Of a DNA stretch of 60,814 nucleotides, positions 1-60,814 are shown in pieces. The stretch is from IMG/VR virus record IMGVR_UViG_3300037418_000950. The stretch is one strand, 5' to 3'. Under the pieces are notes generated by a model. That model saw nothing but the letters and a program-made list of their open reading frames with translations, ran no database searches and was not told where the DNA came from. How positions within the stretch are numbered: position 1 is the first letter of the stretch; each line of letters opens with the position of its first letter. Made by a program: the position numbers and the translations under genes. Origin of the DNA: a virus (Duplodnaviria > Heunggongvirae > Uroviricota > Caudoviricetes).

Positions 1-415
1 TGGAGATAACCGTTATGACCGTCTTACGTTTTTGATCCTCGGTCTCGGGAAATGCCTTATCGCCTTGCAGCGTTTCAATATCGATGTTACCGACATTGAT
101 GTGTTCAATTTTGTAATCAAAGTTTTGGAAGTTTTCGGCAATGTAGGAATACTCATACTTGTCGAATCCATAGATTGAGTAATCCTGGATCGACTCATAG
201 GTCTCCATGAATTGCTTGGCATCCCACATGGAATCGCAAGGCACTTCTTGGACGAACTGATTTTTGAGGTTCTTGAATTTGCCTTCGTTGGTGGGGGAAG
301 GCACATAAAGGGTTGGTTTATACCAGACTACCTTAAGATCGCGTTTACCCAACGCGTCCTTACCTCGCACATAGAGCTTATTGCCCTTGCGCGAGACGTT
401 CGTGTAATATTGCAT
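1..415 (-). CDS. 43: DNA polymerase gp43, N-terminal part (runs off window edge; missed by ORF track)
   Basis: Hand translation from ATG at 415: MQYYTNVSRKGNKLYVRG...YKPTLYVPS...IYGFDKYEYSYI...NIDIET (ExoI motif); open to position 1; expected T4-like position after regA/hsp20. Confidence 0.92.
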   Translation of the reverse strand, partial: MQYYTNVSRKGNKLYVRGKDALGKRDLKVVWYKPTLYVPSPTNEGKFKNLKNQFVQEVPCDSMWDAKQFMETYESIQDYSIYGFDKYEYSYIAENFQNFDYKIEHINVGNIDIETLQGDKAFPETEDQKRKTVITVIS

Positions 416-428
416 TGATTTCCGATTT

Positions 429-457
429 AATAGAAGGGTGTATTATACCCTACTATT
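429..457. repeat. Imperfect inverted repeat (11-bp arms, 7-nt spacer) over the gp43 -10 box
   Basis: aatagaagggt-gtattat-accctactatt. Confidence 0.7.
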
Positions 458-470
458 GAGAAAAAGGCAA
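442..470 (-). promoter_or_regulatory. Sigma70-type promoter for gp43
   Basis: Minus strand TTGCCT-17 nt-TATAAT. Confidence 0.7.
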
Positions 471-473
471 GCA

Positions 474-500
474 AAAAGGGCGACCGTTAAGCCGCCCTTT
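474..500 (-). terminator. Rho-independent terminator after hsp20 fusion gene
   Basis: Minus strand AAAGGGCGGC-TTAACG-GTCGCCCTTT-TT. Confidence 0.85.
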
Positions 501-506
501 CCGTAG

Positions 507-3005
507 TTATTGAAGGTCTGAGGATGTGTTACTGACCAGCGCTTCGGGAGCTTGTTGCTCAACGGGGGCTGGAGTTTCATCCGCAGGTGTTGTAGCCGTT
601 TCCGCTTCGGGCGCGGTTGGCGCAGGTGGCGGTACGGCGTTTGCGTCAGCGACTGGTGCTGACACTTCTTGAGGAGACGCAGATGAAACATCTGATGTTG
701 TCGGATCAGTGGGTGCAGGTTGAACTGGCACTGGATTGGGAACAACACTTGCTGTATCCGCGGGAGCATCAGAAGATGCTGGAGCTACAACAGGTGCAGC
801 ATCAGCGGGTGCATCGGGCGTTGTGGTTGCGTCAGGTGTTGCGGGCGTTGCGTCAATCACAACTGGAGTGCTGGTTGTGTCAGGCGCGGGAGCCGTTTGA
901 TCAACTGGTGATCCAACATCCGTAGAGGTCACAACTGGTGTACCAGCGGCGACAACGGCGGTTGAAACATCCTTGCTCACATCCACACCAAGTTCACTCA
1001 AAGCCTTATCAGCTTCGGGGGTCGTCGCAACGACGATATCATGTTCATCGGGTGCCGTGACGACAGGCGTCAGAGTGGCATCCGCGGGAACTTGACCTTG
1101 CGTATCCGAGAGTACAACCTTCTTACCACTTTCGTCTTCGACTACATCAGCCTTGACGACGGTTTGAAGGGTGTCAGGAACCGCAATCGTTACAGGGGCT
1201 GCGGTCGCATCGGCGGTCGGTTGAACGACAACATCAGCGGGTGCGGCATCCTTGGTTTCTTCGGTTGCGGGCGGTGGCGGATCGGGAAGCGTCACACCAG
1301 CGGGCGCAAGTTCAATTGCATCCTTGGCTGATTGTAGAACGTCAATGCCCTTATCCTTCATTTCGGCTTGGTGATCGGCGTCAACCGCGACAACAACGTC
1401 TGCATTGCTGTCAGGCGTCTTGGCGACAGTTGTGACCACATTGTCCGAAACGATTTCGTGGGTTGAGTCCGACAGGGTGACCGTTGCTTGAGGTTCGGCC
1501 GATTGTTGATCAACAACGGGCTTCACGTCCGTGACTTCGGCGGTCACGACTTGCGGAAGCTCTTTGGGAATTTCGACAGTGGTTGTGGCCACGACCGAGT
1601 TTTGATCGTTGGTGACGACAGGCACCGTATCAGAGACAGGCGTGCTTGTCACGTCGGGAGCCGCAGCCTGGACCGCTTGCGAAATGGCCGTTGACGGGTC
1701 AACACCAGCGTTTACGAGGGTATCGTGAACTTCGGGCGGGACCGCAGCAACCACGTCGTTTTGGCCAGCCTGTGTAACCACAGGAACCAGAACGCTATCG
1801 GCGGGGATATTGGTGCCGTCCGATGGCGTCAGGGCCACGGCAGGAACCGTGCCTGAATTGTCGGCTTGCACCGCAGTCGTCACGTTGACGACAGGGGTTA
1901 GGGTGTCAGGAACTTGGACTTCGACCTTGGGGGCGTCCACATTGTTGTCTGCCACAGGAACAGGCGTAGTGTCTGTTACGACAGGGGCAGGCTCAACGGG
2001 GGCCACCGAAACGTCGGGATGATCGAGTGCAGCACTGACAGAAGCGGGAATATCAATTCCAGCGGCATTAGCGGCTGCCACTGTATCAGGTGACATTGCC
2101 ACCACCACATCAGGCTTGCCTTCATCGGTTTTTACAGTCGTTAGAGTTGCGTTATCCGATACTTCGTGAGTCGCGTCCTGCAACGTCACGGTTGCCTGGG
2201 GTTGGTCAGATGAATTGCTGACGCTTGGAACCACGTCAGAGACTGTAGCTTCGACAATCGGCGGGACGACAACAGGTGTGTCCACCGTGACCGTAGGTGC
2301 CTTGGCCGTATCGTCATTGACAACAACTTGCGTTGTTTCAGGGGCGGTTTCGACGGGGGCAGGTGCGGGAGTATCAGCTACAGGAGTATCAACAGGCGCG
2401 GGTGCTGGAGGGGTCACCACCGCGGCCTGTTGATCTTCGACCGTTGGGAGTTCCAACGGCACAGCCACTTCACTGTTCGGGTCGGAACCCGTAGGAATCA
2501 TGACAGGCGAACCTGCCGAGTTATATTCCACAGTGTAAGGTACATCGGACTTTGGCAATGGTCCGATAGGAAGCGTTGTTAATTCCCTCGGAGAATTGGT
2601 ATCTGTGAAGACGACACTGAGAATGCCATCATCAAGATTTGCTTCCTTGAAGGCGAGGTTACGAGCAACCAAGAACTTGGCCGAGACCTTACCACCAGCA
2701 AGAATACCTTGATGGAAATAAACGTCGTCGGATGCGCTGGTTGAATCGAAGCCAACATTAGTCGTCGCTTCGATTGTTAGGTGTTTGGGATCAAGGGTTG
2801 CCTTGATATCCTTGCGATCTACCCCTGTAAGGTCAAGCTCAAGAGTATAACCACCGTCTGAGGTTTTCTTGATATTGTAGGGCGGGATCGCGGTTACGTC
2901 TTCGACAGATGTAGCATCATCTACACTGTCAATTAAATCCAGAACTGGATCAAAGCCAATGCCGAGCTTACCGACATATGACTTATATCCTTTACTTTTA
3001 GCCAT
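507..3005 (-). CDS. Hsp20/IbpA-like small heat-shock domain fused to ~700-aa acidic Pro/Val/Ala/Thr/Asp-rich repeat region
   Basis: N-terminal IGFD...PPYNIKK...YTLELDLTGVDRKDI...YFHQGI...ANLDDGILSVVF (alpha-crystallin pattern); four internal ~90-aa repeats. Confidence 0.8.
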   Translation of the reverse strand: MAKSKGYKSYVGKLGIGFDPVLDLIDSVDDATSVEDVTAIPPYNIKKTSDGGYTLELDLTGVDRKDIKATLDPKHLTIEATTNVGFDSTSASDDVYFHQGILAGGKVSAKFLVARNLAFKEANLDDGILSVVFTDTNSPRELTTLPIGPLPKSDVPYTVEYNSAGSPVMIPTGSDPNSEVAVPLELPTVEDQQAAVVTPPAPAPVDTPVADTPAPAPVETAPETTQVVVNDDTAKAPTVTVDTPVVVPPIVEATVSDVVPSVSNSSDQPQATVTLQDATHEVSDNATLTTVKTDEGKPDVVVAMSPDTVAAANAAGIDIPASVSAALDHPDVSVAPVEPAPVVTDTTPVPVADNNVDAPKVEVQVPDTLTPVVNVTTAVQADNSGTVPAVALTPSDGTNIPADSVLVPVVTQAGQNDVVAAVPPEVHDTLVNAGVDPSTAISQAVQAAAPDVTSTPVSDTVPVVTNDQNSVVATTTVEIPKELPQVVTAEVTDVKPVVDQQSAEPQATVTLSDSTHEIVSDNVVTTVAKTPDSNADVVVAVDADHQAEMKDKGIDVLQSAKDAIELAPAGVTLPDPPPPATEETKDAAPADVVVQPTADATAAPVTIAVPDTLQTVVKADVVEDESGKKVVLSDTQGQVPADATLTPVVTAPDEHDIVVATTPEADKALSELGVDVSKDVSTAVVAAGTPVVTSTDVGSPVDQTAPAPDTTSTPVVIDATPATPDATTTPDAPADAAPVVAPASSDAPADTASVVPNPVPVQPAPTDPTTSDVSSASPQEVSAPVADANAVPPPAPTAPEAETATTPADETPAPVEQQAPEALVSNTSSDLQ

Positions 3006-3037
3006 TTTTTCTCCGAGGAAATTTTGAGGGTTGGGAA

Positions 3038-3529
3038 TTACCCTCTATTTATAGAATTGATGTGCTCACCATTTACCCAATCGGCAAACTTCTCATACGA
3101 GAACATGGTCACCACTCGATAGGCATTTGGTCTGTATTCTTGGGTGTTTTCGAGAATGACAGGAAGCGGAAAGCGTTCCGTCTTGCCATACTGGTAAATC
3201 ATGCGACCAACTTGTGTCCAAAGTCGGGCGACTTCGGTTGCCGAGAGCTTGCCATGCTCCACTGAATCAAATCTCTTACCACGCAAAAATGCATAAGCGA
3301 TCTGCGTTTCACGGGCGGCGTTGCGAACGACCGTCTTGCGATGATTCCTGAGTTCAATGAGCTTCCAAGACGCGTAATCATACGCATCTTCCAAGCCTTG
3401 CTTGTGTTTGGTGGCAACCTTGCGTTCGGTTGCTATAGACTCCTCGCGACGGATGATCTTGGCTTCGCCAGCGAGTTCTTTGATTCTTACTTTAAGAAAT
3501 GTACGTGACATGTTTTGAATATTCTCCAT
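3038..3529 (-). CDS. Hypothetical protein
   Basis: 163-aa ORF with GGAG SD upstream. Confidence 0.7.
   Translation of the reverse strand: MENIQNMSRTFLKVRIKELAGEAKIIRREESIATERKVATKHKQGLEDAYDYASWKLIELRNHRKTVVRNAARETQIAYAFLRGKRFDSVEHGKLSATEVARLWTQVGRMIYQYGKTERFPLPVILENTQEYRPNAYRVVTMFSYEKFADWVNGEHINSINRG
3046..3053 (-). promoter_or_regulatory. T4-type late promoter TATAAATA upstream of hsp20 fusion
   Basis: Exact gp55 consensus on minus strand ~40 nt before ATG 3005. Confidence 0.7.
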
Positions 3530-3617
3530 GATTGAAATTAGGGTTTATATGAATTGACCTAATTTCGGGAGGGCCCCTAATATTCTATGAAAATTTATTC
3601 TACCACTTGATTTCCAT

Positions 3618-3869
3618 TTATTCCTTATCCTTTGTGTGTGGGGGACCAAGCGAAAGGTCCCATCCGTAATATGCGAAACCTGAAAGAGGGATTGACACAA
3701 GCAACATTACAGGCCCTGCGGCCAATCCTAAAACACATGCTATTCCTAAATTCTGGCGACGTTCCAGCGGTGAATCCAAAATAGGAAATTTATTCTTGAA
3801 ATAGGCATTCATAAAGCCTGCCCCGAGCAAGCCGCAACTAAACCAGAATAAGAAAAAACCTATCGTCAT
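3618..3869 (-). CDS. Small 2-TM membrane protein (likely start 3869; ORF track start 3893)
   Basis: Two hydrophobic segments; ATG directly after stop of upstream ORF. Confidence 0.65.
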   Translation of the reverse strand: MTIGFFLFWFSCGLLGAGFMNAYFKNKFPILDSPLERRQNLGIACVLGLAAGPVMLLVSIPLSGFAYYGWDLSLGPPHTKDKE

Positions 3870-3870
3870 T

Positions 3871-4002
3871 TTATTCGACTTTCTCATTGTCATCCAACCA
3901 TTTTATCAAGATACCCCATCCTGCTAATACCAAGAATAACAAGAAGGGCGAATAGGAAAACAATTGCCAATAGAAGTCGTAATAGACTTTCAATAGTTCC
4001 AT
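3871..4002 (-). CDS. 43-aa single-TM protein (below ORF-track cutoff)
   Basis: Hand translation MELLKVYYDFYWQLFSYSPFLLFLVLAGWGILIKWLDDNEKVE; fills the gap between tRNA and next gene. Confidence 0.55.
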   Translation of the reverse strand: MELLKVYYDFYWQLFSYSPFLLFLVLAGWGILIKWLDDNEKVE

Positions 4003-4017
4003 GATATATCCGAAAAT

Positions 4018-4092
4018 TGGTGTCCCTGGCCAGATTCTAACTGGCAACCGATCCGTTTAGAGTGGATTGCTCTAACATTGAGCTACGGGGAC
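4018..4092 (-). tRNA. tRNA with CUA anticodon (amber suppressor), encoded CCA
   Basis: GTCCCCG-TA-GCTC-AATGTTA-GAGC-A-ATCCA-CT[CTA]AA-CGGAT-CGGTT-GCCAG-TTAGAAT-CTGGC-CAGGGAC-A-CCA; 75-nt cloverleaf, U33, A15:U48, U19-A56. Confidence 0.85.
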
Positions 4093-4259
4093 TTAAGAGG
4101 TTCAATCGATGATCGTTGCGTGCTGTCAATTTTGACATTCGATGCGCCGAACAACCATTTCAAAAAATCGTCTCGGGATATTTGAATTTTGTTTTTATAT
4201 AACCCATCAGATACTTCAATAGTCATATAGACAGGATCAAAAGTAACCTCGATATGCAT
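4083..4259 (-). CDS. 58-aa hypothetical protein whose TAG stop lies inside the suppressor tRNA
   Basis: GAGGGG SD then ATG at 4259 (MHIEVTFDPVY...); stop equals tRNA positions 8-10. Confidence 0.55.
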   Translation of the reverse strand: MHIEVTFDPVYMTIEVSDGLYKNKIQISRDDFLKWLFGASNVKIDSTQRSSIEPLKSP

Positions 4260-4275
4260 TTTCCCCTCGAAACAT

Positions 4276-4384
4276 TGGAGGCCCGTTAGCACCTAATGGG
4301 TTGTTTCGTTGGATTGAAACAGTGATCCATAAGATACCCCACACGTCTATAGCCGCTACAAGGACTTCTTATACGCGACGGGCC
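4276..4384 (-). ncRNA. Putative 109-nt structured RNA with tRNA-like acceptor stem and 3' CCA
   Basis: 5' GGCCCGT pairs perfectly with 3' ACGGGCC followed by T-CCA; internal hairpin TGTTTC-AATCCAAC-GAAACA; within tRNA cluster. Confidence 0.55.
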
Positions 4385-4397
4385 AAGCGCGTAATTC

Positions 4398-4472
4398 TGG
4401 CACAGGAGGGGCAGAGTCGAACTCCCATCAACGGGTTTGGAGGCCGTTGCTTTACCGTTAAGCTACACCTGT
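4398..4472 (-). tRNA. tRNA-Trp (CCA anticodon)
   Basis: ACAGGTG-TA-GCTT-AACGGTA-AAGC-A-ACGGC-CT[CCA]AA-CCCGT-TGAT-GGGAG-TTCGACT-CTGCCC-CTCCTGT-G-CCA; G73; a few mismatches and a T-stem bulge. Confidence 0.85.
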
Positions 4473-4479
4473 ATAAAAC

Positions 4480-4565
4480 TGGTAGCGGAAGCGCGATTTG
4501 AACACGCGTGGATCACCGTATGAGGGTGCGCTGGGGCCTGATTACCTCTCCAGACTATTCCGCGA
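4480..4565 (-). tRNA. Atypical tRNA with CAU anticodon (Met/fMet/Ile2 unresolved), enlarged D region
   Basis: CGCGGAA acceptor with C1 mismatch, CT[CAT]AC loop, GCGTG-TTCAAAT-CGCGC T-arm, ACCA end; 86 nt. Confidence 0.7.
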
Positions 4566-4570
4566 TAAAA

Positions 4571-4629
4571 GGTGATGACAAGGATACTTCGGTGTGGAAG
4601 GAGGTGATGTGAATATCCCCGTCATCACC
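4571..4629 (-). ncRNA. Late-promoter-proximal 18-bp hairpin displaying anti-Shine-Dalgarno sequence in its loop
   Basis: GGTGATGAC/GTCATCACC (9 bp) plus GGGGATATT/AGTATCCTT (9 bp incl. G-U); loop CACATCACCTCCTTCCACACCGA. Confidence 0.55.
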
Positions 4630-4631
4630 AG

Positions 4632-4639
4632 TATTTATA
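4632..4639 (-). promoter_or_regulatory. Late promoter TATAAATA driving the RNA cluster
   Basis: Exact consensus 2 nt upstream of the hairpin. Confidence 0.75.
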
Positions 4640-4656
4640 ATACCAAATTTTTGGCA

Positions 4657-6054
4657 CTATGTCAAGCTACTTCTGACTTTCTTCTGTAGGCTTGAGAACG
4701 AATGTCTGGCATATACGATGCCTGAGTCATAGACGGCATCGAGCCCCGACGTGATACGACCAGCCTTCGATGCCTTTGACTTATCCGTTGACGGATTTTT
4801 CGATACAGGTTCCCATTCATCCACATTATCAAACGAGATAGCATTGCACTTCATGGCGAAGCTCAGAGTATCACGATTGACTTTTTGAAGTAGAGCCCCG
4901 CCCATACCGAACACCACATTCTCAGCCGACCAGCCTTTTGCTGTTACAGCATAGAGGATATCATCTATGGAGAAGTAATTAATCCCATCACCTTGTATAA
5001 CTCGTACAGAAGGGTGCAGGACTTTGTAACCAAGGGAGTTTGTGGTGTAACCGAAATGGTTGCCAAGTGATGCAATAATACGAGGTACGAGGTCAACAGG
5101 GTCGCCAGAATCAGGACGGACAACAATGCGACCGCCTTTGTCCAAAATTTTGTCATGAAGAAAATCCCCTATAATGTTGTCCACGGCATTCATCGTGTCA
5201 TAGCTATCGATGACAACCGCATAGATTTTTCCTTCACCGCCGAACTGATCAATCATATTCGAGTAGGCATCGGACTCGCGAGTCTGACCCCATGAGGTAA
5301 TGGTGGCGTGCTCGGCCGCGGGAATTGAGTATCCCGCAATGTAATCCGTTATGAATGGACCTTCTGTGCGGTTCTTTGCATCAAAATGGAATTCGGGATA
5401 CCACCGATCCGCATCATATAAAGCTTCTATAGTATCGCTACCATTAAAAGAAAGCAAATGAGCCATGCCCCCGAGGCCAGCGGACTCTGCGCTTGATACG
5501 CCTCTATCACCAAAATCGTGTAGAGCAAAATCCAGAACCCCTTTATTAGCTTCGTCAACAGATTCATCCCAATATCTTTTCATCATCTTCTTGATTGAAT
5601 AGGACAGCGTTGCCACCGTCGTCGGGTACCAGATGGCTCTAAGCATCGCCGTTTCGAGGTAGCTTGTTAGCCACGGCACCTGAGGATCAGTGTTGCGGAC
5701 CTGGACCAGAGGCGTACCGATATCGACAACCGAGCCTTCTGGGATGGATTCAATGAGAAGCGGTAAGCGGCCTTCGTGTTCGGCAAAGATATGCCGCCAG
5801 CCTGCCTCATTGAACGGAACGCCATGCAAGCCTGCCACCTTTTTAGCAAGCTCAATATCACGCGGCAGGAATGTGCCATCCATCAAGTATTTCTTGATGA
5901 ACGCCTGCAATCCAAAGAACACTACCTTGTCGGTACGAATTTCCTTGGGATTGGTTTTACGAGCTTCAATGTAGGAAGAAACGTATTTGGTACCTTCTGG
6001 ATATTGAAGGTAATGACTCCATTTGTACGAGTCACTGTGTTTGATAATATTCAT
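4657..6054 (-). CDS. nadV: Nicotinamide phosphoribosyltransferase (NAMPT/NadV)
   Basis: SDSYKWSH, HDFGDRG, SIPAAEH, VVRPDSGDP, IQGDG, FGMGGALLQKVNRD motifs. Confidence 0.93.
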   Translation of the reverse strand: MNIIKHSDSYKWSHYLQYPEGTKYVSSYIEARKTNPKEIRTDKVVFFGLQAFIKKYLMDGTFLPRDIELAKKVAGLHGVPFNEAGWRHIFAEHEGRLPLLIESIPEGSVVDIGTPLVQVRNTDPQVPWLTSYLETAMLRAIWYPTTVATLSYSIKKMMKRYWDESVDEANKGVLDFALHDFGDRGVSSAESAGLGGMAHLLSFNGSDTIEALYDADRWYPEFHFDAKNRTEGPFITDYIAGYSIPAAEHATITSWGQTRESDAYSNMIDQFGGEGKIYAVVIDSYDTMNAVDNIIGDFLHDKILDKGGRIVVRPDSGDPVDLVPRIIASLGNHFGYTTNSLGYKVLHPSVRVIQGDGINYFSIDDILYAVTAKGWSAENVVFGMGGALLQKVNRDTLSFAMKCNAISFDNVDEWEPVSKNPSTDKSKASKAGRITSGLDAVYDSGIVYARHSFSSLQKKVRSSLT

Positions 6055-6107
6055 TTTCGAAAACTCCTTTCGAGAAAATAACCTTTGGTCTATCCATCGG
6101 TTGTTGA

Positions 6108-6114
6108 TATTTAG
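6108..6114 (-). promoter_or_regulatory. Late promoter variant CTAAATA upstream of NAMPT
   Basis: Same heptamer precedes gp13, gp18, gp19, gp22 and gp23. Confidence 0.5.
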
Positions 6115-6380
6115 TCAGGATAACCAGCCGCGCCCGTTGGTTGAAATTTCGCATCACGATATGTAGTCTTATTCGGATCAATATATCGTTTGAAATATAT
6201 CTGTAGATTATGGGCGCGGTCGTCTCTCTGTAATTCGAAGTAACGCTTGAGTGCATCGCTTTCATTTATAAACGCATAAACCCTACGATCATAAGGGTCT
6301 CGAGCGTCGCCTTCATATTCACATTCAACACAAAAGGCTTCGTTAGTCTCAACCGTAGAAGTTATTGTGAATTTATTCAT
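6111..6380 (-). CDS. Hypothetical protein
   Basis: 89-aa ORF, ATGA-coupled to macrodomain gene. Confidence 0.7.
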   Translation of the reverse strand: MNKFTITSTVETNEAFCVECEYEGDARDPYDRRVYAFINESDALKRYFELQRDDRAHNLQIYFKRYIDPNKTTYRDAKFQPTGAAGYPD

Positions 6381-6838
6381 AGTTCGTAGACTTTCACTTT
6401 GACACCATTTCGTATCAGCGTTGCATTGATAATAGCTTCGATAATGGTCCAGTCGCCACCACCGAGACCCGCGCCGATTTTAGGCATAGCCACTTCAGGA
6501 ATGTTATTATTCGAGATAGCTCGAAAGCACCGTTCGACGGCATCATAAGAGACGAAGCGATCACCATTCTTGCCATAGTAGTCCTGAGTGAAACAATTCA
6601 GAATGTGAATATCGCCATCGGTCCATTCGACTATGCGACCAAGTAAAAGCGCGGAATCTTGAGGTGGCCCTAAATTGTGGTGCTTCTCACAATAATTAGA
6701 GTATGCCTTAAAACATTCGGGATAGAGTTCGCGAACCGTCTTGGCGACACCCGATCCCATGACGCCTTGACAGTTGCAACCATGGGCAATGTATTTGCAG
6801 TCAGTGTCGAACAAATCACCCTTGATGTATTCAATCAT
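6377..6838 (-). CDS. Macrodomain (Appr-1-p processing / ADP-ribose hydrolase-like) protein
   Basis: IKGDLF, AHGCNCQGVMGSGVA, MPKIGAGLGGGDW motifs. Confidence 0.9.
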   Translation of the reverse strand: MIEYIKGDLFDTDCKYIAHGCNCQGVMGSGVAKTVRELYPECFKAYSNYCEKHHNLGPPQDSALLLGRIVEWTDGDIHILNCFTQDYYGKNGDRFVSYDAVERCFRAISNNNIPEVAMPKIGAGLGGGDWTIIEAIINATLIRNGVKVKVYEL

Positions 6839-7173
6839 AGTTTGCCATAGCTCGCGGTTATTTGTGGTTCATCGTAAGTCAGGTTGGGTTTGAATTTTGC
6901 GCGTAGGGCCGAGAGAAACATCTTCGATAGACGCATCTTTCGTTCTTCTTCGTCGGGATATACCGAGAAATCATATTCCCACCATTGATAGGGACACGGA
7001 CCTTCACCACACAAAGGACAGGTGCCTACTTTGTGTGTCCATCCATGTTCGCAATAATGACAAACCTGATAGTCTTCAAGAAGCACCCCGACCGTACAAG
7101 GAACATGTTCCTTATTGATCCAGACGCGTTTCTTGGTGATGGAAGTTGTTTCGGATTTCTTTTTTCGTGCCAT
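6835..7173 (-). CDS. Hypothetical Cys-rich (Zn-binding-like) protein; likely start 7173
   Basis: CHYC...CPLC motifs; TAATG coupling with upstream ORF. Confidence 0.65.
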   Translation of the reverse strand: MARKKKSETTSITKKRVWINKEHVPCTVGVLLEDYQVCHYCEHGWTHKVGTCPLCGEGPCPYQWWEYDFSVYPDEEERKMRLSKMFLSALRAKFKPNLTYDEPQITASYGKL

Positions 7174-7520
7174 TACCGCAATGCCTTCAAAATGTTGATG
7201 CACTCGTTATAGATGCGACCAGAATCGATGCTGTATTCTTGTTGGTTGCGATAGTACATGAGTGTCACAACATCCAACATACGATTGGCATATCCCATGG
7301 CCTGGACGTGTGCGGGACCTTCCCAATTATGTTCACCCTTTTTGACTTCATAATCCCATGGGTCGGACAACGTAATTAATTGATGGTCTTTAAGATAAAG
7401 CGCAAGTTGCTTGTCCATAGACAGCTTCTTGACTTCATCCCGTCGCCGTTTCGCCTCAACAAGAGACGCTTCCAAAGTATCGATATGCTTGGTTAGGCTT
7501 TCATAACTTTCGAGTGCCAT
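7173..7520 (-). CDS. Hypothetical protein
   Basis: 115-aa ORF with GGAG SD. Confidence 0.7.
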   Translation of the reverse strand: MALESYESLTKHIDTLEASLVEAKRRRDEVKKLSMDKQLALYLKDHQLITLSDPWDYEVKKGEHNWEGPAHVQAMGYANRMLDVVTLMYYRNQQEYSIDSGRIYNECINILKALR

Positions 7521-7523
7521 TGT

Positions 7524-7856
7524 CTACTCCATAAAACGAAATGCGATTGGTTTGCCAATGTTGCGGGCGTGCTGAACTTCCATTTCGACTCCCGTGGATT
7601 CATGCCATCCATCGAGCGCCAGAACCCACAATTCTTGACACGCATCAATCATGGCCTTGTCGAAATGTTCCCAAAACGCAAACTCTTTCGGTAAGTCAAA
7701 CTTCGCCGCCAGCGGATGGCAATGCACGATTGGGGAATAGATCACGAACCCTTCATTGATTTTTCGGGCGGTGAATTCCAGAACCTTTTCGTAGCGGTGT
7801 TCGACCACCTTGGGATCGGCATGAGTGTAGGGAGAAGATACAAAAATGAAGCTCAT
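7524..7856 (-). CDS. DUF1937 / nucleoside 2-deoxyribosyltransferase-like protein (likely start 7856)
   Basis: FVSSPYT...YSPIVHCHPLA...MIDACQELWVLALDGWHESTGVEMEV pattern; GGAG SD before MSFIFV. Confidence 0.7.
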   Translation of the reverse strand: MSFIFVSSPYTHADPKVVEHRYEKVLEFTARKINEGFVIYSPIVHCHPLAAKFDLPKEFAFWEHFDKAMIDACQELWVLALDGWHESTGVEMEVQHARNIGKPIAFRFME

Positions 7857-7884
7857 AGGTTTCTCTTGATTACTGCGACGGGTG

Positions 7885-8061
7885 TTATTGGTTTGTAATA
7901 TACAACCACACAAATGCGAACGCGATGGCGATATAAAGGAATAGGTTCCAACCAATATCAAGCCATGCTGCATACAGCATTAGGCCAGTGGCAATTAGAC
8001 AAGTGCCGATGATGGCGAATACGATGCTCCAGGCAAAGACATTGAGAATGTTGAATATCAT
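7885..8061 (-). CDS. 58-aa 2-TM membrane protein (below ORF-track cutoff)
   Basis: Hand translation MIFNILNVFAWSIVFAIIGTCLIATGLMLYAAWLDIGWNLFLYIAIAFAFVWLYITNQ; ATGA overlap with upstream ORF. Confidence 0.6.
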   Translation of the reverse strand: MIFNILNVFAWSIVFAIIGTCLIATGLMLYAAWLDIGWNLFLYIAIAFAFVWLYITNQ

Positions 8062-8309
8062 ACTTGAGGCCCGAGTGTAATTTTTTCAAGAATGTCACGA
8101 AGGGCTGCCAATTCCCCTTGACGGCAACCATTTTCAAAACCGTCTGAGTAACAATCATCGTAATTACCATGACTGTATGGTATACCATCTTCATCTATTG
8201 AAATACCGTAGAAGCTATTCACATGCGGATTTTTTTCCTTGTGTCGTGCAAGTTGTTCCTCAATATCTGCAATATGAAATTTCAAATAAGCGACAATATC
8301 AATAGTCAT
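8058..8309 (-). CDS. Hypothetical protein
   Basis: 83-aa ORF with AGGAG SD. Confidence 0.7.
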   Translation of the reverse strand: MTIDIVAYLKFHIADIEEQLARHKEKNPHVNSFYGISIDEDGIPYSHGNYDDCYSDGFENGCRQGELAALRDILEKITLGPQV

Positions 8310-8331
8310 TCTGTATCTCCTGTAGTTGTTT

Positions 8332-9366
8332 CTAAAGTCCTACCATTGCTTGGATCATGGAAAAATGATCCTCAAAAAACTTGTCACGGTTCAATACGAC
8401 TTCGGCGTAGGGAACCCAGAAAGCCTTATCCGCGTCGTCGCTTCCTTTGACTCGGGGTAAGTCAAAACCATCATTGAGCTTGATATCGAAGCATTCGGTG
8501 ATAGTGCGTCCCCTAGTCGAGCGGTTGGGATTGTCAAAGACTCGGCGGCCTGTAATGCTTCCCTTGATGACAGGTTTGGGCACATCGATTCGGGTTTCTT
8601 CGTAGAGTTCACGTATCACCGCTTCTTCAAGGGATTCGGTTTGATTGACAAAGCCGCCAGGGAGCGCCCATAAACCTTCCCCAGGTTGATCGCGACGCGT
8701 CACTAATAGAAGGTGCCCCGACTGTCTTACAACGGCGTCTACAGTCACAAACGTCGGTGGGTAAGGAGCTTTCTCCCAACCCTTCTTATAATCGCGAATG
8801 TGTTCATATTCTCTTACGAGACGCTTGTATTCATCAGTTTCGTCCCACGCCAAAAGCCATTCATAAACTGCATCCGTGGCACAATACGATTTCCAAACTT
8901 TTAGATTATCTTCAAACAATGCCTTGCGGAAGTCGGTCGCGTTCTGCCCGTTGATAGGCGTGATCGAGACGAATTCATATTGGGGGAATTTCTTGAGATA
9001 GTAAGTGGTATGATCTTTGTCATACCCGATGATGCCGACCGTCTTACCATCGGCGGACCACGGTTCATTGAGAATGAGGGTATTGACCGATGCCTGAATC
9101 GAAGCAATCCAACGGTCATCATTATACATGTAATCGACTTGAGGGACAAAACGAATTCGTTGACGTTCCTCGGGTTTCAGAGACAATGTGATAAGTTTGA
9201 TACGTTCTTTGGTAGAGAAGGGATCGCGAATGTCGGCGGCTTTTTGATCCGAGCCAATGACCATGATCAAGGTTTCACATATTTCGAGAGCTTTGCGAAT
9301 GACGTGAACGTGACCGCAGTGAATAGGTTGGAATCGTCCAATATAGACGAGATAATCGTGTTGCAT
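8332..9366 (-). CDS. Bifunctional NMN adenylyltransferase / ADP-ribose Nudix hydrolase (NadM-Nudix, NatV-like)
   Basis: IGRFQPIHCGH (HxGH) N-domain; Nudix box GGFVNQTESLEEAVIRELYEET; GSDDA motif. Confidence 0.93.
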   Translation of the reverse strand: MQHDYLVYIGRFQPIHCGHVHVIRKALEICETLIMVIGSDQKAADIRDPFSTKERIKLITLSLKPEERQRIRFVPQVDYMYNDDRWIASIQASVNTLILNEPWSADGKTVGIIGYDKDHTTYYLKKFPQYEFVSITPINGQNATDFRKALFEDNLKVWKSYCATDAVYEWLLAWDETDEYKRLVREYEHIRDYKKGWEKAPYPPTFVTVDAVVRQSGHLLLVTRRDQPGEGLWALPGGFVNQTESLEEAVIRELYEETRIDVPKPVIKGSITGRRVFDNPNRSTRGRTITECFDIKLNDGFDLPRVKGSDDADKAFWVPYAEVVLNRDKFFEDHFSMIQAMVGL

Positions 9367-9405
9367 CCAATAAACTCCTTATTGGGATTAGAAGGATTGA
9401 TCTAT

Positions 9406-9693
9406 TCAATCCTTGGGTTTGTAAAACATGTTGTAAATGGTTTCGACGGTCATAATGGCGAGAAAGCCAACGCCCGCCGCGATATACGCACTAACATATA
9501 AAATCCAGAATACAGGCCATATCAAAATGAGCAAAACGTAAGGCATATTTCTTTCGACTATGTCTTGTACGTCTGATTTCTTGGTGCCGTACTTGTTGAA
9601 GCTACGCATTTCTCGGGCATAGTCGTCATATATTATGAAGCAATAAGTGCCGAAACCTATGAGTATATAGGCAATGATAATAAGCGAAATCAT
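9406..9693 (-). CDS. Small 2-TM membrane protein (paralog array)
   Basis: Two hydrophobic helices, Y-x-x-x-G-F and WP motifs. Confidence 0.7.
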   Translation of the reverse strand: MISLIIIAYILIGFGTYCFIIYDDYAREMRSFNKYGTKKSDVQDIVERNMPYVLLILIWPVFWILYVSAYIAAGVGFLAIMTVETIYNMFYKPKD

Positions 9694-9953
9694 TTGCTTA
9701 ACTTTCTACCTAAGAAGTCACGCGTGTATTTGATATAAGCATAGGCCAGTAGAATAAGCATCAGAGGCCATAACCAGAATGTAATGTCGGAATAATACTT
9801 GATTTCCTCAAGCGTCATTCGTTTTTCGTCGGGATCGTAACGAACAACAAAGCGCCATTCGTTACAAAGACCTGCATACACCAGAACGCTTAGAGCGAAC
9901 CCAACAATCAGATAGGTTCCGAGTATCCCAACTAAGCCACCGAGTATGATCAT
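9690..9953 (-). CDS. Small 2-TM membrane protein (paralog array)
   Basis: YLIVGF...WLWP; ATGA coupling. Confidence 0.7.
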   Translation of the reverse strand: MIILGGLVGILGTYLIVGFALSVLVYAGLCNEWRFVVRYDPDEKRMTLEEIKYYSDITFWLWPLMLILLAYAYIKYTRDFLGRKLSK

Positions 9954-10180
9954 TTCTTGCGGCTCATTTTCTTAGAAGCCGCTTCCTGTAAGTCTGTAAT
10001 CAAACCCATCCCAACGTAGAAGACGAGGAAGATAAACAAGGCTGGCCAAACAACAATACAGAGCTTGCTGATTGTATCTACGTCCGCATTAATTTCAGGA
10101 TGGTCGGCGGCCCATGCTCGGAGCCATGCCCCGACATAGAAGCCCACTGTGACATATCCAATCAGAGCAAGGATGATCAT
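9950..10180 (-). CDS. Small 2-TM membrane protein (paralog array)
   Basis: YVTVGF...VVWP; ATGA coupling. Confidence 0.7.
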   Translation of the reverse strand: MIILALIGYVTVGFYVGAWLRAWAADHPEINADVDTISKLCIVVWPALFIFLVFYVGMGLITDLQEAASKKMSRKK

Positions 10181-10317
10181 TTGTCCACCACTAAGATCAC
10201 GGGAGGGGTGACGTTGTTGGCCTTCAAGGCTTCGATAGCCTTGACGGCTTTGGCTCGGTCAGAAAATTCTATAAACAAGGGCACACCACCAGGGGCGGCC
10301 AAAATCAAATAAACCAC
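10177..10317 (-). CDS. 46-aa hypothetical protein (below ORF-track cutoff)
   Basis: AAGGA SD, GTG start, VVYLILAAPGGVPLFIEFSDRAKAVKAIEALKANNVTPPVILVVDK; ATGA overlap downstream. Confidence 0.45.
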   Translation of the reverse strand: MVYLILAAPGGVPLFIEFSDRAKAVKAIEALKANNVTPPVILVVDK

Positions 10318-10320
10318 GTA

Positions 10321-10767
10321 TCATTCCTTTGTAGCTAGATGTTCGTTCAGTGCTTCGATGGTTGGATATTCAGGTATGAACCAACCGTAATGCGGCGTTA
10401 GAGGGTTGACCTTTTCGATTGGCTGATTTTCATCAAGCCATTTGTAGATCGATGAATATCCCTCGGTGATTTCCCGTAGCACCAACAGGAAAGTCGCCGC
10501 GTTGGCGAAGTAGACGGTATAGATTTCCCTATACCATAAGTCGCCAAAAAATATGTCGCTTGTAGCTTCCTGCCACAAGTCGAACTTTGATGGTTTGAAA
10601 ATTAGAGAAAGATAACTAATGACCACATAGAAGTCGTTGGTCATCCCCTTGCGCGGAGTAACGAGCTTGGGACCAACAAGCTCAATTCCATCTGTATGAT
10701 ACACCCCAGGTTTGCCTGATAGCAATACCTCAAATGCAACAATCGGCTTAAAATTTCTTGTACTCAT
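10321..10767 (-). CDS. Hypothetical protein
   Basis: 148-aa ORF starting just after tRNA-Leu. Confidence 0.65.
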   Translation of the reverse strand: MSTRNFKPIVAFEVLLSGKPGVYHTDGIELVGPKLVTPRKGMTNDFYVVISYLSLIFKPSKFDLWQEATSDIFFGDLWYREIYTVYFANAATFLLVLREITEGYSSIYKWLDENQPIEKVNPLTPHYGWFIPEYPTIEALNEHLATKE

Positions 10768-10773
10768 TATAAC

Positions 10774-10852
10774 TGGTAGGGGAGGTGGGGGTCGAACCCA
10801 CAGACGACCCTGATTTTAAATCAGGCGGCGATACCAGTTAGCCTACTCCCCC
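10774..10852 (-). tRNA. tRNA-Leu (UAA anticodon) with short variable region
   Basis: GGGGGAG-TA-GGCT-AACTGGTAT-CGCC-G-CCTGA-TT[TAA]AA-TCAGG-GTCGTCT-GTGGG-TTCGACC-CCCAC-CTCCCCT-A-CCA. Confidence 0.88.
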
Positions 10853-11052
10853 ACTTTTTCGAACCCCCGTATGTATCCTTTGTCATCTGCGAAATACTTC
10901 AACAGATGTTGCCCACAGCGGCAATCTATGTATTTGTCTCCCCCAGGCGTCAGCTTGACTGTACGTCGCGCGCCATAGGGAATGCAAAGAACGTCTTCGA
11001 CAACTTTGACTTGATCGTTCTCGTGAAGATCAGTCAGTAAGAACTTTCCCAA
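10843..11052 (-). CDS. 69-aa hypothetical protein whose TAG stop lies inside tRNA-Leu
   Basis: ORF track; stop equals tRNA positions 8-10. Confidence 0.55.
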   Translation of the reverse strand: MGKFLLTDLHENDQVKVVEDVLCIPYGARRTVKLTPGGDKYIDCRCGQHLLKYFADDKGYIRGFEKVGE

Positions 11053-11170
11053 CCTTGAATTTCTTCCGAGAATATACCTTTTTCGACTTGACTACCTTTG
11101 GTTTGAAAGGTGAGTCTTTCGCGTAAAGTTCAAGGGCTCTATACTTCGGGCGTTTTGAAACTTTTTCCAT
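11030..11170 (-). CDS. 46-aa basic ArfA-like (alternative ribosome-rescue factor-like) protein
   Basis: Hand translation MEKVSKRPKYRALELYAKDSPFKPKVVKSKKVYSRKKFKVGKVLTD; PF(K/R)x(K/R)V-x-K-x-K-K-x-Y-x-R-K resembles the ArfA core. Confidence 0.5.
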   Translation of the reverse strand: MEKVSKRPKYRALELYAKDSPFKPKVVKSKKVYSRKKFKVGKVLTD

Positions 11171-11176
11171 CGCCGT

Positions 11177-11205
11177 AGTATAGACCCTTTCTACTTAAAA
11201 ATCAA
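11177..11205 (-). promoter_or_regulatory. Sigma70-type promoter giving a probable leaderless mRNA
   Basis: TTGATT-17 nt-TATACT-6 nt-ATG. Confidence 0.65.
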
Positions 11206-11402
11206 GCCTTGGGATCGGGTTGAGTAACGGGAGCTACTTGGGCCTGTGACTGAGACTGACCCGCATTATCATGGAACCCGTTGACAAGGTAGTCTTCTAA
11301 CTTCGATGCTGTTTGTAGTAGTCCATGAAGATGGATGTCGCCATCACCCCAAATATCGATGGCTGCCCCGAGGGCGATGTGTCGTACTTCTGTAATATCC
11401 AA
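11202..11402 (-). CDS. Hypothetical protein
   Basis: 66-aa ORF, TTG start 1 nt after upstream stop. Confidence 0.55.
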   Translation of the reverse strand: MDITEVRHIALGAAIDIWGDGDIHLHGLLQTASKLEDYLVNGFHDNAGQSQSQAQVAPVTQPDPKA

Positions 11403-11403
11403 A

Positions 11404-11544
11404 TTATTTTTCCTTATGCTTCTTCATACATTCTTCGATAACTTTTTTGGCCCGTTCAGAGGGCATGTCTCCAATATCGATGTAGAATATTTTCGATTCC
11501 TTGCCGTCCTGAATGCGTTTGATTATTTGAATATCGTTACTCAC
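11404..11544 (-). CDS. 46-aa mini-protein similar to a conserved portal (gp20) segment
   Basis: GTG start overlapping regA end; KIFYIDIGDMPSERAKKVIEECMKKHKEK vs portal RVFYIDVGDMPHAKAQQYVQDIIAKHKSK. Confidence 0.55.
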   Translation of the reverse strand: MSNDIQIIKRIQDGKESKIFYIDIGDMPSERAKKVIEECMKKHKEK

Positions 11545-11956
11545 TAATCTTCTTCTTTCCGCCCATAGAATACTTACTGACCAATTTCCAATTTGGTCGG
11601 TCCTTATAGGCAATCACTTTGATGTGGTTCATCGCTGCCATTGGTTGCAGCATTTCAGGCGGCGAGACAATCTTGCAACCTGGAATCCATTGTTCCAATA
11701 GGGTTGCGATGCGGTTGCGGCGTGCCTTATCTTCTTCGGAAAAATCCGTATCCTTGCCGTCGAGGGCGAACATTTCTTTGAAGTGAACGATGTAGTAGTG
11801 CCCCTGTTTGTGCAGGATATGACAGCTTTGATACAGCGTGTTATCCCTACGGGACGCGATACCTACTCGTTCAAGTGTTTCAAGAATTTTTAGAAAGTCG
11901 TTACGTTCAGCTAATTTCACTTCAATGAACGTAGAAATCAATTCATTATTTGACAT
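11537..11956 (-). CDS. regA: Translational repressor RegA
   Basis: DFLKILETLERVGIAS...LYQSCHILHKQGHYYIVHFKEMFALDGK. Confidence 0.95.
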   Translation of the reverse strand: MSNNELISTFIEVKLAERNDFLKILETLERVGIASRRDNTLYQSCHILHKQGHYYIVHFKEMFALDGKDTDFSEEDKARRNRIATLLEQWIPGCKIVSPPEMLQPMAAMNHIKVIAYKDRPNWKLVSKYSMGGKKKISE

Positions 11957-12341
11957 TTACAATACCACCTTTGGATGAATGCTCTTTTATTGTTTTTATT
12001 TGTGATTCATTCAGAAGTGATAAAGCCTGTTTGGCTTTCGTTGTGTTGTAACCAAAGTATTGCTTAATCAGTTCCAAATTGTCATCGTCTACCTTGGATT
12101 TCTTCAGCCATTTCGCATAACGTTTGCGTGGTTTGACTGCATGAAGTAGGTAGGTGTATTGCCAGCGCTTGGGAACATGGGAATTCATGTTCATTTCATT
12201 GGCCAACATTACTGTATCGGGGTAAAACGATAGCCCCCTATTTATCAAAAAAGGAACGTAAGCATTTTCAAATTCATGGTCATCAAGGTCTCCGAGGGTC
12301 TTAGTCTCGGATACGACTTTCAACATATCCCATGGTGTCAT
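11946..12341 (-). CDS. 62: Clamp loader small subunit gp62
   Basis: YVPFLINRGLSFYPDTVMLANEMN...VKPRKRYAKW...YFGYN..KA..AL. Confidence 0.92.
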   Translation of the reverse strand: MTPWDMLKVVSETKTLGDLDDHEFENAYVPFLINRGLSFYPDTVMLANEMNMNSHVPKRWQYTYLLHAVKPRKRYAKWLKKSKVDDDNLELIKQYFGYNTTKAKQALSLLNESQIKTIKEHSSKGGIVNVK

Positions 12342-12532
12342 TTCGTCTTCTTCTTACCCTCAAGTTTGTCGGCGCATGACTTGCAAATCAACAAGTCTTG
12401 CACGGCCCCATTTCCATATTTCATTTTGATGGTGGCCGCATTGGCGTAATCGTCGGATTTTGACCCACACGTCTGACAGATGAATGAGTTATTGAAGAAT
12501 GACTTCAACCACATCAGAAATCTATACAGCAT
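12338..12532 (-). CDS. Small CxxC-CxxC hypothetical protein
   Basis: CQTC...CKSC; ATGA coupling. Confidence 0.6.
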   Translation of the reverse strand: MLYRFLMWLKSFFNNSFICQTCGSKSDDYANAATIKMKYGNGAVQDLLICKSCADKLEGKKKTK

Positions 12533-12542
12533 GGGAGTCTCC

Positions 12543-13493
12543 TTATTTAAGTTGGCAGTGCCCCATAACTTCTACGAGACAGGCGATGGTATTTATCTCC
12601 TGTATGGGCACAAATGCGGTCTGATACGAATACTTATTCAGGATCAATATAAACTCAGGAATTGATGCTTTTTCGATAAGTTCATCGGCCTTGGTGAAAA
12701 GCGTGTTGAACAGTTCGGCGGGCTCAATGTCGGAATGATCGTGAACCCACTTACGGCAACCTGTAAAATTCTTGACCTTCATCATTCCCGCAAGGTCTGA
12801 AATGTTGGTGTCATTGAAGTTGACCAGGATGCCTGAATCGATCTTCCCAACGGCTTCGGCATAGCCCTGGAGTTCGCCCAGAGCCTTGCGCCAGTCGGGG
12901 AAGTGTTTGTTGATTAGACCTGCGACCGCCATCTTGTCAGCCTCATAGCCTTCCTTGGCTAGGATGGCCAGGAAGCGCTTGAGAAACTGTGCTTTGAGGG
13001 TTTTCTTTTCAGCCGATGGTGTCTTGAATTCGATGGACACACATCGAGATTTCAAGGCATCAAGTATCTTGGCTGAGTAATTGACGGTCAGAATGAAGCC
13101 GCAATACTTGCTGTATTCTTCCATGAAGTTACGCAAGGCGGGCTGAGTTGAGTTGGGATTAAGAAAGTCGGCTTCGTCCAGGATGACATACTTGCGACCG
13201 TCGCCCATGATAGACAGAGACGACGCGAAGTTTCGAATGTCATTACGCAGCGTATCGATGTTACCTTGAAGCGATCCGTTGATTATGATATAGTCACAAC
13301 CAAGTTCCTCTAACATCGCACGGGCAACCGTCGTCTTACCCGTACCACTTGAGCCTGATAGAAGTAGGTTCGGGATATTCTTCTGAGCTACATATTGCTC
13401 AAATGATTGTTTGATGAAAGTAGGAAGGATACAATCCTTCACTCTCTTTGGACGATGTTTTTCAGCCCAAAGATAGTCTAGGTATTCACTCAT
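12543..13493 (-). CDS. 44: Clamp loader large subunit gp44 (AAA+)
   Basis: LWAEKHRP, GSSGTGKTT, ILDEAD, ALKSRC. Confidence 0.95.
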   Translation of the reverse strand: MSEYLDYLWAEKHRPKRVKDCILPTFIKQSFEQYVAQKNIPNLLLSGSSGTGKTTVARAMLEELGCDYIIINGSLQGNIDTLRNDIRNFASSLSIMGDGRKYVILDEADFLNPNSTQPALRNFMEEYSKYCGFILTVNYSAKILDALKSRCVSIEFKTPSAEKKTLKAQFLKRFLAILAKEGYEADKMAVAGLINKHFPDWRKALGELQGYAEAVGKIDSGILVNFNDTNISDLAGMMKVKNFTGCRKWVHDHSDIEPAELFNTLFTKADELIEKASIPEFILILNKYSYQTAFVPIQEINTIACLVEVMGHCQLK

Positions 13494-13507
13494 TACATTC
13501 TTTCAGA

Positions 13508-14173
13508 TTAGTTGCCGAACTTACTCAGGGCGGCGTCGAGCACAATCCAATATTCAACGTCTGGATTCTTGAACCAAGAAAATCCCTTCGACGTAATGCT
13601 GACTTCATAGTCCAGAGGCAACAACTTCAGGTGTTCGCCTTTGATGACGAGTTCGCAGTTGTGGGAGGTTTCACCGATTGTCAGCGTATATCGGTCTTTG
13701 ACAACGTTTTTGGAGTCTCGTGTCTGAATAGACAATTGCTTTCCATCACCGACGACCACCATAAGGTCCGACTGTAGAATAGCCATGGCCTTACGAACTT
13801 CCTGAAAATTCTCGTTGGTGAATGTGAATTGAACTTCACAGTTGGTCAGCTTGGGTTCCTTGTCGGGCGCGACCGTCATGAAGTTTTCGGCAGTGTAAAC
13901 ATACTCTACGCGGTTGTTGTTGCCCTTGATGATACACGAAGTATCCCCGAAAGTAATTTCAGGATTTCCAAAAAGCGACAGAACCGACATGAACTTGTTA
14001 AGTTCACCAATGCAAAATTCGGCTTCTATTTCATCCGTGATGTAGGCTTTGGCCAGAATGGACTTAGAGAGGGGAGAAACCGTTTTGAGAATTTTGCCCT
14101 TGGTGAACTTAATTCCTGGATTAATGGTATAAAAATTCTTGAGTACATCAAGTGTTTTCACGTCAAATTTCAT
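13508..14173 (-). CDS. 45: Sliding clamp gp45
   Basis: TLDVLKNFYTINPGI...KFMSVLSLFGNPEI; position before gp44. Confidence 0.9.
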   Translation of the reverse strand: MKFDVKTLDVLKNFYTINPGIKFTKGKILKTVSPLSKSILAKAYITDEIEAEFCIGELNKFMSVLSLFGNPEITFGDTSCIIKGNNNRVEYVYTAENFMTVAPDKEPKLTNCEVQFTFTNENFQEVRKAMAILQSDLMVVVGDGKQLSIQTRDSKNVVKDRYTLTIGETSHNCELVIKGEHLKLLPLDYEVSITSKGFSWFKNPDVEYWIVLDAALSKFGN

Positions 14174-14209
14174 AGGGAAGTATAGTATCCTTCAATTATT
14201 AGAGTCTGA

Positions 14210-14238
14210 ATTATACTCCAATTTTCACTTTTTTACAA
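14210..14238 (-). promoter_or_regulatory. Sigma70-type promoter for gp45 operon
   Basis: TTGTAA-17 nt-TATAAT. Confidence 0.7.
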
Positions 14239-14563
14239 TCTTGGTTGTCTTCTTTTTCTTAGGTTTTGGGGAAGTTTTTTTTAGAGTCGTAGACACAGCC
14301 TTATCAACATCCACACCTTTCGCCGTGAGGTCGGTCGCAACGTCGTCGGCAACAAAGACTTCGGCGTTGTCTACCTTCTTCTTGGTATAGGTACGCTTAG
14401 GCTTGGCAACTTCGTTTTGATCGGACTTAACGGCTTCGGGTCCACTAGAGGGAGTCGCGTCGAACTTCGAAGTGTTGATCACTAGGGTTCCATATCCACC
14501 ATTTTCAGGTGGGGTTGCGGTATCTTGTTGGCCAGTCATCCAATGCCATAGTTTCTTTAACAT
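14225..14563 (-). CDS. Hypothetical Lys-rich protein
   Basis: 112-aa ORF with AAGGA SD. Confidence 0.7.
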   Translation of the reverse strand: MLKKLWHWMTGQQDTATPPENGGYGTLVINTSKFDATPSSGPEAVKSDQNEVAKPKRTYTKKKVDNAEVFVADDVATDLTAKGVDVDKAVSTTLKKTSPKPKKKKTTKIVKK

Positions 14564-14571
14564 GATTTTCC

Positions 14572-15666
14572 TTACTTCTTATTTGTGAGTGCGTTGGGAT
14601 CGGCAGTTGGCGTGACGCCAAGTTGTGCGAGGTCCAGAAGCGAACCACCAAAGATATAGGTGCCAGTGTGTGTCAGCTTTATCCATGGTAGCAGCCATAC
14701 ATGGCCGCCCGCTTTAGAAAGATACTGACAGAACATATAGTCTTCTGACAGATATCTCATGCTTGCCGATTTCTCCCTATTTAGAAGCTCGGCAAATTGA
14801 TCCTGAACAGCCTCGCCAGAGGCAGCCTTCAGCATCAATTCATGAAGTTCATCGAAAGTGTAACCACGGTCAATGACGCAATCGAAATAGGCCATGATCG
14901 GCCGTGATCCATCGAAGTGCTTGGTGCGGACGTGATCGGGACGATAGTGTTGGTTGGGGAATGTAGCGCGGAACTTTTCGAAGGCTTGGCGTTGGATCAT
15001 CATGAATCCTGTGCCGCCTTCCAAAATCTCCGATGGTTCGTTCAATTTAATGCCAGAGGCATTCTTAGGATTGAACACATAGTCACCGACGAAGCGTTCC
15101 AAAACATTGGCATCTTTTTCAGCAAACCCACGGTCAACGGCAACTTTGATTTTTTCCCAAGCAATGCACTTCTTTGGGTATGGGGCACAAATAACGTCCT
15201 TATCAGTTCCAGGGTCAGCTAGGGCAAGCATAAACAACACGTCCTTGGGGTCAAACCCAATGTCGGAGTCTATGAACAGCATGTGAGAGAAATACGGTCG
15301 ATTGTCAGGCTCGCCTTCAGGTGGCGGATGACCAATACGAGCCCGCATAAACTCGTCGCAACAATAGTTACGCCCTCTTTGGATCAACGATTCGTTGAAT
15401 AGATAATGGACTGTTAATTGTACCCCAATCTCTTTGCACATTTCGACAAGGTTCAACATGCATCGGGTATAGATGCCCGTACACATACCGCCATACATGG
15501 GGGTAGCGACAAACAGCGATTTGCCTTGTAGATTTTCGTAAGGGATTTTTGCGGATATGCCGACGCGATCTGCGAGAACGGGTATATCAATCTTCGGGGT
15601 GTCAGTTGACGGAAGCTTTACGTGACGTTTTTGAGCTTCTTCTTTTCTACGTTCTTTTCGATTCAT
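14572..15666 (-). CDS. Glycosyltransferase-A-like protein conserved in T4-like phages
   Basis: LFVATPMYGG, NESLIQRGRN, MLFIDSDIGF (DxD), YLSEDYMFC. Confidence 0.65.
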   Translation of the reverse strand: MNRKERRKEEAQKRHVKLPSTDTPKIDIPVLADRVGISAKIPYENLQGKSLFVATPMYGGMCTGIYTRCMLNLVEMCKEIGVQLTVHYLFNESLIQRGRNYCCDEFMRARIGHPPPEGEPDNRPYFSHMLFIDSDIGFDPKDVLFMLALADPGTDKDVICAPYPKKCIAWEKIKVAVDRGFAEKDANVLERFVGDYVFNPKNASGIKLNEPSEILEGGTGFMMIQRQAFEKFRATFPNQHYRPDHVRTKHFDGSRPIMAYFDCVIDRGYTFDELHELMLKAASGEAVQDQFAELLNREKSASMRYLSEDYMFCQYLSKAGGHVWLLPWIKLTHTGTYIFGGSLLDLAQLGVTPTADPNALTNKK

Positions 15667-16028
15667 TCAATCTCTTTTGCTCTTTGCTCATTCTGATCAT
15701 GAACATACAGAGCCAATAGTGAATAGTGGATCATCTTGAGAAGGTCTTTGCGATTGTAACCTTCCTTCTTGCCATAGCGTTTGGCATACTTGATTACATT
15801 ACCAAGCGTAAAACCGACGCCATGCCCAGCATCAATGATAATATCCGTCGCCTGATATGTGTCGCCAGCATAGTGTTGTTTATATGTGTCATCAATGTAT
15901 CGAGACAATTCGGATAGCAAGTTGGCTTCATTGAATTTGTAATCGATTGCATTTTCTTCGTCTTCATATTCTTTGTCAGGGTAGATATCCTCAGGAAACT
16001 TGGTTCGTTCCATCTTCACTTTGGTCAT
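15663..16028 (-). CDS. DUF3310 / T7 gp1.7-like (putative nucleotide kinase) protein
   Basis: QHY...GFTLGNVIKYAKRYGKKEG...DLLKMIHY. Confidence 0.7.
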   Translation of the reverse strand: MTKVKMERTKFPEDIYPDKEYEDEENAIDYKFNEANLLSELSRYIDDTYKQHYAGDTYQATDIIIDAGHGVGFTLGNVIKYAKRYGKKEGYNRKDLLKMIHYSLLALYVHDQNEQRAKEIE

Positions 16029-16305
16029 TGCTCACTTCATCGGTATTTATATCAGAAATTTCATTTTCAGAATTCGTTGTTGGAATATCTTGGGCTTTTA
16101 GGTCATATTTCTCAACTCCAACCACATGTTCCACTCCATTGAGTTTTCGGAATGTCACGTATTCGGACAACTTGAATTCCAACACGTTGTAATCACGACC
16201 ATGGTAGCGGTAATGTTTGCCAGTCTCAGGTTCGTAGATGACATACGTGGAAGTCAACTTTTCGAACGTGATACGGACAACATAGCCGCTACCGATCTTG
16301 AACAT
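15991..16305 (-). CDS. Hypothetical protein
   Basis: 104-aa ORF, TAATG coupling. Confidence 0.6.
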   Translation of the reverse strand: MFKIGSGYVVRITFEKLTSTYVIYEPETGKHYRYHGRDYNVLEFKLSEYVTFRKLNGVEHVVGVEKYDLKAQDIPTTNSENEISDINTDEVSNDQSEDGTNQVS

Positions 16306-16865
16306 TAGTCGCTGTCCTTAAGCTCCAGGGCTTCGACATACTTCGCCTGGACGTAACAGTCATCAAGCGTAACTTCAGCCGAGTTCGTGGTGTTGTAGAC
16401 CGACAAGGCATCGTTGATAGCCTTGGAATACTTCAACAGAACCTTGCCGTTATCGACGTTGGAATCGACCCAAACGGTCTTCTTCAAAACCTCGCGGTTG
16501 TCGGTCTTTGTCTTGCTGATATCGACGACCGTGATTTCCCAACGATATGTAAATTTCTTTTCTTTGGCGTTGCAGCCCATATTATCTCCTAATGTAATTG
16601 TGCCATTGCTGATTGGAATGGTGTTTCCAACCCAAATCGCGGCAGCGTTTATTCGTTTTTGATATTCATAGTATTTTGTATCAACCCATGAAGGTAAATG
16701 ATCACCTATGTAATAGGGTCCAGTGGGATCGTAAAAACTTAGAGGGTCACCACATATCGCTTGACCGCCCCATGTTGCTCCACCACCACCGCCTGATGCG
16801 CCTAATTTATCGTTTGCTATTTCGTTTCTCCTTTTTGAACCAGCGTTTCGTTTTTTCCTTTTCAT
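16305..16865 (-). CDS. Hypothetical protein
   Basis: 186-aa ORF in co-directional operon. Confidence 0.6.
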   Translation of the reverse strand: MKRKKRNAGSKRRNEIANDKLGASGGGGGATWGGQAICGDPLSFYDPTGPYYIGDHLPSWVDTKYYEYQKRINAAAIWVGNTIPISNGTITLGDNMGCNAKEKKFTYRWEITVVDISKTKTDNREVLKKTVWVDSNVDNGKVLLKYSKAINDALSVYNTTNSAEVTLDDCYVQAKYVEALELKDSD

Positions 16866-17331
16866 ACCAACTCACGCCGTCATAGAACTTACCGCCGTCT
16901 AAATGTTCAACTTCGTGTTGAATGATGCGGGCGGTCATGCCTGTGTATTTGTTGGTTTCGGTCATACCGTTGGGGTAAGTGAACCGCACGCGAATGGACT
17001 TGGGTCTGGTGACTTTGATAATGAGACCAGGATAAGAAAGACAGCCTTCCTCAAGCTCCACAGTTTCATCTGAGAAGTCCACGATGCGCGGATTGAACAT
17101 GACAAGTATGGGATTGGTAGCGATGGCGCAGACGCGATAGGCGTAACCCAATTGGTTGGCGGCAAGCCCAACGCCAGTCTCCTTCATCATCACTTGCGCC
17201 AAGTGATCGGCAAATTGCACGGGATTGAAGGGAGGGTGAAAGAAATCAAATTCTTCGGTTAGTTTGGTCAATACAGGATTAGAGTAATGAACTAAAGTCG
17301 CCGTTAACCCATCTTGTTCTAAAGTTTCCAC
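16807..17331 (-). CDS. def: Peptide deformylase
   Basis: GVGLAANQLG, EGCLS, QHEVEH (three PDF motifs). Confidence 0.93.
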   Translation of the reverse strand: METLEQDGLTATLVHYSNPVLTKLTEEFDFFHPPFNPVQFADHLAQVMMKETGVGLAANQLGYAYRVCAIATNPILVMFNPRIVDFSDETVELEEGCLSYPGLIIKVTRPKSIRVRFTYPNGMTETNKYTGMTARIIQHEVEHLDGGKFYDGVSWYEKEKTKRWFKKEKRNSKR

Positions 17332-17689
17332 TTTTCTCTACTATCACTAAGTAATATGGTTTGCGTAGTTTATTCATGTGATCCATCATGTTAAGAGACC
17401 CCGATGAATATCCATCCCAAATGATGATGCCAAAATCGCAGTATTCCGCCATCTGTTTATTGCGGATCGGCCCAGCACCCTTGCCGTATTTAGTCCAGTC
17501 GGCGGGAAAGTCTTTGACGGTGATGGCCTTGGTCTCGGCAAACAATTCGCCCGCGGTATCGATGCCTCTTGCTTTTCCCGAGACAACTTCCGTTATCAAA
17601 TCGGTATTGATTTGCGCCTTCTGACAAATCCTATCGATGGTCTTCGGTTTGGCGGCAATGCTACGGGAACCTGCGATGACAAGTTTCAC
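17279..17689 (-). CDS. SLOG-superfamily (YspA/DUF2493-like) protein
   Basis: VIAGSR, VVSGKARGID, FPADWTKYGKGAGPIRNKQM, WDGYSSGS. Confidence 0.8.
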   Translation of the reverse strand: MKLVIAGSRSIAAKPKTIDRICQKAQINTDLITEVVSGKARGIDTAGELFAETKAITVKDFPADWTKYGKGAGPIRNKQMAEYCDFGIIIWDGYSSGSLNMMDHMNKLRKPYYLVIVEKSGNFRTRWVNGDFSSLL

Positions 17690-18066
17690 GGCCTATTCCA
17701 TGTAATAGGGATAGTCACATCCCACTTCATTAAGTCATTAGGCATACCCCAATTGAGGCGAGTGTGTGAAGTGATTTTCTTGGTCGCATAACAAGAACCT
17801 TCCAAGACTTTGACAAGCGATCCTGCCTCATTGAATACTTCCAAGCTCAATGGAAGCTTATCTTGGTATTCTTTCCATTTAGCGATTTGGTTGAAGACAA
17901 AAAAATCTTCTCTTTCATATAGAGACAAAACAACCGAGGTGTCCTGTATCTCAATGGCATAAATGAGAAATGATAGGGCAGCGTCGCCGTCTACTATAAC
18001 TCGAAAGTTCGTGGTTCGAACGAATTCGGTCACTTGTTCTTTGAACTTATTCAAATCAAACGTCAT
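17686..18066 (-). CDS. Hypothetical protein
   Basis: 126-aa ORF, ATGA coupling on both sides. Confidence 0.65.
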   Translation of the reverse strand: MTFDLNKFKEQVTEFVRTTNFRVIVDGDAALSFLIYAIEIQDTSVVLSLYEREDFFVFNQIAKWKEYQDKLPLSLEVFNEAGSLVKVLEGSCYATKKITSHTRLNWGMPNDLMKWDVTIPITWNRP

Positions 18067-19772
18067 ACTAACTCCATTTGGCTAAACTGTTTCTTCTTCT
18101 CAAATTTGATTGTGGTATCGAAGCGGTCGGTGATCGTGTCAGTGTTGTGGCTGATGATGAAGATATTGGTGTCGGTCATCGAATTGATGATGTTCATGAA
18201 GTCATCGCGACCATCTTGATCGAGGGCACTATCCAGGATTTCATCGAAGATTAGAAGATTGGAATGGGCACTGTTGCGGATACGGGCGATGTTTCTCCAG
18301 GCAAACATGATGGCCAGATTGATACGCTTCTTCTCACCTTCCGAGTGGGCATAGTAGGAGTTCAGTTGGTTGTTGTTACCGCCAATGACTTCCTCAAAGT
18401 TTTCATCAAGATTGAAGTCCACAAACAGATTCATCTGACCAAGATATTGCTTGATGATCTTGTTCATGATCGGAATGTATTGTTTGATGATCAGCGACTT
18501 GATACCGCCATCCTTCAACAGGGTAGAGGCAATCGACAGGACTTCGCGTTCCTCAATGATATTCTTGCGGGTCTCGTTGGCCGTTGCCAACTGATTTTGG
18601 AACTCCTCACGGCGGCTGGTGTCAATCGAGCTATACTTTTCCTTCAAGCCTGCTAAGTCAGTTTCAAAGGCGACTTGCAGAGCCTTGGCGGCTGAGATAT
18701 CCAACCGCTTGTTGCTAATCTGACGATCAAGAGCAAATATCTTATCGGTCAGAAGGTCGATTTCCTTGAGCTTGGTATCAAGCTTTTCGCGCCGTTCTCG
18801 AATGGCATCCGTCTTCGCTTTTAGATCATCCCATTGGGCTTGACGGGTTGCGATTTCCTTGGCCTTGGTTTCCTCAGAAATGACCTGAGAACACGTCGGG
18901 CATTCACAAGAATTCTGATAGAAGGCTATCTGAGTTTGATATTTGGTCATGGCACGATTGGCCTTCTGGAGATAGTCAACGCATTTTTTGCGTTTCTCCT
19001 TGGTCTTGTCGTAACCCTTGATTTGGGCTTCGATGGCATCCTTGTCTGAATTCAGAACGGCGATATCTTTTTGAAGCGTGCTTATGGTTTCTTTCGCGTC
19101 AGCAATCTTGTCCGATAGGTCTTTGGCCCGATCCTTGATATCCGTCTTGATTTCCTTCAAGTGGGCTTCGTGAAGCTCCAGGTTAGAGGTAATCAACCGT
19201 ATCTCTTGTTCGATGGAGTTGTGCAGTTCCTTGTTGGATGCAACGCGATCTTTCAGGATAGTGTTCATCGCACTGAACACCTGGAGGTCCAGCAAGTCTT
19301 CAACCACATTACGCCGTTGCAAGGCAGGAAGCTCCATGAACGGCACATAGGTTGCCGTCCCCAGAATGATGATCTGACAGAAGCTTTTGTAATTGATCTT
19401 GAGGATGCTATTTTCGAGATATAGCTGATAGTCACGCGACAGGGAGTCTTGGCGGATCAGTTCGCCATCCTCAAAGATTTCGAAGATGTTCGGCTTGATC
19501 CCCCGTCGAATCAGGAAGTGGCGGGAAGCAATTGTAAACTCGATTTCGACCAATGTATTCTTGTCGAGCAATCGATTCGTCAGGGCAGGCTTGTTGATGT
19601 TGCGGTATGGCTTGCCGAATAGGGCAAACGTGATAGCATCAATCAAGACGCTTTTGCCACTTCCTGATTTTCCTACGATCAAAGTTTTATTGTATTGGTC
19701 AAGGGCAACTTCTGTCATGTAGTTGCCGTATGACATGAAGTTGCACCAGCGGATGGAATTAAATGTGATCAT
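18063..19772 (-). CDS. 46: Recombination endonuclease ATPase subunit gp46 (Rad50/SbcC-like)
   Basis: GKSGSGKS Walker A, coiled coil with CPTC hook, SEGEKKRI signature, LLIFDEILD. Confidence 0.95.
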   Translation of the reverse strand: MITFNSIRWCNFMSYGNYMTEVALDQYNKTLIVGKSGSGKSVLIDAITFALFGKPYRNINKPALTNRLLDKNTLVEIEFTIASRHFLIRRGIKPNIFEIFEDGELIRQDSLSRDYQLYLENSILKINYKSFCQIIILGTATYVPFMELPALQRRNVVEDLLDLQVFSAMNTILKDRVASNKELHNSIEQEIRLITSNLELHEAHLKEIKTDIKDRAKDLSDKIADAKETISTLQKDIAVLNSDKDAIEAQIKGYDKTKEKRKKCVDYLQKANRAMTKYQTQIAFYQNSCECPTCSQVISEETKAKEIATRQAQWDDLKAKTDAIRERREKLDTKLKEIDLLTDKIFALDRQISNKRLDISAAKALQVAFETDLAGLKEKYSSIDTSRREEFQNQLATANETRKNIIEEREVLSIASTLLKDGGIKSLIIKQYIPIMNKIIKQYLGQMNLFVDFNLDENFEEVIGGNNNQLNSYYAHSEGEKKRINLAIMFAWRNIARIRNSAHSNLLIFDEILDSALDQDGRDDFMNIINSMTDTNIFIISHNTDTITDRFDTTIKFEKKKQFSQMELV

Positions 19773-20626
19773 TTCGAATAAGCGATTTGGATGGCCTGAA
19801 CCATCTTTTGAATGTCGGCGTCGTAGAGACCAGAGCTATTGATATTGTTGTATTCAATCACGACAAAATCTGTATAGACAGGATTGAACGTGGCAGGATC
19901 AACCCAAATCATTTTAGGAGTAGTCAGACGGGCAATGTCCATACAGTAGGTTTTGGGGTTATAAGGAACAATTTGTGTGAACCCCGCGGCCTTGCGCGCA
20001 AAGGTAATCATTTCTTCGTCCACAAGCTGACGCGATTGGGTATATTGGTTCCCAACTTTATAGGTTGACCAAGTGACGACTTGATTCTTAACTACCCAAA
20101 ATCGTGCTTCCATGGCGATGGTGTCTTTGCAGGAAGCGATCATCAATTGATCGAGGGGTTTAACATCCATGCCACTGTCATCCCCTTCGCCACATATTTT
20201 CTCAGCCCATTCAATCAATTCCTTGCTGGTTAGGATTGAACCCTTGATAAATTTGGAATCGTCCCTCGGGCGCACAAAATATTCACCCGATTTTGGCCAG
20301 TAGTTTTGGGTGACTTCCTTGAAGCTTATGAACTCGGCATCATTGTTGAGCATCCATGGACCGATACTGTGGTTCCACATATAATGATCGAACATACCGA
20401 GCTTGATCACACCTGGAGTCCAACCGAGGCGTTCGGCCGTCTTGGCTAAGGACAGCGAACCATAGGCCCAGACGTTATGATAACCTTCCGATGCATCAGG
20501 AATCAATTCACCTGAAAACGGCACCAGCTTATGGACGCTATGATCGATATCCAGCCGTTTTAACTGATAAACCAATTCATCCCATTGGCGTTCGTTGGCA
20601 ACGTTCTCTTGAACTATCCAATGCAT
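19769..20626 (-). CDS. ATP-grasp domain protein (DUF4343/R2K-like)
   Basis: FVRP..DSKFIKG, EARFWVV, YCMDIA, VIEYNNINSSGLY. Confidence 0.7.
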   Translation of the reverse strand: MHWIVQENVANERQWDELVYQLKRLDIDHSVHKLVPFSGELIPDASEGYHNVWAYGSLSLAKTAERLGWTPGVIKLGMFDHYMWNHSIGPWMLNNDAEFISFKEVTQNYWPKSGEYFVRPRDDSKFIKGSILTSKELIEWAEKICGEGDDSGMDVKPLDQLMIASCKDTIAMEARFWVVKNQVVTWSTYKVGNQYTQSRQLVDEEMITFARKAAGFTQIVPYNPKTYCMDIARLTTPKMIWVDPATFNPVYTDFVVIEYNNINSSGLYDADIQKMVQAIQIAYSK

Positions 20627-20849
20627 TATATTTCAAATACTCCATCACTACTGCACCCCCATAATCTCTTTTTAGCATAATATAAGGGGAGACGTTATAA
20701 CCATATTTGTATTCGACTATATTATGAGGAAATTCTGGTATATTTCCATGATATAACCACTCCCACGGTTCATCCTTAATACCATACAAAGGAGCTTTTT
20801 CACAAATAAACTTCGCCACCTCCATTTGATATTCAGAGAAACATGGCAT
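20577..20849 (-). CDS. Hypothetical protein
   Basis: 90-aa ORF, TAATG coupling with gp47. Confidence 0.55.
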   Translation of the reverse strand: MPCFSEYQMEVAKFICEKAPLYGIKDEPWEWLYHGNIPEFPHNIVEYKYGYNVSPYIMLKRDYGGAVVMEYLKYNALDSSRERCQRTPMG

Positions 20850-21931
20850 TATGACAGTCTCGCGTTGTTGGCCTCATTGTATAAGGATTGCAGAAGCGTG
20901 TTGAGCTTCGGCTTCATTTCGTCGGCAACGCCAATCTGGTCGCAATACTTGGCCAGCAAGCCGATGGTGTCTTCGACATGAAGGAGTTCGGTTTCATCCC
21001 CGTCAAAGGCCAGATGCCCCATGTCCTCGATGACTTGCACCGAAAGAGGTTCGGCGGCATCGAGCTTGTCGCGGAAGGTTTCAAACCAGAAGGCGTTGTC
21101 TTTGTTCTTGACAACGATGCGCACAAAGGACTTGCGATACTTGCCATAGTCCACCGACAGAACGTCATCCATGGACTTATTCTTGTCGTCGTATTCAATC
21201 TTATAGAATAGACTATATGGATTGGAAATGAAAGTTAAATCATGGGTTTCTAGGTCAAAAATATGAAACCCCTTAGTGTCGCCGTAGTCACCCCAATCCA
21301 TCTGAAACGGGCAGCCCAAGTAATGGATGTTGTTATAGTCGGACTTGTGATGAAAATGCCCCGTCAAGACGGTTCGGAACTTGTCGAGCTTTTCAGGACG
21401 TAGGGCGTCTTCCTTGTTACAGAAGCTCCCCCGATGCATCTGGAACCCGTATAGCTCCAAGTGTCCCATAAGAATCGAAGCATCGGAGTGCGCCATAGCC
21501 GTCATGGTATGGCTTTCGTTCTCGCGGCATATCCAGGGCACCAGACACACAGGAACGCCGTGTATGTCTACGGTCGTGGCTTCGGTGTATATCTTGAAAT
21601 CAGGATACCGATCATAAAGGAGTTCCTGAAGCGAATTGAGTTTGTTAGTATCCTTGAAATACACATCATGGTTGCCAGCGATGATATACACATCCTGGAC
21701 TTGATCCTGAAGCGGTTCAAGGAAGTCTATTCTTAGACGATTGAGTGTGTTATAATTAACGAACTTCCTTCGATCTACAATGTCCCCCAGGTGGACAACC
21801 GTCTTGATCTTATTGCGTTCAAGGTAGGGGAAGAAGATTTCTGAGTAGAAGGATTTCTGGTGATCTAAGAGGTTTTGATTGTCATTGCGGACACCAGCAT
21901 GGGTGTCTGTGATTAAAGCGATACGAGTCAT
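20849..21931 (-). CDS. 47: Recombination endonuclease subunit gp47 (Mre11/SbcD-like)
   Basis: ITDTHAGVR, HLGDIVDRR, IAGNHD, MGHLEL, TGHFH. Confidence 0.95.
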   Translation of the reverse strand: MTRIALITDTHAGVRNDNQNLLDHQKSFYSEIFFPYLERNKIKTVVHLGDIVDRRKFVNYNTLNRLRIDFLEPLQDQVQDVYIIAGNHDVYFKDTNKLNSLQELLYDRYPDFKIYTEATTVDIHGVPVCLVPWICRENESHTMTAMAHSDASILMGHLELYGFQMHRGSFCNKEDALRPEKLDKFRTVLTGHFHHKSDYNNIHYLGCPFQMDWGDYGDTKGFHIFDLETHDLTFISNPYSLFYKIEYDDKNKSMDDVLSVDYGKYRKSFVRIVVKNKDNAFWFETFRDKLDAAEPLSVQVIEDMGHLAFDGDETELLHVEDTIGLLAKYCDQIGVADEMKPKLNTLLQSLYNEANNARLS

Positions 21932-21960
21932 TACATTCCTAAAATTAAAAGCCTATTATA

Positions 21961-22482
21961 TCAGTCTTCGATGAAAGCTTCAATACCTTTTTTGGTATTT
22001 CGTTTCTCTTTTTCTTCAACCAATTTACGTTCGAAGTCGGCAATGATCGTATCAGCTACTTCATTCTCGAAATTGGATTTATAGGTATTGGAATGGAGCT
22101 TATTAAGAAGGTCCATTTCCTGCCGCCCTTTGAGCCTTTTATATTGCTCCTTCTTTTCCGTCTTAATGCGACGGATAAAGGAGTTCTCAATAATCATCGT
22201 GAAATAGGCGTGTGGGTTTGTATACTTCTCAGGGTCAAATGACTTGATCCCATATTTGATGCAATTCTCCACACCATCCCAAACCATTTCCTCTTTCCAC
22301 AATGGTGAGTAGCGATTGTATTTGAAATATTTGGAATACTCGGTGGCGATCTTGATTATGGCCTCACCAATGAAATTCGATGCCTGAGGATCGGGTAATC
22401 CTTTCTCCTTAGCTTCCTTTAATTGTGAGTGATATATCAATAATTCCTGATGAAGCTTTTTATTGTCTAAATAATTTCCCAT
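21961..22482 (-). CDS. 55: Late transcription sigma factor gp55
   Basis: YLDNKKL...IGEAIIKIA...EEMVWDGVENCIKY...FDPEKYTNPHAYFTMII. Confidence 0.93.
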   Translation of the reverse strand: MGNYLDNKKLHQELLIYHSQLKEAKEKGLPDPQASNFIGEAIIKIATEYSKYFKYNRYSPLWKEEMVWDGVENCIKYGIKSFDPEKYTNPHAYFTMIIENSFIRRIKTEKKEQYKRLKGRQEMDLLNKLHSNTYKSNFENEVADTIIADFERKLVEEKEKRNTKKGIEAFIED

Positions 22483-22508
22483 TTAGTCCTAAAATGTCTG
22501 AATAACGC

Positions 22509-22537
22509 TTGACAAGGCGTTTTTTTAGTGGTAGGAT
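22509..22537 (+). promoter_or_regulatory. Plus-strand sigma70-type promoter facing into the non-coding element
   Basis: TTGACA-17 nt-TAGGAT. Confidence 0.55.
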
Positions 22538-22610
22538 TCTTAAAGTTTCCTTCCGTAGATTTATGCCAATCCTTTAGTGATTGGCGACTTAGAGACGATA
22601 GGTAATTACC

Positions 22611-22765
22611 CTTAAGTCTTCCTTACTGAATCCAGCCGAACGTAGTGAGGCTCAGGAAGCGTTAGCTTCCTGCCAAGGTTACTTAAGTAGTCCTTAAGTT
22701 GGACTTAAGTGAACTTAAGTTGTCCTTGGAACCGCTTCGCGGTTGTCGAAACGCTAACGCGTTTC
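22611..22765. repeat. Origin-like element: phased CTTAAGT repeats and three short hairpins
   Basis: CTTAAGT at 22611, 22682, 22693, 22704, 22714; hairpins 22653-22672, 22730-22744, 22748-22765. Confidence 0.65.
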
Positions 22766-22777
22766 TCCTGATTACTT

Positions 22778-23203
22778 TTAATTCACTGAGTTGGATGAAG
22801 GAGAATAAGGATATGACCCGACGTTTGAGGTCTTAAGTACAATAATCTCAGGTTGCTTATTGATTGACCCAAGCATAGACGAAACCTTGGCGATTTCGGT
22901 AAGCTTCGTCGGTTCAATGTAATTCTTAGAGTATTCCACCGAGTTCTTATAGTAATCCTCAATTTCGGGGGCAACATTGGTCATTGTAACGACATGATCA
23001 ACCCTTAGTTTTACTTTATCATCCCCCGTCAAGGTATATTTTGACAGAAAAATACTTGATCTTCCCGTCTCATTATCTTTAACTTCATCAACCACCAAGG
23101 CATCTTGGACCGTGATGAATGCCTTATCCTTACGGATGACCTGACAGAGTATTTCGTCTCCATTCAAAAGTCTTAAGTGAAAAACTGGTTTTGGTTTCTT
23201 CAT
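22778..23203 (-). CDS. Conserved T4-like hypothetical protein (Sm-like pattern) downstream of uvsW
   Basis: LRLLNGDEILCQV N-terminal motif; ATGA coupling with uvsW. Confidence 0.7.
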   Translation of the reverse strand: MKKPKPVFHLRLLNGDEILCQVIRKDKAFITVQDALVVDEVKDNETGRSSIFLSKYTLTGDDKVKLRVDHVVTMTNVAPEIEDYYKNSVEYSKNYIEPTKLTEIAKVSSMLGSINKQPEIIVLKTSNVGSYPYSPSSNSVN

Positions 23204-24702
23204 TTTAATCCTACGGTATACTGTTTGTATTCGAACTTTTCTTGAATATACATGTCAATTCTTTGGCTATAGTGGTCCATGGCGTAGTTCGTCCATTTCT
23301 TCCAAGATAAATCATCCGCAATATCATAGAGCGCACAATGGGTTTTTCCGTCACTTAGACGAAGCCCGCGCCCGATAGACTGCATAATCTTGATGCGAGC
23401 CTTTGACGGGTTGGCGAAAATGATATTGTCAATATTCGGGATGTTCACCCCTTCACTAAAGACACCAGTGCTGGCCAGAATAATTGATTGGTCGCCCTGT
23501 ATAATGAGTTGTCGTATTTCCTCACGTATATCATCCTCTACCTTTCCATACACCAAATGCACAGGCTGATTGCCAGCCTTCGCCTTGATAGCTTCGTGTA
23601 GAGGTAGTCCATGGTCTTCAACTCGGGTAAAGAGTATTAGCGTATTACCCTTGAGACTGAGGGCCAGATTCTTGATGAAGTTATTTCGAGCCTTATAGGC
23701 CAGAATGAACTTCACTTCGTCCTGATAGTCGAACTGTGAAGGAACCTTTTGACCATTCACCTTCTTGGGGTTCTTGGCCTTGTATGCCTTCTCACGAATT
23801 TCATCGGGATAGGATAGAACAAGACAGTGAATCCGTAGAGGTGAGATATGTCCTGCATCCATCAATTCACGAGTCGTGGTGATCTTGTGAATATCACTGA
23901 ACAAGCCCCGTAGAACCATTTCGTTGGTTAGACTGTCATCAAGCGTGCCAGTGAAGCCAACCTTGTATTTAGTTTTCTTAGCGTTGTTCATAATCTTCTT
24001 GAGACTGTCAGCCTTGAAGCCGTGAGCTTCGTCGCCAACCAATAGCTCAAACTGATTGAACCAGTTCGCAGGTTGATTGGTGATAGACTGATAGGTCGTG
24101 ATCGTGAATCGCTTATCCACATCCTTGGTCAGGCCGCCCTTGATCATCTGGAGGTGATTTTCGACAGTATGACTGAGGTCATAGTCGATAAAGTCCTTAT
24201 ACATCTGCGTAACCAAATTGATACGCGGACAAATGATCAACGTCTTACCAGGATAGTAATGGGCCAGCAAATAGATGATGAAAGATTTACCCGACGCCGT
24301 GGGGCTGAGGTAGATGCCGCGCTTATAACGGATGGCCTTGCATAGCGCTTCCACCTGATAGTCGCGAGGTTCGAACTTCAGCGGTCCGAGTGACTTGATG
24401 AAATCCCAGGTTTCCTCAATCGAGAATGACACTTCATCGAAGCATCGTTCTTGTTTGAATGTGTACTTGTTGTCCCGAGCGAAACGCTTGAGTTGGGTAA
24501 GAAGCCCGACGTAGAGCTTGTGGTTGACAGGATTGAATAGACGTATCTTACCATCCCAACCCCCAAACTTGTAGGCGGGCATGTATTGATAGCCTTGCAC
24601 AGTGAACGTGAAATGGTTGGCCAGTTCTTTAGCAATTCCTTCATCACAAACGACGCGCATGTAGACTTCATCGATGTGTCGTACTTCAATATCACTGGCC
24701 AT
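23200..24702 (-). CDS. uvsW: UvsW SF2 DNA helicase
   Basis: PRDYQ, SPTASGKS, VGDEAH, GFTGT, VFSEGVNIP, QSIGRGLR. Confidence 0.95.
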   Translation of the reverse strand: MASDIEVRHIDEVYMRVVCDEGIAKELANHFTFTVQGYQYMPAYKFGGWDGKIRLFNPVNHKLYVGLLTQLKRFARDNKYTFKQERCFDEVSFSIEETWDFIKSLGPLKFEPRDYQVEALCKAIRYKRGIYLSPTASGKSFIIYLLAHYYPGKTLIICPRINLVTQMYKDFIDYDLSHTVENHLQMIKGGLTKDVDKRFTITTYQSITNQPANWFNQFELLVGDEAHGFKADSLKKIMNNAKKTKYKVGFTGTLDDSLTNEMVLRGLFSDIHKITTTRELMDAGHISPLRIHCLVLSYPDEIREKAYKAKNPKKVNGQKVPSQFDYQDEVKFILAYKARNNFIKNLALSLKGNTLILFTRVEDHGLPLHEAIKAKAGNQPVHLVYGKVEDDIREEIRQLIIQGDQSIILASTGVFSEGVNIPNIDNIIFANPSKARIKIMQSIGRGLRLSDGKTHCALYDIADDLSWKKWTNYAMDHYSQRIDMYIQEKFEYKQYTVGLK

Positions 24703-25129
24703 TCTGGAATTTCATAAACTCAATTGCGTTTTTGATTTGATAGCCGCGAATACTGATTTGTCCGATGATGGATTTGAGGAATTCGAGCTTTTCCTTGCTC
24801 ATACCGATCTTGAGGGTCAGTGCAACCAAATCGGAATCGGCGGCGACATAAGGTTCAACGGTCCTATCGTTCATACGTGCGCCGCACTCGGGTAGTTTCC
24901 AACCTTTGGCGCGCGTCTCGGCCGTCTCGCCGTAGCGATAGAACTCAAACTTCTGGACCTTCAGGCTGTCGTATTGGGCTTGAAGTTTGTTGTGTATTAA
25001 TTTTTCGTTGATGTAGATTTTGTAGTATTTGCCATGGAGCATCGCAATATTCAAAGACTCAACCGCAAGGTTAGCAATGTCTATCTTTGAATCGGCTTCC
25101 CATAGCTCAAATATTTCCGTGAATTGCAA
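24692..25129 (-). CDS. uvsY: Recombination mediator UvsY
   Basis: LHGKYYKIY...YVAADSDL...RGYQIKNAIEFMKFQNG. Confidence 0.9.
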   Translation of the reverse strand: MQFTEIFELWEADSKIDIANLAVESLNIAMLHGKYYKIYINEKLIHNKLQAQYDSLKVQKFEFYRYGETAETRAKGWKLPECGARMNDRTVEPYVAADSDLVALTLKIGMSKEKLEFLKSIIGQISIRGYQIKNAIEFMKFQNGQ

Positions 25130-25131
25130 GT

Positions 25132-25161
25132 AAGGACTCCTAATTAAGTCCTTGTATTATA
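25132..25161 (-). promoter_or_regulatory. Extended -10 promoter plus RBS-sequestering hairpin for uvsY
   Basis: TGTTATAAT then AAGGACT-TAATTAGG-AGTCCTT covering the AGGAG SD. Confidence 0.55.
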
Positions 25162-25167
25162 ACACAA

Positions 25168-25692
25168 TTACGGTTGAGGTAAAACAGAAATTGAGTATTT
25201 TTGGAACTTAAATGTAGCAGAACTCATGACTTCGGTGACACTTTCATCGGTCGTCATAAGATTAAATCCCCCGATTGCTATCGGGAAGGCATCCTTAAAC
25301 AAGACTTCGATGTTCGGATTCTTGATGTTGGTAGTAATGATCAATGAAATATCAGTATAGAGACCAGAGCCGATAGGCTGCCCTTTAAGGTCTTTGTATT
25401 GCGAATAGTCGTCGGGATAGCCGAGCCCCTGAACCCAATTGTATAGCTCGATATAGTTCTTTAGGTCTTCGTCTACCTTGAATTGGAATTGAAGGTCATC
25501 ATAGACGATATGGTCGCCTGGAACAGGGATATTGATAAACGGATTGGGTTGGGCGGCAGGCGGCAATTGCAAGGCAGGCACGTTGATCTGTTGGGTAAAG
25601 AACGTGACCGTAGGTAGCTTCTTAATCTGAATTAGGAAGCCATCGGGTTGCAGGTAATTGATATTGAGTGGGGTGCGGTCTAAGGCAGTCAT
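25168..25692 (-). CDS. 3: Tail tube terminator / tail completion protein gp3
   Basis: NYLQPDGF...TFFTQQINVP...YDDLQFQFKVDEDLKNYIELYNW...AFPIAIGG. Confidence 0.88.
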   Translation of the reverse strand: MTALDRTPLNINYLQPDGFLIQIKKLPTVTFFTQQINVPALQLPPAAQPNPFINIPVPGDHIVYDDLQFQFKVDEDLKNYIELYNWVQGLGYPDDYSQYKDLKGQPIGSGLYTDISLIITTNIKNPNIEVLFKDAFPIAIGGFNLMTTDESVTEVMSSATFKFQKYSISVLPQP

Positions 25693-25702
25693 TAGGTCTT
25701 AA

Positions 25703-26143
25703 TCATTGGTTGGGCGATAACTTCTTCTTGATTAGAGTTTTGAGATTTTCGCAACGATTGTCGGGAATCCCCGTCGCACAAATTGCGTCAATGTCTTTAG
25801 TCGTTAGGTTCGGCATTGCCCAGAAGGCATAGGTGTCAGCCCCAACTTCGCTTCCGATGTGGTGAGCATGACCGCATTCGTGTTGGAAAATGAACTTCTG
25901 AACGGTCGCGGAATACTTGGCAAAGTAGGCAGCATCGATCCAGATTTGTCCAGTGGATGAATCAGTCATGGCATTATCGACAGTATCACCACTCGCCAGC
26001 TTGTGCTTGTGTTTGAAGATCGTCAGCTTGGTCATCATATTACACGTTCCAAGGTTATCTTTCCCGATAAACTTAGCATCTGCGGAACCTGCAAACATCA
26101 AAGCAATCATAACAAGGAAGAAGATTGCGAGTAGAATACGCAT
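25703..26143 (-). CDS. Signal-peptide-bearing HExxH metallopeptidase-like protein
   Basis: Hydrophobic N-terminus ending SADA; FIFQHECGH...EVGADTYA. Confidence 0.55.
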   Translation of the reverse strand: MRILLAIFFLVMIALMFAGSADAKFIGKDNLGTCNMMTKLTIFKHKHKLASGDTVDNAMTDSSTGQIWIDAAYFAKYSATVQKFIFQHECGHAHHIGSEVGADTYAFWAMPNLTTKDIDAICATGIPDNRCENLKTLIKKKLSPNQ

Positions 26144-26169
26144 TGAAATCCCCGAAAGTTGTTATGAGG

Positions 26170-26176
26170 TATTTAG
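26170..26176 (-). promoter_or_regulatory. Late promoter variant CTAAATA
   Basis: Immediately after gp23 terminator. Confidence 0.6.
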
Positions 26177-26178
26177 CC

Positions 26179-26214
26179 AAAAAAATACCTCAGAGTTTCC
26201 CCTGAGGTATTTTT
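26179..26214 (-). terminator. Rho-independent terminator after gp23 (bidirectional form)
   Basis: aaaaatacctcag-agtttccc-ctgaggtattttt. Confidence 0.88.
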
Positions 26215-26236
26215 GAAAAAGGACTGAGAAGTCCGA

Positions 26237-27622
26237 TTACATGATATTTTTTACGATAGTTCTACGGTAGAACACGTTGCTGTCTTTAAGGATCGAACCT
26301 TGGTTCGCGGCCGAAAGACCCTGAGCAAACGGGTTAGACGCCATACCGTAACGAGTCATGTAGCCGATCTTCGGATGGAATGATCCTGGATCAACGGCAG
26401 TGAAGCGTTGCAGCGGAACATACGGGCAATAGAACAGACCAGCGTCATAAGGAGTTGCGCCCTTATAACCTACTGTGAAGTAGTTGAGGCCAGGAGTGCC
26501 CGCGAGAATAGCATCAGCATACGGGTCGATATAGACCTTGATCTTGCCGTTCAGGACGCCGACGAAGGTGTTACCTGTGTCGTCAACTTCACCAGAAACG
26601 GTATTCAATGCAGGGGCGTAGTCGAGGACGCCAGCGGCTTGTAGGCACGATGCGATATCTGATGAACAGATAAGGATGTTGCCCTTGCCACGACGGGTTT
26701 CCTTGGCGACACGGTTGCATTCGCGGTCAAGGTGGAACCAAAGACCCTTGAACTTTTCAACCGACCAACGACCGTTAGAGTCGGTGTCGAGGTCGAAGAA
26801 GCCTGCGGTTGTGACGTTTTCTTGAGAACCTTGCTTCGCAGTGAAGTTGATCGTGCGAACAATTTCACGGTTGATTTCAGCAAGAAGTTCCTGAGTGATG
26901 ATCGAGCTAAGTTCTTGATCAGCGTCCAGACCATGGACGGCCTTCAAGTCTTGCGCGATTTGGATAGTGTAGTCGCCCTTTAGGTTACGTTCCTTCGCCA
27001 ACACTTGGTTGCGAGTGATCGTGAACGACATTTCAGGCCATGCAGTATTGCCATCCGTGCCCAAGGCTTCGCCCTGTGCCGTAGACATACCAGAGCCGTA
27101 GTTGTAAAGACCAACTTCGGCAATGTTAGCATCAACGCTGGAGTTACCAGGAAGATAACCAACCTGCTTTTGACCAGCAACGTTAGCGCCCGAAGTAACC
27201 GTTGACCAAGTAGTATCAACTTCATTGAAGAAAGTTTGGTTATAGGTTTGGTTGGCGTAAGTAGGACGTAGAGCGAAGACCAAGCCCGTAGGACCAGTCA
27301 TAGGCTGAACGCCGAGAACGTCATAGGCCATGAGGTTCGGAGCGGTACGACGGACCATGGAAATCATGATCGGGTCGAACGTGTCGATGCCACCAGCACC
27401 TGGGGTAGAAGATGAGCTACCCATGAAGTTCACGGGAATGCCAGCTTCGTTTAGGGTTTGGGGCGCACCAGAGGCACCAGCTTGTGCCAACTCGATTTCG
27501 CTGTTTTCCAGAAGAATGGCAGTTACCTTCTTCTTGTATGGGTCGGTGATCTTAGACTCGTTAGAGTCTTCAAGAACGGGTCCCCATTTCTTTACTAGCG
27601 CTCTAGTATCATATTGTCTCAT
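26237..27622 (-). CDS. 23: Major capsid protein gp23
   Basis: LVKKWGPVL, FDPIMISMVRR, GVQPMTGPTGLVFALR, AQDLKAVHGLDA, GLFYCPYVPLQ. Confidence 0.97.
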   Translation of the reverse strand: MRQYDTRALVKKWGPVLEDSNESKITDPYKKKVTAILLENSEIELAQAGASGAPQTLNEAGIPVNFMGSSSSTPGAGGIDTFDPIMISMVRRTAPNLMAYDVLGVQPMTGPTGLVFALRPTYANQTYNQTFFNEVDTTWSTVTSGANVAGQKQVGYLPGNSSVDANIAEVGLYNYGSGMSTAQGEALGTDGNTAWPEMSFTITRNQVLAKERNLKGDYTIQIAQDLKAVHGLDADQELSSIITQELLAEINREIVRTINFTAKQGSQENVTTAGFFDLDTDSNGRWSVEKFKGLWFHLDRECNRVAKETRRGKGNILICSSDIASCLQAAGVLDYAPALNTVSGEVDDTGNTFVGVLNGKIKVYIDPYADAILAGTPGLNYFTVGYKGATPYDAGLFYCPYVPLQRFTAVDPGSFHPKIGYMTRYGMASNPFAQGLSAANQGSILKDSNVFYRRTIVKNIM

Positions 27623-27670
27623 TTGAAAATTTAACTCCCTTATTCTTCTTTTTATTTTGGGTGTGTCAGT

Positions 27671-27677
27671 TATTTAG
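27671..27677 (-). promoter_or_regulatory. Late promoter CTAAATA for gp23
   Basis: Intergenic, upstream of GGGAG SD. Confidence 0.65.
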
Positions 27678-27690
27678 ATTCTTGATGATT

Positions 27691-28728
27691 TTACCAACCG
27701 CGACGCGTATGGCTTAGAGCATCAACATAACGTTTCATGCTAGGGGAAACCGTAGATTCTTCTTCGGCTTTCTTTTCCTCGGCAACTTGTTCTTCGGTGT
27801 ATTCAATTTCTTCCGAAATCAATTGGGTCTTGCTCTTAGGAGTAGACTTATTGAAGTGATGATTTTTGATTGTTTCGAGTTTCTTCACGAAACCATCAAG
27901 GTCACCGTCGATTTCAAAACCTTCTGTAAGGGTCTTGAATTTGTCAGCCTCAATGTCAGTCAAACCTTCAGACATGACTGTCAGAACATTACTCTTGGTA
28001 AGTTCCTCGATCTTCTTGTCCTTTTCGATGCTTTCAATCAGCGATTGATTCAAAGCGGCTTCGGTTTCATCCAACTTGTCGGCAAGCATATCGACAACTT
28101 CAACTTGATCTTCGGGGATATTGAAGTTGTGTTCGCGGAACAATTGACCGAGACCAGCAATAAAGTCTTCGGCAAGTTCGGCAGAGACTGAACGTTCGAT
28201 GGCAACGATATTATCGACTGCCCATTTCTTGACGGCATCCGAAAGGAACGTGTCTACGGTATCAATCATCGATTCGTAGATAGCTTCCAATTCTTCTTCC
28301 ATCTGTTTTTCGTATGCTTCCTGTAGCTCGGCTTCTACCAGGGCTACACGGGCATTGACGGCAGACTCCAAAAGTGTTGAAGCCTTTTCCTTGAAATCTT
28401 CGGATAGTTCTTGATTGTCGCCAAAGATGGTTGCGAGGTCTTCCTTGACTGCCGATGCAATGGCACCCTTGGCAGCCGTCGAAGCCTTGTTCTTTTCAGC
28501 GGCCCCATCGGGAACGCCTTTGCTATAGTTGCCAACCTGGGCAAGTACAGCATTCATCATTTCGACCCACTTGTTCGGATCGACGGCCGCCATGCCCTTC
28601 ATGACGACGGACATAGCATTGGTTTTTGACATACCGTCCAGGGCCGAAGTGTCAACATGCCCATTAACTGTATCTTCTTCAAGTTTTTCATCTTGAGCCT
28701 TAACAGCTTCTTTTTTCTTTACTGTCAT
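27691..28728 (-). CDS. 22: Prohead core scaffold gp22
   Basis: LSEDFKEKASTLLESAV, acidic coiled coil, MKRYVDALS end. Confidence 0.92.
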   Translation of the reverse strand: MTVKKKEAVKAQDEKLEEDTVNGHVDTSALDGMSKTNAMSVVMKGMAAVDPNKWVEMMNAVLAQVGNYSKGVPDGAAEKNKASTAAKGAIASAVKEDLATIFGDNQELSEDFKEKASTLLESAVNARVALVEAELQEAYEKQMEEELEAIYESMIDTVDTFLSDAVKKWAVDNIVAIERSVSAELAEDFIAGLGQLFREHNFNIPEDQVEVVDMLADKLDETEAALNQSLIESIEKDKKIEELTKSNVLTVMSEGLTDIEADKFKTLTEGFEIDGDLDGFVKKLETIKNHHFNKSTPKSKTQLISEEIEYTEEQVAEEKKAEEESTVSPSMKRYVDALSHTRRGW

Positions 28729-28768
28729 ATAAAAATTACTCCTAGAAGGTTTTAATTCGTGTGAAAGT

Positions 28769-28775
28769 TATTTAG
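28769..28775 (-). promoter_or_regulatory. Late promoter CTAAATA for gp22
   Basis: Intergenic heptamer. Confidence 0.6.
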
Positions 28776-28787
28776 CAAAATTCGAAT

Positions 28788-29447
28788 TTAGCTTTTGAGA
28801 CGAAGGAAATTTTCAAACAAACGCAACTTGGCTTCTTCCAATTCGCGCTTGTTCAATCTCTTGATGGTCTTCTTGGTGGACTCGGCAAGCTCAGATCGTT
28901 TCCAATCGCCTGCAACAGGATCAAAGAACCAATCAACGCCTTCCATGATGCCCGTAACGAAAGCATCGGGGGCGGACGGGTCCATAACAATGTCGGCGGC
29001 AGTAATCAGATGAAAGTCATCCTGAACTTCCTTGAGTCCTTCCTGAATGTCTTTGAGAGTTCCAAGGCCGCGTGACGACACCCCAACTTGCACGCCGCCT
29101 TCGATAAGACCACGGGCATTCATGCCTTCGTGGGTATCCAGAATAAGGGCACGTCCCATGACGTTCTTACCTTCCATTTTCAGGGAAGTGATACGATGGG
29201 AGATACGTGACCCATTGATTTTGGGGTTCGGCGGATGATCGAGTTCACCCACGGCGCGATTGGCGTTGACCATTTCTTTGAGATAGCGGCCAACTTCCTT
29301 ACTCATAGTCGCTTCGGGATAGATTCGACCGTTGCGATTGGGAATGCACTGCATGAAGACGCCTTCAATATACAGCTTCTTCTTGTGTCCTTCCTCGCCT
29401 TCTGTGATGACTTGAACGTCTTCGGATAGTTCTTGTAGTAGCTTCAT
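28788..29447 (-). CDS. 21: Prohead protease gp21
   Basis: NRNGRIYP, AVGELDHP, VGVSSRGLG, DIVMDPSAPDAFV. Confidence 0.95.
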   Translation of the reverse strand: MKLLQELSEDVQVITEGEEGHKKKLYIEGVFMQCIPNRNGRIYPEATMSKEVGRYLKEMVNANRAVGELDHPPNPKINGSRISHRITSLKMEGKNVMGRALILDTHEGMNARGLIEGGVQVGVSSRGLGTLKDIQEGLKEVQDDFHLITAADIVMDPSAPDAFVTGIMEGVDWFFDPVAGDWKRSELAESTKKTIKRLNKRELEEAKLRLFENFLRLKS

Positions 29448-29450
29448 GTG

Positions 29451-29804
29451 TTAGACAGATTCCTTACTGATATCGAGCATGATGGTGCCGCCGCCCGTAA
29501 GCGTGACGACAACATTCGCTGCTTTGTCTTGATTGAGAATCATATTATGAGCCGCGAAATCGAACGTGTAGTTGCCACCACCAATCCAAACTTGATTGGC
29601 CCCGCGTTTGACTTCCCACTGAGAACTATTGTTGACCGTTGCAATTATAATCTTGCGGATCGATGCACCTGCGACGTTCTGAGAAACGTTCGCTTGGTTG
29701 GTGAAACAAACATTACTAACTGAACTATTACCTGCGATAACAAAAGTTGTGGTCGCATTGGCCCATAGAACGGCTTCGTTGAGTGAATTTTTTAATACCG
29801 TCAT
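29451..29804 (-). CDS. Hypothetical virion-module protein
   Basis: 117-aa ORF in head operon. Confidence 0.65.
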   Translation of the reverse strand: MTVLKNSLNEAVLWANATTTFVIAGNSSVSNVCFTNQANVSQNVAGASIRKIIIATVNNSSQWEVKRGANQVWIGGGNYTFDFAAHNMILNQDKAANVVVTLTGGGTIMLDISKESV

Positions 29805-30811
29805 TACTTCTTCTTACCTTTAAGTTGACTAAGGAAGCCGCTACCAGGATTTTTGGCGCGATAGGCGGCAAAGGATTTGTTATAGGCCGCGGTTTGTTTC
29901 ACCCAATCCTGATGTTGTTGCTCGGGTGTGCGCTTGTCATCATACTTTGCGTGCCACTCAGCACTACGCGCCAGCATTGCATCACGTTTAGGATTGTGAA
30001 AATGATTATGAAAAGCATTGTCGTCATCATCCGCTTTGCGAACAGTCTTACGAGTAGTCACCTTCCGTGCTTTCTTAGGTGTGCGATCCACGTTACCGAA
30101 AAGGAAATGAGCCAACCCTTCGTTGACTAGGAATTGTGCGGCTGTCTCCAGAACAGGATCAACTGGTTCCCAATGTTCGAACAGGGTATCAACGTCTTCG
30201 GCGCGCATCTGATAATTGGCGCGCTTCAACTGGCCATTGGGCTGACGTGCCTTATACTTGCCACGCAAGCGATCAAGCGCGCGTTTTTCACCCTCAAGTC
30301 GGTCAGGAAACTTCTTGATATCGTCAAGCGAACTTTCGTGTGATGCGCCGACATAACGTGTCAGCATTTTCTTCGATAGTTCATCTAAAGATTCCACGGC
30401 TTCAAGCTGTAACTTTCCTTGTTTCGTGCGATTCTTCAATTCAGCCTTGGCTTTGGTACGAACTGTCTGCCATCCTGCTTTATGACTATCTAAATGAGGT
30501 TTATATCCATCAGCCGAATATGTGTTTGGAGGATCGCGATCAAAACGACGATAAGTATCGTCAAACCAAGCACCTTTGCGTCCAAGTTGACGTAGATTTT
30601 TGTTAGCTTTTTTAATGCGATTATTTAAATCTGTATCTCTATCTTCTTTATGCCACTTACGGGCATTAATCGCGAATTGGGCACGCTTGCGTTCAAGCGG
30701 TGAGCCCAAACGGGCAGCCGCTTTCTCCTTGGAAAGAGGAATTTTCTTTCCAGAGGCTATACCCAAATCCTTATGGAGTGCGCCCTTCTTTAGATGAAGA
30801 TGGAGTGCCAT
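29804..30811 (-). CDS. Basic putative internal head protein
   Basis: Lys/Arg-rich; carries LDELSKKMLTRYV motif shared with upstream ORF. Confidence 0.6.
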   Translation of the reverse strand: MALHLHLKKGALHKDLGIASGKKIPLSKEKAAARLGSPLERKRAQFAINARKWHKEDRDTDLNNRIKKANKNLRQLGRKGAWFDDTYRRFDRDPPNTYSADGYKPHLDSHKAGWQTVRTKAKAELKNRTKQGKLQLEAVESLDELSKKMLTRYVGASHESSLDDIKKFPDRLEGEKRALDRLRGKYKARQPNGQLKRANYQMRAEDVDTLFEHWEPVDPVLETAAQFLVNEGLAHFLFGNVDRTPKKARKVTTRKTVRKADDDDNAFHNHFHNPKRDAMLARSAEWHAKYDDKRTPEQQHQDWVKQTAAYNKSFAAYRAKNPGSGFLSQLKGKKK

Positions 30812-32046
30812 TACGCTTCTTCTGTATCGTCGTCTTCGGATTCATCATCGGGAAGATCATCGTCTTCGTCGTCATAACCTTCAACGTCGTCGTCTTCGTC
30901 GGATTCGTCTTCGTCGTCGAATTCGGGATGTTCGGTATCGTCGTCTTCGTCATCCAAATCTTCGTCGTCTTCTGGTTCCCATTCATCTTCGTCATCATCA
31001 TTCTTCGGACGGTCTTCGGTGCCAAACATCGTTTGGGCAACTTCATCCTTGATGGTGTCAACGACTTCGGCGGCCTTCGTGACCATAATGTCATTGACAG
31101 CGTTGCGAACGTCTACGGCATTACCCGCCAGCGCCCCCTGAATGAGTTGGTCATAGAGTTCACGCGAAACTTCAAACGGATTCGGCGGTGTTTCGACTTG
31201 CGGTTCGTCTTCTACAAGTGATTTAGTTTTCATAGTGTCTTCCTTTGTCAGTTTCTTTGTAGCTTTACTTATACCCGCCAAGCGCTTCGATGCCTTGAAT
31301 GAGGCATCACGAGCCCGCACAGCATAATTGTGGCGTTGAGTAGGTGATTTACTATCGGCTTCCATGCCACGATAGTATTGCGAGCCACCTGAATGATTGA
31401 CGGCAGATTTGGCTGCCTTGTTAATGTATGAACCGAGAACCTTCTTGGAAATTTCGCTGATTGGTTCAACGTCTTCTTTGGCATGTTTCATTTTACTTAC
31501 GGCTTTGTCTATATAACCAAGTCGTGAATCATTTTTCTTATCAAGCTTCGCATAAACTTTTTTCTTTTCTTCGGGAGTTGCCCCCACTACCCATTTTCGG
31601 GCTCGCGCTTCAACATCATCAGATGCTTTAGAAACATATCTTCCTAATGTTTTCTTGGAAATTTCGCTGATTGGTTCAACGTCTTCCTTCACATTCTTTT
31701 TGAGGTTATGTAGAGCTTTCACACTTACGCCTTGCAAACGCATTTGCGCGTGAGACCGTCCAGTAAGCCTATTGGAAACTTTTTTCTTATTACCAGAGTT
31801 AAAGTGTTTCACGCTATCTTTAGATGCTTTGCTATCATATGACTTGAGTGTTTTTTTCGATAATTCATCGATCTGTTCAACGTCTTCGTAATAGGTGTCA
31901 CGTTTTTTCACGCGCTTGATTTCGGCCTTGGCACTCTTGAATGCCTTGGCTTCACGACGGGATTTTTCACCGAACTTAAGAATCCGAGAGGCAAGCTCAG
32001 GATCGCTAAGTCTCATAATTGCTTTTTCTCGGTCTTTCTTATTCAT
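30811..32046 (-). CDS. Putative internal head / prohead core (gp67-like C-terminus) protein with repeats
   Basis: Three EDVExIxE(L/I)SKKxLxxYxxKA repeats; helical plus very acidic C-terminus; gp67 position after portal. Confidence 0.6.
   Translation of the reverse strand: MNKKDREKAIMRLSDPELASRILKFGEKSRREAKAFKSAKAEIKRVKKRDTYYEDVEQIDELSKKTLKSYDSKASKDSVKHFNSGNKKKVSNRLTGRSHAQMRLQGVSVKALHNLKKNVKEDVEPISEISKKTLGRYVSKASDDVEARARKWVVGATPEEKKKVYAKLDKKNDSRLGYIDKAVSKMKHAKEDVEPISEISKKVLGSYINKAAKSAVNHSGGSQYYRGMEADSKSPTQRHNYAVRARDASFKASKRLAGISKATKKLTKEDTMKTKSLVEDEPQVETPPNPFEVSRELYDQLIQGALAGNAVDVRNAVNDIMVTKAAEVVDTIKDEVAQTMFGTEDRPKNDDDEDEWEPEDDEDLDDEDDDTEHPEFDDEDESDEDDDVEGYDDEDDDLPDDESEDDDTEEA
31442..31686. 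repeat. 35-bp exact direct repeat (31442-31476 and 31652-31686)
   Basis: ttcttggaaatttcgctgattggttcaacgtcttc twice, 210 nt apart. Confidence 0.9.
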
Positions 32047-32078
32047 TGGTATCCTCTTTTGTGCCGTTTCTTTATTTA

Positions 32079-33734
32079 TTATTTCTTACCTTTAGACTTC
32101 CCTTTAGTCTTCGGCGGCGTTGCTTCGGGAAGCGGTGGCGGCAGGGACAATGTAGGTCCCCCACCTTGACCCATCGGCGGTCCACCAGCATCATCGCCCA
32201 TCGGGTCGCCCATGGCGTTCAGGGGTTGTGCAAACTGTGGATTGCCCATTTCAGCGGCAATCTGTTCGTCGTTGCGCTTAATGTCGTCATCAGTCTGACG
32301 TAGGATTGTCTTGCGAGCTTCTTCATTCGAGACAAAGCGCCCAATGTAAGGATCGAGCAATTGCAAAACGGCCAAACGGTTTTGCCAGATTTCTTGATCT
32401 TTCAGTTCGGCAAAGTCATTGTCAGAATGATATTTGAACTTGATGAAATACTTGATTTGGTCCCATTCTTCAGGCGTAACGATACGCTTCAGGACCAATT
32501 GCTTTTCCAAAACGTCAACGAAGAGTTTGTTAAAGCGTTTGCGAAGTCGGTTCACAAATTTGGAAAAGTTTACTTCATCATGATTGATTTGCGTCGACCG
32601 TCCGATATCATAGGCATACTCGGGATTGAGACGCGAGACAGGGACTTGTAGAGAATTGTAGAGTTTGAATTCAAAGTATTTAATATCGTCGATTTGACCA
32701 AGATTACCCGCAGGCGGCAAGGTTTCGATCTGAGTGGACTTACCCCCTTCACGACGCGGGATATAGAAGTCCTCAAGCATCGTCATGAAGCGACGGGCAT
32801 CCTGCGTCTCGCCCGTTTCCGCGTTATAGAGAAGTTTGGACTTGTGTTTGGCGATAATGTCCTGAACGTATTGTTGCGCCTTGGCATGGGGCATATCACC
32901 CACGTCAATGTAGAACACGCGCCGTTCAGGAGCCCGTGACAGTCGATAGATGACACAAGAGTCTTCCATCGAGCGCAGACAGTTCAGAGGTTTGATGGCC
33001 TGATGCAGGAATGACAAGATCATCGTGCCTTGCGAGTTTAGTTCCTCAGAGGTGACGTAGACAATCGCGTCTTTAGCAATCTTCACACCATTGTTAGTCG
33101 GCTGCCATGTAGACAACGGATTGCGGTTCGGTCCCGTCGAAAGAGACTTTTCCGAATAGACGTAAAATTCCTGTTCAACCTTTTGCAGCACCACTCCAGG
33201 CTTGTTCTTGTCCTTGAGGTTTCGCATCTGACGTATCTTGCGAACCTTACGCGGATCGAGATAGCGTAGTTCCTTGATGCCTTCGTTGGGTGCGGCAGGA
33301 TCGACTAGAATGAGATAGTACAGGCGACCATCCACATACCAGCGACGGAAGATTTGGTAATCGCGATGATCGAATTCGAGAAGCCTTAGGACTTCGTCAA
33401 ATTCGTCGGTCATCTTCTTTTTAAGGGAGTCGGGAATAGGACAGTCGTCCAAAAGCATTTCAACGGTCTTTTCACCGTCTTCCGAGACAATAGCCTCATT
33501 GACAATTTCGTTGACAGCCTTGGCGACTTCGGGATGTTGAAGCATGTCCCGATATTTTGAGACAAGTTCGGATTCGTTTTTGACAGAGCCTTCAAGGTCC
33601 AGAAACGTGCCAGTGGCTAACGGACCTGGGGATGAAACAATAATCGCGCCGTCGTCAATATTTGGCGGCGCGATTGAAGGCAAAGGTTCAGATGATTTGG
33701 GTCTATTTAGGATAAACCCAATTAAATCAGCCAT
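32079..33734 (-). CDS. 20: Portal protein gp20
   Basis: GIKELRYLDPRK, LRSMEDSCVIYRLSRAPERRVFYIDVG, MLEDFYIPRREGGKSTQIETLP. Confidence 0.97.
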   Translation of the reverse strand: MADLIGFILNRPKSSEPLPSIAPPNIDDGAIIVSSPGPLATGTFLDLEGSVKNESELVSKYRDMLQHPEVAKAVNEIVNEAIVSEDGEKTVEMLLDDCPIPDSLKKKMTDEFDEVLRLLEFDHRDYQIFRRWYVDGRLYYLILVDPAAPNEGIKELRYLDPRKVRKIRQMRNLKDKNKPGVVLQKVEQEFYVYSEKSLSTGPNRNPLSTWQPTNNGVKIAKDAIVYVTSEELNSQGTMILSFLHQAIKPLNCLRSMEDSCVIYRLSRAPERRVFYIDVGDMPHAKAQQYVQDIIAKHKSKLLYNAETGETQDARRFMTMLEDFYIPRREGGKSTQIETLPPAGNLGQIDDIKYFEFKLYNSLQVPVSRLNPEYAYDIGRSTQINHDEVNFSKFVNRLRKRFNKLFVDVLEKQLVLKRIVTPEEWDQIKYFIKFKYHSDNDFAELKDQEIWQNRLAVLQLLDPYIGRFVSNEEARKTILRQTDDDIKRNDEQIAAEMGNPQFAQPLNAMGDPMGDDAGGPPMGQGGGPTLSLPPPLPEATPPKTKGKSKGKK

Positions 33735-33754
33735 AGTAATGCGATCCTATATTA

Positions 33755-34378
33755 TTAGGCGTCGTCGCCCAATTCCAGTTCAAAGATCGGATTACCATCG
33801 GCTCGGACGTATGGTTCGTACCAATCGTAGGCAAATCGGACCTGGAATTGTTCAATTTCGTTTACAGAGTTCCAATCAAGGGCAATGTCTGTGATCATAG
33901 TCGGGAAGATGCCGTTAAAGAGATACGTCTTAATTGCACCGTCGCCGTCGATATCACCAGGGCCTTCCTTGGCAAACTGTGTGACCAACGCCGTTGTCTT
34001 GTAGGAATTCCCCAAGGCAGGGGCGATGTTGGCAACCCGTGAGTCCAGGCGGTTGGAAATGATGGTATTGATTGAGTTATGCCACGCTTCAAAAGCATTG
34101 CGGATATTAAAGTCTTCGTCGTTCATGACGGTAATATCCCAATCGTCAAACTGACGATTGCCCGCCAACTTGATGGTTCTTCCAAAATACGGAATTGGAA
34201 CTTCACCGATTTGCGATTCAGGAAGTTTCGAGGCGCGAGCTACAAATTGTAGTTGTTGGGAAGCGCCAGGAAGATTGACCAGATCGGGGAACGTTAGCGT
34301 CACCACGAAGTTTGTAGGGCGCGCACCACCGAGAGGCAGCGCGTTAGCTCTAAATGTATTGATGTTAAAACCAGCCAT
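33755..34378 (-). CDS. 19: Tail tube protein gp19
   Basis: GGARPTNFVV, VPIPYFGRTIKLAGNRQFDDWDITVMNDEDF, IEQFQVRFAYDW. Confidence 0.95.
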   Translation of the reverse strand: MAGFNINTFRANALPLGGARPTNFVVTLTFPDLVNLPGASQQLQFVARASKLPESQIGEVPIPYFGRTIKLAGNRQFDDWDITVMNDEDFNIRNAFEAWHNSINTIISNRLDSRVANIAPALGNSYKTTALVTQFAKEGPGDIDGDGAIKTYLFNGIFPTMITDIALDWNSVNEIEQFQVRFAYDWYEPYVRADGNPIFELELGDDA

Positions 34379-34415
34379 GGATGAGCTTGAATTACTCCTT
34401 GTTATTCTTCTATGC

Positions 34416-34422
34416 TATTTAG
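34416..34422 (-). promoter_or_regulatory. Late promoter CTAAATA for gp19
   Basis: Upstream of AGGAG SD. Confidence 0.6.
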
Positions 34423-34703
34423 TTGTTTACACCTGAGGTATCAGAGCCTGATGTGCCTCTAAGTTTTCTCTTTCCAGAGAGAATATCATTGCGCCATTTT
34501 CTAAGATTTTCGGCTTTTTTGGGTCCAATGTTCCCATCAGATGCGTAACCAATAGCTTTACCTGTTGATGTAAGAGCCGCGATCCCTACGCGAAGTTTAT
34601 CTGGGGCATAGGTGCGGACCATATGCTTTTTAATTGCATTGGCCTGAACACCTACGTTGCCCCAGATTCCTTCATCGATTAGGAACCGTTTGAAGGCTCC
34701 CAT
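34419..34703 (-). CDS. Small basic protein with capsid-targeting-like N-terminus
   Basis: MGAFKRFLIDE start; inserted between gp18 and gp19. Confidence 0.55.
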   Translation of the reverse strand: MGAFKRFLIDEGIWGNVGVQANAIKKHMVRTYAPDKLRVGIAALTSTGKAIGYASDGNIGPKKAENLRKWRNDILSGKRKLRGTSGSDTSGVNN

Positions 34704-37042
34704 TAGACACCAGCGCCAAGCTTCCCAACTACCTCGCTGAACGACACCGCAGTACCAACCGCGACGAAGTTCAGAGTGATGTAGTTGATCGAGCGCGCAG
34801 GCTTAATGTAGATATCACCAACAAAGCTATTCGAATCGATAACCGCTGGAGTGTTATTTGTTGCGTCACAAATAACGTCAAAAGCATAGATACCACGACG
34901 GCCTTGAACATCGCGCAAGTATGGGTTGACCATGTTGCGGAATTGGGCGCGAGTGAAGTCATCATTGAATTCAAACAGGCTAAAGTATGAAGCTCTAGCG
35001 ATGGCCTTTTCAAGGACGATGAACAGACGACGGACGTTGATACGGTCGAAGGCTGACGACTTCGTTAGAAGAGTCTTGTCGCCGTTCAGGTACGTGCCGT
35101 TACCTTGTGTCGAGATAACAGGGTTGACGTTATTCTTGTAAAGGAAGTCACGTTGAGCTTGGCGCGGGTTCCAAGATAGTCGGATGACATTCTTGATTTG
35201 GCCACGCGTAAGACCAGCGGGTGACCACCATGGATCGTTGGTAAAGTCGGTACGGGCGCATAGACCAGCCATGTCGCCGTTGAGAGGAATCCAACGGTTC
35301 ACGTCGTTGTACTTGTCATACATGTACTTGTAACCGCTATCGAGCACACCGTATGAGGTGACGCGAAGGTTGTTACGGAAGTCTACAACGTCGTAGATTT
35401 CCTCACCCTTGTTGTTCACAACGTCGTCGTAATCGGGCGAAATGAAAACAACACAGTCCTTGGGATTTCTAAGTTCTGCGACATTATCGAGAATGTAGTT
35501 GGCCATTTGCGTCTTGTTAGAAACAGGATCACCCTTGGCCTTACCAGCGATAAGAAGCGAAACATCTACGTCTTCGCTTGAGGCGAACATATCCCAGGCA
35601 AGGGCCAGCGTACCGACCGACACATCACTTTCATCAGGACCGTTGGAACCACCGATCATTCTCATGTCGAGAGGTGCAACACCTGTAGATGATGTTAGGA
35701 ATTCGGCTGTGTTAGAAACCGCCGTGGTGCGGTCGTTAGCCCACCAGATGTATGCCGACTTTTGGTTGATGACATTCTTGTAGTAGTTTGTTTCACCATT
35801 GTCGTTTTTGGCATCTGTGGCACGCGAGACGTTCTTATAGGTCTCAAGCACTGTGCCTGGAGACCCTGTGAACGCACCGCCTTCGTCAACAACAACTACG
35901 TGCAGTTCGTCATTGGCTGACGTGTTGCCGTGTAGAAGTTGCCAATTGGATTGTGACGGAACAGTTTCGGTTTCACGATAGAATTCCCAGAAACGAGTGA
36001 CGTAACCAAGCGCGACGTTTGACGACAGTTTGACTTCATCGTCAGTTGTAAGCTGGACGGTAAAGACGTTGCCCGATGAGGTAACGTTGCCGACAGTTGT
36101 AATCTTGAGGAATTGGAAACCAACCTTGGTGTTGCCAAGTTCGATAAGATCGTTGACGGCAAGAGTCGCCTGGACCGAACCTGCCAAAGTGTTGGCGGCC
36201 GTGACGTTGGTAGAGTTGGAAGTATCCTTCGGAACGACCGTGATCGTCAGAGTATTCGAACCAACATTGCCAACAAGAAACGTTCCCGTTGCGTTGATTT
36301 GAGCATTGGGTGTCAGTGAGGTGTTGGATTTGAATTGGCTGGCGCTATCGCAGACCGAGACGCGGAGTGAATTGCCGTAATCACCAGGATAACGGGCGAC
36401 ATACAGCGACGCGGGGTCGAAGGCCGCGACGCGTGAGTTATAGTCATCTTCATTTTTGACGACCAGAGAGTCCCAATCGGCAATGTCCGAACCATCGTAG
36501 TTGAGGTCGGATTGTAGAGCCGCGGCAGTCAGGGCGATATCATCGCGGAAGACGACGGCGGCAGATTGGACGTTGGCGCTGGCCGATCCAGAAAGCGTGA
36601 CCGTTGTCGAATTGACAGCCGAAATGGTGGCCCCAATCGGTAGACCCGCGGCGTTTGAGAAGAACAGTTTCATACCAACGTTGAGGTTGGTGGTATTTGA
36701 TAGCTGCATCACATTGTTGCCGCCCGCCATTACGAAGTTAGACGAGTTGCCAGTGTAAGAGGCGGCGATGGTGTTGCCTGTGGTGTCGGCGGCGCGGACA
36801 AGCCAAAGCGTATCAGTGTAGCTTAGGAACGACGCGCCCGAGAACCATGTTTCGGCGTTGAAGTTTGATGGCTTACCAAAAGTGCTTACAAGCGTATCCT
36901 CGCTGTCAACCAGTGTGCGAAATTCAACTGGACCCCATGGAAAGACGCCAGCCATAGCGCCAGGGGATGCGGAGACCGCCTGAATGGCGGTTGTAAGGTC
37001 AAATTCTCTTACTGCTACTCCAGGCGAAACTAAAGTTGTCAT
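34703..37042 (-). CDS. 18: Tail sheath protein gp18
   Basis: LVSPGVAVREFD, FPWGP, WWSPAGLTRG, FDRINVRRLF, IYIKPARSINYITLNFVA. Confidence 0.97.
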   Translation of the reverse strand: MTTLVSPGVAVREFDLTTAIQAVSASPGAMAGVFPWGPVEFRTLVDSEDTLVSTFGKPSNFNAETWFSGASFLSYTDTLWLVRAADTTGNTIAASYTGNSSNFVMAGGNNVMQLSNTTNLNVGMKLFFSNAAGLPIGATISAVNSTTVTLSGSASANVQSAAVVFRDDIALTAAALQSDLNYDGSDIADWDSLVVKNEDDYNSRVAAFDPASLYVARYPGDYGNSLRVSVCDSASQFKSNTSLTPNAQINATGTFLVGNVGSNTLTITVVPKDTSNSTNVTAANTLAGSVQATLAVNDLIELGNTKVGFQFLKITTVGNVTSSGNVFTVQLTTDDEVKLSSNVALGYVTRFWEFYRETETVPSQSNWQLLHGNTSANDELHVVVVDEGGAFTGSPGTVLETYKNVSRATDAKNDNGETNYYKNVINQKSAYIWWANDRTTAVSNTAEFLTSSTGVAPLDMRMIGGSNGPDESDVSVGTLALAWDMFASSEDVDVSLLIAGKAKGDPVSNKTQMANYILDNVAELRNPKDCVVFISPDYDDVVNNKGEEIYDVVDFRNNLRVTSYGVLDSGYKYMYDKYNDVNRWIPLNGDMAGLCARTDFTNDPWWSPAGLTRGQIKNVIRLSWNPRQAQRDFLYKNNVNPVISTQGNGTYLNGDKTLLTKSSAFDRINVRRLFIVLEKAIARASYFSLFEFNDDFTRAQFRNMVNPYLRDVQGRRGIYAFDVICDATNNTPAVIDSNSFVGDIYIKPARSINYITLNFVAVGTAVSFSEVVGKLGAGV

Positions 37043-37092
37043 ATGTTGCTTTATCCTTGTATTTTAATGAACAGCATTGGAAACAGTTCATC

Positions 37093-37099
37093 TATTTAG
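37093..37099 (-). promoter_or_regulatory. Late promoter CTAAATA for gp18
   Basis: Intergenic heptamer after gp17 stop. Confidence 0.6.
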
Positions 37100-37112
37100 A
37101 ATTTTGACGACT

Positions 37113-38867
37113 TTAGAAGAAGATGCGAACCGTATCGGGTTCTTTTTCATCCAATACCCAACCTTCAGGATTATTTGGTCCGATGAGTGCATTGGTTTTT
37201 TCTTCGGGTGTCTGTTGCCCTGTATAAATCGTCGCAAATGGCACCAGGGCATCGCGAGTTTGTTGCTCGGATCGGCCGCGTAGACGTGCCAGAATATCTA
37301 CGTCGGTTAAGTCGCGGAAATAGACTTGTTCGGTAATCCAGCCGAATAGAACCAGCCCCATGACAATATCGTCGGTGGCTCCTTTTTCGGCTTGGTACGT
37401 CTGATTTTTCTTAGAGAAGCGGGTAAACTCATAGATGGTTTGTTCGTCCCAAATCTTGAGTTGTTCCGTTTCGACAAGTATCTTGATCATGCCGCAACCT
37501 TCGGTCTTCACCGTCTTGGTTGTGCGGATGCCAAGTTCATGGGGTTTGTCAGAGAACCCGCGCGAAATTTTCTTGGTTTGGAAGCGTGCCGCCTCGGTGC
37601 GGATTAGGTTCTCATATTCCTTTTCATGATGCAGAATATGCAGCACCTGAGACCCGATGGAATTCAATTCAACCAGGACGGCTGCCCGATTGTAGAAAGC
37701 CCCAATGGCATAGATGACTTCGGCGTAGTCGAGGGGTGTCAATTCATTGGAACGATAGACGCACACCTGTTCGAACGGCTTGGTCGTCACATCAATGACA
37801 CTGAATGCCGAGTAGTCGAGCCCCTTACCTTCCGAAACGTCGGCAATCAGCATGTAGGTGTGACCTTCGATAGGCTTGACGTATTGCTTCAAGCCTTCGC
37901 GTTCGAAGATCGGTTTCTTGACACATTTTTGAGTCAGATGTTGCAGACACGCGCCCGAGAGAAGCGTACTTGTCGAACCGAGAAATTCAACATTGTGTTC
38001 TTGGTCAAACAGACCTTGGTCATTACCAACGGCGGCCAAGGCTTGCTTGCGCCATTTTTCATCGCGACCAGGAACGTCGCGCCATGTGACCTTGATTGGA
38101 TTGAACTCGTTCCATTCATCAGCCACCTCAGGATCGGCGTGACCTTTTTTCTGCGAGTCGTTCCAAAGTTTGTGGAAGTGATTGAGGCCGCGCGGCGTCG
38201 AAACAAGTACAGCCTTCGTGGTGTTGGTTGAGGTAATCGTGTTATAGGTTGACGGCCAGAATTCTTCCCAATTGTCAACGAAGGCCGCTTCGTCCACAAA
38301 CAGCAAGTCCACCGCATAACCACGGATAGAGTCGGGAGACGTTGCTTCGGAAATGGCACGCGAGCCATTGGCCAACTCGAATGAGGTCTTATTCCAGTCG
38401 CGCACCCCAGGCTGCATCCATAGTGGTAGCGACGCATAGGCCACCTGGACCTTGCGTAAAATTTCCATGGCAGTCTTACCCTTGTTGGCAAGAAAGGCCA
38501 CGGTTGGTGATTTACCGTCGAATAGGAGATACCAGAGCACATAGGCGCAAACGACCGTTGACTTACCAGCCTGCCGTGCCGTTGCGAAGATGTTGAAACG
38601 GTTATCCTTCATGTTATAGATCATGTCTTTTTGGTAAGGATAAAGCTTGATTGGAACCAAGCCTTCACCCTTGACCATGATCTTCATGTATTTTTCGGTG
38701 AAGTAGATAACATCATCGGCGCACTTCGCGAGTTCCGCGACCATATCGGGAGTCCATTCAATCTGGACTCCCTCGCGCTTGATCATTCGGTTGCCGCGGT
38801 AGCAGCGGTATTCGATTATCTGATTATCAAAATCTTCATGACCATCGGGTAGATGTATATTACTCAT
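37113..38867 (-). CDS. 17: Terminase large subunit gp17
   Basis: LYPYQ, ARQAGKST, LLFVDEAAF, VSTPRGLNHF, ADVSEGKGLDYSAF, DDIVM. Confidence 0.97.
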   Translation of the reverse strand: MSNIHLPDGHEDFDNQIIEYRCYRGNRMIKREGVQIEWTPDMVAELAKCADDVIYFTEKYMKIMVKGEGLVPIKLYPYQKDMIYNMKDNRFNIFATARQAGKSTVVCAYVLWYLLFDGKSPTVAFLANKGKTAMEILRKVQVAYASLPLWMQPGVRDWNKTSFELANGSRAISEATSPDSIRGYAVDLLFVDEAAFVDNWEEFWPSTYNTITSTNTTKAVLVSTPRGLNHFHKLWNDSQKKGHADPEVADEWNEFNPIKVTWRDVPGRDEKWRKQALAAVGNDQGLFDQEHNVEFLGSTSTLLSGACLQHLTQKCVKKPIFEREGLKQYVKPIEGHTYMLIADVSEGKGLDYSAFSVIDVTTKPFEQVCVYRSNELTPLDYAEVIYAIGAFYNRAAVLVELNSIGSQVLHILHHEKEYENLIRTEAARFQTKKISRGFSDKPHELGIRTTKTVKTEGCGMIKILVETEQLKIWDEQTIYEFTRFSKKNQTYQAEKGATDDIVMGLVLFGWITEQVYFRDLTDVDILARLRGRSEQQTRDALVPFATIYTGQQTPEEKTNALIGPNNPEGWVLDEKEPDTVRIFF

Positions 38868-39228
38868 TCTTTTCTTTTAATTGACGTAGCATTTCAACCA
38901 TGTCCGAGGTTGACCCTACAAAAACCTGATTGGTTGTGTGAGTTTCAGGTGGTGGTTCGGGCGGGCGATTCAGAACGTCTCGCGTTTGGCTGATTTGTGA
39001 TAAATCCTTGATCACTTCGGCCGTTGATCGCATCAACAAGGCCAGCTTTTCGTAATCAACGCGGTCACCCGACTGTTTGCAGACTACGGCAAGTTCAGCC
39101 ACGGCTTCACTGCCCGTCTTTACTATGTCTATGAGTTGTTCGCGACCGAAGCTGAGGTCTTTGTCGAGTTCGGTTTCTTTGATGTTGACGATTTCACCCG
39201 TCTTGATTTCAGTGACTTCATTACTCAT
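38860..39228 (-). CDS. 16: Terminase small subunit gp16
   Basis: TTNQVFVGSTSDMVEML C-terminal motif; position before gp17. Confidence 0.88.
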   Translation of the reverse strand: MSNEVTEIKTGEIVNIKETELDKDLSFGREQLIDIVKTGSEAVAELAVVCKQSGDRVDYEKLALLMRSTAEVIKDLSQISQTRDVLNRPPEPPPETHTTNQVFVGSTSDMVEMLRQLKEKNE

Positions 39229-40058
39229 TACGTGTTACCTGTGAATACGATGCCGTCCAGGGCGCTTTCTTCAACGACAAAACCAAAGTCATCGTTGATC
39301 GCGATGGAATGGACATTGATCGATTGGTTGGCGACGCTGGTTGGGTCGCCGTTGGCGGTCAGACCTGGAGTGATGGTCAATTCACCTACAGGATCGCTGG
39401 TGTCCCCAGGATTGCCAAAGTGAAAGACTTGTTTCGATATCTTGATGATCGGCTTGGTCTTGGTCACCCCGAAGTATTGTGCCTTCATCGTGAACGGGAT
39501 GGTCCAGGTGATCGGGTTTTGAGTTGTTAGACTGCCGTCGTACTTGTCTTCATAGGTTGGCGTTCCGATGATGACGGGTGTGTCGATGACTATGTTCATT
39601 TCGGGGATCAGATTAAGTGTCATATCCCAATTTGGCTTGAAGTTCGGTAAGATTTGATCTATAATCTTGATACCGTCTTCACGGTTTTTCACCCAAATGT
39701 AGAGATTGAATTGAAGGTCATAGCAGACCGAATCGTAGATATAGTTCGCCTTATCGAGGTCCGTCGCCTTGCGAACATAACGATTGAGGGTGTCGAGCTT
39801 TCTACTCCAATTGGGTACCAACCCCATAAGCTCAAAAGACATTATTGGCAGGTTGATTTGCGAGCTTTTCAGTTCCTCGGGATTGGCCTTGACGACAGCC
39901 AACATCTTGTCCTTGCCTGCATAGGTCAGAGGCACCTTGACATATTGAGTGATGTTGCCTTGATCGTCGGTGCGGGCGATGTAAGTGTCATTGAACAGGT
40001 TGCCAAAGGCGATGACGTACTTGCGCGTTAGGGCGTAGTAGTATTGTTGTCCAAACAT
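39228..40058 (-). CDS. 15: Tail sheath stabilizer / tail terminator gp15
   Basis: YYYALTRKYVIAFGNLFND, KVPLTYAGKDK, LPIMSFE, QILPNFKP. Confidence 0.93.
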   Translation of the reverse strand: MFGQQYYYALTRKYVIAFGNLFNDTYIARTDDQGNITQYVKVPLTYAGKDKMLAVVKANPEELKSSQINLPIMSFELMGLVPNWSRKLDTLNRYVRKATDLDKANYIYDSVCYDLQFNLYIWVKNREDGIKIIDQILPNFKPNWDMTLNLIPEMNIVIDTPVIIGTPTYEDKYDGSLTTQNPITWTIPFTMKAQYFGVTKTKPIIKISKQVFHFGNPGDTSDPVGELTITPGLTANGDPTSVANQSINVHSIAINDDFGFVVEESALDGIVFTGNT

Positions 40059-40226
40059 TTAGTGTTCCTTATAAAGCAAATCTTTTTTTGGACAGTGCTT
40101 ACACTTCACCAAGTAATTGGTTTTGTATATAATCCGTCCGCGACCAGGGTCTTCGTGATCATCTTCTTCCTGCCATTCAATTTCCCAATCATGTTTGCCG
40201 AAGAAGCATAGAATTTTGTGTAACAT
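40059..40226 (-). CDS. 55-aa Zn-finger-like protein (DUF1660-like pattern; below ORF-track cutoff)
   Basis: Hand translation MLHKILCFFGKHDW...VKCKHCPKK...; TAATG couplings on both sides. Confidence 0.55.
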   Translation of the reverse strand: MLHKILCFFGKHDWEIEWQEEDDHEDPGRGRIIYKTNYLVKCKHCPKKDLLYKEH

Positions 40227-40999
40227 TAGTATTTTGACTCGCTAAATGGATCGAGGTATGTCCAATCAACGATAGTGTTATTGGCCCCCGATTGTTGATC
40301 AGTTTGAACCCCCGACAGGATTTCTTCTTGGATCGCGTCATTGACTTGATCGGAAACCATGTCAGAGAGGTTGAATTGTTCAGGAAGTAGGTATTGACCG
40401 TCTTCACTTAGAAGCGGTGACCCGTCTTCGGCATAGAGCGCCCAATCCAGAACGTTGGTTGAGTTCTCGGTTTGGATGCGATCAATGGCTTCGATACCTG
40501 TCTCAAACACTTCGTCACTGTAGACGAACAGTTCACACGTCAAATCGTAGGTCACCAACTGCCCAAACTGATAGAAGAAGGGCTTGTAGTTGACATACTT
40601 GATTTGAAACACCTTGTCGTTTTCGGGAAAGTACACAAGATCGCCTTCATCAGGACGTTCCTGCCCGTTGTTGTGTCCGACTTCCTCAAGAAAGGTACGT
40701 TTGGCGACCGTGAAGGTCACTTGATCATTGATCTGGAGACCGAACTTCGACAAGAACACCCCGTCGCCTTCGAACCCGTCAACAGACTTGACGTACATTT
40801 CGATTGGGTAGGCTTGCTTGTAAACTGACTGATCATCCTCGCCAAAGATACTGTCTTCCGACGTGATGACACGCGGAATGTAGAACATTTCTTTACCGAA
40901 GATTTTGATCGCCTCAATAGTGAGGTCTTCAATTAGCTTCTGTTCACCAGAGTATGCGTAATTGTTGAAGTAGATATTTGTGCCGCGACCGAGTGCCAT
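40226..40999 (-). CDS. 14: Neck protein gp14
   Basis: EQKLIEDLTIEAIKIFG..MFYIPR, SKFGLQIND, RPDEGDLVYFP, FYQFGQLVTYDLTCELF. Confidence 0.95.
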   Translation of the reverse strand: MALGRGTNIYFNNYAYSGEQKLIEDLTIEAIKIFGKEMFYIPRVITSEDSIFGEDDQSVYKQAYPIEMYVKSVDGFEGDGVFLSKFGLQINDQVTFTVAKRTFLEEVGHNNGQERPDEGDLVYFPENDKVFQIKYVNYKPFFYQFGQLVTYDLTCELFVYSDEVFETGIEAIDRIQTENSTNVLDWALYAEDGSPLLSEDGQYLLPEQFNLSDMVSDQVNDAIQEEILSGVQTDQQSGANNTIVDWTYLDPFSESKY

Positions 41000-41673
41000 T
41001 ACTGTTTAGGTTTCCCTCTACCAATATCCTGTAAGTTTGCTTTCTTACGAGCCCAAGTTGCTTTCAAAGCTTCGGCACGTTTCGCGATACTTTCTGGTGA
41101 AAACACTTGTTTTGCTCTTGCCTCTTTAATTTTTTGTCGTGCTTCGTCCGTATGACTAGCACCTTTTCTTGGAGAAATGTATCCATCGCGCTTTGACCAG
41201 TGAGTTTCGCCACGCGGAACATTTGTGATATCTCGAATTTTTAACCCTTCCAAGTATTTTTCCCTTATTTCTGGCCTCTGCATAGCTTCTTTAGTCTTGA
41301 TGGAGATTTTTTCTCGTATTGTTTTAGTGTTATCACATGCTCGCCAGTGATTTCGATCTTTATTCAGATTGTAGTATCTGATACACAATTCTTCTTCTCT
41401 GATCATAGCAAGCCACTTATTTTCCTTTTCAAGTAATCCATGATAACTTATCGAGGTGTGTCTTTCCAAGATTCTACGTTTGAAATCATGAGGTCGTCTC
41501 TTATAAGCTGCCTTCATCCAATTCGAAGAACACATATATCCATCGTCTTCCGCACCCCAATGTGAACCTATGTAATATCGCTTGTGCTTTCTATCACGCC
41601 AAATATAGATAAACCCGTTTCTTAGATCGTCTCCGTTTCCGTTGGTGAAATCATTTGATCCAGTAGTTTCCAT
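40999..41673 (-). mobile_element. Free-standing GIY-YIG (Seg-like) homing endonuclease with NUMOD3-type repeats
   Basis: GFIYIWRD...YYIGSH...GYMCSS; KGASHTDEARQKI; AT-rich relative to flanks. Confidence 0.85.
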
Positions 41674-42476
41674 TTATTGTAGTTACCTTTTGCTAATGTA
41701 GACTCAAATTGTTGTCTATTTAGCAAAAGTGTTTTGTAACCTATGAAAAATCCTAAAACTGGTGTCCAAGTACGTTGCATTTCATCTTTCAGACGCAACA
41801 CTTCGGCTTGACCTTCGTCATATATCTGTTGACCGTTGAAGGTGATGCCGCCAAGCAATTGAATGCCGCCGTACTTCTTGAGCACGTTACCATAGGCACG
41901 TTTGATTAGGGCCGTTGAATAGTCAATCAACCATTGATCCTGCCATATCTTGGCATAGGTATTGGGATCGATGACGTTGAAGCATTCAACCATCAAATAC
42001 TGCCCCGCCGCGATCAAGTTCCAATCCCAATCGATGTAGAGCCTGTTGACCTTGCGGTTATAGCGAATGGGTTTCTCCCCAACCAACAACTGATCAATCA
42101 ACTCCAGTTGCTGCATCCCCATGTAGTAGGGCACCATCGAGTAGGAGTTGAACATGAACAGTTCGTTCAACGCCAACTGATACTGCACGCCAAAGAGATT
42201 GTTGATATTGGAAAAGCGATCACCGTAGTTGAAGATTTTGATGACCCCCATGATGTTATCGGGCATCGTGATATACTGATTGGTGATATCAGTGTCAGTG
42301 ACCAGATATTTGTAGTATTGTTTTTCTGAGGCGTCGTAATGGAAGTTCATGTACATGATTAAGGCTTCGTCAATACGATCCTCAATCTGATCGTCATCCA
42401 AGTGACTTTGTAGGACAGGAAGACCTAAGTTACGAAGCACGAAACCTTTGAATTCTTCGCGAGTGGTTGGAATCAT
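41622..42476 (-). CDS. 13: Neck protein gp13 (with apparent 38-aa C-terminal extension)
   Basis: LRNLGLPV, DDDQIEDRIDEAL, QWLIDYSTALIKRAYG.VLKKY.GIQLLGGITFNG. Confidence 0.93.
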   Translation of the reverse strand: MIPTTREEFKGFVLRNLGLPVLQSHLDDDQIEDRIDEALIMYMNFHYDASEKQYYKYLVTDTDITNQYITMPDNIMGVIKIFNYGDRFSNINNLFGVQYQLALNELFMFNSYSMVPYYMGMQQLELIDQLLVGEKPIRYNRKVNRLYIDWDWNLIAAGQYLMVECFNVIDPNTYAKIWQDQWLIDYSTALIKRAYGNVLKKYGGIQLLGGITFNGQQIYDEGQAEVLRLKDEMQRTWTPVLGFFIGYKTLLLNRQQFESTLAKGNYNKWKLLDQMISPTETETI

Positions 42477-42490
42477 GGGAACCTTCTAAT

Positions 42491-42525
42491 AAAAATGCGC
42501 GGACTAAAGTGTATTTAGCCGCGCA
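42491..42525 (-). terminator. Terminator-like hairpin with embedded late promoter CTAAATA (42512-42518)
   Basis: Minus strand TGCGCGGCTAAA-TACAC-TTTAGTCCGCGCA-TTTTT. Confidence 0.65.
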
Positions 42526-42598
42526 CTAAGTTTTAGACTGGTGTTTATTGTTCTTTTTTATGTACACCAGGATTTTTTTGAAGTCTCATGTAACCCTA

Positions 42599-42943
42599 TT
42601 ATTTAGCACCCGTATTCGGCGGGTTTTCTTCATGGACATTCTCGGGATCGCCTTTGATGGCATTGGTGATCATCGCAATCTTCTCCTTGGTACGCTGCCA
42701 AGTATAGACACCGACGATTGGACCCATCGTCAGATGATAGAAGCCACCGTTCTGAAGCGTCAGAGGCACCCATTGCGTCAAGGATTCATGCATCAAGCCT
42801 TGATATCCCGTCCAAAGAATGGGGGCGATGACAAAATCAAACAAACAGACGACAAGATACTGCCACGCCATGGCGGGCCGCCAGAGACGAATGAACCAAT
42901 AGGTTGGTTTTTTGACAGGAACTTGAATCGTAACTTGTGCCAT
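42599..42943 (-). CDS. Small membrane protein, putative holin-like
   Basis: WRPAMAW..LVVCLFDF...PLTLQNGGFYHLTMG.IVGVYTW.RTKEK; hydrophobic segments. Confidence 0.6.
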   Translation of the reverse strand: MAQVTIQVPVKKPTYWFIRLWRPAMAWQYLVVCLFDFVIAPILWTGYQGLMHESLTQWVPLTLQNGGFYHLTMGPIVGVYTWQRTKEKIAMITNAIKGDPENVHEENPPNTGAK

Positions 42944-44226
42944 TAGTAATTGATGAATATCTTGAATGGAGCCGCAAACACCTTCACCACCTGAGAAACA
43001 GTGCCATTCGAACTTAAATGACTACCGTCGCCATTGTATGTAGCTTTGATCGTGTGTGTTCCGACCGAGAGTGTTGACGTGGAGATTTGCGCCTGGGTCC
43101 CCGACATAGCCGACGTGCCAATAGTATTGGCACCGTCCGTGAACGTCACCGTTCCCGTCGTGCCCGCACTAACAGTCGCCGTGAAGGTAACAGGACTTCC
43201 AACTCCACTTGGGCTTCCTGAGGTTGTCACAGACGTTGTTGTGGTTGACTTCGGTGTGTACGAAATCGCGATAAGACCATCACCGCCACCGCCGCCAGTC
43301 AGTGAGTTTATATCGCCGCCGCCCGCGCCCCCACCGCCGCCTCCGTACCAGCCGCCCCAACCCGCGGTCGTGGTGTTGATGCCGCCACCACCGCCACCGC
43401 CTGAACCAACAGAACCGTTGGCAATTCCTGTGCCGTCATCCCCTTGGATGCCAGGGCCGCCGCCAGCCCCACCTACACCACCGTCGCCATCGCCACCGCT
43501 ACCAGGGGTACCGCTTGTACCGACGCCGCCCGTACCACCGTTGAAACCCACGCCATGCGGACCCGCCGCACCACCGCCACCACCGCCAGGACGTTCGGTA
43601 CCAGTATTAGGCCCGCCGTCGCCGCCGTAATTATCACCCCAACCACCTGCACCGCCCCAACCGCCGTTAGCTGCACCTCCGCCTTCACCGCCGCCTCCAG
43701 CGGAGACAACATTTGTTAGATCGGTGTCCTCACCAGGAACACCATTATTTTGAGCCGTGCCACCAGCGCCACCACGTCCAATAGTGTAAGGAATCACCGT
43801 GCCTGGAGTTAGCGCTACGTTTAGGGCTCTTGTCCAACCACCGCCACCAGCGCCCCCGCCACCACCAAAGCCACCACCAGCACCACCGCCACCACCACCT
43901 GCACCAATGGCGTCAAAGCGATTGGACCCATTGTTCCAATTGGCAGGAACCGTCCAGTTGCCCGACGCCGCAGTCAGAAAGACGAACGCCGAATAGGCGA
44001 TGAATTGGGGTTTCTCAGCCTTCTTATTCGTTTCGGCTGAGGATATTTGAACACTCAGTTCATCATTATGATTGAGAGTATATTCAGTTTTTAGGTGAAA
44101 AGTCGCGCCAAGGATACAAAAAGTAGCTACTGAAACGAGGGCCGCTTTGCGCAGTTTCTTGAGGGTCGATATCTTATTGGGAACGTCTAGGACAACCCAT
44201 ATTGGACGCTTATCGTTATCAAACAT
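42943..44226 (-). CDS. Glycine-rich fibre/adhesin-like protein with C-terminal Ig-like domain and N-terminal hydrophobic segment
   Basis: WTVPANW...IGAGGGGGG; VTFTATV...GTVTFTDG...LSVGTHTIKATYNGD (Big_3-like). Confidence 0.7.
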   Translation of the reverse strand: MFDNDKRPIWVVLDVPNKISTLKKLRKAALVSVATFCILGATFHLKTEYTLNHNDELSVQISSAETNKKAEKPQFIAYSAFVFLTAASGNWTVPANWNNGSNRFDAIGAGGGGGGAGGGFGGGGGAGGGGWTRALNVALTPGTVIPYTIGRGGAGGTAQNNGVPGEDTDLTNVVSAGGGGEGGGAANGGWGGAGGWGDNYGGDGGPNTGTERPGGGGGGAAGPHGVGFNGGTGGVGTSGTPGSGGDGDGGVGGAGGGPGIQGDDGTGIANGSVGSGGGGGGGINTTTAGWGGWYGGGGGGAGGGDINSLTGGGGGDGLIAISYTPKSTTTTSVTTSGSPSGVGSPVTFTATVSAGTTGTVTFTDGANTIGTSAMSGTQAQISTSTLSVGTHTIKATYNGDGSHLSSNGTVSQVVKVFAAPFKIFINY

Positions 44227-45248
44227 TATGAAGTTTTAAGCACCTTTAGAAAGATCGTGACTTGCTTTGAAGTAGTAGCCGACGACACGTTGAATGCAAA
44301 AATATCACCTGCCGAGAACGTGTTGGCCGTCCAGCCTGTGGGTGACCCTTGGTTCTTGGTTGCTGATGATAATGTGATTGGCGTGTTGGCACTGATCTTG
44401 TCAGAAGCGACCGAGGGATGCGTTGCACCCGCGTCAAACGCCGTGTACGTCGTTTTTAGAACGTCAATCGAGACTGAACCACTTTCTTGACCGATGATAG
44501 ACCAACCGAGGATGGTGCCACCGTAATCAAACGGTCCTAAGTAACGCCCTGTAAATCCTGTGGTAATAACGTTGGTGCCGTCACCAAGGGCCACACCAAT
44601 ATCAATTGTAGCGGGTAGAATGGCTTTACCATTGACCGACACACCCGTTGAGGTGATCGATGTATTGACTGACGAGTTGCCGAGAAGAATACCACCTGCC
44701 GAAATGGCGACGTTGGACCCGACGCTAATAGATGTACTATTGACGACCGTTGTGCCTATCGACCAACCAAACTGATTGCCGATGGCATTGACTGACGAGT
44801 TGCCAAGAAAAATCTGGGCCGAGTCCATGAACACGTTGGAACCAACACCGATGGCCGTGGTGTTGGATGTGATGATACCAATCTTGAAGATTGTTGAGTT
44901 GGCAAAGGCATTGACTGACGAGTTGCCGACTGTGATACCAACCGCGCTATCAATGACGCACATATTGTTGAGGTTGATCGCCGTGGCGTTGATCGTCGTC
45001 GAGCCGACCACAAAGCCGTTGGCCTGCACATTGGCAGCACCCCCGACACTGATGACCGAGCTATTGGCGATGACATTGACCGACGAATTGCCAATAACAA
45101 GACTATCGTTCTTCAACGCAGCATTGCTGCCCACGAACAACCCCGATGAGTTGCCCGTAACAAAGACGACAGTATTGTTGGAAATTACGAGTGTGTTATT
45201 AGCTTGTAGACCGTTGCGGCCTATGAAAGGTTGTTGAGTGACAGACAC
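44226..45248 (-). CDS. Tail fibre-like protein with (I/V/L)GNSSVN repeats
   Basis: Four or more GNSSVN(A/V/T) repeats, Asn/Val/Ser-rich. Confidence 0.7.
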   Translation of the reverse strand: MSVTQQPFIGRNGLQANNTLVISNNTVVFVTGNSSGLFVGSNAALKNDSLVIGNSSVNVIANSSVISVGGAANVQANGFVVGSTTINATAINLNNMCVIDSAVGITVGNSSVNAFANSTIFKIGIITSNTTAIGVGSNVFMDSAQIFLGNSSVNAIGNQFGWSIGTTVVNSTSISVGSNVAISAGGILLGNSSVNTSITSTGVSVNGKAILPATIDIGVALGDGTNVITTGFTGRYLGPFDYGGTILGWSIIGQESGSVSIDVLKTTYTAFDAGATHPSVASDKISANTPITLSSATKNQGSPTGWTANTFSAGDIFAFNVSSATTSKQVTIFLKVLKTS

Positions 45249-45300
45249 TTTCCCTATCCAGTGTTGTTATGATTTTCATTGTAAGGAAAGTTCACTTACC

Positions 45301-45307
45301 TATTTAG
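45301..45307 (-). promoter_or_regulatory. Late promoter CTAAATA
   Basis: Intergenic heptamer. Confidence 0.55.
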
Positions 45308-45312
45308 GATTT

Positions 45313-45939
45313 TTAGGCACCTACCGAGTCAAGAATTGCTTGAATGTCGGCGGCAGTGTTGGCAGCATCGATTTGAGCTTTTAGAGTCAAGGATTGAGTG
45401 TGCCAAGCTTGGAAGGCCAACGCGGCGGTAACGCCGAACTGAATGACTGTGTTGGCGTCCATTTCTACCTGAGAATTGTCAGCCGCTGTCCAAGACACTG
45501 AATAAGCGGTGTTGGACATGTTAGAAATCAAAGCCATCGATACCGCACCTTCGATGTTGGTGCGTGATATAGGATCGGATTGAAAAACAACATTGGCAAA
45601 CGTAAACCCACTATCTTGCTGGACAGTGCGCCAATCGAGAATACGCGCCTTAGCAGTCGCTTGCATGTCAGCAAGTGGCGGTTCGACGAACAACACCGTT
45701 TCAGTGACTGTGAAAGTATTGGCATCGTAAGAAACGTTTGATCCGTTAGGAACGTGTAGAGGTGTAGGCTGGTTGGACACGAGTATCTTATTGGCAAAGG
45801 TATAAGCACCAAATGTCATGCCAATGTCAGGATTGGCTGTGATTGTGACCTTATCGGGCCAAACGATAAATGGTGGAACTGTGTCGCCGTAGTAACTGAT
45901 AGAAATGTACAGCGGATCAGTAGAAATTATGGCGTACAT
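45313..45939 (-). CDS. DUF4376-type tail fibre assembly/chaperone-like protein
   Basis: FQSDPISR...WTAADNSQVEMDA...LKAQIDAA.T.ADIQAI. Confidence 0.7.
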   Translation of the reverse strand: MYAIISTDPLYISISYYGDTVPPFIVWPDKVTITANPDIGMTFGAYTFANKILVSNQPTPLHVPNGSNVSYDANTFTVTETVLFVEPPLADMQATAKARILDWRTVQQDSGFTFANVVFQSDPISRTNIEGAVSMALISNMSNTAYSVSWTAADNSQVEMDANTVIQFGVTAALAFQAWHTQSLTLKAQIDAANTAADIQAILDSVGA

Positions 45940-46815
45940 TTATTTTCCGATAGCCGTATAATAGACGTTGGTAGTTGCCGTTGAGGTGATCACATTGAAC
46001 CCCGACGTGCTGACAGCGTTGACAAACGTATCGTTGGCCAAGGCTTTACCCTGCGCAGTTACTTGAACTGAAAAAACGGCAGTTGGGAACGTCAAGGGAA
46101 ATGTAAAAGCGCCACCAGCGCCCGTCGTGGCGACGCCAAATCCCCATTGATAGATCAGACCGTTTGGCATATACGAATAACCATTGGCTCCAATAGATGA
46201 CGCACCAAACATGAGTGCAGTAGAATTCAGAGTTGCGGTGACTGAACTATTACCAACAACGAAGGCCAGGGAATTGATGACGGCGTTAACCGTCGAGTTA
46301 CCGATGGAGACAAAATCGGAATTGACCGTGAGATTGCCCGTCAGAACTTCATTTTGCATCGTGACCGTGTTGGTCGTCTTGTCGAAGTTGAATGAATTCG
46401 AACCTGCAAAGCTTCCCGAGTCATCGTATTGAATGTTGGTGTTTGATCCACCAGGGGAACCGCTACCGCCAGCGGGCTTCTTCCACGTGCCATCCGAGGC
46501 AGGAAAATAGCCACCGTCTGAGACCTGGGCCGCAGTCGGTCTTACGACAGACCATGTGACCGTCGAATTGGCGAGAGTAAGGGATGATGAATTGGTAACG
46601 CAATTGACCGTCGTGTTGCCGACTCGGAACGACGCGCCCGCATTGTTGGTAATGGCAAAGTCAACAGTGGTGTTTTGTAGGGCGTCGAAGATTTGGGTCG
46701 CATTGGCTGTGAACAGACGCTTATCGACAAGCTGAACCGCAAGCTCACCAACCGCAAGCGAGCTTGGAACATTGCCACCTATTGTGGAGCTTTTGGTTTT
46801 TACTGTTGTTGACAT
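45940..46815 (-). CDS. Tail fibre protein with C-terminal gp53-like/lectin-like tip domain
   Basis: VPSSLAVGELAV.L.DKRLF N-terminus; NGYSYMPNGLIYQWG...FPLTFPTAVFSV C-terminus. Confidence 0.75.
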   Translation of the reverse strand: MSTTVKTKSSTIGGNVPSSLAVGELAVQLVDKRLFTANATQIFDALQNTTVDFAITNNAGASFRVGNTTVNCVTNSSSLTLANSTVTWSVVRPTAAQVSDGGYFPASDGTWKKPAGGSGSPGGSNTNIQYDDSGSFAGSNSFNFDKTTNTVTMQNEVLTGNLTVNSDFVSIGNSTVNAVINSLAFVVGNSSVTATLNSTALMFGASSIGANGYSYMPNGLIYQWGFGVATTGAGGAFTFPLTFPTAVFSVQVTAQGKALANDTFVNAVSTSGFNVITSTATTNVYYTAIGK

Positions 46816-46826
46816 TTAGCTATTTA

Positions 46827-47882
46827 TTAGTAGTGCCTAAACTGAACCTGATTACCAACACCAGCCGTAGCCAATTTCATTGTGACTTGATTTGTTGTGT
46901 TTATTGTTATAAAATTGGTGTAGGAAATAATGATAACGCCGTTGCCACCGTCACCGCCTATACCTGTTCCTGACGGACCCCATGCAGAACCACCACCGCC
47001 ACCGCCATAAAGGCCACCTTTACCACCTGAACCGCCGCCGCCTGAATCTTGACCGCCACCTGAAGCACCGCCGCCACCAGGACCAGCTATCGAGCTATCA
47101 GAGGATTGAATCCATCCGATACCAGCACCACCGTCACCGCCATTAGTTTTACCTTGACCGCCGCCTCCGCCGCCTGACCCATTGACACCAGGAGAACCGT
47201 TAGAGCCTGATGCGCCGCCAGCGCCACCAGGAGAACCGTCTGTACCTGAGACACCACCAGCTTGGCCACTGGTGCCAGACGAGTTGCCGCCGTTGCCGCC
47301 GCCATCCGCGCCACCACCACCTGTACCGCCATTCGCAGTACCGCCGTTGCCGCCGTTGCCGCCGTTGCCGTGAGGTCCCGCGGCTGCACCACCACCGCCA
47401 CCAGAGTCGGCCGTAGTTGCTGCGCTTCCGCCTTGCCCACCTGTACCTAAAAGGTCACCGTTAATACCCGCGCCGCCCGTGGCCACACCAGCGGGTTCGC
47501 CAGAGTTGCCCCCTGAACCACCTCTCGCACTTACGCTTGCGGTTGCCGCCGATGATCCGTTGAACCAAGTGTTGGCACCATCATTGCCATCACCGACAGC
47601 ACCCGTGTTAGCACCGCCTGTACCACCTAAACCAACTGAATATGAAACAGATGTATTGGGGGTCAAAGATAGATTTAATTTTTTGGCATAACCACCGCCA
47701 CCGCCACCACCTGCCTGATGCCCCGCAGCGGCACCGCCGCCGCCGCCACCGCCACCGCCGATGACTTCAATAGAATTACAGGCAGAGTTCCAATCGTCGG
47801 GTACGGTCCATGCCGTACCTGATGTGAGAAAAATAATTGTGGTGATTGCGACGTTGGCTAAGGGGCTAGTGAGAACCGTCAT
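46827..47882 (-). CDS. Glycine-rich fibre/adhesin-like protein
   Basis: FLTSGTAWTVPDDWN...IEVIGGGGGGGG...GGNGVIIISYT. Confidence 0.75.
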   Translation of the reverse strand: MTVLTSPLANVAITTIIFLTSGTAWTVPDDWNSACNSIEVIGGGGGGGGGAAAGHQAGGGGGGGYAKKLNLSLTPNTSVSYSVGLGGTGGANTGAVGDGNDGANTWFNGSSAATASVSARGGSGGNSGEPAGVATGGAGINGDLLGTGGQGGSAATTADSGGGGGAAAGPHGNGGNGGNGGTANGGTGGGGADGGGNGGNSSGTSGQAGGVSGTDGSPGGAGGASGSNGSPGVNGSGGGGGGQGKTNGGDGGAGIGWIQSSDSSIAGPGGGGASGGGQDSGGGGSGGKGGLYGGGGGGSAWGPSGTGIGGDGGNGVIIISYTNFITINTTNQVTMKLATAGVGNQVQFRHY

Positions 47883-48298
47883 TAGTAGGTGAAGTCGTCT
47901 TTCTTCTTGCGGCGCGGGTTCGCAACTTTGGCTTTGTTGTTGTTTTCACGTTCGGAAAGAAGATTTTCATAGCGTTCATTGGCATCGATCAAATTACGAC
48001 GCAACTCATTGCATTGGTCCTGTAGTTCTATCCGTTGAGCAATGACGGTTGCGAGTTCGGTTTGATATTCATCATTTGCCGCATTAAGGTGTGAAGCATA
48101 ATCATCCTTGACGACATTCAATTGTCCTTCAAAATCCGAACGAAGTTGATTCTCTTTTTCAATAAATTCTTCTTCACGTTGTCGTTCACGTTCGCCAGCC
48201 ATTGTAAGCTGGACTTCAAGGACGATTACTTTTTTTGTTAGTTCACATACATTGTCATTTAATTTTTCGATGTATTTGTTGATCAAGTCAGTTTCCAT
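47882..48298 (-). CDS. Coiled-coil hypothetical protein
   Basis: 138-aa heptad-rich ORF with AAGGA SD. Confidence 0.7.
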   Translation of the reverse strand: METDLINKYIEKLNDNVCELTKKVIVLEVQLTMAGERERQREEEFIEKENQLRSDFEGQLNVVKDDYASHLNAANDEYQTELATVIAQRIELQDQCNELRRNLIDANERYENLLSERENNNKAKVANPRRKKKDDFTY

Positions 48299-48320
48299 TA
48301 CATTCCTTTTTTATTTCAAG

Positions 48321-49619
48321 TTAGAAAGTTCCACAGTCGATTGTTGCGTTCCATGCAACGCCACCGCCCGAGGTCCATTGGATCAAGCTTCCGTCTGTGG
48401 CAGGCACAGAAAGCTTGTTAAAGCCGTTGGTCGAGTTGGCGACCAGGATATCACCCGATGTAAACGACGCGAGTCCTGTGCCGCCCGACGTGCCCACCAA
48501 GGGCGTTGTCAGAGTAATTGAGTTGGCAACCAGCGAAACCGCATATGTTGAGTTCGCGCCAATGAAGACACCCGAGCTATTCGAGATAAGATTGCCAGAC
48601 GCAAGGTAAGCTCTAAGGGTCGCAACCGCGAGAGACGTGTTGGCTGTATCGAGGGTTGTGGTAGGCTCGGCCAACGTATTCGAGAACAGCATGAAGTTGC
48701 CGTTCGACGCGTCATAGACCAAACCACGATAACGGTTGGAACCGTCGTTATAGAGACCATAGAAGCCGATATCGATGGTGTCGGTGGCGTTTTGATCCGC
48801 CAGCTTGATCATCGAGTCCTTGACTTGAAGGTTGGTCGCGTCAACAGTTGTGACCGTGCCAAGCACCGTCAAGTTGCCCGAGACGTTCAGGTCTTTGACC
48901 GCCAGATTGGCGTTCGGGATCGAGACGTTCGCACCCGTGAATGAAATATTCGCAGCCGAGTTGACTTGGGCACCGTAGAGCAATCCTGCACTGACACCCG
49001 TCGCATTGACCGTCTGCACGCCATTGAGGGTTAGGGCGACTGAGTTGACGGTTGCGTTGACCGATGAATTGCCAAAGGATGCCGCGCCGCCATTGAACGC
49101 AATGACCGTGCTATTGGAAACAATGTTGATCGTCGAGTTACCAATGGTTAGGGCTTCGGCAGCCTTATTCCATGCGAATAGCGCATCGGCACCAAACGAC
49201 CCCGAGTCATTGAATTGGATTTGGGTGTTAGAACCACCAGGATTGGTCGTGCCACCTGTGACCTGAGACCAACCACCGCCAGAGTTGGGAAAGTAGTCAC
49301 CCGATGAAACTTGGGCGGCTGTAGGCTTGGTTAGCGAGAATGTAACGGTCGAATTGGCAAGGGTAAAGGCGATGGAATTGACAGTTGCGTTGACGGTAGA
49401 GTTACCGAACAACATCTTATCAATCATGTTGCTGGAGTTCGTGACGACCGCCTGATTGGCAGTCAGAACACCAGGAACACGCTTGCCACCGATTGCAATG
49501 ATAGCACCATTCGAACCGATGTAAAAAACGTCACCATTGGCCGAATAGGCTGGTTCGCCATTGGCCAATGATGCGGGAATTGCGGTGTTTAAGCTTCGCT
49601 TAAGTAGAATGGTAGACAA
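48321..49619 (-). CDS. Tail fibre-like structural protein
   Basis: ILLKRS...PASLANGEPAY N-terminus; DLNVSGNLTVLGTVTTV...VKDSMIKLA; IDCGTF end. Confidence 0.75.
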   Translation of the reverse strand: MSTILLKRSLNTAIPASLANGEPAYSANGDVFYIGSNGAIIAIGGKRVPGVLTANQAVVTNSSNMIDKMLFGNSTVNATVNSIAFTLANSTVTFSLTKPTAAQVSSGDYFPNSGGGWSQVTGGTTNPGGSNTQIQFNDSGSFGADALFAWNKAAEALTIGNSTINIVSNSTVIAFNGGAASFGNSSVNATVNSVALTLNGVQTVNATGVSAGLLYGAQVNSAANISFTGANVSIPNANLAVKDLNVSGNLTVLGTVTTVDATNLQVKDSMIKLADQNATDTIDIGFYGLYNDGSNRYRGLVYDASNGNFMLFSNTLAEPTTTLDTANTSLAVATLRAYLASGNLISNSSGVFIGANSTYAVSLVANSITLTTPLVGTSGGTGLASFTSGDILVANSTNGFNKLSVPATDGSLIQWTSGGGVAWNATIDCGTF

Positions 49620-49640
49620 TTAGTGAATCCTATTTCGGAG

Positions 49641-49808
49641 TTAGAAGGTTCCGCCGTCGATATCACTCGCATCTGCATTGCTTCCATCAAAAATTATCTC
49701 ATTCTTTACTATCTTCGGACTGGTGATCTTGATATTTAGGTTTTTGGGTTTCCCAACTTTGACGTGCTTCTGGCGCGGCTCATTGATTTTAATACGTGGA
49801 TTAGCCAC
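49641..49808 (-). CDS. 55-aa protein ending in DGGTF motif (below ORF-track cutoff)
   Basis: Hand translation from GTG: VANPRIKINEPRQKHV...DASDIDGGTF. Confidence 0.5.
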   Translation of the reverse strand: MANPRIKINEPRQKHVKVGKPKNLNIKITSPKIVKNEIIFDGSNADASDIDGGTF

Positions 49809-50127
49809 GGGTCACCTGCGGAGTTAGAGTAATCTGCCCCTCCATGATGCGATGCACTGTATTCGATACCACATCCGTCAATTCCACATCATAGAAGTAT
49901 CGGCCAGCTACAATGTTTGAGGAAACACTAGCGGCAAGGGATAAGGTCAGAACCGAGTCGGCAACGGTACACACAAACGAATAGGCGTTCGATGACGTGT
50001 AGTTCTTACGCATCATCGCCTGGGCAGTGTATTCGGTTTGATCGGGGTCGCCGTTATCGTCAAAAAGATCGATATCAATGGCAAAATCTGAACCTTGATC
50101 AATGATTAAATCGAAGCGTTGTGACAT
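49801..50127 (-). CDS. Conserved virion structural protein (beta-sandwich type)
   Basis: LIIDQGSDF...AQAMMRKNY.S...AGRYFYDVEL...RIMEGQITLTPQVTR. Confidence 0.75.
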   Translation of the reverse strand: MSQRFDLIIDQGSDFAIDIDLFDDNGDPDQTEYTAQAMMRKNYTSSNAYSFVCTVADSVLTLSLAASVSSNIVAGRYFYDVELTDVVSNTVHRIMEGQITLTPQVTRG

Positions 50128-51053
50128 TAAGCCCCCAGATGCGTGCGCGCCATCGATACCGTTGCATTGGCGACGGTCGGGGTAAACTGAATGATGACGT
50201 GAGTTGAGTTAGTCAGAGCCGAGAAACTACCTAAGTCTTGATCGGAATAAATTTCACCGTATTCCGTCATGAAGGCATTGACACCGTTATGCGTACACAA
50301 AAGTTTGGTCACCATGCCTGTGCCGTTGGCGTTGTCCTTACATGAAAATAGATATTCAACCCCTCGAAACGTCGCCATGGCAAAGCTATCAACGTTTTGC
50401 GCCGTCGTGCCTGTTGTAATCGCATTGGCAAAACGAAACTTGTCATTGAAGAAAGTATTGGAAACCGAGTCACCAATCGCTGCCGTGAAGATGCCCGAGC
50501 TATTTTGCACCGTGAACGCCGTGGTGTTTATCGTGGCATTGACGGTTGAGTTGCCAACCGAAACAAGGTTGGTTGTGATCGAGACGTTGCCGACCGTTAC
50601 ACTGTTGGACACCACACTGTTGGAATTGAGAAGCGTAATGCCGCCAGTCGTGGCATTGACAGTCGTGGCATTGACCGCCGTCGTTAAAATCTTAGACGAG
50701 TTGGCAAAAGTGAAGACCGAGCTATTGCCGATATTCAAGACACTGGTGTTGGCCACAAAGTTCGCGCCGATGCTCAGAGACGTGGTCGCGGTGATGTAAC
50801 CCGTAACATTGACGTTCGAACCAATCGCGAGGTTGTCCGAACTCTGTACGTTGCCGCCTCGGAGCCCCGCCGTCGCAAGTGTGTTGGCGAAAAGAATGCC
50901 CGACATATACGCGTTGCCAGAGGTGACGGCACCGTTGGCATTGTTATTGGCCGTGACGATTTCTGTTGCCAGAGCATTGATTAGGGCGTTCGTTTTGTCT
51001 AACCAGACTTGAAATGTATCGGTGGTTGCGACAGTCGTGAGTGACTTAGCCAT
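50127..51053 (-). CDS. Tail fibre/collar-like structural protein
   Basis: VATTDTFQVWLDKTN N-terminus; GNS(S/T)V repeats; conserved C-terminal EYGEI domain. Confidence 0.7.
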   Translation of the reverse strand: MAKSLTTVATTDTFQVWLDKTNALINALATEIVTANNNANGAVTSGNAYMSGILFANTLATAGLRGGNVQSSDNLAIGSNVNVTGYITATTSLSIGANFVANTSVLNIGNSSVFTFANSSKILTTAVNATTVNATTGGITLLNSNSVVSNSVTVGNVSITTNLVSVGNSTVNATINTTAFTVQNSSGIFTAAIGDSVSNTFFNDKFRFANAITTGTTAQNVDSFAMATFRGVEYLFSCKDNANGTGMVTKLLCTHNGVNAFMTEYGEIYSDQDLGSFSALTNSTHVIIQFTPTVANATVSMARTHLGA

Positions 51054-51258
51054 TTATCTTGTTTATTACCTGCAACAGTAGCGATTTGATTTCTGTGATA
51101 TCAGTTTCCAACTTTTCAACTTTCGCAGTAAGTTCGTTGTTAGACAAAATTTTCGAACGTTGGGCCAAGTAAATCTGATAGTCACCTACATCTTTATTTA
51201 TGACCATTCCTGTTTTCTGATCTTTCACATAACCAGGAATGTTTGTCTTGACGATCAT
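51046..51258 (-). CDS. Small conserved T4-like virion-region protein
   Basis: PGYVKD..TG.VIN.D...Y...LETDITEIKSLL. Confidence 0.7.
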   Translation of the reverse strand: MIVKTNIPGYVKDQKTGMVINKDVGDYQIYLAQRSKILSNNELTAKVEKLETDITEIKSLLLQVINKING

Positions 51259-54017
51259 TATGCACTCACAGCCACGGCGCGAATATCATCGATCTTAGGA
51301 ACTAAGATATCGTTGTTGGATAGGAACACGATCTTAAACTGCATAGTGTCGTAGGTCTCTACCTTGCTTTCGTCATCGGTGAAGTAAGCCATGACGTTGG
51401 CTTCCATGACTGCGTTGAAGGCTTGTTTCGGGAAGTCCACCTTGGCGATTTGCAACCCTACCCCAACCACACCGAGGTTCGCCGTAGGAGCCTGGAGAGT
51501 CAGGAAGGTGTTGTTGGTGACGTTGTTGACCACACCGACGAAGAAGCTATTTTGACTGAACAACGGATTGGTTATAACAACCAAGTCGCCATTCGCCAGA
51601 TCGGTTGTGAACGTCGTACCCGCACCTGCAATTTGTAGGTTTGAGGAGTCGGTAACTGTGACCGAACCGCTGATAACGTGGTTGTTTGGGCAATTGCTGA
51701 AGTTATAAGTCAACTCAACATAATCGGTGTCGTCAATCGCAGACGAATAGACGCCGATGCCGTCAACCTGTTCAAGTAGTGTCCAATCCTTATCATCGAA
51801 GGCATCATTATCCTTCGAGGTGTTTTGCACACGCGCATAGACTTTCAAGTCGGTGCCCGCTGGACGATATGCCGTCACATAGAACAGAAGGTCTTCGGCA
51901 AACTGATCCGTGTTGAGATTGACCTTGGTCGTAACGTGCTTGGCGTAGGCATTGCCGTAGTTGGTGTTCTCAAGCGTATAGTCATTGTTGATGACATACT
52001 TTGAGTAGTGCGAACGGGCAATTTCAGGTTCGATGAACGGACACATGTAGTCATTGTTGGACGATACGTCGAACAAATACACCGCCGCGTTCGAATAACT
52101 CTTGCCGATGACTGCCGAGTTGGCGATTGCCCCGTTGGCAAAAACTGTGACCATTTGATTGGAACGGGAAGGCATACATGTGGCCACCACATCATCATCA
52201 CCAATCGCCGTGGCCTTGAAGATTTTCACAGGAATGTCGGTGACCGAGGGGTTCTCATAAACGAGCGTCGCCCGTCCCGAGGCATTGTTGGCATCGGGCG
52301 TCGAGTAGAACAACCCGCGATGTGTGACTGTAAAGGCTGTGCCGAGTGGATTGTTGACTGTGATTTCAGGCTTGATACGGCTGGCCAACAGATCTGTGCA
52401 GACGACATTGGCAAAAACCACGGAAGGTTCTTGGTCGCAATATAGGTATGAGCCAATTGTGAAACTGATATTTGCGCCTGTACCCGACGATGACCCACCA
52501 GTCGAGTTTGCATAGACGACATTCGCGCCAACGAGTCGGGTAGGATACGTGAAACCGCAGCCTGCATTGGCGACGAAGGTGTTGGTGATGCCGCCTGTTG
52601 AGTTCGTTGTCAGAAGAAGCTTGGCCGCGAAGCCGCCCTTGATGGTTGTCGTGCTTTCGAAACCTGTGATGGTGACCGTATCACCATTGGAATAACCCGA
52701 GCCACCTGCATTGATTGTGGTGCCCGTGATATAGTTATTGACAAATCGCAGTGTCGAGTTGGCATTAGACCGAGTCAGAACAAGGATGTTTTGATCTTGG
52801 CCTTGAATATAGGTGTCCGACAAACCTGCCAAACGTCCAACGGGAGCCTTATAGAATTTCGCGACAGCATTGGCGACAGACGGCGGATGGTCTATAATGA
52901 CTTGGGTATTGGATTGAACACCCACGACTTGGCGCACGTCCACAAATGCGCCGTGATCGATGACGATGTATTCGGGTTGCCCAAGTTGATAGATGGTATG
53001 GAAGCCGTTGGCGTTATTGAACGTCGTCGAATTGGAAAACGTGTAATTTCCATTGGCCGTCACCAGCAATGATGACGTGTTACAACTAATGGTGATCGGC
53101 GTCTTTTGGGATGCAGGGTAATACGGCTGTGGTTGATAGACCAAATCACCCGCAACAATGCGGCTGAATGTCGAGTGAACCACGTCGATTTGGAAATATT
53201 CTTGGGTCTCGGCTGGAGCTGTGATTTGAACCACATTTCCCGCAAGCTTGACAGGCGGGAAGTCGTCCTGGAAACGGTTGGCAAAACGCGGGTCAGCCTG
53301 GATCGAACTGTTGGACGAAACAGGAAACCCACTGTGGAAGTAGCGGGCGACATAGACATTAAACTTCAAATCAACATCGGAAATCGGTTTCCAGTTGGCG
53401 CTTAGGTAAGAACCATCGGGAGTCAGTGTTGGTAGGTTGGCGTTGGTGTTTGTTGAAGTTGTGGCGTTGGTATTGGCGCTTGCCGTTGGCGTCGTGACGT
53501 TGATGTTGACGTTTGGCGGCCCAACATAATCGAATAGATTGCCGACATACTTCGATGACGCACCTGGAGACTTGGTCGTGGTGCCGATCAAGTTATCGTT
53601 TTGACGCGAATACCAAAGCACAAAGTCTTCGGTGCCGTCATACTTGATGGCAATGCCATACTCAAAACCTGTGAGAAGTTGCACAGGATTGTTGAACTTG
53701 AAAATAGTTTCCACCGAGGCGTCGGAAGTCGCGGTGATTTGCCCGTATTCCAGACGTGCGATTTCAAAGCGCGGCGAGAAACGCGCGCCATGTTCGGTCG
53801 GTTCGGGCGGGCGGATGGTGCCCTGTTGTTGAATTTGAGGAATGCCTTGCACGCACGGAACAAGCGATACCTCCACACCAGGATTGACGATGCCAGATTT
53901 GTTATTGATGGCATTCGGTTTGGCGCGGAAGTATAGACCAATCTGCGTTATGCTCGCTTCAGAAGCACTTTTGACAGCGGCTGGATCAAGGAAAAATGTT
54001 TGTATATATTTGAACAA
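51258..54017 (-). CDS. Large baseplate/tail structural protein (resembles C-terminal half of VrlC-type proteins)
   Basis: IQTFFL...ITQIGLYFRAKP...TIFKFNNPVQL...EYGIAI; HVTTKVNL...DLKVYARV...FKIVFLSNN...PKIDDIRAVAV. Confidence 0.75.
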   Translation of the reverse strand: MFKYIQTFFLDPAAVKSASEASITQIGLYFRAKPNAINNKSGIVNPGVEVSLVPCVQGIPQIQQQGTIRPPEPTEHGARFSPRFEIARLEYGQITATSDASVETIFKFNNPVQLLTGFEYGIAIKYDGTEDFVLWYSRQNDNLIGTTTKSPGASSKYVGNLFDYVGPPNVNINVTTPTASANTNATTSTNTNANLPTLTPDGSYLSANWKPISDVDLKFNVYVARYFHSGFPVSSNSSIQADPRFANRFQDDFPPVKLAGNVVQITAPAETQEYFQIDVVHSTFSRIVAGDLVYQPQPYYPASQKTPITISCNTSSLLVTANGNYTFSNSTTFNNANGFHTIYQLGQPEYIVIDHGAFVDVRQVVGVQSNTQVIIDHPPSVANAVAKFYKAPVGRLAGLSDTYIQGQDQNILVLTRSNANSTLRFVNNYITGTTINAGGSGYSNGDTVTITGFESTTTIKGGFAAKLLLTTNSTGGITNTFVANAGCGFTYPTRLVGANVVYANSTGGSSSGTGANISFTIGSYLYCDQEPSVVFANVVCTDLLASRIKPEITVNNPLGTAFTVTHRGLFYSTPDANNASGRATLVYENPSVTDIPVKIFKATAIGDDDVVATCMPSRSNQMVTVFANGAIANSAVIGKSYSNAAVYLFDVSSNNDYMCPFIEPEIARSHYSKYVINNDYTLENTNYGNAYAKHVTTKVNLNTDQFAEDLLFYVTAYRPAGTDLKVYARVQNTSKDNDAFDDKDWTLLEQVDGIGVYSSAIDDTDYVELTYNFSNCPNNHVISGSVTVTDSSNLQIAGAGTTFTTDLANGDLVVITNPLFSQNSFFVGVVNNVTNNTFLTLQAPTANLGVVGVGLQIAKVDFPKQAFNAVMEANVMAYFTDDESKVETYDTMQFKIVFLSNNDILVPKIDDIRAVAVSA

Positions 54018-54020
54018 AAA

Positions 54021-54215
54021 TTAGGTAGCCTTTTTTATGCTTTGCAGATATTCGTCGTATGCTTTCTTTGAAACGGGGAGTCCGTTGACCATGTAGCAGT
54101 CGGCTCGAAAGGAAGTCGCAATGTCTTTTTTAGACACTTGCTTATGAACTTCAGCCTTCAAGTCAAAAACATCCCCCCACTTCTCAAGTAGTTCTTTGCG
54201 TTTGGTATCATTCAT
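54021..54215 (-). CDS. 64-aa hypothetical protein
   Basis: ORF between endonuclease and 919-aa gene; late promoter at 54234-54240. Confidence 0.55.
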   Translation of the reverse strand: MNDTKRKELLEKWGDVFDLKAEVHKQVSKKDIATSFRADCYMVNGLPVSKKAYDEYLQSIKKAT

Positions 54216-54759
54216 ATTTTAAGTGCTTTCGTCTATTTAGTTCTTTGGCTGCCAATGTGTGTTTCTTTCCATAGAATGGATTTTTCTCACCTCGCGTATC
54301 TCTACTCAAACTCTTTGGGTCTTGTAGAGCACGTTTCGCTTTAATTTTAGCAATGGCTTCGGGAGTGTGTTTTCTTCCCTTATTCCAGTGCGCCCAATTT
54401 AGATCATTCTTTTGACGTTCAGAACATCTTTGGCCTATGGACCTACGACTTTCTGATATCGCTGCCCAATGCCATGCTTTATTATTTGCATTGTAATATT
54501 TTCTCCCCAATTCATGATCTTTAATTTTACGCAACCAAATTGTTTCCCATAATATAAGGTCTTTGTATTCAATACTTTCAAATCGCATCAAAATACGCCG
54601 CTTAAAATCAATAGGTCGTCGGCGGTATGCGTCTCTCATTCTATTTGAGGAACAAATATATCCATCGTTTTCACTTCCGAAATGAGAACCTATGTAATAC
54701 ATTTTTCTCAGGCGATCCCGCCAAATATAGATAAAACCGTTTCGTTTCTGTGCCTTCAA
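54208..54759 (-). mobile_element. Second free-standing GIY-YIG (Seg-like) homing endonuclease with NUMOD3 repeats
   Basis: GFIYIWRD...YYIGSHFG..NDGYICSS; NKGRKHTPEAIAKI; GEKNPFYGKKHT. Confidence 0.85.
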
Positions 54760-54766
54760 TTTAATA

Positions 54767-54796
54767 ACTCCAATATTAACTACTGGAGTTATTTAG
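54767..54796 (-). promoter_or_regulatory. Late promoter CTAAATA plus RBS-sequestering hairpin for the endonuclease
   Basis: CTAAATA (54790-54796) then ACTCCAGTA-GTTAA-TATTGGAGT covering the GGAG SD. Confidence 0.7.
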
Positions 54797-54826
54797 ACAA
54801 CTTCTACAGGGTATCTTGCGAGTGCG

Positions 54827-57800
54827 TTACGGATATCCCGCTGGTGTCGTCGGAATGGTTGAACCAGGGAGACGTTGGGCAATCAGCTTGGTCGCAACCG
54901 AGTTTTGAGCCGAAACTGTGATTGTCGAGTAACCCGAGCTACCCCATGATGTTTGGTTGCGCGCGTTGTAAACCGATTTTGCCCAATCACCGCCTGCGTT
55001 TTGGTCAAACAATGACGGTTGGTTCGCCCATTGAGCTAATGGGTTGAGTGCGGCTTTCTTCGGGTTTTCCTGGGCAATCGCCGCCGCAGTCTTAGGCAGA
55101 TTCATCGGCAGATAGAACGCGATGTACATCTTGCCTGAGGCATCTGTCACAAGCGGTTGCCCGACTTTGTTGATGATGGCGATCAAGGCATCGGAGAAGG
55201 CCACGTCAACACCACTGCCGAGTGCGACACCTGTTGCCCACGGAATGGTTTCACACCATGCCGAGTAGTCAACGCCGTCCAGGTAGAACTTGTGGGCAGT
55301 AAGCGGTTTCAGACCGACGACTTGGAAGGTGATTTCGGCAACCTGGATATGGTTGATCGCGAAACTCTTAGAGCATGACCAGCCCTGGAACGCCTTGGTG
55401 ATGTTGATCGTACCGACGTAAGGCACAATCGCAGGTGCCGCCGTCAAGTTAGTGATGACATTGGTGATCACGCACGGATCAACAGTTGTTGCCGTCGTTG
55501 CGGGGTTAGTCAAAGGATATTCGACAAGGTACTGCCATGAGTCTGCCGCCGACGATTGCGCCGTGACTGTGTAAGTCTGTCCGCGCGAGGCGTCATGAAC
55601 GAATTGTAGCTTACCCACCTTATTGACGTAATCGCCGTTGCGGGTAAAGTTGGTTATTGTTGCTGGCAGTTGGAAGCCCGTCTTGTTGCCTGATTGACCA
55701 AGATAGGCTTGATCAGCCTGAGTCAAATTGGTGACAAGGTTGGCGCTGGCGTTTGTCGAAGCAATCAGCGTGTTGCCGAGATAGACCGAATACTTCGTAA
55801 AGTTCGGACCATTGTTGAAGTAGACCGTGGCCGTACCCGACTTCGCACCGAACGTAACTATAGCAGGTTCAGGCTTTTGTTGGTTCGGATTGCTGAAGTT
55901 ATTGAAGGCCGCCGTGAAGTAGCCATTCGTCGCCGCGACCACAACATTGACGGTCTTCGGCACGCATTCAACATTCGAACTTGAATTGGTCGCGTAGGTT
56001 TGCGAGATAATAGACTCGTCAACATAGGCGAGGTTATCCAACACATGGTCCATACTCCACATCATTTTGGGCGGTGTGACGCGGTTGGTTGCCTTTTGAA
56101 CAAGTCCTGTAGGTGACAGAAGCTTGTTGTTCGGGTCAACAACGTCCGAGTTCGCCCAATTTTGTGTAGACAGCGGTGACTTTGAGATACCCCAAGGCTG
56201 TGTGCCTTCAGTTTCGTAAGAGGCCGCATATTGTGGATTGGTGATATCACCATAGTTCATTGTCGAGAAATCATCAGCAAAGAAACCGAATTTGAAACGG
56301 TTCAGTGTGCCATCGATTGACGACGGAATGATCTTGTTGGTGATCGAGGTTTCAAGAATGGACAGTGATTGGTAGTATTCCAAGTCCTTAATACGACGTT
56401 CAAGGTTTGCAATGTCTTCGTTGGTGTAGACCATCGGTTGCGACAACTGGAATTCGTAAGACGACAGAATAGGCGCAATCAGATGCGCCCCTGCCCGCAA
56501 GCCCGCGAAGCGTTCATTGGCAATGCCCGACGCCAGGATATCCATGATGTTCTTTGACAGCGTATTGGTGATGTTCGGATACGCTGGAACATTGATGGTT
56601 TGAAGAAGGAGTGTTTCCTTAGGATGGTTGGCGGGGAAACGCTTGCGCGGATCAACATCAGCCACACCCTTAAGCACATAAATTTCGCCCGTATCGCCTG
56701 CGATGAACACGCTATCCACGCGACCGAGATATTGGGTCATGGTTGTGGTCATCGTGGCATCAGGCAACGGGAACTTTTTATCGTTCGACGGCGATGCTGT
56801 GTTGCCAAAGCTCAAGACATAAGCGGGATTGACGGGAGCCGTGGTAGGATCGCTGGTTGGCGTCACTGTGTTGGCGACGGCAGGACGGAAGTCAACTGCC
56901 TTCAGCAAATCCCAATAGACACCCGCCTTCGTATAGACTTCGGGAACTTCGTATGAAGTCACGGCCGAACCGAGGTTGGCAAATGGCGTTGCGTCTACCG
57001 TGGCGATTTGTGCCGAATTTGAGGTTCCAAGGTAGGAAACTGTATCGAAATATCCATCATCGGCGCGCGTAAGATAATCAAACTCCACCAGCAAATAGTC
57101 AGTGTTGCTTAGGGATGTTTGTTTACGCGGGTTCATCATCAGGTATGAAAGATCAAGATAATCTTCATTCTGATTGGTATCGATGTAGAAGCTCGATGAA
57201 ATGTTAGTGGAGCTTGTGTTGACCGTCGAATTGCCGAGAAACACGCCGCGCATTCTGAGAACATCAGAGACACCAAGGCACCATGGGCCTGCAACACCAC
57301 CTGCATTGTTAGCCAAGCAAATCTTGACGAACTGTGTGCGGTTGGCGGTCTTCGACGTTGAATTGACGTTGGTGCGCTTGATGTTGACGCCCACGGCAGT
57401 GTTGGTTGACGTGGCGCCCGCCAGCGTTAAGGCGACCCCATTGGCATGAGCCAAAGTCAGCTTCAGGACGTTATTGTTGGCGTCCACATTGGCGGATAGG
57501 CCCGCCCGCACCCCGAACGGAATCGGCACGTATTGAGGGAAGACGCGCTTAAAGTTACAGGATGTGTTGGCGAACGACAGGTTGCTATCAACCACGATGC
57601 GGGTTGAGTTGACAATCTGCACAACCTTTTTGATGGTGTTGGCAGTGGCGTTGGCAAAGATGTTGACCCAATCGCCTACGGCCAAGGCACTAAAGAAATC
57701 GGTGCCCGAACCATCAACATTGGCGCTTGTGGAACTAACCGAGACCGTGCCTTCGATATTTGAGTATTGATATAGGGTGTTGGCAATCGGAACGACATAC

Positions 57801-59947
57801 AAATCCTTCATCTGACCAGATGATAGGTTGCCAGCATAGGGGAAGAATTCGTTGGGATTGGCCGCAATCGACTTAGTCAGAATACCGTTGTTGCCAAAGT
57901 TGGTTGTTTGGTCAATGGTGCGGTAAGTGTAAGTTGAGTTCGCCGTAGACTTGACGGATTCGGCACCCGCTGGAAAAATCAGACCGACAATGTTCGTGTC
58001 ACCCAAAACCGCGACATTACCAGCGTTGGTTTGGGTTGGAATTACGTCAGCAATACCCTTGGCCAGCGAACCATTGTAGTAGATCGATTGAACGTTGCTG
58101 AACGAACGGCCCGCATTCATGTTGATGTTGAACAGATACAAGCGGTAGGTTGCGGCGGGATCACCAGGAATACCGTTTTCGAGGACCATCGAACGGATGC
58201 GCGCGGACCCAAGCTTGGTGCCTTGCGGAGTTGTGTTGCTTGTGGCCACCAAATCAGCATTGGACAGGAAGTTCTTAGGTGACGAATATAGATCGATGCT
58301 ATCACCCGTCGAGAACTGGAATACACCCGCACAGTCATTGACGCGAATGTAGTTGCCGAGATTTAGACTGATGGTGTTGTTTGAGGTTTGAGTATCAAGC
58401 CCCTTGTCCACATCGATGTAATAGTTCGACAGGGTTTGGATTGGATAGCCCGAGATATAGGCTTGCCCAGGGTCCACAACCGCCGTGTAGAACAGGGAGT
58501 CGTTGTTTGAATTGGCTGTGTATGTGGTTGCGACTTGGAACGTATCGACGACGAAGTTGCCACTTTGGTCGAACGTTCTTTGAGCCATTTGGTCACCCAA
58601 ATCGCTGTATTGAGTATTTTTATTTTGACGGAACGGATTGCCTTCTGACCATTCAACCAGGATGTTGAAGTCAGTATTGGCGCGGGCGACTTCCGAGGCC
58701 AGAAGCGTTAGCTTCGGCGTCATCTTTAGGCGGTCGGCACCAGGGGCAGTGTAATTCTTGGTTGTGAGGGCATTGTCGAATAGGGTGTCGTCTTCGTTGG
58801 CGTTGACAATCGTTTCGACCGTTGAGAAGCCAACCACGACGTTATTTGGACTTTGGCTATACTTATCGACAATGATAGTCTGACCAGTCACACGAAGCAT
58901 GTAACCGTTTTGGTAGATAATACCGTCACCGATTTGGAAGGCATAGCCCGAGCCTGCCGCGTTGGCCACGGCCGCCACCTTGAACTTGATGTAGTAGTTT
59001 TGGGCGACAAGGTTGAGGGAGTTGATGCCTGTTAGGTTATTAACTGAACGAACCGAAACGGTCGGCGGATACAGATAGCCGTTACCGCGATCAAAGACGG
59101 GAGCCGACGTGATTTTACCGATACCGTTGGTGATGATGCCCGCTTCAAGTCCCGTACCAAACGATTGGACAACGAAGCCTGAAATCGAGTTGGACGGGTT
59201 GGAAATGGAATCGAGAGCATTGATTGTCCAGGCCGCCGAATTGACGGAACCGTTTGCCAAGTCGGCATTGCGAGGCGCAAGAGTCAACAGAACCTGATTG
59301 GCCGAGGCATAGGTTGTATAGTCGGCAGTCAGAACCTTGACGTTGGCATCACCTTGCGTGATGTAGTCGTTATTGGCAATCGTGCCCGTATCGAGAGACA
59401 CCAGGATCGCGGGTAAGACGACGACAGTATCATTGTTGGAAAAGCCCGAGGAACCCGCAACGATATCGATATCGAAGACGGCGTTTTGGGCATCATAGGC
59501 GGTCAACGTATCATCGGCGGCATAGGTCGTCATTGCGCCTGTGTTGCCTGAGTTGGTGTACGCCAGATACAGTGTCTTAAGGTCGGGGTTGGTAGCTTCG
59601 AAACCGTCTTCCGAGTTAATGACAAACGCCTGAAGGTTGGCGGAACTGACAAGTTTCAGACCGACAAGCAATGACGGATCGATGGTTAGACCATTAACAT
59701 CCGAGTCCAGAATTTTGATATAAGGATAGTCGTTATGGAATGTGAAGTTACAGCCATTGATGATTGTGCCGCGCTTGAAAATGTTGTCGGCAAATCGTTC
59801 AATCTGTGTTTGGGTTAAATCTTGTAGCTGGTTAAGCTCACGAACCTGAACGGATTGTCCAGGTCGCCAGATCATACGATAGAAATCCTTGGCAGGATCA
59901 TAATCGTCAAAGTAAGGGCTTACATTGAGGTTTGTGCTTAACGGCAA
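54827..59947 (-). CDS. Very large virion structural protein (VrlC/DUF4815-type)
   Basis: TNLNVSPYFDDYD..KDFYR..WRPG.SVQVRELNQLQ; IANLERRIKDLEYYQSLSILE; RFKFGFFADDF. Confidence 0.85.
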   Translation of the reverse strand: MPLSTNLNVSPYFDDYDPAKDFYRMIWRPGQSVQVRELNQLQDLTQTQIERFADNIFKRGTIINGCNFTFHNDYPYIKILDSDVNGLTIDPSLLVGLKLVSSANLQAFVINSEDGFEATNPDLKTLYLAYTNSGNTGAMTTYAADDTLTAYDAQNAVFDIDIVAGSSGFSNNDTVVVLPAILVSLDTGTIANNDYITQGDANVKVLTADYTTYASANQVLLTLAPRNADLANGSVNSAAWTINALDSISNPSNSISGFVVQSFGTGLEAGIITNGIGKITSAPVFDRGNGYLYPPTVSVRSVNNLTGINSLNLVAQNYYIKFKVAAVANAAGSGYAFQIGDGIIYQNGYMLRVTGQTIIVDKYSQSPNNVVVGFSTVETIVNANEDDTLFDNALTTKNYTAPGADRLKMTPKLTLLASEVARANTDFNILVEWSEGNPFRQNKNTQYSDLGDQMAQRTFDQSGNFVVDTFQVATTYTANSNNDSLFYTAVVDPGQAYISGYPIQTLSNYYIDVDKGLDTQTSNNTISLNLGNYIRVNDCAGVFQFSTGDSIDLYSSPKNFLSNADLVATSNTTPQGTKLGSARIRSMVLENGIPGDPAATYRLYLFNINMNAGRSFSNVQSIYYNGSLAKGIADVIPTQTNAGNVAVLGDTNIVGLIFPAGAESVKSTANSTYTYRTIDQTTNFGNNGILTKSIAANPNEFFPYAGNLSSGQMKDLYVVPIANTLYQYSNIEGTVSVSSTSANVDGSGTDFFSALAVGDWVNIFANATANTIKKVVQIVNSTRIVVDSNLSFANTSCNFKRVFPQYVPIPFGVRAGLSANVDANNNVLKLTLAHANGVALTLAGATSTNTAVGVNIKRTNVNSTSKTANRTQFVKICLANNAGGVAGPWCLGVSDVLRMRGVFLGNSTVNTSSTNISSSFYIDTNQNEDYLDLSYLMMNPRKQTSLSNTDYLLVEFDYLTRADDGYFDTVSYLGTSNSAQIATVDATPFANLGSAVTSYEVPEVYTKAGVYWDLLKAVDFRPAVANTVTPTSDPTTAPVNPAYVLSFGNTASPSNDKKFPLPDATMTTTMTQYLGRVDSVFIAGDTGEIYVLKGVADVDPRKRFPANHPKETLLLQTINVPAYPNITNTLSKNIMDILASGIANERFAGLRAGAHLIAPILSSYEFQLSQPMVYTNEDIANLERRIKDLEYYQSLSILETSITNKIIPSSIDGTLNRFKFGFFADDFSTMNYGDITNPQYAASYETEGTQPWGISKSPLSTQNWANSDVVDPNNKLLSPTGLVQKATNRVTPPKMMWSMDHVLDNLAYVDESIISQTYATNSSSNVECVPKTVNVVVAATNGYFTAAFNNFSNPNQQKPEPAIVTFGAKSGTATVYFNNGPNFTKYSVYLGNTLIASTNASANLVTNLTQADQAYLGQSGNKTGFQLPATITNFTRNGDYVNKVGKLQFVHDASRGQTYTVTAQSSAADSWQYLVEYPLTNPATTATTVDPCVITNVITNLTAAPAIVPYVGTINITKAFQGWSCSKSFAINHIQVAEITFQVVGLKPLTAHKFYLDGVDYSAWCETIPWATGVALGSGVDVAFSDALIAIINKVGQPLVTDASGKMYIAFYLPMNLPKTAAAIAQENPKKAALNPLAQWANQPSLFDQNAGGDWAKSVYNARNQTSWGSSGYSTITVSAQNSVATKLIAQRLPGSTIPTTPAGYP

Positions 59948-59959
59948 AAAAGTGTATCC

Positions 59960-60814
59960 TTAGAAATCGAATATAATTTGTAGGGTTTCGCTGGTGTTGG
60001 CGCTTCGGGTAACTCTATCGATGTTTTCAATGAAGATCACTTCACCAGAATTAAACTCGATTTCAGGTCCATAGCGGGCTGACACCAAAAACGAGGCGGC
60101 AGAGTTTGCACCCGTGATAGTATCGCCACTATTTATGATGCCTATTTGGTTTGAAACATACATGGCGGTCTCGGTATTGGAGACGACAACCGAATGCAGC
60201 AACGCGGTAGCCCCGTGAGTCGTGGTGACAGTTTCGTTTTCATCGAAGCTTCCACTCTCAACAGTTCCTGAATATTTCTGTAATCCAATAAACGTATTGA
60301 AGCCTTTGGAAATACCGCTGCGTTGAACGTCGGTGACCGACATTTTAGCGCCTGAGTTGGTGCCGATGACCAAATCATCGGTTGCAAAAATGCCGTAGAC
60401 GTTGGCCAGTTGGATCGCCACGCCGTTGGTGAAGTAGCAGGTTCCATAGGCAGTCGGATTGGCGAAGTAGACGGTCGCCGCAGTGCTATCGAAAAAGCCG
60501 TTGGTTGTGAGTTGAATCGTTGTTGAGTTCACCACACTGTTGACGGTCGCCAACTGGAAACCAGTGACGTTATCGATGAAAAGTTGATCGCCTTCCTGAA
60601 TGTTATTGTTGTAGGGATCGAGCGCAATCGTGATGGCGTTCGACGTTGTATTAATCGTGGCGTTGGTCGCGATCAAGGATGGCGACACCTTGTAGACGGT
60701 TTCACCTGGAGAGAACGCGCCGACAGAGTTGGCAAGCGACAGCGACACGTTGGCGAATAGAGGGTCCTTAAGAATTCCAAGTTGACGGAAGCCATTGTTG
60801 GCCAGAATGGTGTC
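59960..60814 (-). CDS. 8: Baseplate wedge subunit gp8, C-terminal part (start outside window)
   Basis: Frame open to window edge; FRQLGILKDP and EIEFNSGEVIFIENIDRVTRS...ETLQIIFDF motifs. Confidence 0.85.
   Translation of the reverse strand, partial: DTILANNGFRQLGILKDPLFANVSLSLANSVGAFSPGETVYKVSPSLIATNATINTTSNAITIALDPYNNNIQEGDQLFIDNVTGFQLATVNSVVNSTTIQLTTNGFFDSTAATVYFANPTAYGTCYFTNGVAIQLANVYGIFATDDLVIGTNSGAKMSVTDVQRSGISKGFNTFIGLQKYSGTVESGSFDENETVTTTHGATALLHSVVVSNTETAMYVSNQIGIINSGDTITGANSAASFLVSARYGPEIEFNSGEVIFIENIDRVTRSANTSETLQIIFDF

What the first reader, a model, noticed from the sequence alone, without database searches (positions are those of the whole stretch)
4018..4629. Integrated late RNA cassette suggesting a phage translation-takeover module
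Seen: one late promoter (4632-4639) heads a compact array: anti-SD hairpin, tRNA(CAU), tRNA-Trp, 109-nt CCA-ended RNA, mini-ORF, amber-suppressor tRNA. The window also encodes tRNA-Leu, an ArfA-like protein, peptide deformylase and RegA. Inference: these act together to retune initiation, termination and ribosome rescue late in infection, or to counter tRNA-cleaving and abortive-infection defences. I do not recognise this combination as a described system.
Basis: inference. Interest (0 to 1): 0.8.

Follow-up and report, generated by a model that had tools for sequence, protein, structure and literature searches.

The report
Conserved phage tRNA operon with odd RNAs
This is a real, conserved tRNA operon of an uncultured soil T4-like phage; beside a normal tryptophan tRNA and an amber-suppressor tRNA it encodes an irregular initiator-like tRNA, a leader hairpin showing the ribosome's anti-Shine-Dalgarno sequence, and a member of a widespread, apparently undescribed pseudoknotted tRNA-end mimic, but nothing shows that the parts act as one "translation takeover" machine.

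Summary
Almost all listed elements exist at the stated places, on the minus strand between nadV and small membrane-protein genes. I found the array, in the same order, in four other phage lineages whose NadV is 56-83% identical, so it is under selection.

Corrections to the observation:
- The "late promoter" is a near-consensus host-type promoter (TTGACA-17-TATTAT) that overlaps TATAAATA. That motif is not enriched in the window.
- The "tRNA(CAU)" is an irregular tRNA derived from initiator tRNA.
- The CUA tRNA is related to T-even and E. coli Ile2-type CAU tRNAs, and its D-loop/T-loop elbow pair changes on both sides.
- The "109-nt RNA" is an H-type pseudoknot that mimics a tRNA acceptor end. 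It belongs to a family with about 55 distinct members in phage contigs, many inside tRNA arrays, and it has no Rfam match.
- The "ArfA-like" protein is not supported. RegA, peptide deformylase and tRNA-Leu are real but lie 6-13 kb away.

Best reading: a T4-type tRNA operon cut by host tRNA-processing enzymes, most plausibly insurance against tRNA-targeting defences. Coordinated retuning of translation remains speculation. It is a new variant of a known kind, and the pseudoknot RNA family is the most novel part.

The parts
4637..4665 (-). Host-type (sigma-70-like) promoter TTGACA-17-TATTAT with an upstream TG. Its downstream edge overlaps TATAAATA (4632-4639).
   Evidence: The consensus scan matches 11 of 12 positions. 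TTGACA and TATAAATAC are kept in L015, L016 and L153. TATAAATA is not enriched in the window.
4571..4629 (-). 5' leader hairpin with a stem of about 13-18 bp. The loop shows CATCACCTCCTT (4598-4609), identical to the 16S rRNA 3' end (anti-Shine-Dalgarno).
   Evidence: Fold energy -26.5 kcal/mol, z = -6.6. The 13-bp stem is kept in three lineages with 2 compensatory pairs, and 12 loop bases are invariant amid variable, indel-rich loop flanks. The hairpin is absent in L018 and L153.
4480..4564 (-). Irregular initiator-derived tRNA(CAU). Position 1:72 is unpaired, the acceptor reads G2 C3 G4 G5, the anticodon loop is CUCAUAC and CCA is encoded. The D region is about 10 nt too long in this phage.
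   Evidence: Not called by ARAGORN or Rfam. Alignment with E. coli metZ shows the initiator-type D arm and variable loop. RNAalifold recovers a cloverleaf in which 11 of 21 pairs have compensatory changes.
4398..4472 (-). tRNA-Trp (anticodon CCA, discriminator G, CCA encoded).
   Evidence: ARAGORN and Rfam at 39.7 bits. Present at the same place in L015, L016, L018 and L153.
4276..4393 (-). Pseudoknotted tRNA-end mimic. S1 is UACGCG (4388-4393) paired with CGCGUA (4372-4377). Its loop is CUU plus GGCCCGU (4378-4384), and GGCCCGU pairs with ACGGGCC (4280-4286). U-CCA follows (4276-4279). An inner hairpin has a UCCAA loop (about 4302-4321).
   Evidence: Family found with an 18-mer and its degenerate form. 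In S2, 55 of 58 independently chosen members are complementary (GGC/GCC, GAU/AUC, GGU/ACC). On 32 sequences 100% of S2 cells pair and no shuffle reaches the covariation score. The outer S1 pairs covary. No Rfam match.
4083..4259 (-). Conserved 58-aa protein gene of unknown function. Its last codons (K-S-P) and its TAG stop overlap the 5' acceptor strand and positions 8-10 of tRNA(CUA).
   Evidence: Protein alignment gives 50-60% identity to the L015 and L016 products and 24% to L153. There is no Pfam match. The indexed protein search returned no hit other than the window's own product.
4018..4092 (-). Amber-suppressor-type tRNA (anticodon CUA, discriminator A, CCA encoded). It belongs to the T-even/E. 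coli Ile2 CAU-tRNA lineage.
   Evidence: ARAGORN labels it 'Pyl' only because of the anticodon. Rfam scores it 58.5 bits. The best database match is the T6 tRNA(CAU). Six lineages keep the loop CUCUAAA, and 14 of 19 pairs have compensatory changes. The elbow pair 19:56 is U-A here and G-C in L018; I read it as A-U in L154.
10774..10852 (-). tRNA-Leu(UAA), a separate gene 6 kb upstream of the cassette.
   Evidence: ARAGORN and Rfam. Also present in L015.

Best explanation
The stretch is the head of a conserved tRNA operon of an uncultured soil or rhizosphere T4-like phage.

**Transcription.** A host-type promoter that also contains the T4 late motif starts transcription at the foot of a stable hairpin.

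**Processing (inferred).** Host tRNA-processing enzymes (RNase P at the 5' ends, 3' trimming) cut the precursor into:
1. a leader hairpin RNA that displays the anti-Shine-Dalgarno sequence;
2. an irregular tRNA(CAU) derived from initiator tRNA;
3. tRNA-Trp;
4. a pseudoknotted RNA whose 7-bp helix plus N-CCA tail copies a tRNA acceptor end;
5. the mRNA of a small conserved protein;
6. a CUA tRNA able to read UAG.

Transcription probably runs on into the downstream membrane-protein and Hsp20-fusion genes, because no terminator follows.

**What is shown.** All these elements are real and are held by selection.

**What is inferred.**
- The tRNAs give the phage private copies of single-isoacceptor tRNAs (initiator-type, Trp). 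These keep translation going when host tRNAs are cleaved or run short.
- The CUA tRNA causes low-level amber read-through, which the phage tolerates by almost never ending genes in TAG.
- The pseudoknot RNA is an RNase P/CCA-enzyme substrate that serves as a processing signal or as a decoy of a tRNA end.
- The leader RNA pairs with Shine-Dalgarno sequences.
For: **T4-like context**
- RegA, gp62, gp44 and gp45, UvsY, prohead protease and neck protein are present.

**Promoter**
- One search finds the host-type promoter. It is conserved in L015, L016 and L153.

**Synteny**
- The array is syntenic in L015, L016, L018 and L153.

**Covariation**
- CAU tRNA: 11 of 21 pairs have compensatory changes.
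- CUA tRNA: 14 of 19 pairs, plus three versions of the 19:56 elbow pair.
- Hairpin: conserved stem with compensatory pairs.
- Pseudoknot.

**Layout precedent**
- The T6/T4 tRNA region shows the same layout of tRNAs, an untranslated stretch after tRNA-Arg and inserted ORFs.

**Pseudoknot RNA in tRNA arrays**
- In 11 or more other phage contigs the pseudoknot RNA sits inside tRNA arrays, on the tRNA strand, a few nucleotides from neighbouring tRNAs.
- RNase P is reported to cleave loop 1 of pseudoknots that end in RCCA (PMC12710915, abstract).

**TAG usage**
- TAG ends only 4 of 71 genes, and no large gene in the window is interrupted by TAG.

**Defence precedent**
- VapC toxins cleave initiator tRNA and tRNA-Trp (PMC5175351).
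- Phage tRNAs neutralise tRNA-cleaving defences (PMC11464382, PMC11555353).

**Expression (weak)**
- Contigs from two rhizosphere RNA libraries cover 3600-4497 in pieces. The deepest piece spans 4284-4497. This is presence only.
Against: - There are no end-mapped RNA data. Contigs cannot show processing, and RNA libraries may contain DNA.
- The host is unknown, so neither codon need nor the host's defence repertoire can be checked.
- The CAU tRNA lacks the three G-C pairs needed for initiator function. It has an abnormal T loop in three lineages and an abnormal D region here, so its decoding role (initiator, elongator Met or Ile2) is open.
- The parts are separable. L016 lacks the pseudoknot RNA, L018 and L153 lack the hairpin, L154 has only tRNA(CUA), and L152 has none.
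- RNase P substrate rules do not explain the extreme sequence conservation of the pseudoknot core.
- No mRNA in the window has an extended match to the anti-SD loop.
Confidence: 0.6

Rival explanations
1. Plain codon supplementation. The phage (47% G+C) carries tRNAs only to match its own codon usage in a host with different tRNA supply. The odd RNAs are tolerated variants with no special role.
For: The same genome carries tRNA-Leu(UAA) for the A/U-rich codon UUA. UUA and AUA are used at 5.4 and 7.2 per thousand codons. This is the classic explanation for phage tRNAs (my own knowledge).
Against: UGG and AUG are single-codon families, so there is no rare-codon argument for tRNA-Trp or tRNA(CAU). 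A suppressor tRNA supplies no sense codon. The non-canonical shapes are conserved with covariation rather than drifting.
Confidence: 0.2
2. The cassette, together with RegA, peptide deformylase, tRNA-Leu and an ArfA-like protein, is one coordinated late module that retunes initiation, termination and ribosome rescue.
For: An initiator-like tRNA follows directly on a conserved anti-SD leader in three lineages. A suppressor tRNA and an ORF that would lose its stop codon on tRNA processing lie in the same transcript. RegA and peptide deformylase are present.
Against: The late timing is not shown. The ArfA-like protein is not supported. RegA and peptide deformylase lie 7-13 kb away and are ordinary phage genes. 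The parts come and go independently among relatives. The phage's own genes mostly use Shine-Dalgarno sites (65 of 71 have a match of 3 nt or more), so a general anti-SD sponge would hit them too.
Confidence: 0.1
3. Code switch. The CUA tRNA serves genes elsewhere in the roughly 125-kb or larger genome that carry in-frame TAG codons, as in TAG-recoded gut phages.
For: Phages with recoded TAG carry suppressor tRNAs (bioRxiv 10.1101/2021.08.26.457843; PMC10879173). tRNA(CUA) is conserved in six lineages. TAG is rare as a stop.
Against: All 71 genes in 60.8 kb, including replication and structural genes, are intact under the standard code and tile the DNA with few gaps. In L015 and L018 nadV ends in TAA rather than TAG, so no conserved read-through site is evident there.
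Confidence: 0.07
4. The non-standard elements (CAU element, 109-nt RNA, hairpin) are decaying tRNA remnants or chance structures.
For: tRNA finders and Rfam miss them. The single-sequence fold of the CAU element is no better than shuffles (z = -0.8).
Against: Compensatory changes occur in all stems across lineages. The anticodon loop and the anti-SD block stay invariant amid diverged flanks.
Confidence: 0.03

Closest known systems
tRNA gene region of T4/T6 (tRNA cluster with the stable RNAs rnaC/rnaD and inserted ORFs such as segB and trna.2-4)
   Same: It is a T4-like phage. Tightly spaced same-strand tRNA genes are mixed with a non-tRNA structured RNA and small ORFs (T6 record). tRNA(CUA) is about 78% identical to the T6 tRNA(CAU).
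   Different: The tRNA set is different (initiator-like CAU, Trp, CUA). I saw no sequence likeness between the pseudoknot RNA and the T6 stretch downstream of tRNA-Arg, where rnaC/rnaD lie in T4 (read by eye). A conserved anti-SD leader is present here. That T4 rnaC/rnaD are tRNA-like stable RNAs is from my own knowledge.
Phage tRNAs that defeat tRNA-cleaving defences (T5 tRNA-Lys against PARIS, PMC11464382; tRNAs against retron effectors, PMC11555353)
   Same: The tRNAs are phage-encoded and have altered loops or stems. The tRNA species concerned here (initiator, Trp) are known targets of PIN-domain VapC toxins (PMC5175351).
   Different: No defence system or host is known here. Resistance of these tRNAs to any nuclease is untested.
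Suppressor tRNAs of stop-codon-recoded phages (code 15 crAss-like and Lak phages)
   Same: A CUA-anticodon tRNA is encoded by a phage, and TAG is avoided as a stop.
   Different: No in-frame TAG occurs in 60.8 kb. The phage is a soil T4-like phage, and the tRNA descends from an Ile2-type CAU tRNA rather than from tRNA-Gln.
Bacterial initiator tRNA (E. coli metZ)
   Same: They share the D arm GAGC/GCUC with A11:U24, the variable loop AGGUC, the acceptor G2 C3 G4 G5, an unpaired 1:72 in most copies and the anticodon CAU.
   Different: The three consecutive G-C pairs of the anticodon stem are missing. Position 38 is C in four of five copies. The T loop is enlarged by 2-4 nt in three lineages, or the D region by about 10 nt here.
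Pseudoknotted acceptor arms of plant-virus tRNA-like structures, and pseudoknot substrates of RNase P (PMC12710915)
   Same: A hairpin loop pairs with a 3' segment to build an acceptor-like helix that stacks on the hairpin stem and ends in N-CCA. Loop 1 is 3 nt, which fits a 7-bp helix.
   Different: It is encoded in DNA phages, inside tRNA arrays or between two conserved ORFs, not at the 3' end of an RNA genome. It has no anticodon arm. Aminoacylation and RNase P cleavage are untested.
Theta (minimal HDV-like) ribozymes next to phage tRNAs (PMC10879173)
   Same: It is a small pseudoknotted RNA placed directly beside tRNA genes in phages, some of them suppressor tRNAs.
   Different: The strand order does not fit the HDV fold. 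There is no P3/L3 hairpin between the two 5' strands and no conserved junction C after a P4. No Rfam HDV-type model matches.
sRNAs with C-rich or anti-SD loops, and sRNAs cut from tRNA precursor spacers (e.g. 3'ETS-leuZ; my own knowledge)
   Same: A hairpin loop of CCUCC type is able to pair with ribosome-binding sites. The RNA would be released as the 5' leader of a tRNA precursor.
   Different: There is a single hairpin, a 12-nt identity to the 16S 3' end, no target identified and no Rfam family.

Membership tests
T4-type phage tRNA gene cluster | Several tRNA genes, closely spaced on one strand, in a T4-like genome | tested here: met
   Two canonical tRNAs plus one irregular tRNA lie within 550 nt. 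T4-like core genes are in the window.
T4-type phage tRNA gene cluster | Co-transcription as one precursor and processing by host RNase P and other RNases | not testable with these tools
   Only a promoter consensus and the absence of a terminator-like site between the elements are available. RNA contigs cannot show ends.
Amber suppressor tRNA | Complete cloverleaf with a 7-nt anticodon loop carrying CUA | tested here: met
   Rfam 58.5 bits. The loop CUCUAAA is invariant in six lineages, and 14 of 19 pairs are compensated.
Amber suppressor tRNA | Is charged and inserts an amino acid at UAG | not testable with these tools
   Identity elements (U35, A73) suggest Lys or Gln by analogy with engineered E. 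coli suppressors (my own knowledge).
Bacterial initiator tRNA | Unpaired 1:72, with G2:C71 and C3:G70 (formylation determinants) | tested here: met
   By my own reading of the sequences, 1:72 is C/U in the window and L015, U/U in L018 and A/A in L153, but paired U-A in L016. One search adds a likely paired A-U in L234. Pairs 2:71 to 5:68 are constant.
Bacterial initiator tRNA | Three consecutive G-C pairs (29:41, 30:40, 31:39) in the anticodon stem | tested here: not met
   The stems are UUUGC/GCAAA, UUGCC/GGCAA, CUGGC/GUCAG, CAUCC/GGAUG and CACC/GGUG. The RNA is therefore not filed as an initiator tRNA, only as initiator-derived.
Stop-codon-recoded phage (TAG as sense codon) | In-frame TAG codons in conserved genes | tested here: not met
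   All 71 genes of the window are intact under table 11. The rest of the genome was not available.
T4 late promoter | TATAAATA used as the -10 element of late genes of this phage | tested here: inconclusive
   The motif is present at 4632-4639 and kept in relatives. It occurs only 3 times in the window (1.4 expected) and never before the structural genes. A gp55-like sigma factor is only weakly detected.
tRNA-like structure with pseudoknotted acceptor arm | The loop of a 5' hairpin pairs with a 3' segment, giving a helix that ends in N-CCA | tested here: met
   In 55 of 58 members the variable triplet is complementary. S2 is 100% paired with two covarying pairs. The tail is N-CCA in most members, but UCA or no CCA in some short-type members and in L153.
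HDV-like (theta) ribozyme | Nested double pseudoknot with P3/L3 between P2 and P1', and a catalytic C in J4/2 | tested here: not met
   There are zero nucleotides between S2a and S1b, and no conserved sequence upstream of S1a or downstream of S2b. No Rfam match.
ArfA (alternative ribosome-rescue factor A) | Match to the ArfA family profile or motif | tested here: not met
   The 46-aa ORF at 11030-11170 has no Pfam hit at E<=1. No KGKGSY-type motif occurs in any frame.

The most novel reading that the evidence does not exclude
The '109-nt RNA' represents a new, phage-specific class of structured RNA: an H-type pseudoknot that rebuilds a tRNA acceptor end, with an almost invariant core. It is spread through tRNA arrays of many unrelated uncultured phages. 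It would act as a dedicated tool, either as a new self-processing or RNase P-guided punctuation element, or as a decoy of tRNA 3' ends against defences that attack the acceptor end. In this lineage it would work together with an initiator-like tRNA and an anti-SD leader RNA to give the phage a private start-and-stop decoding set.
Probability: 0.2. Interest if true: 0.85.

Novelty: new variant of a known kind. Interest (0 to 1): 0.58.

Why it matters
Phage tRNA genes have recently become central to the arms race with tRNA-cleaving bacterial defences. Standard tRNA finders and Rfam miss most of what this operon encodes.

It offers four concrete, testable objects:
- an initiator-derived tRNA that breaks the rules for initiators yet is conserved;
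- an amber suppressor in a phage that shows no stop-codon recoding in the 60.8 kb available;
- a tRNA-leader RNA that copies the ribosome's anti-Shine-Dalgarno sequence;
- a widespread pseudoknotted acceptor-end mimic with no database family.

If the last one proves to be a processing element or a decoy, it would add a new kind of player to tRNA maturation or anti-defence in phages. It would also improve annotation of phage tRNA arrays.

Tried and rejected
**Searches that found nothing**
- No whole genome is held for this window, so TAG usage outside the window could not be checked.
- blastn against GenBank phages found no relative of the cassette apart from T-even tRNA hits. It found no copy of the pseudoknot RNA either.
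- IMG/VR searches with NadV and DNA polymerase gave only distant contigs (37-53% identity) without the cassette.
- A degenerate tRNA(CUA) pattern found nothing in IMG/VR.
- The indexed protein search did not find the homologues of the small ORF that are visible in L015 and L016.
- blastn of the CAU and CUA tRNAs against E. coli genomes gave only chance hits or none. The E. coli tRNA genes were therefore fetched by coordinate.

**Pattern scans with many chance hits**
- Most of the 120 metagenome hits to the 18-mer were chance matches in GC-rich coding DNA (86 of 119 distinct sequences; mean local G+C 65% against 51%).
- My loose pattern for the CAU tRNA returned about 100 chance hits and only one new member, L234.
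- The genome-collection scan gave only two MAG contigs.

**Identities considered for the pseudoknot RNA and rejected**
- Rejected on topology or on the absence of any Rfam match: RNase P RNA, tmRNA, YrlA/Y RNA, SRP RNA, known riboswitches, and HDV-like, pistol, hatchet and hammerhead ribozymes.
- A rewired tRNA-Trp, with UCCAA read as an anticodon loop, was rejected because position 37 is not always a purine and there is no T arm. Reading UCCAA as a T-loop-like element fits better.
- Resemblances of GCCCGUC and AAGUC to the 16S decoding site were judged coincidental.

**Other negative or inconclusive results**
- No literature hit for the core sequence. The supplement of the viral structured-RNA catalogue is not held.
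- The search for an mRNA target with an extended match to the anti-SD loop found none in the window.
- RNA-library contigs: nadV (4657 onwards) has no cover in the two RNA runs, but a hole in contig cover proves nothing. The small shares in freshwater runs correspond to two short, near-identical pieces only.
- Amber read-through of nadV as a programmed event was rejected, because its TAG stop is not conserved.
Full report
**Context.** The window is 47% G+C and every credible gene lies on the minus strand. It is part of a T4-like phage. RegA, clamp loader gp62/gp44 and clamp gp45 are present. So are UvsY, prohead protease, neck protein and a tail-tube-like protein, and the NAD salvage pair NadV/NatV with a macrodomain protein. 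Near-identical DNA occurs in several soil and rhizosphere metagenome runs. No close relative exists among GenBank phages, and no whole genome is held.

**Anatomy on the minus strand, read 5' to 3'.**
- nadV ends at 4657.
- A host-type promoter, TTGACA-17-TATTAT with an upstream TG (11 of 12 consensus positions), lies at 4665-4637. Its end overlaps TATAAATA at 4639-4632.
- Transcription from either motif would start at the foot of a hairpin (4629-4571; -26.5 kcal/mol; z = -6.6). Its loop holds ATCACCTCCTT, the only copy in the window.
- Six nucleotides later comes an 85-nt element with a CUCAUAC loop and a CCA end (4564-4480).
- tRNA-Trp follows (4472-4398), then a structured RNA ending U-CCA (4393-4276).
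- Next is a 58-aa ORF with its own GAGG ribosome site (4259-4083), then tRNA(CUA) (4092-4018).
- No terminator-like site was found between the elements or after the last tRNA. The small membrane-protein genes and the Hsp20-fusion gene downstream are therefore probably in the same transcript.

**Is it conserved?** NadV homologues led to syntenic contigs.
- L015 (NadV 83% identical) and L016 (78%) carry the promoter, hairpin, CAU element, tRNA-Trp, small ORF and tRNA(CUA) in the same order. L015 also has the structured RNA, and L016 lacks exactly that unit.
- L018 (63%) has the CAU element, tRNA-Trp, the structured RNA, a different 100-aa ORF and tRNA(CUA), but no hairpin.
- L153 (56%) has the promoter, CAU element, tRNA-Trp, a shortened structured RNA, two small ORFs (the second related to the window's ORF) and, further on, tRNA(CUA).
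- L154 (55%) keeps only tRNA(CUA), and L152 (59%) has none.
- The core is thus co-conserved over considerable divergence, but the units are separable.

**Promoter.** 'Late' is not established. The host-type promoter is nearly perfect and is conserved. In L153 the -10 element is the TATAAAT itself, 18 nt from TTGACA. TATAAATA occurs only three times in the window against 1.4 expected, and never upstream of the structural genes. A gp55-like sigma factor is only weakly detectable. The site may serve early and late, but that is inference.

**Leader hairpin.** Three lineages keep a 13-bp stem with two compensatory pairs. They also keep an invariant 12-nt block, CATCACCTCCTT, while the loop flanks differ in sequence and length. 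The block equals the 3' end of 16S rRNA (established knowledge). Its conservation amid variable flanks argues for function. No mRNA in the window has an extended complement to it. Most phage genes here use ordinary 3-6-nt Shine-Dalgarno matches. The hairpin would be released as the 5' leader when RNase P cuts the CAU tRNA (inferred). Whether it titrates ribosome-binding sites, acts in cis, or only stabilises the 5' end cannot be decided.

**CAU element.** ARAGORN and Rfam miss it in every lineage.
- Alignment with E. coli tRNA genes fetched from the K-12 record shows the hallmarks of initiator tRNA. These are the D arm GAGC/GCUC with A11:U24, the variable loop AGGUC followed by G, and the acceptor G2 C3 G4 G5.
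- Position 1:72 is unpaired in most copies, followed by one discriminator base and CCA.
- RNAalifold on four phage copies plus metZ recovers the cloverleaf, and 11 of 21 pairs have compensatory changes.
- The three G-C pairs of the initiator anticodon stem are absent.
- Three lineages share an enlarged T loop (GAGCAUUUCC). The window's copy has a normal UUCAAAU T loop but a D region about 10 nt too long.
- A further copy with the odd T loop sits in a 310-kb IMG/VR contig.
- It is therefore a selected, initiator-derived, irregular tRNA. Earlier follow-ups of this scan reported other non-cloverleaf tRNAs in the same phage genome, which I did not retest.

**tRNA(CUA).** ARAGORN's 'Pyl' label only reflects the anticodon.
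- The gene is most similar to the T6 tRNA(CAU). It shares the G-N-C-C-C acceptor start with that tRNA and with E. coli ileX.
- Six lineages keep the loop CUCUAAA, and 14 of 19 pairs show compensatory changes.
- The tertiary 19:56 pair is U-A in three lineages and G-C in L018; I read it as A-U in L154.
- TAG ends 4 of 71 genes, and no conserved gene in the window needs TAG read-through. nadV's TAG stop is not conserved.

**The '109-nt RNA'.** An 18-mer shared by the window, L015 and L018 was found in 11 IMG/VR contigs and in more than 120 metagenome contigs. Most of the metagenome hits are chance matches in GC-rich genes. About 30 distinct sequences carry a second conserved block, (G)CUAACGG-NNC-N-CCA, 45-130 nt downstream. 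A degenerate scan raised the total to about 55 distinct members.
- The structure has a stem S1 (CGCG/CGCG plus 1-3 covarying outer pairs). The first outer position pairs in 29 of 33 members using four pair types, against 43% in the chance hits.
- The S1 loop is CUU plus seven bases. These seven bases pair with the 3' block, forming S2.
- When members are chosen only by the invariant part of the 3' block, the variable triplets match in 55 of 58 cases (GGC/GCC, GAU/AUC, GGU/ACC).
- On a 32-sequence alignment S2 is 100% paired with two covarying pairs, and no shuffle reaches the covariation score. L153 adds GCG/CGC.
- With 3 nt in loop 1 and none between S2 and S1, this is a classical H-type pseudoknot. 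In it a 7-bp helix carrying N-CCA stacks on S1, which is the design of plant-virus tRNA-like acceptor arms.
- The interior holds AUAAGUC, a hairpin, GGGGU, and a hairpin with a UCCA(A) loop that reads best as a T-loop-like element.
- Long-type members sit inside phage tRNA arrays on the tRNA strand, often touching the neighbouring tRNAs. Short-type members lie between two conserved ORFs of unknown function.
- No Rfam family matches the window's copy or eight other loci that carry a copy. Two members queried against GenBank phages found nothing. Only two MAG contigs among about 185,000 species genomes hold it. The core sequence appears in no held paper.
- RNase P is reported to cut loop 1 of pseudoknots that end in RCCA (PMC12710915), which fits the mostly G-CCA tails. 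That does not explain the near-invariant core.
- HDV-like theta ribozymes also flank phage tRNAs (PMC10879173), but the strand order here does not fit that fold.

**Small ORF.** Its product is 50-60% identical between the window, L015 and L016, and 24% identical to an L153 product. It is therefore a real gene of unknown function (no Pfam match). In three lineages its last three codons and its TAG stop lie in the 5' strand of tRNA(CUA). RNase P cleavage would then leave the mRNA without a stop codon (inference).

tRNA-Leu(UAA), RegA and peptide deformylase are real. The 46-aa 'ArfA-like' ORF has no support.

**Expression.** Contigs from two rhizosphere RNA libraries cover 3600-4497 in pieces, the deepest spanning 4284-4497. 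Contigs show presence only, and DNA carry-over cannot be excluded.

**Reading.** The best-supported account is a T4-type tRNA operon whose products are excised by host tRNA-processing enzymes.
- Why these tRNAs? UGG and AUG are single-codon families, so codon supply is a weak reason.
- Initiator tRNA and tRNA-Trp are known targets of VapC toxins (PMC5175351), and phage tRNAs are known to neutralise tRNA-cleaving defences. I therefore favour insurance against tRNA attack, as an inference.
- The idea that all parts, with RegA, peptide deformylase and a rescue factor, form one late takeover module is not supported. It is not excluded either for the trio of anti-SD leader, initiator-like tRNA and suppressor.

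**Verdict.** The finding is a real feature and a new variant of a known kind. Its most novel component is the pseudoknotted acceptor-end mimic family.

Noticed in passing
window 11404-11613 (-); also L015 2211-2357: A free-standing 69-aa ORF just after regA matches a segment of the T4 portal protein family (PF07230, 2.7e-08). A 48-aa gene with the same Pfam family on record is called at the same place in L015.
   Followed up: no
window 7518-7526 (-): The DUF1937 gene (7524-7973) ends in TAG, and the next gene's ATG (7520) is in frame one codon later. Amber read-through would fuse the two proteins. The gene order differs in L016, so the arrangement is not conserved.
   Followed up: partly
L076 1732-2116 (-), beside the pseudoknot RNA at 2387-2495: A phage tRNA array of 11 tRNAs also holds a tmRNA gene with the tag AANDNGAFETRLAA, and a copy of the pseudoknot RNA.
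   Followed up: no
L035 303-339 (-): An Rfam abiF RNA motif (RF03085, 42.2 bits, above its gathering score) lies about 210 nt upstream of a short-type pseudoknot RNA.
   Followed up: no
L234 about 810-890 (+), 310-kb IMG/VR contig: Another irregular initiator-like tRNA(CAU) with the enlarged GAGCAUUUCC T loop, in an unrelated jumbo-phage contig.
   Followed up: partly
L019 6761-7983 (-) and L036 2486-3908 (+): Short-type pseudoknot RNAs always sit between the same two conserved ORFs (50% and 67% identity between the two contigs). Neither ORF has a Pfam family.
   Followed up: partly
window 507-3005 (-); L154 4461-5072 and 5773 onwards: The 832-aa protein downstream of the cassette has only a weak, sub-threshold Hsp20 match. 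The relative L154 has clear HSP20-domain genes at the same place.
   Followed up: no
L015 7656-7958 (-): A 100-aa ORF on the opposite strand is inserted between tRNA-Trp and the pseudoknot RNA in this relative only. It has no Pfam match.
   Followed up: no
window 4571-4629 (-): The hairpin's 5' strand GGUGAUG can pair either with its 3' strand or with the CAUCACC inside the loop. The anti-SD block could thus be exposed or half-hidden by alternative folds (read from the sequence).
   Followed up: no

Follow-up and report, generated by a model that had tools for sequence, protein, structure and literature searches.

A conserved tRNA gene of the amber-suppressor type in standard-code T4-like phages of soil and rhizosphere

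The stretch of viral DNA analyzed here (60,814 nt, hereafter the window) carries on its minus strand, at 4018–4092, a tRNA gene with anticodon CUA, the amber-suppressor type. It probably encodes a functional phage tRNA that reads UAG, and it is the last gene of an operon that appears to be conserved in a clade of T4-like myoviruses from soil and rhizosphere using the standard code. Amber-suppressor tRNAs of standard-code phages have already been described (XacN1) or annotated (DLP6), and by comparison with its orthologs the gene of the window adds to this known kind a new and well-conserved family from soil T4-like phages. Suppressor tRNAs in standard-code phages are often annotated and still unexplained. 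The present family comprises five natural versions, diverged in sequence but fixed in synteny, with clear covariation and a conserved promoter; hence, it is a good substrate for the study of the role of such tRNAs, of the amino acid they carry, and of the free exchange of the elbow pair.

Fold and conservation of the tRNA gene

Of the three tRNA genes that ARAGORN identifies in the window, all of them minus-strand, one is the 75-nt gene at 4018–4092 (anticodon cta). Rfam RF00005 matches the same positions with 58.5 bits (gathering score 29, E = 4e-10) over the full model (positions 1–71). This agrees with a first-pass annotation of the sequence, which had placed a 75-nt cloverleaf with an encoded CCA and the loop CU-CUA-AA at these coordinates and had named ARAGORN as a check. 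Its fold and coordinates stand, although it mentioned neither the minus strand nor two mismatches. In the minus-strand reading, the gene is a class I cloverleaf with a 7-bp acceptor stem (GUCCCCG/CAGGGAC, with a C6·A67 mismatch), a D arm with a 4-bp stem and the D-loop AAUGUUA, an anticodon arm with a 5-bp stem (containing an A31·C39 mismatch) and the 7-nt loop CUCUAAA with U33 (anticodon at 4058–4060, minus strand), a 5-nt variable loop, the T-loop UUAGAAU, A73, and the encoded CCA. A15 and U48 are both present, and the pair A15:U48 and the discriminator A73 had been correctly noted before. The run A36-A37-A38 is the usual context of i6A37 in tRNAs reading UNN codons, and by analogy A37 is probably isopentenylated. 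ARAGORN labels the gene tRNA-Pyl, which is simply the tool's name for anticodon CUA. The architecture of pylT includes a 6-bp anticodon stem, a 3-nt variable loop, a small D-loop, and no T-loop consensus. The gene at 4018–4092, with its 5-bp anticodon stem, 5-nt variable loop, and T-loop of the type UUNGAAU, is not a tRNA-Pyl.

Contigs of relatives were fetched via homologs of two neighboring proteins, the nicotinamide phosphoribosyltransferase (NAMPT) encoded upstream and a 163-aa protein encoded downstream. A JGI contig identical to the window (L003) has the same two tRNAs. In four further metagenome lineages, a tRNA-Trp(CCA) followed by a tRNA(CUA) occupies the same syntenic place after NAMPT: L012/L013 (NAMPT 83% identical), L015 (63%), L016, and L017. 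Another relative, L014, is absent from the tRNA comparison because its contig stops short of the tRNA site. Where these lineages have the tRNA-Trp and the tRNA(CUA), the more distant contig L019 carries tRNAs for Gln, Glu, and Met, and the NAMPT relatives at 42–53% identity in IMG/VR have no tRNA nearby. Downstream of the tRNA, all relatives have a conserved protein that in the window has 832 aa (507–3005, minus strand), with an Hsp20-like N-terminal domain and a long tail of no known family; used as a query, this protein found no related loci.

The loop CUCUAAA, A73, and CCA are identical in all five orthologs, as is most of the acceptor stem, which is unchanged in four lineages. The D, anticodon, and T stems vary by paired changes, the D and anticodon stems being variable among the lineages in which the acceptor stem is not. 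When the cloverleaf and the pair 19–56 are considered together across the five tRNAs, 93.6% of the cells are paired and 9 of the 22 pairs are changed on both sides. Such a degree of pairing is reached in none of 500 shuffles, and it drops to 29–45% when the structures are slid by one to three columns. The flanks have diverged between lineages while the tRNA(CUA) has been kept, and the orthologs are not recent copies of one sequence, since the mean column divergence is 16%. These comparisons indicate that the tRNA(CUA) is real and under selection, and a role in translation is in keeping with the conserved anticodon loop, A73, and CCA. The two A·C mismatches and the noncanonical elbow pair could instead suggest that the gene is decaying and acquired its CUA anticodon by chance mutation. 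This is highly improbable, as CUA is kept in five lineages, nine pairs show compensatory double changes, and the C6·A67 mismatch is itself conserved in four lineages (L015 pairs 6–67, yet has A2·C71).

The outer pair of the tRNA elbow is the conserved G19-C56 (PMC7912444). In the window it is replaced by U19 in the D-loop (4075, minus strand) and A56 in the T-loop (4038, minus strand), as the first-pass annotation had observed. Among the five orthologs the pair is U-A in four and G-C in the most distant one, L015; hence, the exchange is a true covariation. The earlier argument that a compensatory change at two sites speaks for selection rather than decay is therefore borne out, as the orthologs keep CUA and 19–56 covaries. 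Homologs with a sense anticodon and lacking the covariation, which would have spoken against it, are not what the orthologs present. The exact combination of D-loop and T-loop has no match in a scan of IMG/VR. In a metagenome scan the same loops occur in phage-like tRNA arrays, in the genes for tRNA-Asn and tRNA-Lys; other tRNAs of these arrays have A19 with U56. A further IMG/VR scan yields at least 126 unique CUA tRNAs, and among the matches listed 120 have C56, four U56, and two A56. All six of the listed tRNAs without C56 carry the complementary base at position 19. Because of these arrays and this census, an elbow other than G19-C56 appears to be uncommon but recurrent in phage tRNAs and, among the matches listed, always compensated.

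The phage, the operon, and its neighbors

Gene content and habitat indicate that the window belongs to a T4-like myovirus from soil or rhizosphere. All its long ORFs are on the minus strand. PHROG profiles match, over essentially their whole length, the major head protein (26237–27622), the portal (32079–33734), the tail sheath (34703–37042), and the large terminase (37113–38867), as well as a scaffold, a helicase, and a nuclease of the gp46/47 type. By its major head protein, the closest phage in GenBank is the Stenotrophomonas T4-like phage DLP6 (58% identity), followed by Caulobacter, Sinorhizobium, and Methylophilales phages and by cyanophages. A megablast of 6 kb against GenBank phages gives no match. 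The DNA of the window occurs in soil and rhizosphere metagenomes, runs with only a small share of its words being left out of this statement.

Directly upstream of the tRNA operon is a NAD-salvage set (4657–9366, minus strand), which comprises NAMPT (4657–6054), a macro-domain protein, a DUF1937 or nucleoside deoxyribosyltransferase-like protein, and a fusion of NMN-adenylyltransferase and Nudix domains (NadM-Nudix, 8332–9366). The set resembles the pathways of NAD reconstitution with which phages counter NAD-depleting defences. Downstream of these genes, the putative operon has the order promoter, leader, tRNA-Trp, short ORF, and tRNA(CUA). The promoter lies directly after the stop codon of NAMPT (4637–4665, minus strand). 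It has the form TTGACA-17 nt-TATTAT with TG before the second hexamer, and matches the consensus at 11 of 12 positions. It overlaps TATAAATA (4632–4639, minus strand), a motif of the T4-late promoter type. In L012, L016, and L017 the spacer differs, but both hexamers and TATAAATA are retained, and the promoter would therefore be of a host type conserved in four lineages, including the window.

The tRNA-Trp(CCA), with G73 (4398–4472, minus strand; found by ARAGORN and Rfam), is the upstream partner of the suppressor in the predicted transcription unit and precedes the tRNA(CUA) in L012, L015, L016, and L017. In the window it is atypical, with 39.7 bits, U6·U67 and C31·C39 mismatches, and a bulged G in the T stem, and its orthologs are far more diverged than those of the suppressor. 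As the tRNA-Trp carries G73, the suppressor is not derived as a copy of this neighbor.

Between the two tRNAs there is a 58-aa ORF (4083–4259, minus strand; gene call on L003), whose TAG stop is formed by U8-A9-G10 of the suppressor. Its product shows 50–60% identity in L012 and L016, with the same KSP-stop end. One may thus consider that the mRNA of this ORF is coupled to tRNA processing, and that the tRNA(CUA) has a role other than decoding, either as a processing or regulatory element of the operon or as a decoy or substitute substrate for a host defence nuclease that targets tRNAs; the position of the gene beside a NAD-salvage set is in line with the latter. We consider such a role unlikely, given that the anticodon loop, A73, and CCA are strictly conserved, as would be expected of a tRNA active in translation, and that no candidate nuclease or partner is apparent.

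RNA-seq contigs from four rhizosphere libraries match the tRNA and its flanks without differences (for example, one covering 4012–4191 includes the whole tRNA), although such contigs show neither strand nor ends and may reflect DNA carry-over. In none of the four runs do they cover 4512–6200 (NAMPT), and this gap was not used to place a transcript start.

Two other stretches of the operon resemble RNA elements. About 109 nt between the tRNA-Trp and the short ORF (4289–4397, minus strand) are conserved in L017 (314–448); their ends pair (GGCCCG...CGGGCC) and are followed by UCCA, and they have no match in Rfam. The stretch at about 4473–4560 (minus strand) resembles an initiator-type tRNA(CAU), with the start CGCGGAA, the loop CUCAUAC, the T arm GCGUG-UUCAAAU-CGCGC, and the end ACCA. 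Its D region is aberrant, and it is called by neither ARAGORN nor Rfam. A permissive Rfam search of 3950–4700 gives no family for RNA-like stretches beyond the called tRNAs.

Genetic code and the place of UAG

The reading of the genetic code covers the window of about 61 kb, from a genome of at least 125 kb (the longest contig has 125,202 bases). The stop codon is TAA in 44 of its 70 ORFs of at least 100 aa, TGA in 20, and TAG in six. Three of the latter are spurious, being nested within longer ORFs; the real ones are only NAMPT, DUF1937, and the Nudix fusion, all at 4.6–9.4 kb and all in the NAD-salvage set. Compared with the PHROG profiles, the major head protein, portal, sheath, terminase, gp46/47, and helicase are full length in code 11. 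Treating TAG as a sense codon joins a single pair of substantial ORFs, DUF1937 and the following ORF of 115 aa (7173–7973, minus strand). This second ORF is in frame, one codon after the TAG, and the fusion would have 266 aa. It has its own ribosome-binding site, GGAG six bases before the ATG, and the arrangement is absent from the relatives. Because TAG as sense fuses this pair only, the second ORF has its own ribosome-binding site, and the pair is not conserved, the window uses the standard code. The first-pass annotation had likewise read the core genes as intact in code 11, which the full-length PHROG matches and the stop counts bear out.

The first-pass annotation had gone on to propose targeted suppression, and this part is not supported. 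The NAMPT stop is TAA in L012, L014, and L015; that of the Nudix fusion is TAG, TGA, or TAA according to the lineage. Neither these TAG stops nor the in-frame extensions after them are conserved in the relatives. Among all the TAG-ended genes of the window and its relatives, and their in-frame continuations, we found no conserved read-through extension and thus no target. As after DUF1937, the TAG stop of a gp44-like clamp-loader gene in one relative (L014, 1499–2659) is followed in frame by a further ORF, of 64 aa.

One could envisage a true partial change of code, with genes elsewhere in the genome, such as those for lysis or tail, carrying in-frame TAG and needing the tRNA. In recoded phages, suppressor tRNAs do accompany in-frame TAG codons of late and lysis genes, and the tRNA can appear beforehand in relatives that use the standard code (10.1101/2021.08.26.457843); TAG is rare as a stop in the window, and the window spans at most half of the genome. 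We nevertheless hold this to be improbable. No conserved gene of the 61-kb window was seen to be interrupted by TAG (head, portal, sheath, terminase, and tail-fibre-like genes included), so that the mark of code 15, in-frame TAG in conserved and mostly late genes, is lacking there. By gene calls, the contigs of relatives encode full-length DNA polymerase, UvsX-like RecA, and DnaB-type helicase.

If, as we favor, the tRNA(CUA) is a tRNA reading UAG in a phage of standard code, then, since its CCA is encoded, it would be released by the host RNase P and 3′ trimming and charged by a host synthetase. The charged tRNA would compete with release factor 1 at UAG and lead to partial read-through, which would affect host messages and a small number of accessory phage genes. 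The structural and replication genes would be insulated from it because none of them ends in TAG. Perturbation of the host, extended isoforms, buffering of amber mutations, and a first step toward recoding are candidate benefits. In laboratory amber suppressors (supE and supF of Escherichia coli, psu of T4), a single CUA tRNA likewise competes with release factor 1. These are laboratory-selected mutants of sense tRNAs, whereas the tRNA of the window is a natural gene kept across diverged lineages. Borges et al. proposed that suppressor tRNAs precede recoding and that standard-code relatives can gain the tRNA first (10.1101/2021.08.26.457843). By confining TAG stops to accessory genes, the T4-like soil phages would be in the state proposed to precede the recoding of stop codons.

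Charging, affinities, and known suppressors

The resemblance of the acceptor stem to Arg-type tRNAs, suggested by the first-pass annotation, does not hold. Arginine identity needs A20 and C35 (PMC9976931); all orthologs have U35, position 20 is U, A, U, G, and U among them, and the nearest relatives are T4-type tRNA-Ile(CAU). Lysine identity involves U35 and A73, with U34 or C34 and U36 (PMC9976931, PMC1483225). Amber suppressors with U35 insert lysine, and the change of A73 to G73 shifts them toward glutamine (PMC9976931). Suppressors derived from tRNA-Ile2 also insert lysine, according to a passage of PMC1483225 that cites Normanly et al. In the five orthologs U35, C34, and A73 are invariant, with A instead of U at position 36. 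The glutamine elements of E. coli are U1-A72, G2-C71, G3-C70, G10, Y34, U35, G36, A37, U38, and G73 (PMC1483225). Only 4 of these 10 are present (G10, C34, U35, and A37), the tRNA having G1-C72, U2-A71, C3-G70, A38, and A73, and by this set its identity is not tRNA-Gln-like. Given U35 and the invariant A73, charging by LysRS is the most likely and by GlnRS the second under the identity rules of E. coli, which may not apply to the synthetases of the phage's own host. LysRS recognition does not account for the invariant acceptor core C4-G69/C5-G68.

Among 50,697 phage records, the best full-length matches of the tRNA(CUA) are tRNA(CAU) genes of T4-like phages (72–80% identity), the one of T4 being annotated as tRNA-Ile. 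Similarly, four of the five orthologs have T4-type tRNA(CAU) genes as their nearest neighbors in a local set of 139 phage tRNAs. The best matches of L015 are other suppressors at 73–74%, within the range of unrelated tRNAs. Sequence similarity does not discriminate among isotypes of origin. The window tRNA has no blastn match in E. coli genomes. When IMG/VR is scanned for tRNAs with this acceptor type, further CUA tRNAs appear in contigs of 31–360 kb; one of these, L061, has 80–82% identity to the E. coli tRNA-Ile(CAU) next to mug. The window family shares with tRNA-Ile2 of T4 and E. coli (ileX type) the acceptor GNCCCNG/CNGGGNC, a similar D arm, and G1, C3-G70, C4-G69, C5-G68, C34, A37, A38, and A73, and the T4 copy also has a mismatch at 6–67. 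Unlike it, tRNA-Ile2 has the anticodon CAU (lysidine-AU) and the canonical G19-C56, and it decodes AUA. Since all orthologs have CUA instead of CAU, the family is possibly a descendant of the tRNA-Ile2 lineage but not a member of it. The marks of that lineage C4-G69, C5-G68, and A73 are invariant in the five orthologs. Among the matches listed from the at least 126 CUA tRNAs, the CC/GG acceptor core is the commonest class (32 tRNAs), an enrichment that is not established, as about 10 of the 32 come from the acceptor-constrained scan.

Such a descendant might retain the recognition elements of tRNA-Ile2, so that TilS would convert C34 to lysidine and thereby direct the tRNA to UAA rather than UAG, or the tRNA would be a substrate of IleRS. 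The similarities just given are compatible with this, as are the acceptor stem, invariant in four lineages, and the presence of C4:G69 and C5:G68, the dominant TilS identity elements in E. coli (PMC12514573, PMC1635315). With lysidine at position 34, the tRNA would be specific for UAA, a natural ochre suppressor bearing the anticodon of an amber one; if IleRS acted via the acceptor stem, isoleucine would be inserted at a stop codon. We regard both as quite unlikely. A similarity of 70–80% between tRNAs is weak evidence of descent, the passage from CAU to CUA takes two changes, and an ochre reader would hit the phage's own genes because TAA is their main stop codon (44 of 70 ORFs). IleRS depends on A35 and U36, which counts against its charging a tRNA(CUA).

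Among known phage suppressors, the Xanthomonas jumbo phage XacN1 has two amber-suppressor tRNAs, for which no target gene was found (PMC5852040), and an opal suppressor tRNA is reported in Atu_ph07. The tRNAs of XacN1, DLP6 (KU682439, "tRNA-Sup-CTA"), and Aeromonas phage Akh-2 are, like the one of the window, class I tRNAs with the loop CUCUAAA in code-11 genomes. They are not orthologous to it; the window family belongs to a small operon that follows NAMPT and includes tRNA-Trp, and its elbow pair is U19-A56. The suppressors of crAss-like and Lak phages (code 15) share with it the anticodon CUA, the probable charging by a host synthetase, and the rarity of TAG as a stop (10.1101/2021.08.26.457843; PMC9523058). 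These phages differ in having in-frame TAG in their structural and lysis genes, where the window shows none. In the region of DLP6 examined, none of the 45 core (structural and replication) genes ends in TAG. The tRNA-Sup-CTA of DLP6 (L026, 2608–2682; DLP6, 113763–113834) is not orthologous to the window tRNA and differs from it in having the acceptor GCGCGAU, G73, and a canonical elbow and in belonging to an array of 37 tRNAs. In an IMG/VR contig (L063, 10321–10475), two different CUA tRNAs are found in tandem, one with A73 and the other with G73.

Follow-up and report, generated by a model that had tools for sequence, protein, structure and literature searches.

Small RNAs (sRNAs) that carry an anti-Shine-Dalgarno (anti-SD) sequence in a loop silence mRNAs by occluding their ribosome-binding sites (PMC4615179, PMC10746234). 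In the cuckoo/alpha-r14 family, namely CcsR1-4 and NfeR1, an anti-SD-like C-rich motif is left unpaired in the loops, and an ultraconserved loop motif, CCUCCUCCC, is combined with variable stems; for NfeR1, the mechanism is the occlusion of mRNA ribosome-binding sites (PMC4615179, PMC10746234). The members of this family are chromosomal and stress-induced, and are built of two to four adjacent hairpins of 24-50 nt, each bearing the motif, with loops of 9-27 nt (PMC4615179). RNAIII, RsaE and the mycobacterial 6C RNA (PMC6486639) also present C-rich loops to G-rich Shine-Dalgarno (SD) regions. These are multi-hairpin RNAs with short UCCC or CCCC seeds, with neither identity to the 16S rRNA tail nor homology to the phage element described below.

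[quoted passage not shown] The KH domain of Era recognises GAUCACCUCC (PMC10582724), which is single-stranded beside helix 45, and MazF-mt11 cuts the tail at C^ACCU, thereby removing the anti-SD (PMC12274833). A copy of the 16S anti-SD in a non-ribosomal RNA is found in P6 of OLE RNA, where it recruits bS21 (PMC12054373). Furthermore, phages are known to copy a cellular RNA in order to occupy its partner, as in pseudo-ToxI (PMC3594212) and the RNA anti-CRISPRs (bioRxiv 10.64898/2026.06.03.729762).

Here we describe a hairpin RNA from an uncultured, distant T4-like phage, on a stretch of DNA of 60,814 nucleotides that we refer to as the window. To our knowledge, little is known of small RNAs from phages, and no literal copy of the 16S anti-SD tail is established among them. 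The element differs from every described anti-SD-loop sRNA in being phage-encoded, in copying the 16S tail literally, AUCA included, and in forming the 5′ leader of a tRNA operon. Like the cuckoo/alpha-r14 RNAs, it combines a variable stem with a strictly conserved anti-SD motif that is predicted to be unpaired in the loop. It is, however, a single hairpin followed by a tRNA-like cloverleaf; across its three variants it measures 59-66 nt, outside the size range of that family, with a loop of 18-27 nt, which falls within it; and its loop motif, CAUCACCUCCUU(C/U)C, shares CCUCCU alone with the family motif. The original prediction had named the cuckoo/CcsR families as examples of anti-SD loop sRNAs. 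The likeness extends to the unpaired anti-SD loop and possibly to the mode of action, but hairpin number, motif and size all speak against membership; by analogy, the phage hairpin may act like the family without belonging to it. The anti-SD copy of OLE P6 is duplexed with an SD-like strand within a 600-nt RNA, whereas the phage copy is displayed in an open loop of an RNA of ~65 nt. Unlike pseudo-ToxI and the RNA anti-CRISPRs, the molecule mimicked here is the 16S tail.

The hairpin and its genomic context

The hairpin and a short U-tract make up a module that is preceded by a dual sigma-70/late promoter and followed by the tRNA-like gene with which a tRNA operon begins (Table 1). It had been predicted that the late-promoter box TATAAATA is directly followed by an 18-bp stem with a 23-nt loop holding the 11-mer AUCACCUCCUU, and folding of the minus strand with RNAfold reproduced both the coordinates and the anatomy exactly. 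The stem includes two G·U pairs and one U·G pair. The hairpin has a folding energy of -26.5 kcal/mol (z = -5.1 to -5.6), and none of 200 shuffled sequences folded equally well. The 11-mer, at 4608-4598 on the minus strand, is present as a single copy when both strands of the window are counted, and we confirm the earlier estimate of 0.03 copies expected by chance; 3 of 100 dinucleotide shuffles contained it. Aligned with the 16S 3′ tail (GAUCACCUCCUU), the loop matches at 11 of 12 positions, the phage having a C at a 16S G, and this C is itself invariant in the relatives. When positions 3000-12000 were searched against Rfam with cmscan at E ≤ 1, three tRNAs only were returned, and the hairpin matched no family.

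Table 1. Features of the hairpin locus, in the order of minus-strand transcription (window coordinates).
Feature	Position	Strand	Remarks
-35 hexamer TTGACA of the sigma-70-type promoter	4660..4665	-	promoter scan; conserved in L021, L022 and L064
NAMPT stop codon TAG	4659-4657	-	abuts TTGACA of the promoter
Extended -10 element TGnTATTAT	4637..4645	-	promoter scan; TATTAT at 4642-4637
T4-type late-promoter box TATAAATA	4632..4639	-	overlaps the -10 element
Hairpin RNA	4571..4629	-	RNAfold; 5′ arm 4629-4612, loop 4611-4589 (23 nt), 3′ arm 4588-4571
Invariant loop motif CAUCACCUCCUU	4598..4609	-	last 11 nt equal the 16S rRNA 3′ tail
U-rich tract UUUUAU	4565..4570	-	directly 3′ of the stem; minus-strand reading
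tRNA-like element	4480..4564	-	cloverleaf-like fold; CAU anticodon loop, C1xU72 mismatch, encoded CCA
tRNA-Trp	4472-4398	-	within the tRNA operon
Suppressor tRNA(CUA)	4092-4018	-	further RNAs lie between tRNA-Trp and this tRNA

Two other pairings of the loop were considered and rejected. Pairing of AUCACC in the loop with GGUGAU in the 5′ arm is possible in the window and not in the relative L021. Pairing with GGUGAU in the tRNA-like element (4515-4510) is not conserved, and a chimaeric contig described below argues against it. A repeated promoter/stem-loop cassette of the PeSL type was likewise discarded, since the window contains no second copy of either the promoter or the stem.

The minus strand near the hairpin carries T4-type replication genes, namely: the clamp loader gp44/62, the sliding clamp gp45 and a gp46-like nuclease. 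An NAD-salvage island consisting of NAMPT and NMNAT-Nudix genes lies in the same neighbourhood and on the same strand. The clamp loader is at most ~53% identical to those of deposited phages, its nearest relatives being found in Stenotrophomonas phage DLP6 and in T4-like phages of Methylophilales and Pelagibacter, while near-identical DNA is present in soil and rhizosphere metagenomes. The window also encodes a RegA translational repressor (11537-11956, minus strand; PF01818, 4e-42) and a peptide deformylase (16807-17331, minus strand; PF01327, 9e-33), and the phage thus has several translation-related functions.

Conservation of the stem and the loop

Two contigs from soil metagenomes, L021 and L022 (the latter with copies), are syntenic with the window and have the same promoter, hairpin, U-rich tract and tRNA-like element. 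Our comparison is made up of these three variants, whose NAMPT proteins are 78-83% identical; the NAMPT of the window has two close relatives, at 83% and 78% identity. The consensus stem common to all three comprises 13 bp, with two compensatory pairs, three GC/GU changes and no broken pair, the double-sided changes being G-C to U-A and U-A to G-C. Above the common stem, each variant forms a different short helix, and the loop flanks vary so much in length and sequence that they cannot be aligned. Despite these divergent flanks, CAUCACCUCCUU is invariant in all three lineages. The 11-mer within it is predicted to be fully unpaired with probabilities of 0.56, 0.76 and 0.97 in the three variants, also when the downstream RNA is added to the fold, and the upper helix closing the loop leaves it exposed in each case.

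The claim that the hairpin displays the 16S-tail sequence is thus borne out by the predicted folds of all three variants. Loop conservation and covariation in relatives had been proposed as the check to make, and we find the stem kept through compensatory changes around an invariant loop motif. Loss of the loop from a retained stem had been named as the pattern that would speak against the idea; the opposite is seen, the motif being invariant where its flanks have diverged.

The adjacent NAMPT gene served as a yardstick for neutral divergence. At its 142 four-fold sites, pairwise identity is 35-46% and only 21% of the sites are invariant in all three variants, so that the chance of 12 consecutive invariant neutral sites is ~8e-9. 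Because divergence at synonymous sites of the adjacent gene is close to saturation, the motif is under selection rather than preserved by shared ancestry. Selection maintains the stem and, more strictly, the 12-nt single-stranded copy of the 16S tail in its loop. Past the motif, L021 continues as UUUCUAA, which resembles the extended 16S 3′ ends found in many bacteria.

A covariance model of the hairpin scores 77-89 bits on the tRNA-sense strand, compared with 13-22 bits on the opposite strand. Because each G·U pair of the stem would read as an A·C mismatch in a plus-strand RNA, the sense RNA is the functional molecule, and what it shows is an anti-SD and not an SD. Read on the plus strand, the motif is AAGGAGGTGATG, a perfect SD followed by ATG, and could be taken for the strong ribosome-binding site and start codon of a small antisense gene; short ORFs are indeed present there in L021 and L022, and the window has one that begins with GTG. 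We rejected this reading as highly improbable. The ATG lies just 2 nt past GGAGG and in the window is directly followed by TGA, the ORFs vary in length and frame across the stem with no conserved opposite-strand ORF among them, and the promoter and all neighbouring genes are on the minus strand, as are the intact stem pairs and the high covariance-model scores. Taken together, we hold with great confidence that the locus encodes a genuine RNA which is under selection and displays the motif.

Promoter, U-rich tract and tRNA operon

The sigma-70-type promoter upstream of the hairpin matches the consensus at 11 of 12 positions, with TTGACA, a 17-nt spacer, a TG extension and TATTAT. In a scan of the window, no other site in the 60.8 kb combines a perfect TTGACA, a 17-nt spacer and a -10 element with five of six matches, and the best-scoring sigma-70-type promoter of the whole window is the one that overlaps TATAAATA. 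The hallmarks of such promoters are TTGACA, a spacer of 16-18 nt and TATAAT. The promoter of the window is conserved in the relatives, and the block TTTGGTATTATAAATAC is identical among the window, L021 and L022. As in T4-type late promoters, TATAAATA lies upstream of the transcription unit on the coding strand. The box occurs three times in the window and is probably genuine too, because each of the three copies is on the coding strand immediately upstream of a gene or RNA start. In L064, a more distant relative, the two signals are merged into TTGACA-18-TATAAATA, with TATAAATA serving as the -10 element.

The promoter had originally been described as a late promoter. This holds as far as the late box goes but is incomplete, in that a near-consensus sigma-70 promoter overlaps the box. 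Because of this overlap, the hairpin RNA is probably made early as well as late, and the apparent retention of both signals likewise suggests expression at both stages. Transcription would start at ~4630-4626, and we infer that the transcript would open with the hairpin whichever start site is used. In metatranscriptomes, contigs from four rhizosphere runs match pieces of 3000-4511 at 99-100% identity, with a peak of depth over tRNA-Trp and a 109-nt RNA (4284-4497). No metatranscriptome contig covers 4512-6200, where the hairpin and NAMPT lie, and contigs of this kind cannot reveal short RNAs or transcript ends, so that this gap weighs neither for nor against expression of the hairpin. A promoter near 4630 would fit the contig pattern, if only weakly.

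The tract that follows the stem is U-rich in all three variants (UUUUAUC, UUGUUAUC and CUUUAUU), five of the first eight nucleotides after the stem being U in each. Possible roles for it are the tail of a weak terminator, a 3′ tail of the Hfq type and a spacer to an RNase P site. In the hairpin-less relatives L063 and L064, the tract is absent too. The tRNA-like element was called neither by ARAGORN nor by Rfam, and its position is conserved in L021, L022, L063 and L064. RNase P would probably release the hairpin RNA at the 5′ end of this element; in all variants the hairpin is 6-8 nt upstream of the acceptor stem, a position that would suit an RNase P leader.

The tRNA-like element, with its CUCAUAC anticodon loop, exists in two very different versions (window 4480-4564, minus strand; L021:5496-5575; L022:5497-5580; L063:4391-4467). 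In the window type, the T arm is canonical and the D region oversized; in the type of L021, L022 and L063, the T loop is odd. The element of the window and that of L021 both leave C1xU72 unpaired. A chimaera of the two types is found at L023:5431-5560 (the same as L038), where the U-tract marks the junction between an L022-type hairpin and a window-type tRNA-like (CAU) element. This arrangement, as read from the contig sequences, implies recombination at the module boundary, and the hairpin module thus appears to recombine independently of the neighbouring tRNA-like element. Further downstream, the amber-suppressor tRNA(CUA) is conserved in L021, L022 and L063-L066. When the region was compared by BLAST with 50,697 phage records, this tRNA gave the sole match, with 78-80% identity to Tequatrovirus tRNAs that carry the annotation tRNA-Met or Ile.

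The location of the hairpin, which begins the transcript and is separated by 6-8 nt from the tRNA-like 5′ end, would also fit a purely cis-acting leader, i.e. a 5′-terminal stabiliser, a leaky terminator or attenuator that would end NAMPT-operon transcripts and tune the output of the tRNA operon, or a processing signal. In this case, some contact in cis would account for the conservation of the loop, and the leader would merely be broken down after its release. A U-rich tract after a stable stem in all variants speaks for such a role, as does the fact that hairpin and U-tract either co-occur or vanish together, and relatives express the same cassette without the hairpin. Intrinsic (Rho-independent) terminators have a stable GC-containing stem, a loop of 3-8 nt and a U-tract directly after it; loops of 18-27 nt are atypical of them, and a terminator scan made no call here. 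Moreover, neither a stabiliser nor a terminator explains a 12-nt invariant block in a loop with freely drifting flanks, and in the chimaera the hairpin shows no dependence on the downstream RNA sequence. We therefore regard a purely cis-acting leader as rather unlikely.

Proposed pairing with Shine-Dalgarno regions and a possible decoy role

Given the conserved copy of the 16S tail in its loop, the hairpin is likely to interfere with sites of translation initiation or with factors binding that tail. Masking of strong-SD mRNAs and a decoy for anti-SD-directed nucleases had both been put forward as possible functions. The reading that we tentatively prefer, at a probability of about 0.4, is that of a ~65-nt 16S-tail mimic that pairs with SD regions. 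The RNA would be freed either by partial termination at the U-tract or by RNase P cleavage at the 5′ end of the tRNA-like element (~4565/4564). Acting in trans, it would mimic the anti-SD tail of the ribosome, pair with SD regions and compete with 30S subunits, with the greatest effect on messages whose SD complementarity reaches into GGUGAU. The SDs of the phage are short, with at most 6 contiguous nucleotides and seven coding-strand copies of GGAGG in the 60.8 kb, so that a 12-nt mimic would discriminate against long-SD messages and largely spare the genes of the phage itself, whose SDs measure ≤6 nt. If this holds true, a lytic phage would possess a compact, RNA-only means of favouring its weak-SD messages.

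In support of SD pairing, the anti-SD is exposed and invariant, the promoter is very strong, the 3′ tail is U-rich, and in the chimaera the module is found without dependence on its neighbour. On the other hand, the target searches, which covered phage DNA, gave no target beyond chance in the three phages. The window holds four sites complementary to the 12-mer with ≤2 mismatches, compared with 4.4 expected, and RNAduplex scans of the window, L021 and L022 returned G-rich coding repeats only and no conserved site. A generic anti-SD would touch the phage's own messages too, and the comparison is limited to three variants, more distant relatives doing without the element. Finally, base-pairing seeds usually require only 6-8 nt. 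The invariance of AUCA upstream of CCUCC exceeds this need, and recognition by a protein fits it equally well.

Thus, the hairpin could instead be a decoy that soaks up a host protein reading AUCACCUCCUU in the single-stranded 16S 3′ tail. The candidates are the Era GTPase, through its KH domain, the ribosomal protein bS21, and an endoribonuclease of a defence or toxin-antitoxin system that cuts the anti-SD, of the MazF-mt11 or RelE1 type. All 12 nucleotides are invariant, including the AUCA that is dispensable for SD pairing, and the motif is predicted to be displayed single-stranded, as such proteins require. The 16S-like match is lengthened in L021 to AUCACCUCCUUUCUAA. The loop holds AUCACCUCC, the recognition sequence of Era (PMC10582724), as well as CACCU, the MazF-mt11 site in 16S rRNA (PMC12274833). 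RelE1 is likewise reported to target the anti-SD region (PMC12620021). RNA mimics that phages direct against RNase toxins are known from pseudo-ToxI (PMC3594212), and the 16S-tail mimic within OLE RNA binds bS21 (PMC12054373).

Several points weigh against a decoy. In the Era site, the conserved G of GAUCA (G1530) corresponds to the invariant C of the phage motif, and AUCACCUCC, although predicted to be unpaired, lacks the helix-45-like context in which Era finds its sequence. A cleavable substrate would be a poor decoy against a catalytic toxin that faces 10^4-10^5 ribosomes. With respect to bS21, the mimic in OLE RNA is a paired SD-ASD duplex as opposed to the open loop seen here, and no bS21 gene was found among the ORFs scanned. 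We consider a decoy to be unlikely on balance. Were it true, an RNase decoy would protect ribosomes during infection, whereas a decoy for Era or bS21 would re-program translation, and the hairpin would be without precedent, either as an RNA that defends ribosomes against anti-SD-cutting toxins or as an RNA sponge for a ribosome-assembly factor. The probability that is left after SD pairing, the decoy, the cis-acting leader and the antisense gene goes to explanations not considered.

Distribution of the hairpin module

Scans for the promoter with the motif and for the stem with the motif in IMG/VR, JGI metagenomes and 185,579 species genomes recovered the same three lineages only, all other matches being hairpin-less. 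When the exact 16-mer around the loop was scanned in IMG/VR, all 17 of the 17 matches were unrelated and mostly reverse complements of ribosome-binding sites. A scan with the 3′ half of the tRNA-like element gave one chance match, and two further NAMPT relatives in IMG/VR (L001 and L002) are not syntenic.

Relatives with NAMPT identities of 63% and 55-56% have all or part of the tRNA cassette and no hairpin, and the covariance model confirms its absence in these more distant relatives. In L063, NAMPT is followed directly by the tRNA-like element; in L064, the promoter lies 6 nt before the tRNA-like element; and in L065 and L066 both the promoter and the tRNA-like element are lacking. Since the tRNA cassette is kept without the hairpin in distant relatives, the hairpin and its U-tract are a lineage-specific insert.

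Two further observations concern the same region in the relatives. In L021 only, a 100-aa ORF is encoded on the opposite strand (L021:5656-5958, minus strand) between tRNA-Trp and a CCA-ended RNA; it may be a mobile, homing-endonuclease-like insertion. In L065, a gene for a 161-aa protein downstream of tRNA(CUA) has its SD, AAGGAGGA, within a perfect 16-bp hairpin (L065:5197-5245, the same as L066:2641-2689), where it is sequestered by an upstream cis anti-SD strand, UCCUCCUUGAUG; the folded 111-nt region has an energy of -33 kcal/mol (z -6.2). In the predicted fold this looks like a classic translational-control hairpin, and anti-SD sequences thus appear to be used in cis in this phage group.

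Follow-up and report, generated by a model that had tools for sequence, protein, structure and literature searches.

The stop codon of orf69, a small gene of an uncultured T4-like phage, lies inside the tRNA-Leu(UAA) gene behind it. We consider it fairly probable that this overlap merely results from genes being packed very tightly around tRNAs in phages, with no dedicated switch, and that the neighbouring ArfA-like gene, as part of the same reading, is a general-purpose early gene not tied to the overlap. The analysis covered a stretch of 60,814 nucleotides (IMG/VR record IMGVR_UViG_3300037418_000950), hereafter called the window, whose minus strand holds regA, clamp-loader genes and a sliding-clamp gene. 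No close relative of the window was found among the deposited phage genomes searched. A small ORF adjoining regA (11404-11613, minus strand) matched part of the portal protein of T4 (Pfam Portal_T4, E = 2.7e-8). The parts of the cassette, together with a second ORF that ends in a tRNA, are listed below.

11177..11205, minus strand: early-type sigma-70-type promoter (TTGATT, 17 nt, TATACT; 9/12 match)
11030..11170, minus strand: 46-codon ArfA-like gene with its own TGA stop at 11032-11030
10843..11052, minus strand: orf69, 69 aa, TTG start, TAG stop at 10845-10843 (from coordinates, orthologues and dN/dS)
10774..10852, minus strand: tRNA-Leu(UAA) with encoded CCA, a G1-U72 pair and A73 (ARAGORN and Rfam, 51.2 bits)
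10321..10767, minus strand: orf148, with homologues in contigs L005 (E = 4e-8) and L002 (E = 6e-13)
4083..4262, minus strand: second ORF ending in a tRNA, its TAG (4085-4083) being positions 8-10 of the tRNA(CUA) at 4092..4018

The 5' end of the tRNA-Leu gene reads GGGGGAG-TAG, with T8, A9 and G10 at 10845, 10844 and 10843, and the 3' end of orf69 reads GTG GGG GAG TAG, its stop being U8-A9-G10 of the tRNA. Positions 1-10 of the tRNA are the final 10 bases of orf69 (10852-10843), stop included. The earlier note on this DNA had placed the TAG of orf69 at tRNA-Leu positions 8-10, which was confirmed by ARAGORN, Rfam and the coordinates; a second example of an ORF stopping at tRNA positions 8-10 was confirmed as well, at 4262..4083 (minus strand) in the tRNA(CUA) at 4092..4018. 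This 58-aa ORF ahead of tRNA(CUA) is a putative gene whose database copies are all identical. The window also encodes a third tRNA, tRNA-Trp, which no ORF enters. As in the published definition of a CDS running into a tRNA gene, orf69 is a real same-strand gene with its stop inside a valid tRNA.

The ArfA-like gene lies directly upstream of orf69 and overlaps its start by 23 nt. The -10 box of the promoter ends 6 nt ahead of the ArfA-like ATG. This promoter-to-ATG spacing was kept between the window (11170-11205, minus strand) and contigs L004 (3707-3748) and L134 (2844-2882), and the same 6-nt layout was found in L002 (9966-10004) and L005 (906-944). Judging from this arrangement, the ArfA-like mRNA is probably leaderless or near-leaderless, conserved in the window and these four contigs; members of the ArfA-like family that are farther off (L007, L008) have ordinary leaders. 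No promoter-like sites were found on the minus strand between 11177 and the 5' end of the tRNA-Leu gene (10852). On the other side of the tRNA, the ATG of orf148 lies 6 nt past the CCA and has no Shine-Dalgarno sequence (window 10755-10776, minus strand), an arrangement kept in L004 and L134. The N-terminus of its product, MSTRN, is new with respect to the relatives, which begin MKP. Processing of the tRNA 3' end might thereby give a near-leaderless orf148 message.

Six base pairs of the tRNA-Leu carry compensatory double changes (three orthologues only), and by this usual comparative test the tRNA is functional. One of them, A6-U67 to C6-G67, also replaces the final Glu of Orf69 by Ala, indicating that the acceptor stem dictates the last three codons of orf69. 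The cloverleaf is predicted to form in its native context, and no alternative RNA fold that competes with it was predicted. In L134, the encoded end of the tRNA-Leu is TCA and not CCA (3271-3275), with the ARAGORN bounds moved by one base at each end (3197-3274); the CCA must therefore be repaired or added post-transcriptionally there.

Direct searches of viral contigs and of word-indexed proteins yielded no homologues of orf69. Its relatives were reached through the ArfA-like neighbour, which led to five contigs, and through one metagenome scan, which gave a sixth. The homologues fall into four lineages, with orthologues in L004 and L134 and more distant relatives in L002 and L005. In L004 and L134 the same ORF enters the same tRNA. 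The homologue in L002/L003 and L005/L006 has 78 or 75 codons; it begins with ATG behind a good ribosome-binding site and carries its own stop, and no tRNA lies behind it. Among the three orthologues, the dN/dS of orf69 was 0.11-0.25 in frame versus 0.5-1.8 off frame, indicating, on this comparative measure, that orf69 is a protein-coding gene under purifying selection; these values ruled out an artefact of ORF calling. An AlphaFold model of Orf69 (pLDDT 88) predicted a small SH3/KOW-like barrel, to which no significant structural matches were found. The gene starts with TTG behind a poorly placed Shine-Dalgarno sequence, whereas its relatives use ATG and a well-placed one.

We compared the junction between orf69 and orf148 across three lineages, as an unrooted comparison, and found three states. 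In L005, 23 nt belong to both homologues, which overlap directly; a dCMP deaminase gene lies between them in L002; and the tRNA-Leu gene occupies the junction in the window, L004 and L134. Homologues without the tRNA have their own stop and a variable tail that makes them 6 to 14 residues longer than Orf69, whereas Orf69 with the tRNA has no variable tail and ends in three tRNA-encoded residues. The ArfA-like/orf69 pair is kept without the tRNA in L002, L003, L005 and L006, and by this comparison the pair does not need the tRNA, whether the latter was gained or lost. We also considered a conserved module of an ArfA-like gene with an SH3-like partner beyond the clade and rejected it, the downstream genes in L008 and G030 being unrelated to orf69. 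Domain searches revealed no nuclease in either orf69 or orf148, and no nuclease or mobile gene accompanies the tRNA. Like the SegB-type homing cassettes of the T4/T6 tRNA region, the locus has small ORFs lying tight against the tRNA genes of a T4-like phage; it differs from them in that orf69 and orf148 lack a nuclease domain and are present in relatives without the tRNA. Since both genes exist without it, the insert consists of just the tRNA, with no gene joined to it as in a cassette. In L002, the last base of the TAG of an Hsp20-domain gene (15965-15967) is position 1 of an amber-suppressor tRNA(CUA), and RNase P would remove part of that stop.

The earlier note had called the gene upstream of orf69 ArfA-like, and profile searches supported this. 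The 46-aa protein alone gave no ArfA match in Pfam, NCBIfam, PHROGs or PDB (none to PF03889 at E<=1), and its alignment with E. coli ArfA was weak (BLASTP E = 0.005). We built a family profile from four close relatives, which gathered 47 clusters of 36-159 residues, mostly 40-60, with the consensus RAxELF..SPFKPKVVKSKKxYxRKxK. Against PDB, the only matches of the profile at E up to 0.04 were six ArfA chains, the best of them with E = 1.5e-3 over ArfA residues 7-54; hhalign aligned the family with E. coli ArfA over residues 9-53 (82% probability, E = 1e-5). Because the only significant PDB matches of the profile were ArfA and the hhalign alignment agreed, the 46-codon gene is, as judged by profile comparison, a remote ArfA homologue. 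In a protein atlas, a cluster of 46 residues is partly annotated as ArfA. None of 51 family members matched Pfam PF03889 at E<=0.01, and 12 of the 51 matched DUF7230. The dN/dS of the ArfA-like gene against L004 was 0.20.

The family consensus has a feature of ArfA, namely a hydrophobic N-terminal segment followed by a Lys/Arg-rich tail. In ArfA, this tail fills the empty mRNA channel, and the protein is active when truncated at Asn47 (PMC5378476). The phage protein aligns with E. coli ArfA (YhdL, PF03889) over the N-terminal region and the Lys/Arg-rich tail, the part that this paper describes as enough for activity, and its 46 aa match the minimal active ArfA in length. It differs from E. coli ArfA in lacking the GKG insert, in having Leu at the position of A18, and in failing to match PF03889, with relatives falling in DUF7230. 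A short, early-expressed ArfA-type gene that is presumed to free stalled ribosomes in the course of infection is also annotated in the pelagiphage HTVC027P as gp30 (PMC12753301), which reportedly matches PF03889 directly, whereas the window's family does not.

The mRNA of E. coli arfA is truncated by RNase III and controlled by tmRNA, and the earlier note had drawn an analogy with this truncated message. The analogy did not hold: the phage ArfA-like gene has its own in-frame stop, a TGA that lies 178 nt before the RNase P site. With its own stop and a seemingly leaderless message, its synthesis would be uncoupled from non-stop rescue. A better account of the ArfA-like protein is that, in large phages rich in tRNAs, it gives general help early on to ribosomes caught on broken messages.

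To place the overlap against a background, we surveyed 2.66 Mb of unrelated viral contigs, collected via three generic T-arm patterns and containing 1113 distinct tRNAs; the ORFs were called by simple rules and not curated, and an upstream ORF was counted if it was co-directional, dominant and at least 50 codons long. TAG or TAA occupies positions 8-10 in 50% of the 1113 phage tRNAs, so that any ORF entering one of these in that frame stops there. No other tRNA lies within 200 nt upstream of 462 tRNAs, and 258 of the 462 have a co-directional upstream ORF. The stop of this ORF falls 3-20 nt before the tRNA in 88 of the 258 cases, touches or lies inside the tRNA in 48 (~19%), and sits exactly at positions 8-10 in 13 (5%). 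The 8-10 stops are the tail of a distribution of very tight packing. The earlier note had suggested a survey of such stops against the one-third expected for the frame; among the entered tRNAs with TAR at 8-10, that frame was used in 13 of 32 (p = 0.24), about the chance rate, which is essentially the comparative half of the outcome that the earlier note had set against its own proposal. In the clade itself, the upstream stop touches the tRNA at three of four independent tRNA junctions (twice in the window and once in L002); compared with the background of ~19%, this hints weakly, and only post hoc (p about 0.02), at an unusual tolerance of the clade for ORF/tRNA overlaps.

Comparable overlaps are known from bacteria. 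Hudson, Lau & Williams (2014) predicted that CDS overlap with t(m)RNA genes gives non-stop mRNAs, smpB-ssrA in Carsonella among them, and counted 250 cases with an upstream CDS in 115,660 t(m)RNA genes (PMC4131195). The present case is like theirs in that a same-orientation CDS enters a tRNA-type gene whose 5' maturation would remove the stop, a consequence deduced in both studies. Such overlaps are rare in bacteria, whereas they made up 48 of 258 in the phage sample, under looser ORF criteria; the gene concerned is here a small phage ORF. A search with the 5' half of the tRNA-Leu also led to a tmRNA gene among tRNAs in the viral contig L014 (5891-6273; IMGVR_UViG_3300037189_025195).

We then looked for a link between ArfA-like genes and such overlaps across phages. 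None of the searched survey records with an 8-10 overlap, including one that is 100% complete and one that is 84% complete, contained an ArfA-like gene. A degenerate DNA motif identified 55 other viral loci with ArfA-like genes, and 50 of these have no tRNA within the fetched stretch. The phages that bear ArfA-like genes are often very rich in tRNAs elsewhere, with tRNAs in 17 of 38 records (fragments; G049-G085, the IMG/VR records behind loci L310-L369) and 16-47 tRNAs in 12 of those 17, for example 47 in one 36-kb contig. For an association test, we took the tRNA regions of 13 ArfA-like-bearing records, with 77 tRNAs that have a co-directional upstream ORF. No excess of overlaps was found in these phages (17/77 versus 48/255 in the background; Fisher p = 0.52), nor an excess of stops at positions 8-10 (1/77 versus 13/255). 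An apparent enrichment of overlaps with ArfA-like genes in a small sample (4/7) vanished at 77 tRNAs. The earlier note had proposed a recurring processing-coupled switch, for which the phage would supply the rescue factor; the existence of the pair without the tRNA, the 50 of 55 tRNA-free loci and the p value of 0.52 all spoke against it.

Such a switch, if selected, would work as follows: tRNA maturation would leave a non-stop orf69 message, the phage ArfA-like protein would free the ribosome, and the product would be untagged Orf69 minus its last three residues, which would escape tmRNA tagging. We consider this unlikely. It would fit the ArfA homology, the presumed position of the ArfA-like gene on the same transcript as orf69, and a cut end 2 nt past the last codon, which is within the tolerance reported for ArfA. 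It would also fit the overlaps at three of the clade's four tRNA junctions and the retention of the overlap in three orthologous phages; the tRNA itself, however, leaves these three no choice but to retain the TAG. The pair occurs without a tRNA in four contigs, overlaps are not enriched in ArfA-like-bearing phages and do occur in phages without ArfA-like genes, and ORFs enter in the 8-10 frame no more often than chance predicts, all of which argue against selection for a switch. The phage family also has Leu at ArfA position A18, and its recruitment of RF2 is only putative. A broader version is that in a clade of soil T4-like phages the ArfA-like gene, orf69, the tRNA and orf148 form one processing-dependent expression unit, in which tRNA excision would yield a stop-less upstream message, rescued without tagging by the phage ArfA-like protein, and a near-leaderless downstream message; we regard this as rather improbable. 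If it were true, tRNA maturation would set protein output on both sides.

Control might also run in the opposite direction. Ribosomes that end translation of orf69 would sit over roughly the first 25 positions of the tRNA and keep it from folding and from RNase P, and a weakly translated, TTG-start orf69 would thus tune tRNA-Leu maturation from the early transcript. The overlap does span the acceptor strand on the 5' side and the first part of the D arm, and the TTG and poorly placed Shine-Dalgarno sequence of orf69, as against ATG and a good one in the relatives, would suit such tuning. We nevertheless judge it very unlikely, given that it left no comparative signal, that chance alone gives this geometry in ~5% of those phage tRNAs that have an ORF upstream, and that the cloverleaf forms in context with no alternative RNA structure predicted. 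Another possibility is a read-through isoform, in which the phage's amber-suppressor tRNA(CUA) would read the UAG on uncut transcripts and extend Orf69 by nine residues, one at the UAG and eight more up to the anticodon UAA of the tRNA-Leu. That anticodon, at tRNA positions 35-37 (10816-10818, minus strand), is the next in-frame stop, a suppressor tRNA is at hand (4092..4018), and of the three stops the window uses TAG least (it ends 7 of 81 long minus-strand ORFs). However, the extension is dictated by the tRNA sequence and differs in L134, it bears no sign of selection, and the tRNA alone explains the TAG at 8-10; we find this isoform scarcely credible. We also rejected a recoding of TAG, since TAG read-through does not merge long ORFs and TAG ends the 7 of 81 just mentioned.

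Maturation of a tRNA 5' end needs a cut by RNase P, and ribosomes that reach a stop-less end are substrates of tmRNA-SmpB or ArfA-type factors. According to the by-product explanation, in one sub-lineage of uncultured T4-like phages, the tRNA-Leu(UAA) lies exactly at the junction of orf69 and orf148. Lacking its own stop codon, orf69 extends ten bases into the tRNA and terminates on the nearly universal U8-A9-G10, and orf148 begins at a new start codon 6 nt past the tRNA CCA. RNase P would cut at 10853/10852 in each transcript that gives a mature tRNA; the upstream arfA-like/orf69 fragment would then end two bases past the Lys66 codon, without a stop. That 5' processing at this site would make a non-stop message, as the earlier note had proposed, follows logically. 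Ribosomes on the stop-less fragment would be freed by the host tmRNA or ArfA-type factors, possibly by the phage ArfA-like protein, whose own gene lies on the fragment that would become stop-less. Co-transcription of these genes, cleavage of the message by RNase P and stalling of the ribosome are, in this scheme, what we infer. By analogy with ArfA, which tolerates 2 nt past the last full codon (PMC5378476), the 2-nt remainder fits a rescue role, though this is true of every 8-10 overlap. The comparative tests gave no sign of selection on the stop-less-message consequence.

Non-stop mRNA from CDS/t(m)RNA overlap is known already (PMC4131195), as are annotated phage ArfA genes (PMC12753301). 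The present work adds modestly to this: one more member of each kind, a junction in three states, rough frequencies for phages and a negative association test. The architecture is ordinary, and the analysis is of use chiefly as a correction and for its numbers. A real coupling would make this a first instance of non-stop translation programmed by a virus that also brings the rescue factor for it. Similar stop-in-tRNA finds should not be taken as switches without expression data, for stops borrowed from tRNA positions 8-10 are common in phages (~5% of tRNAs with a co-directional upstream ORF, at the chance rate for the frame) and have no link to phage ArfA-like genes. The analysis documents a clean example of a tRNA gene placed exactly on a former gene-gene overlap, together with a widespread phage family of ArfA-like proteins of about 45 residues, which the Pfam ArfA model misses and which tends toward very tRNA-rich phages.
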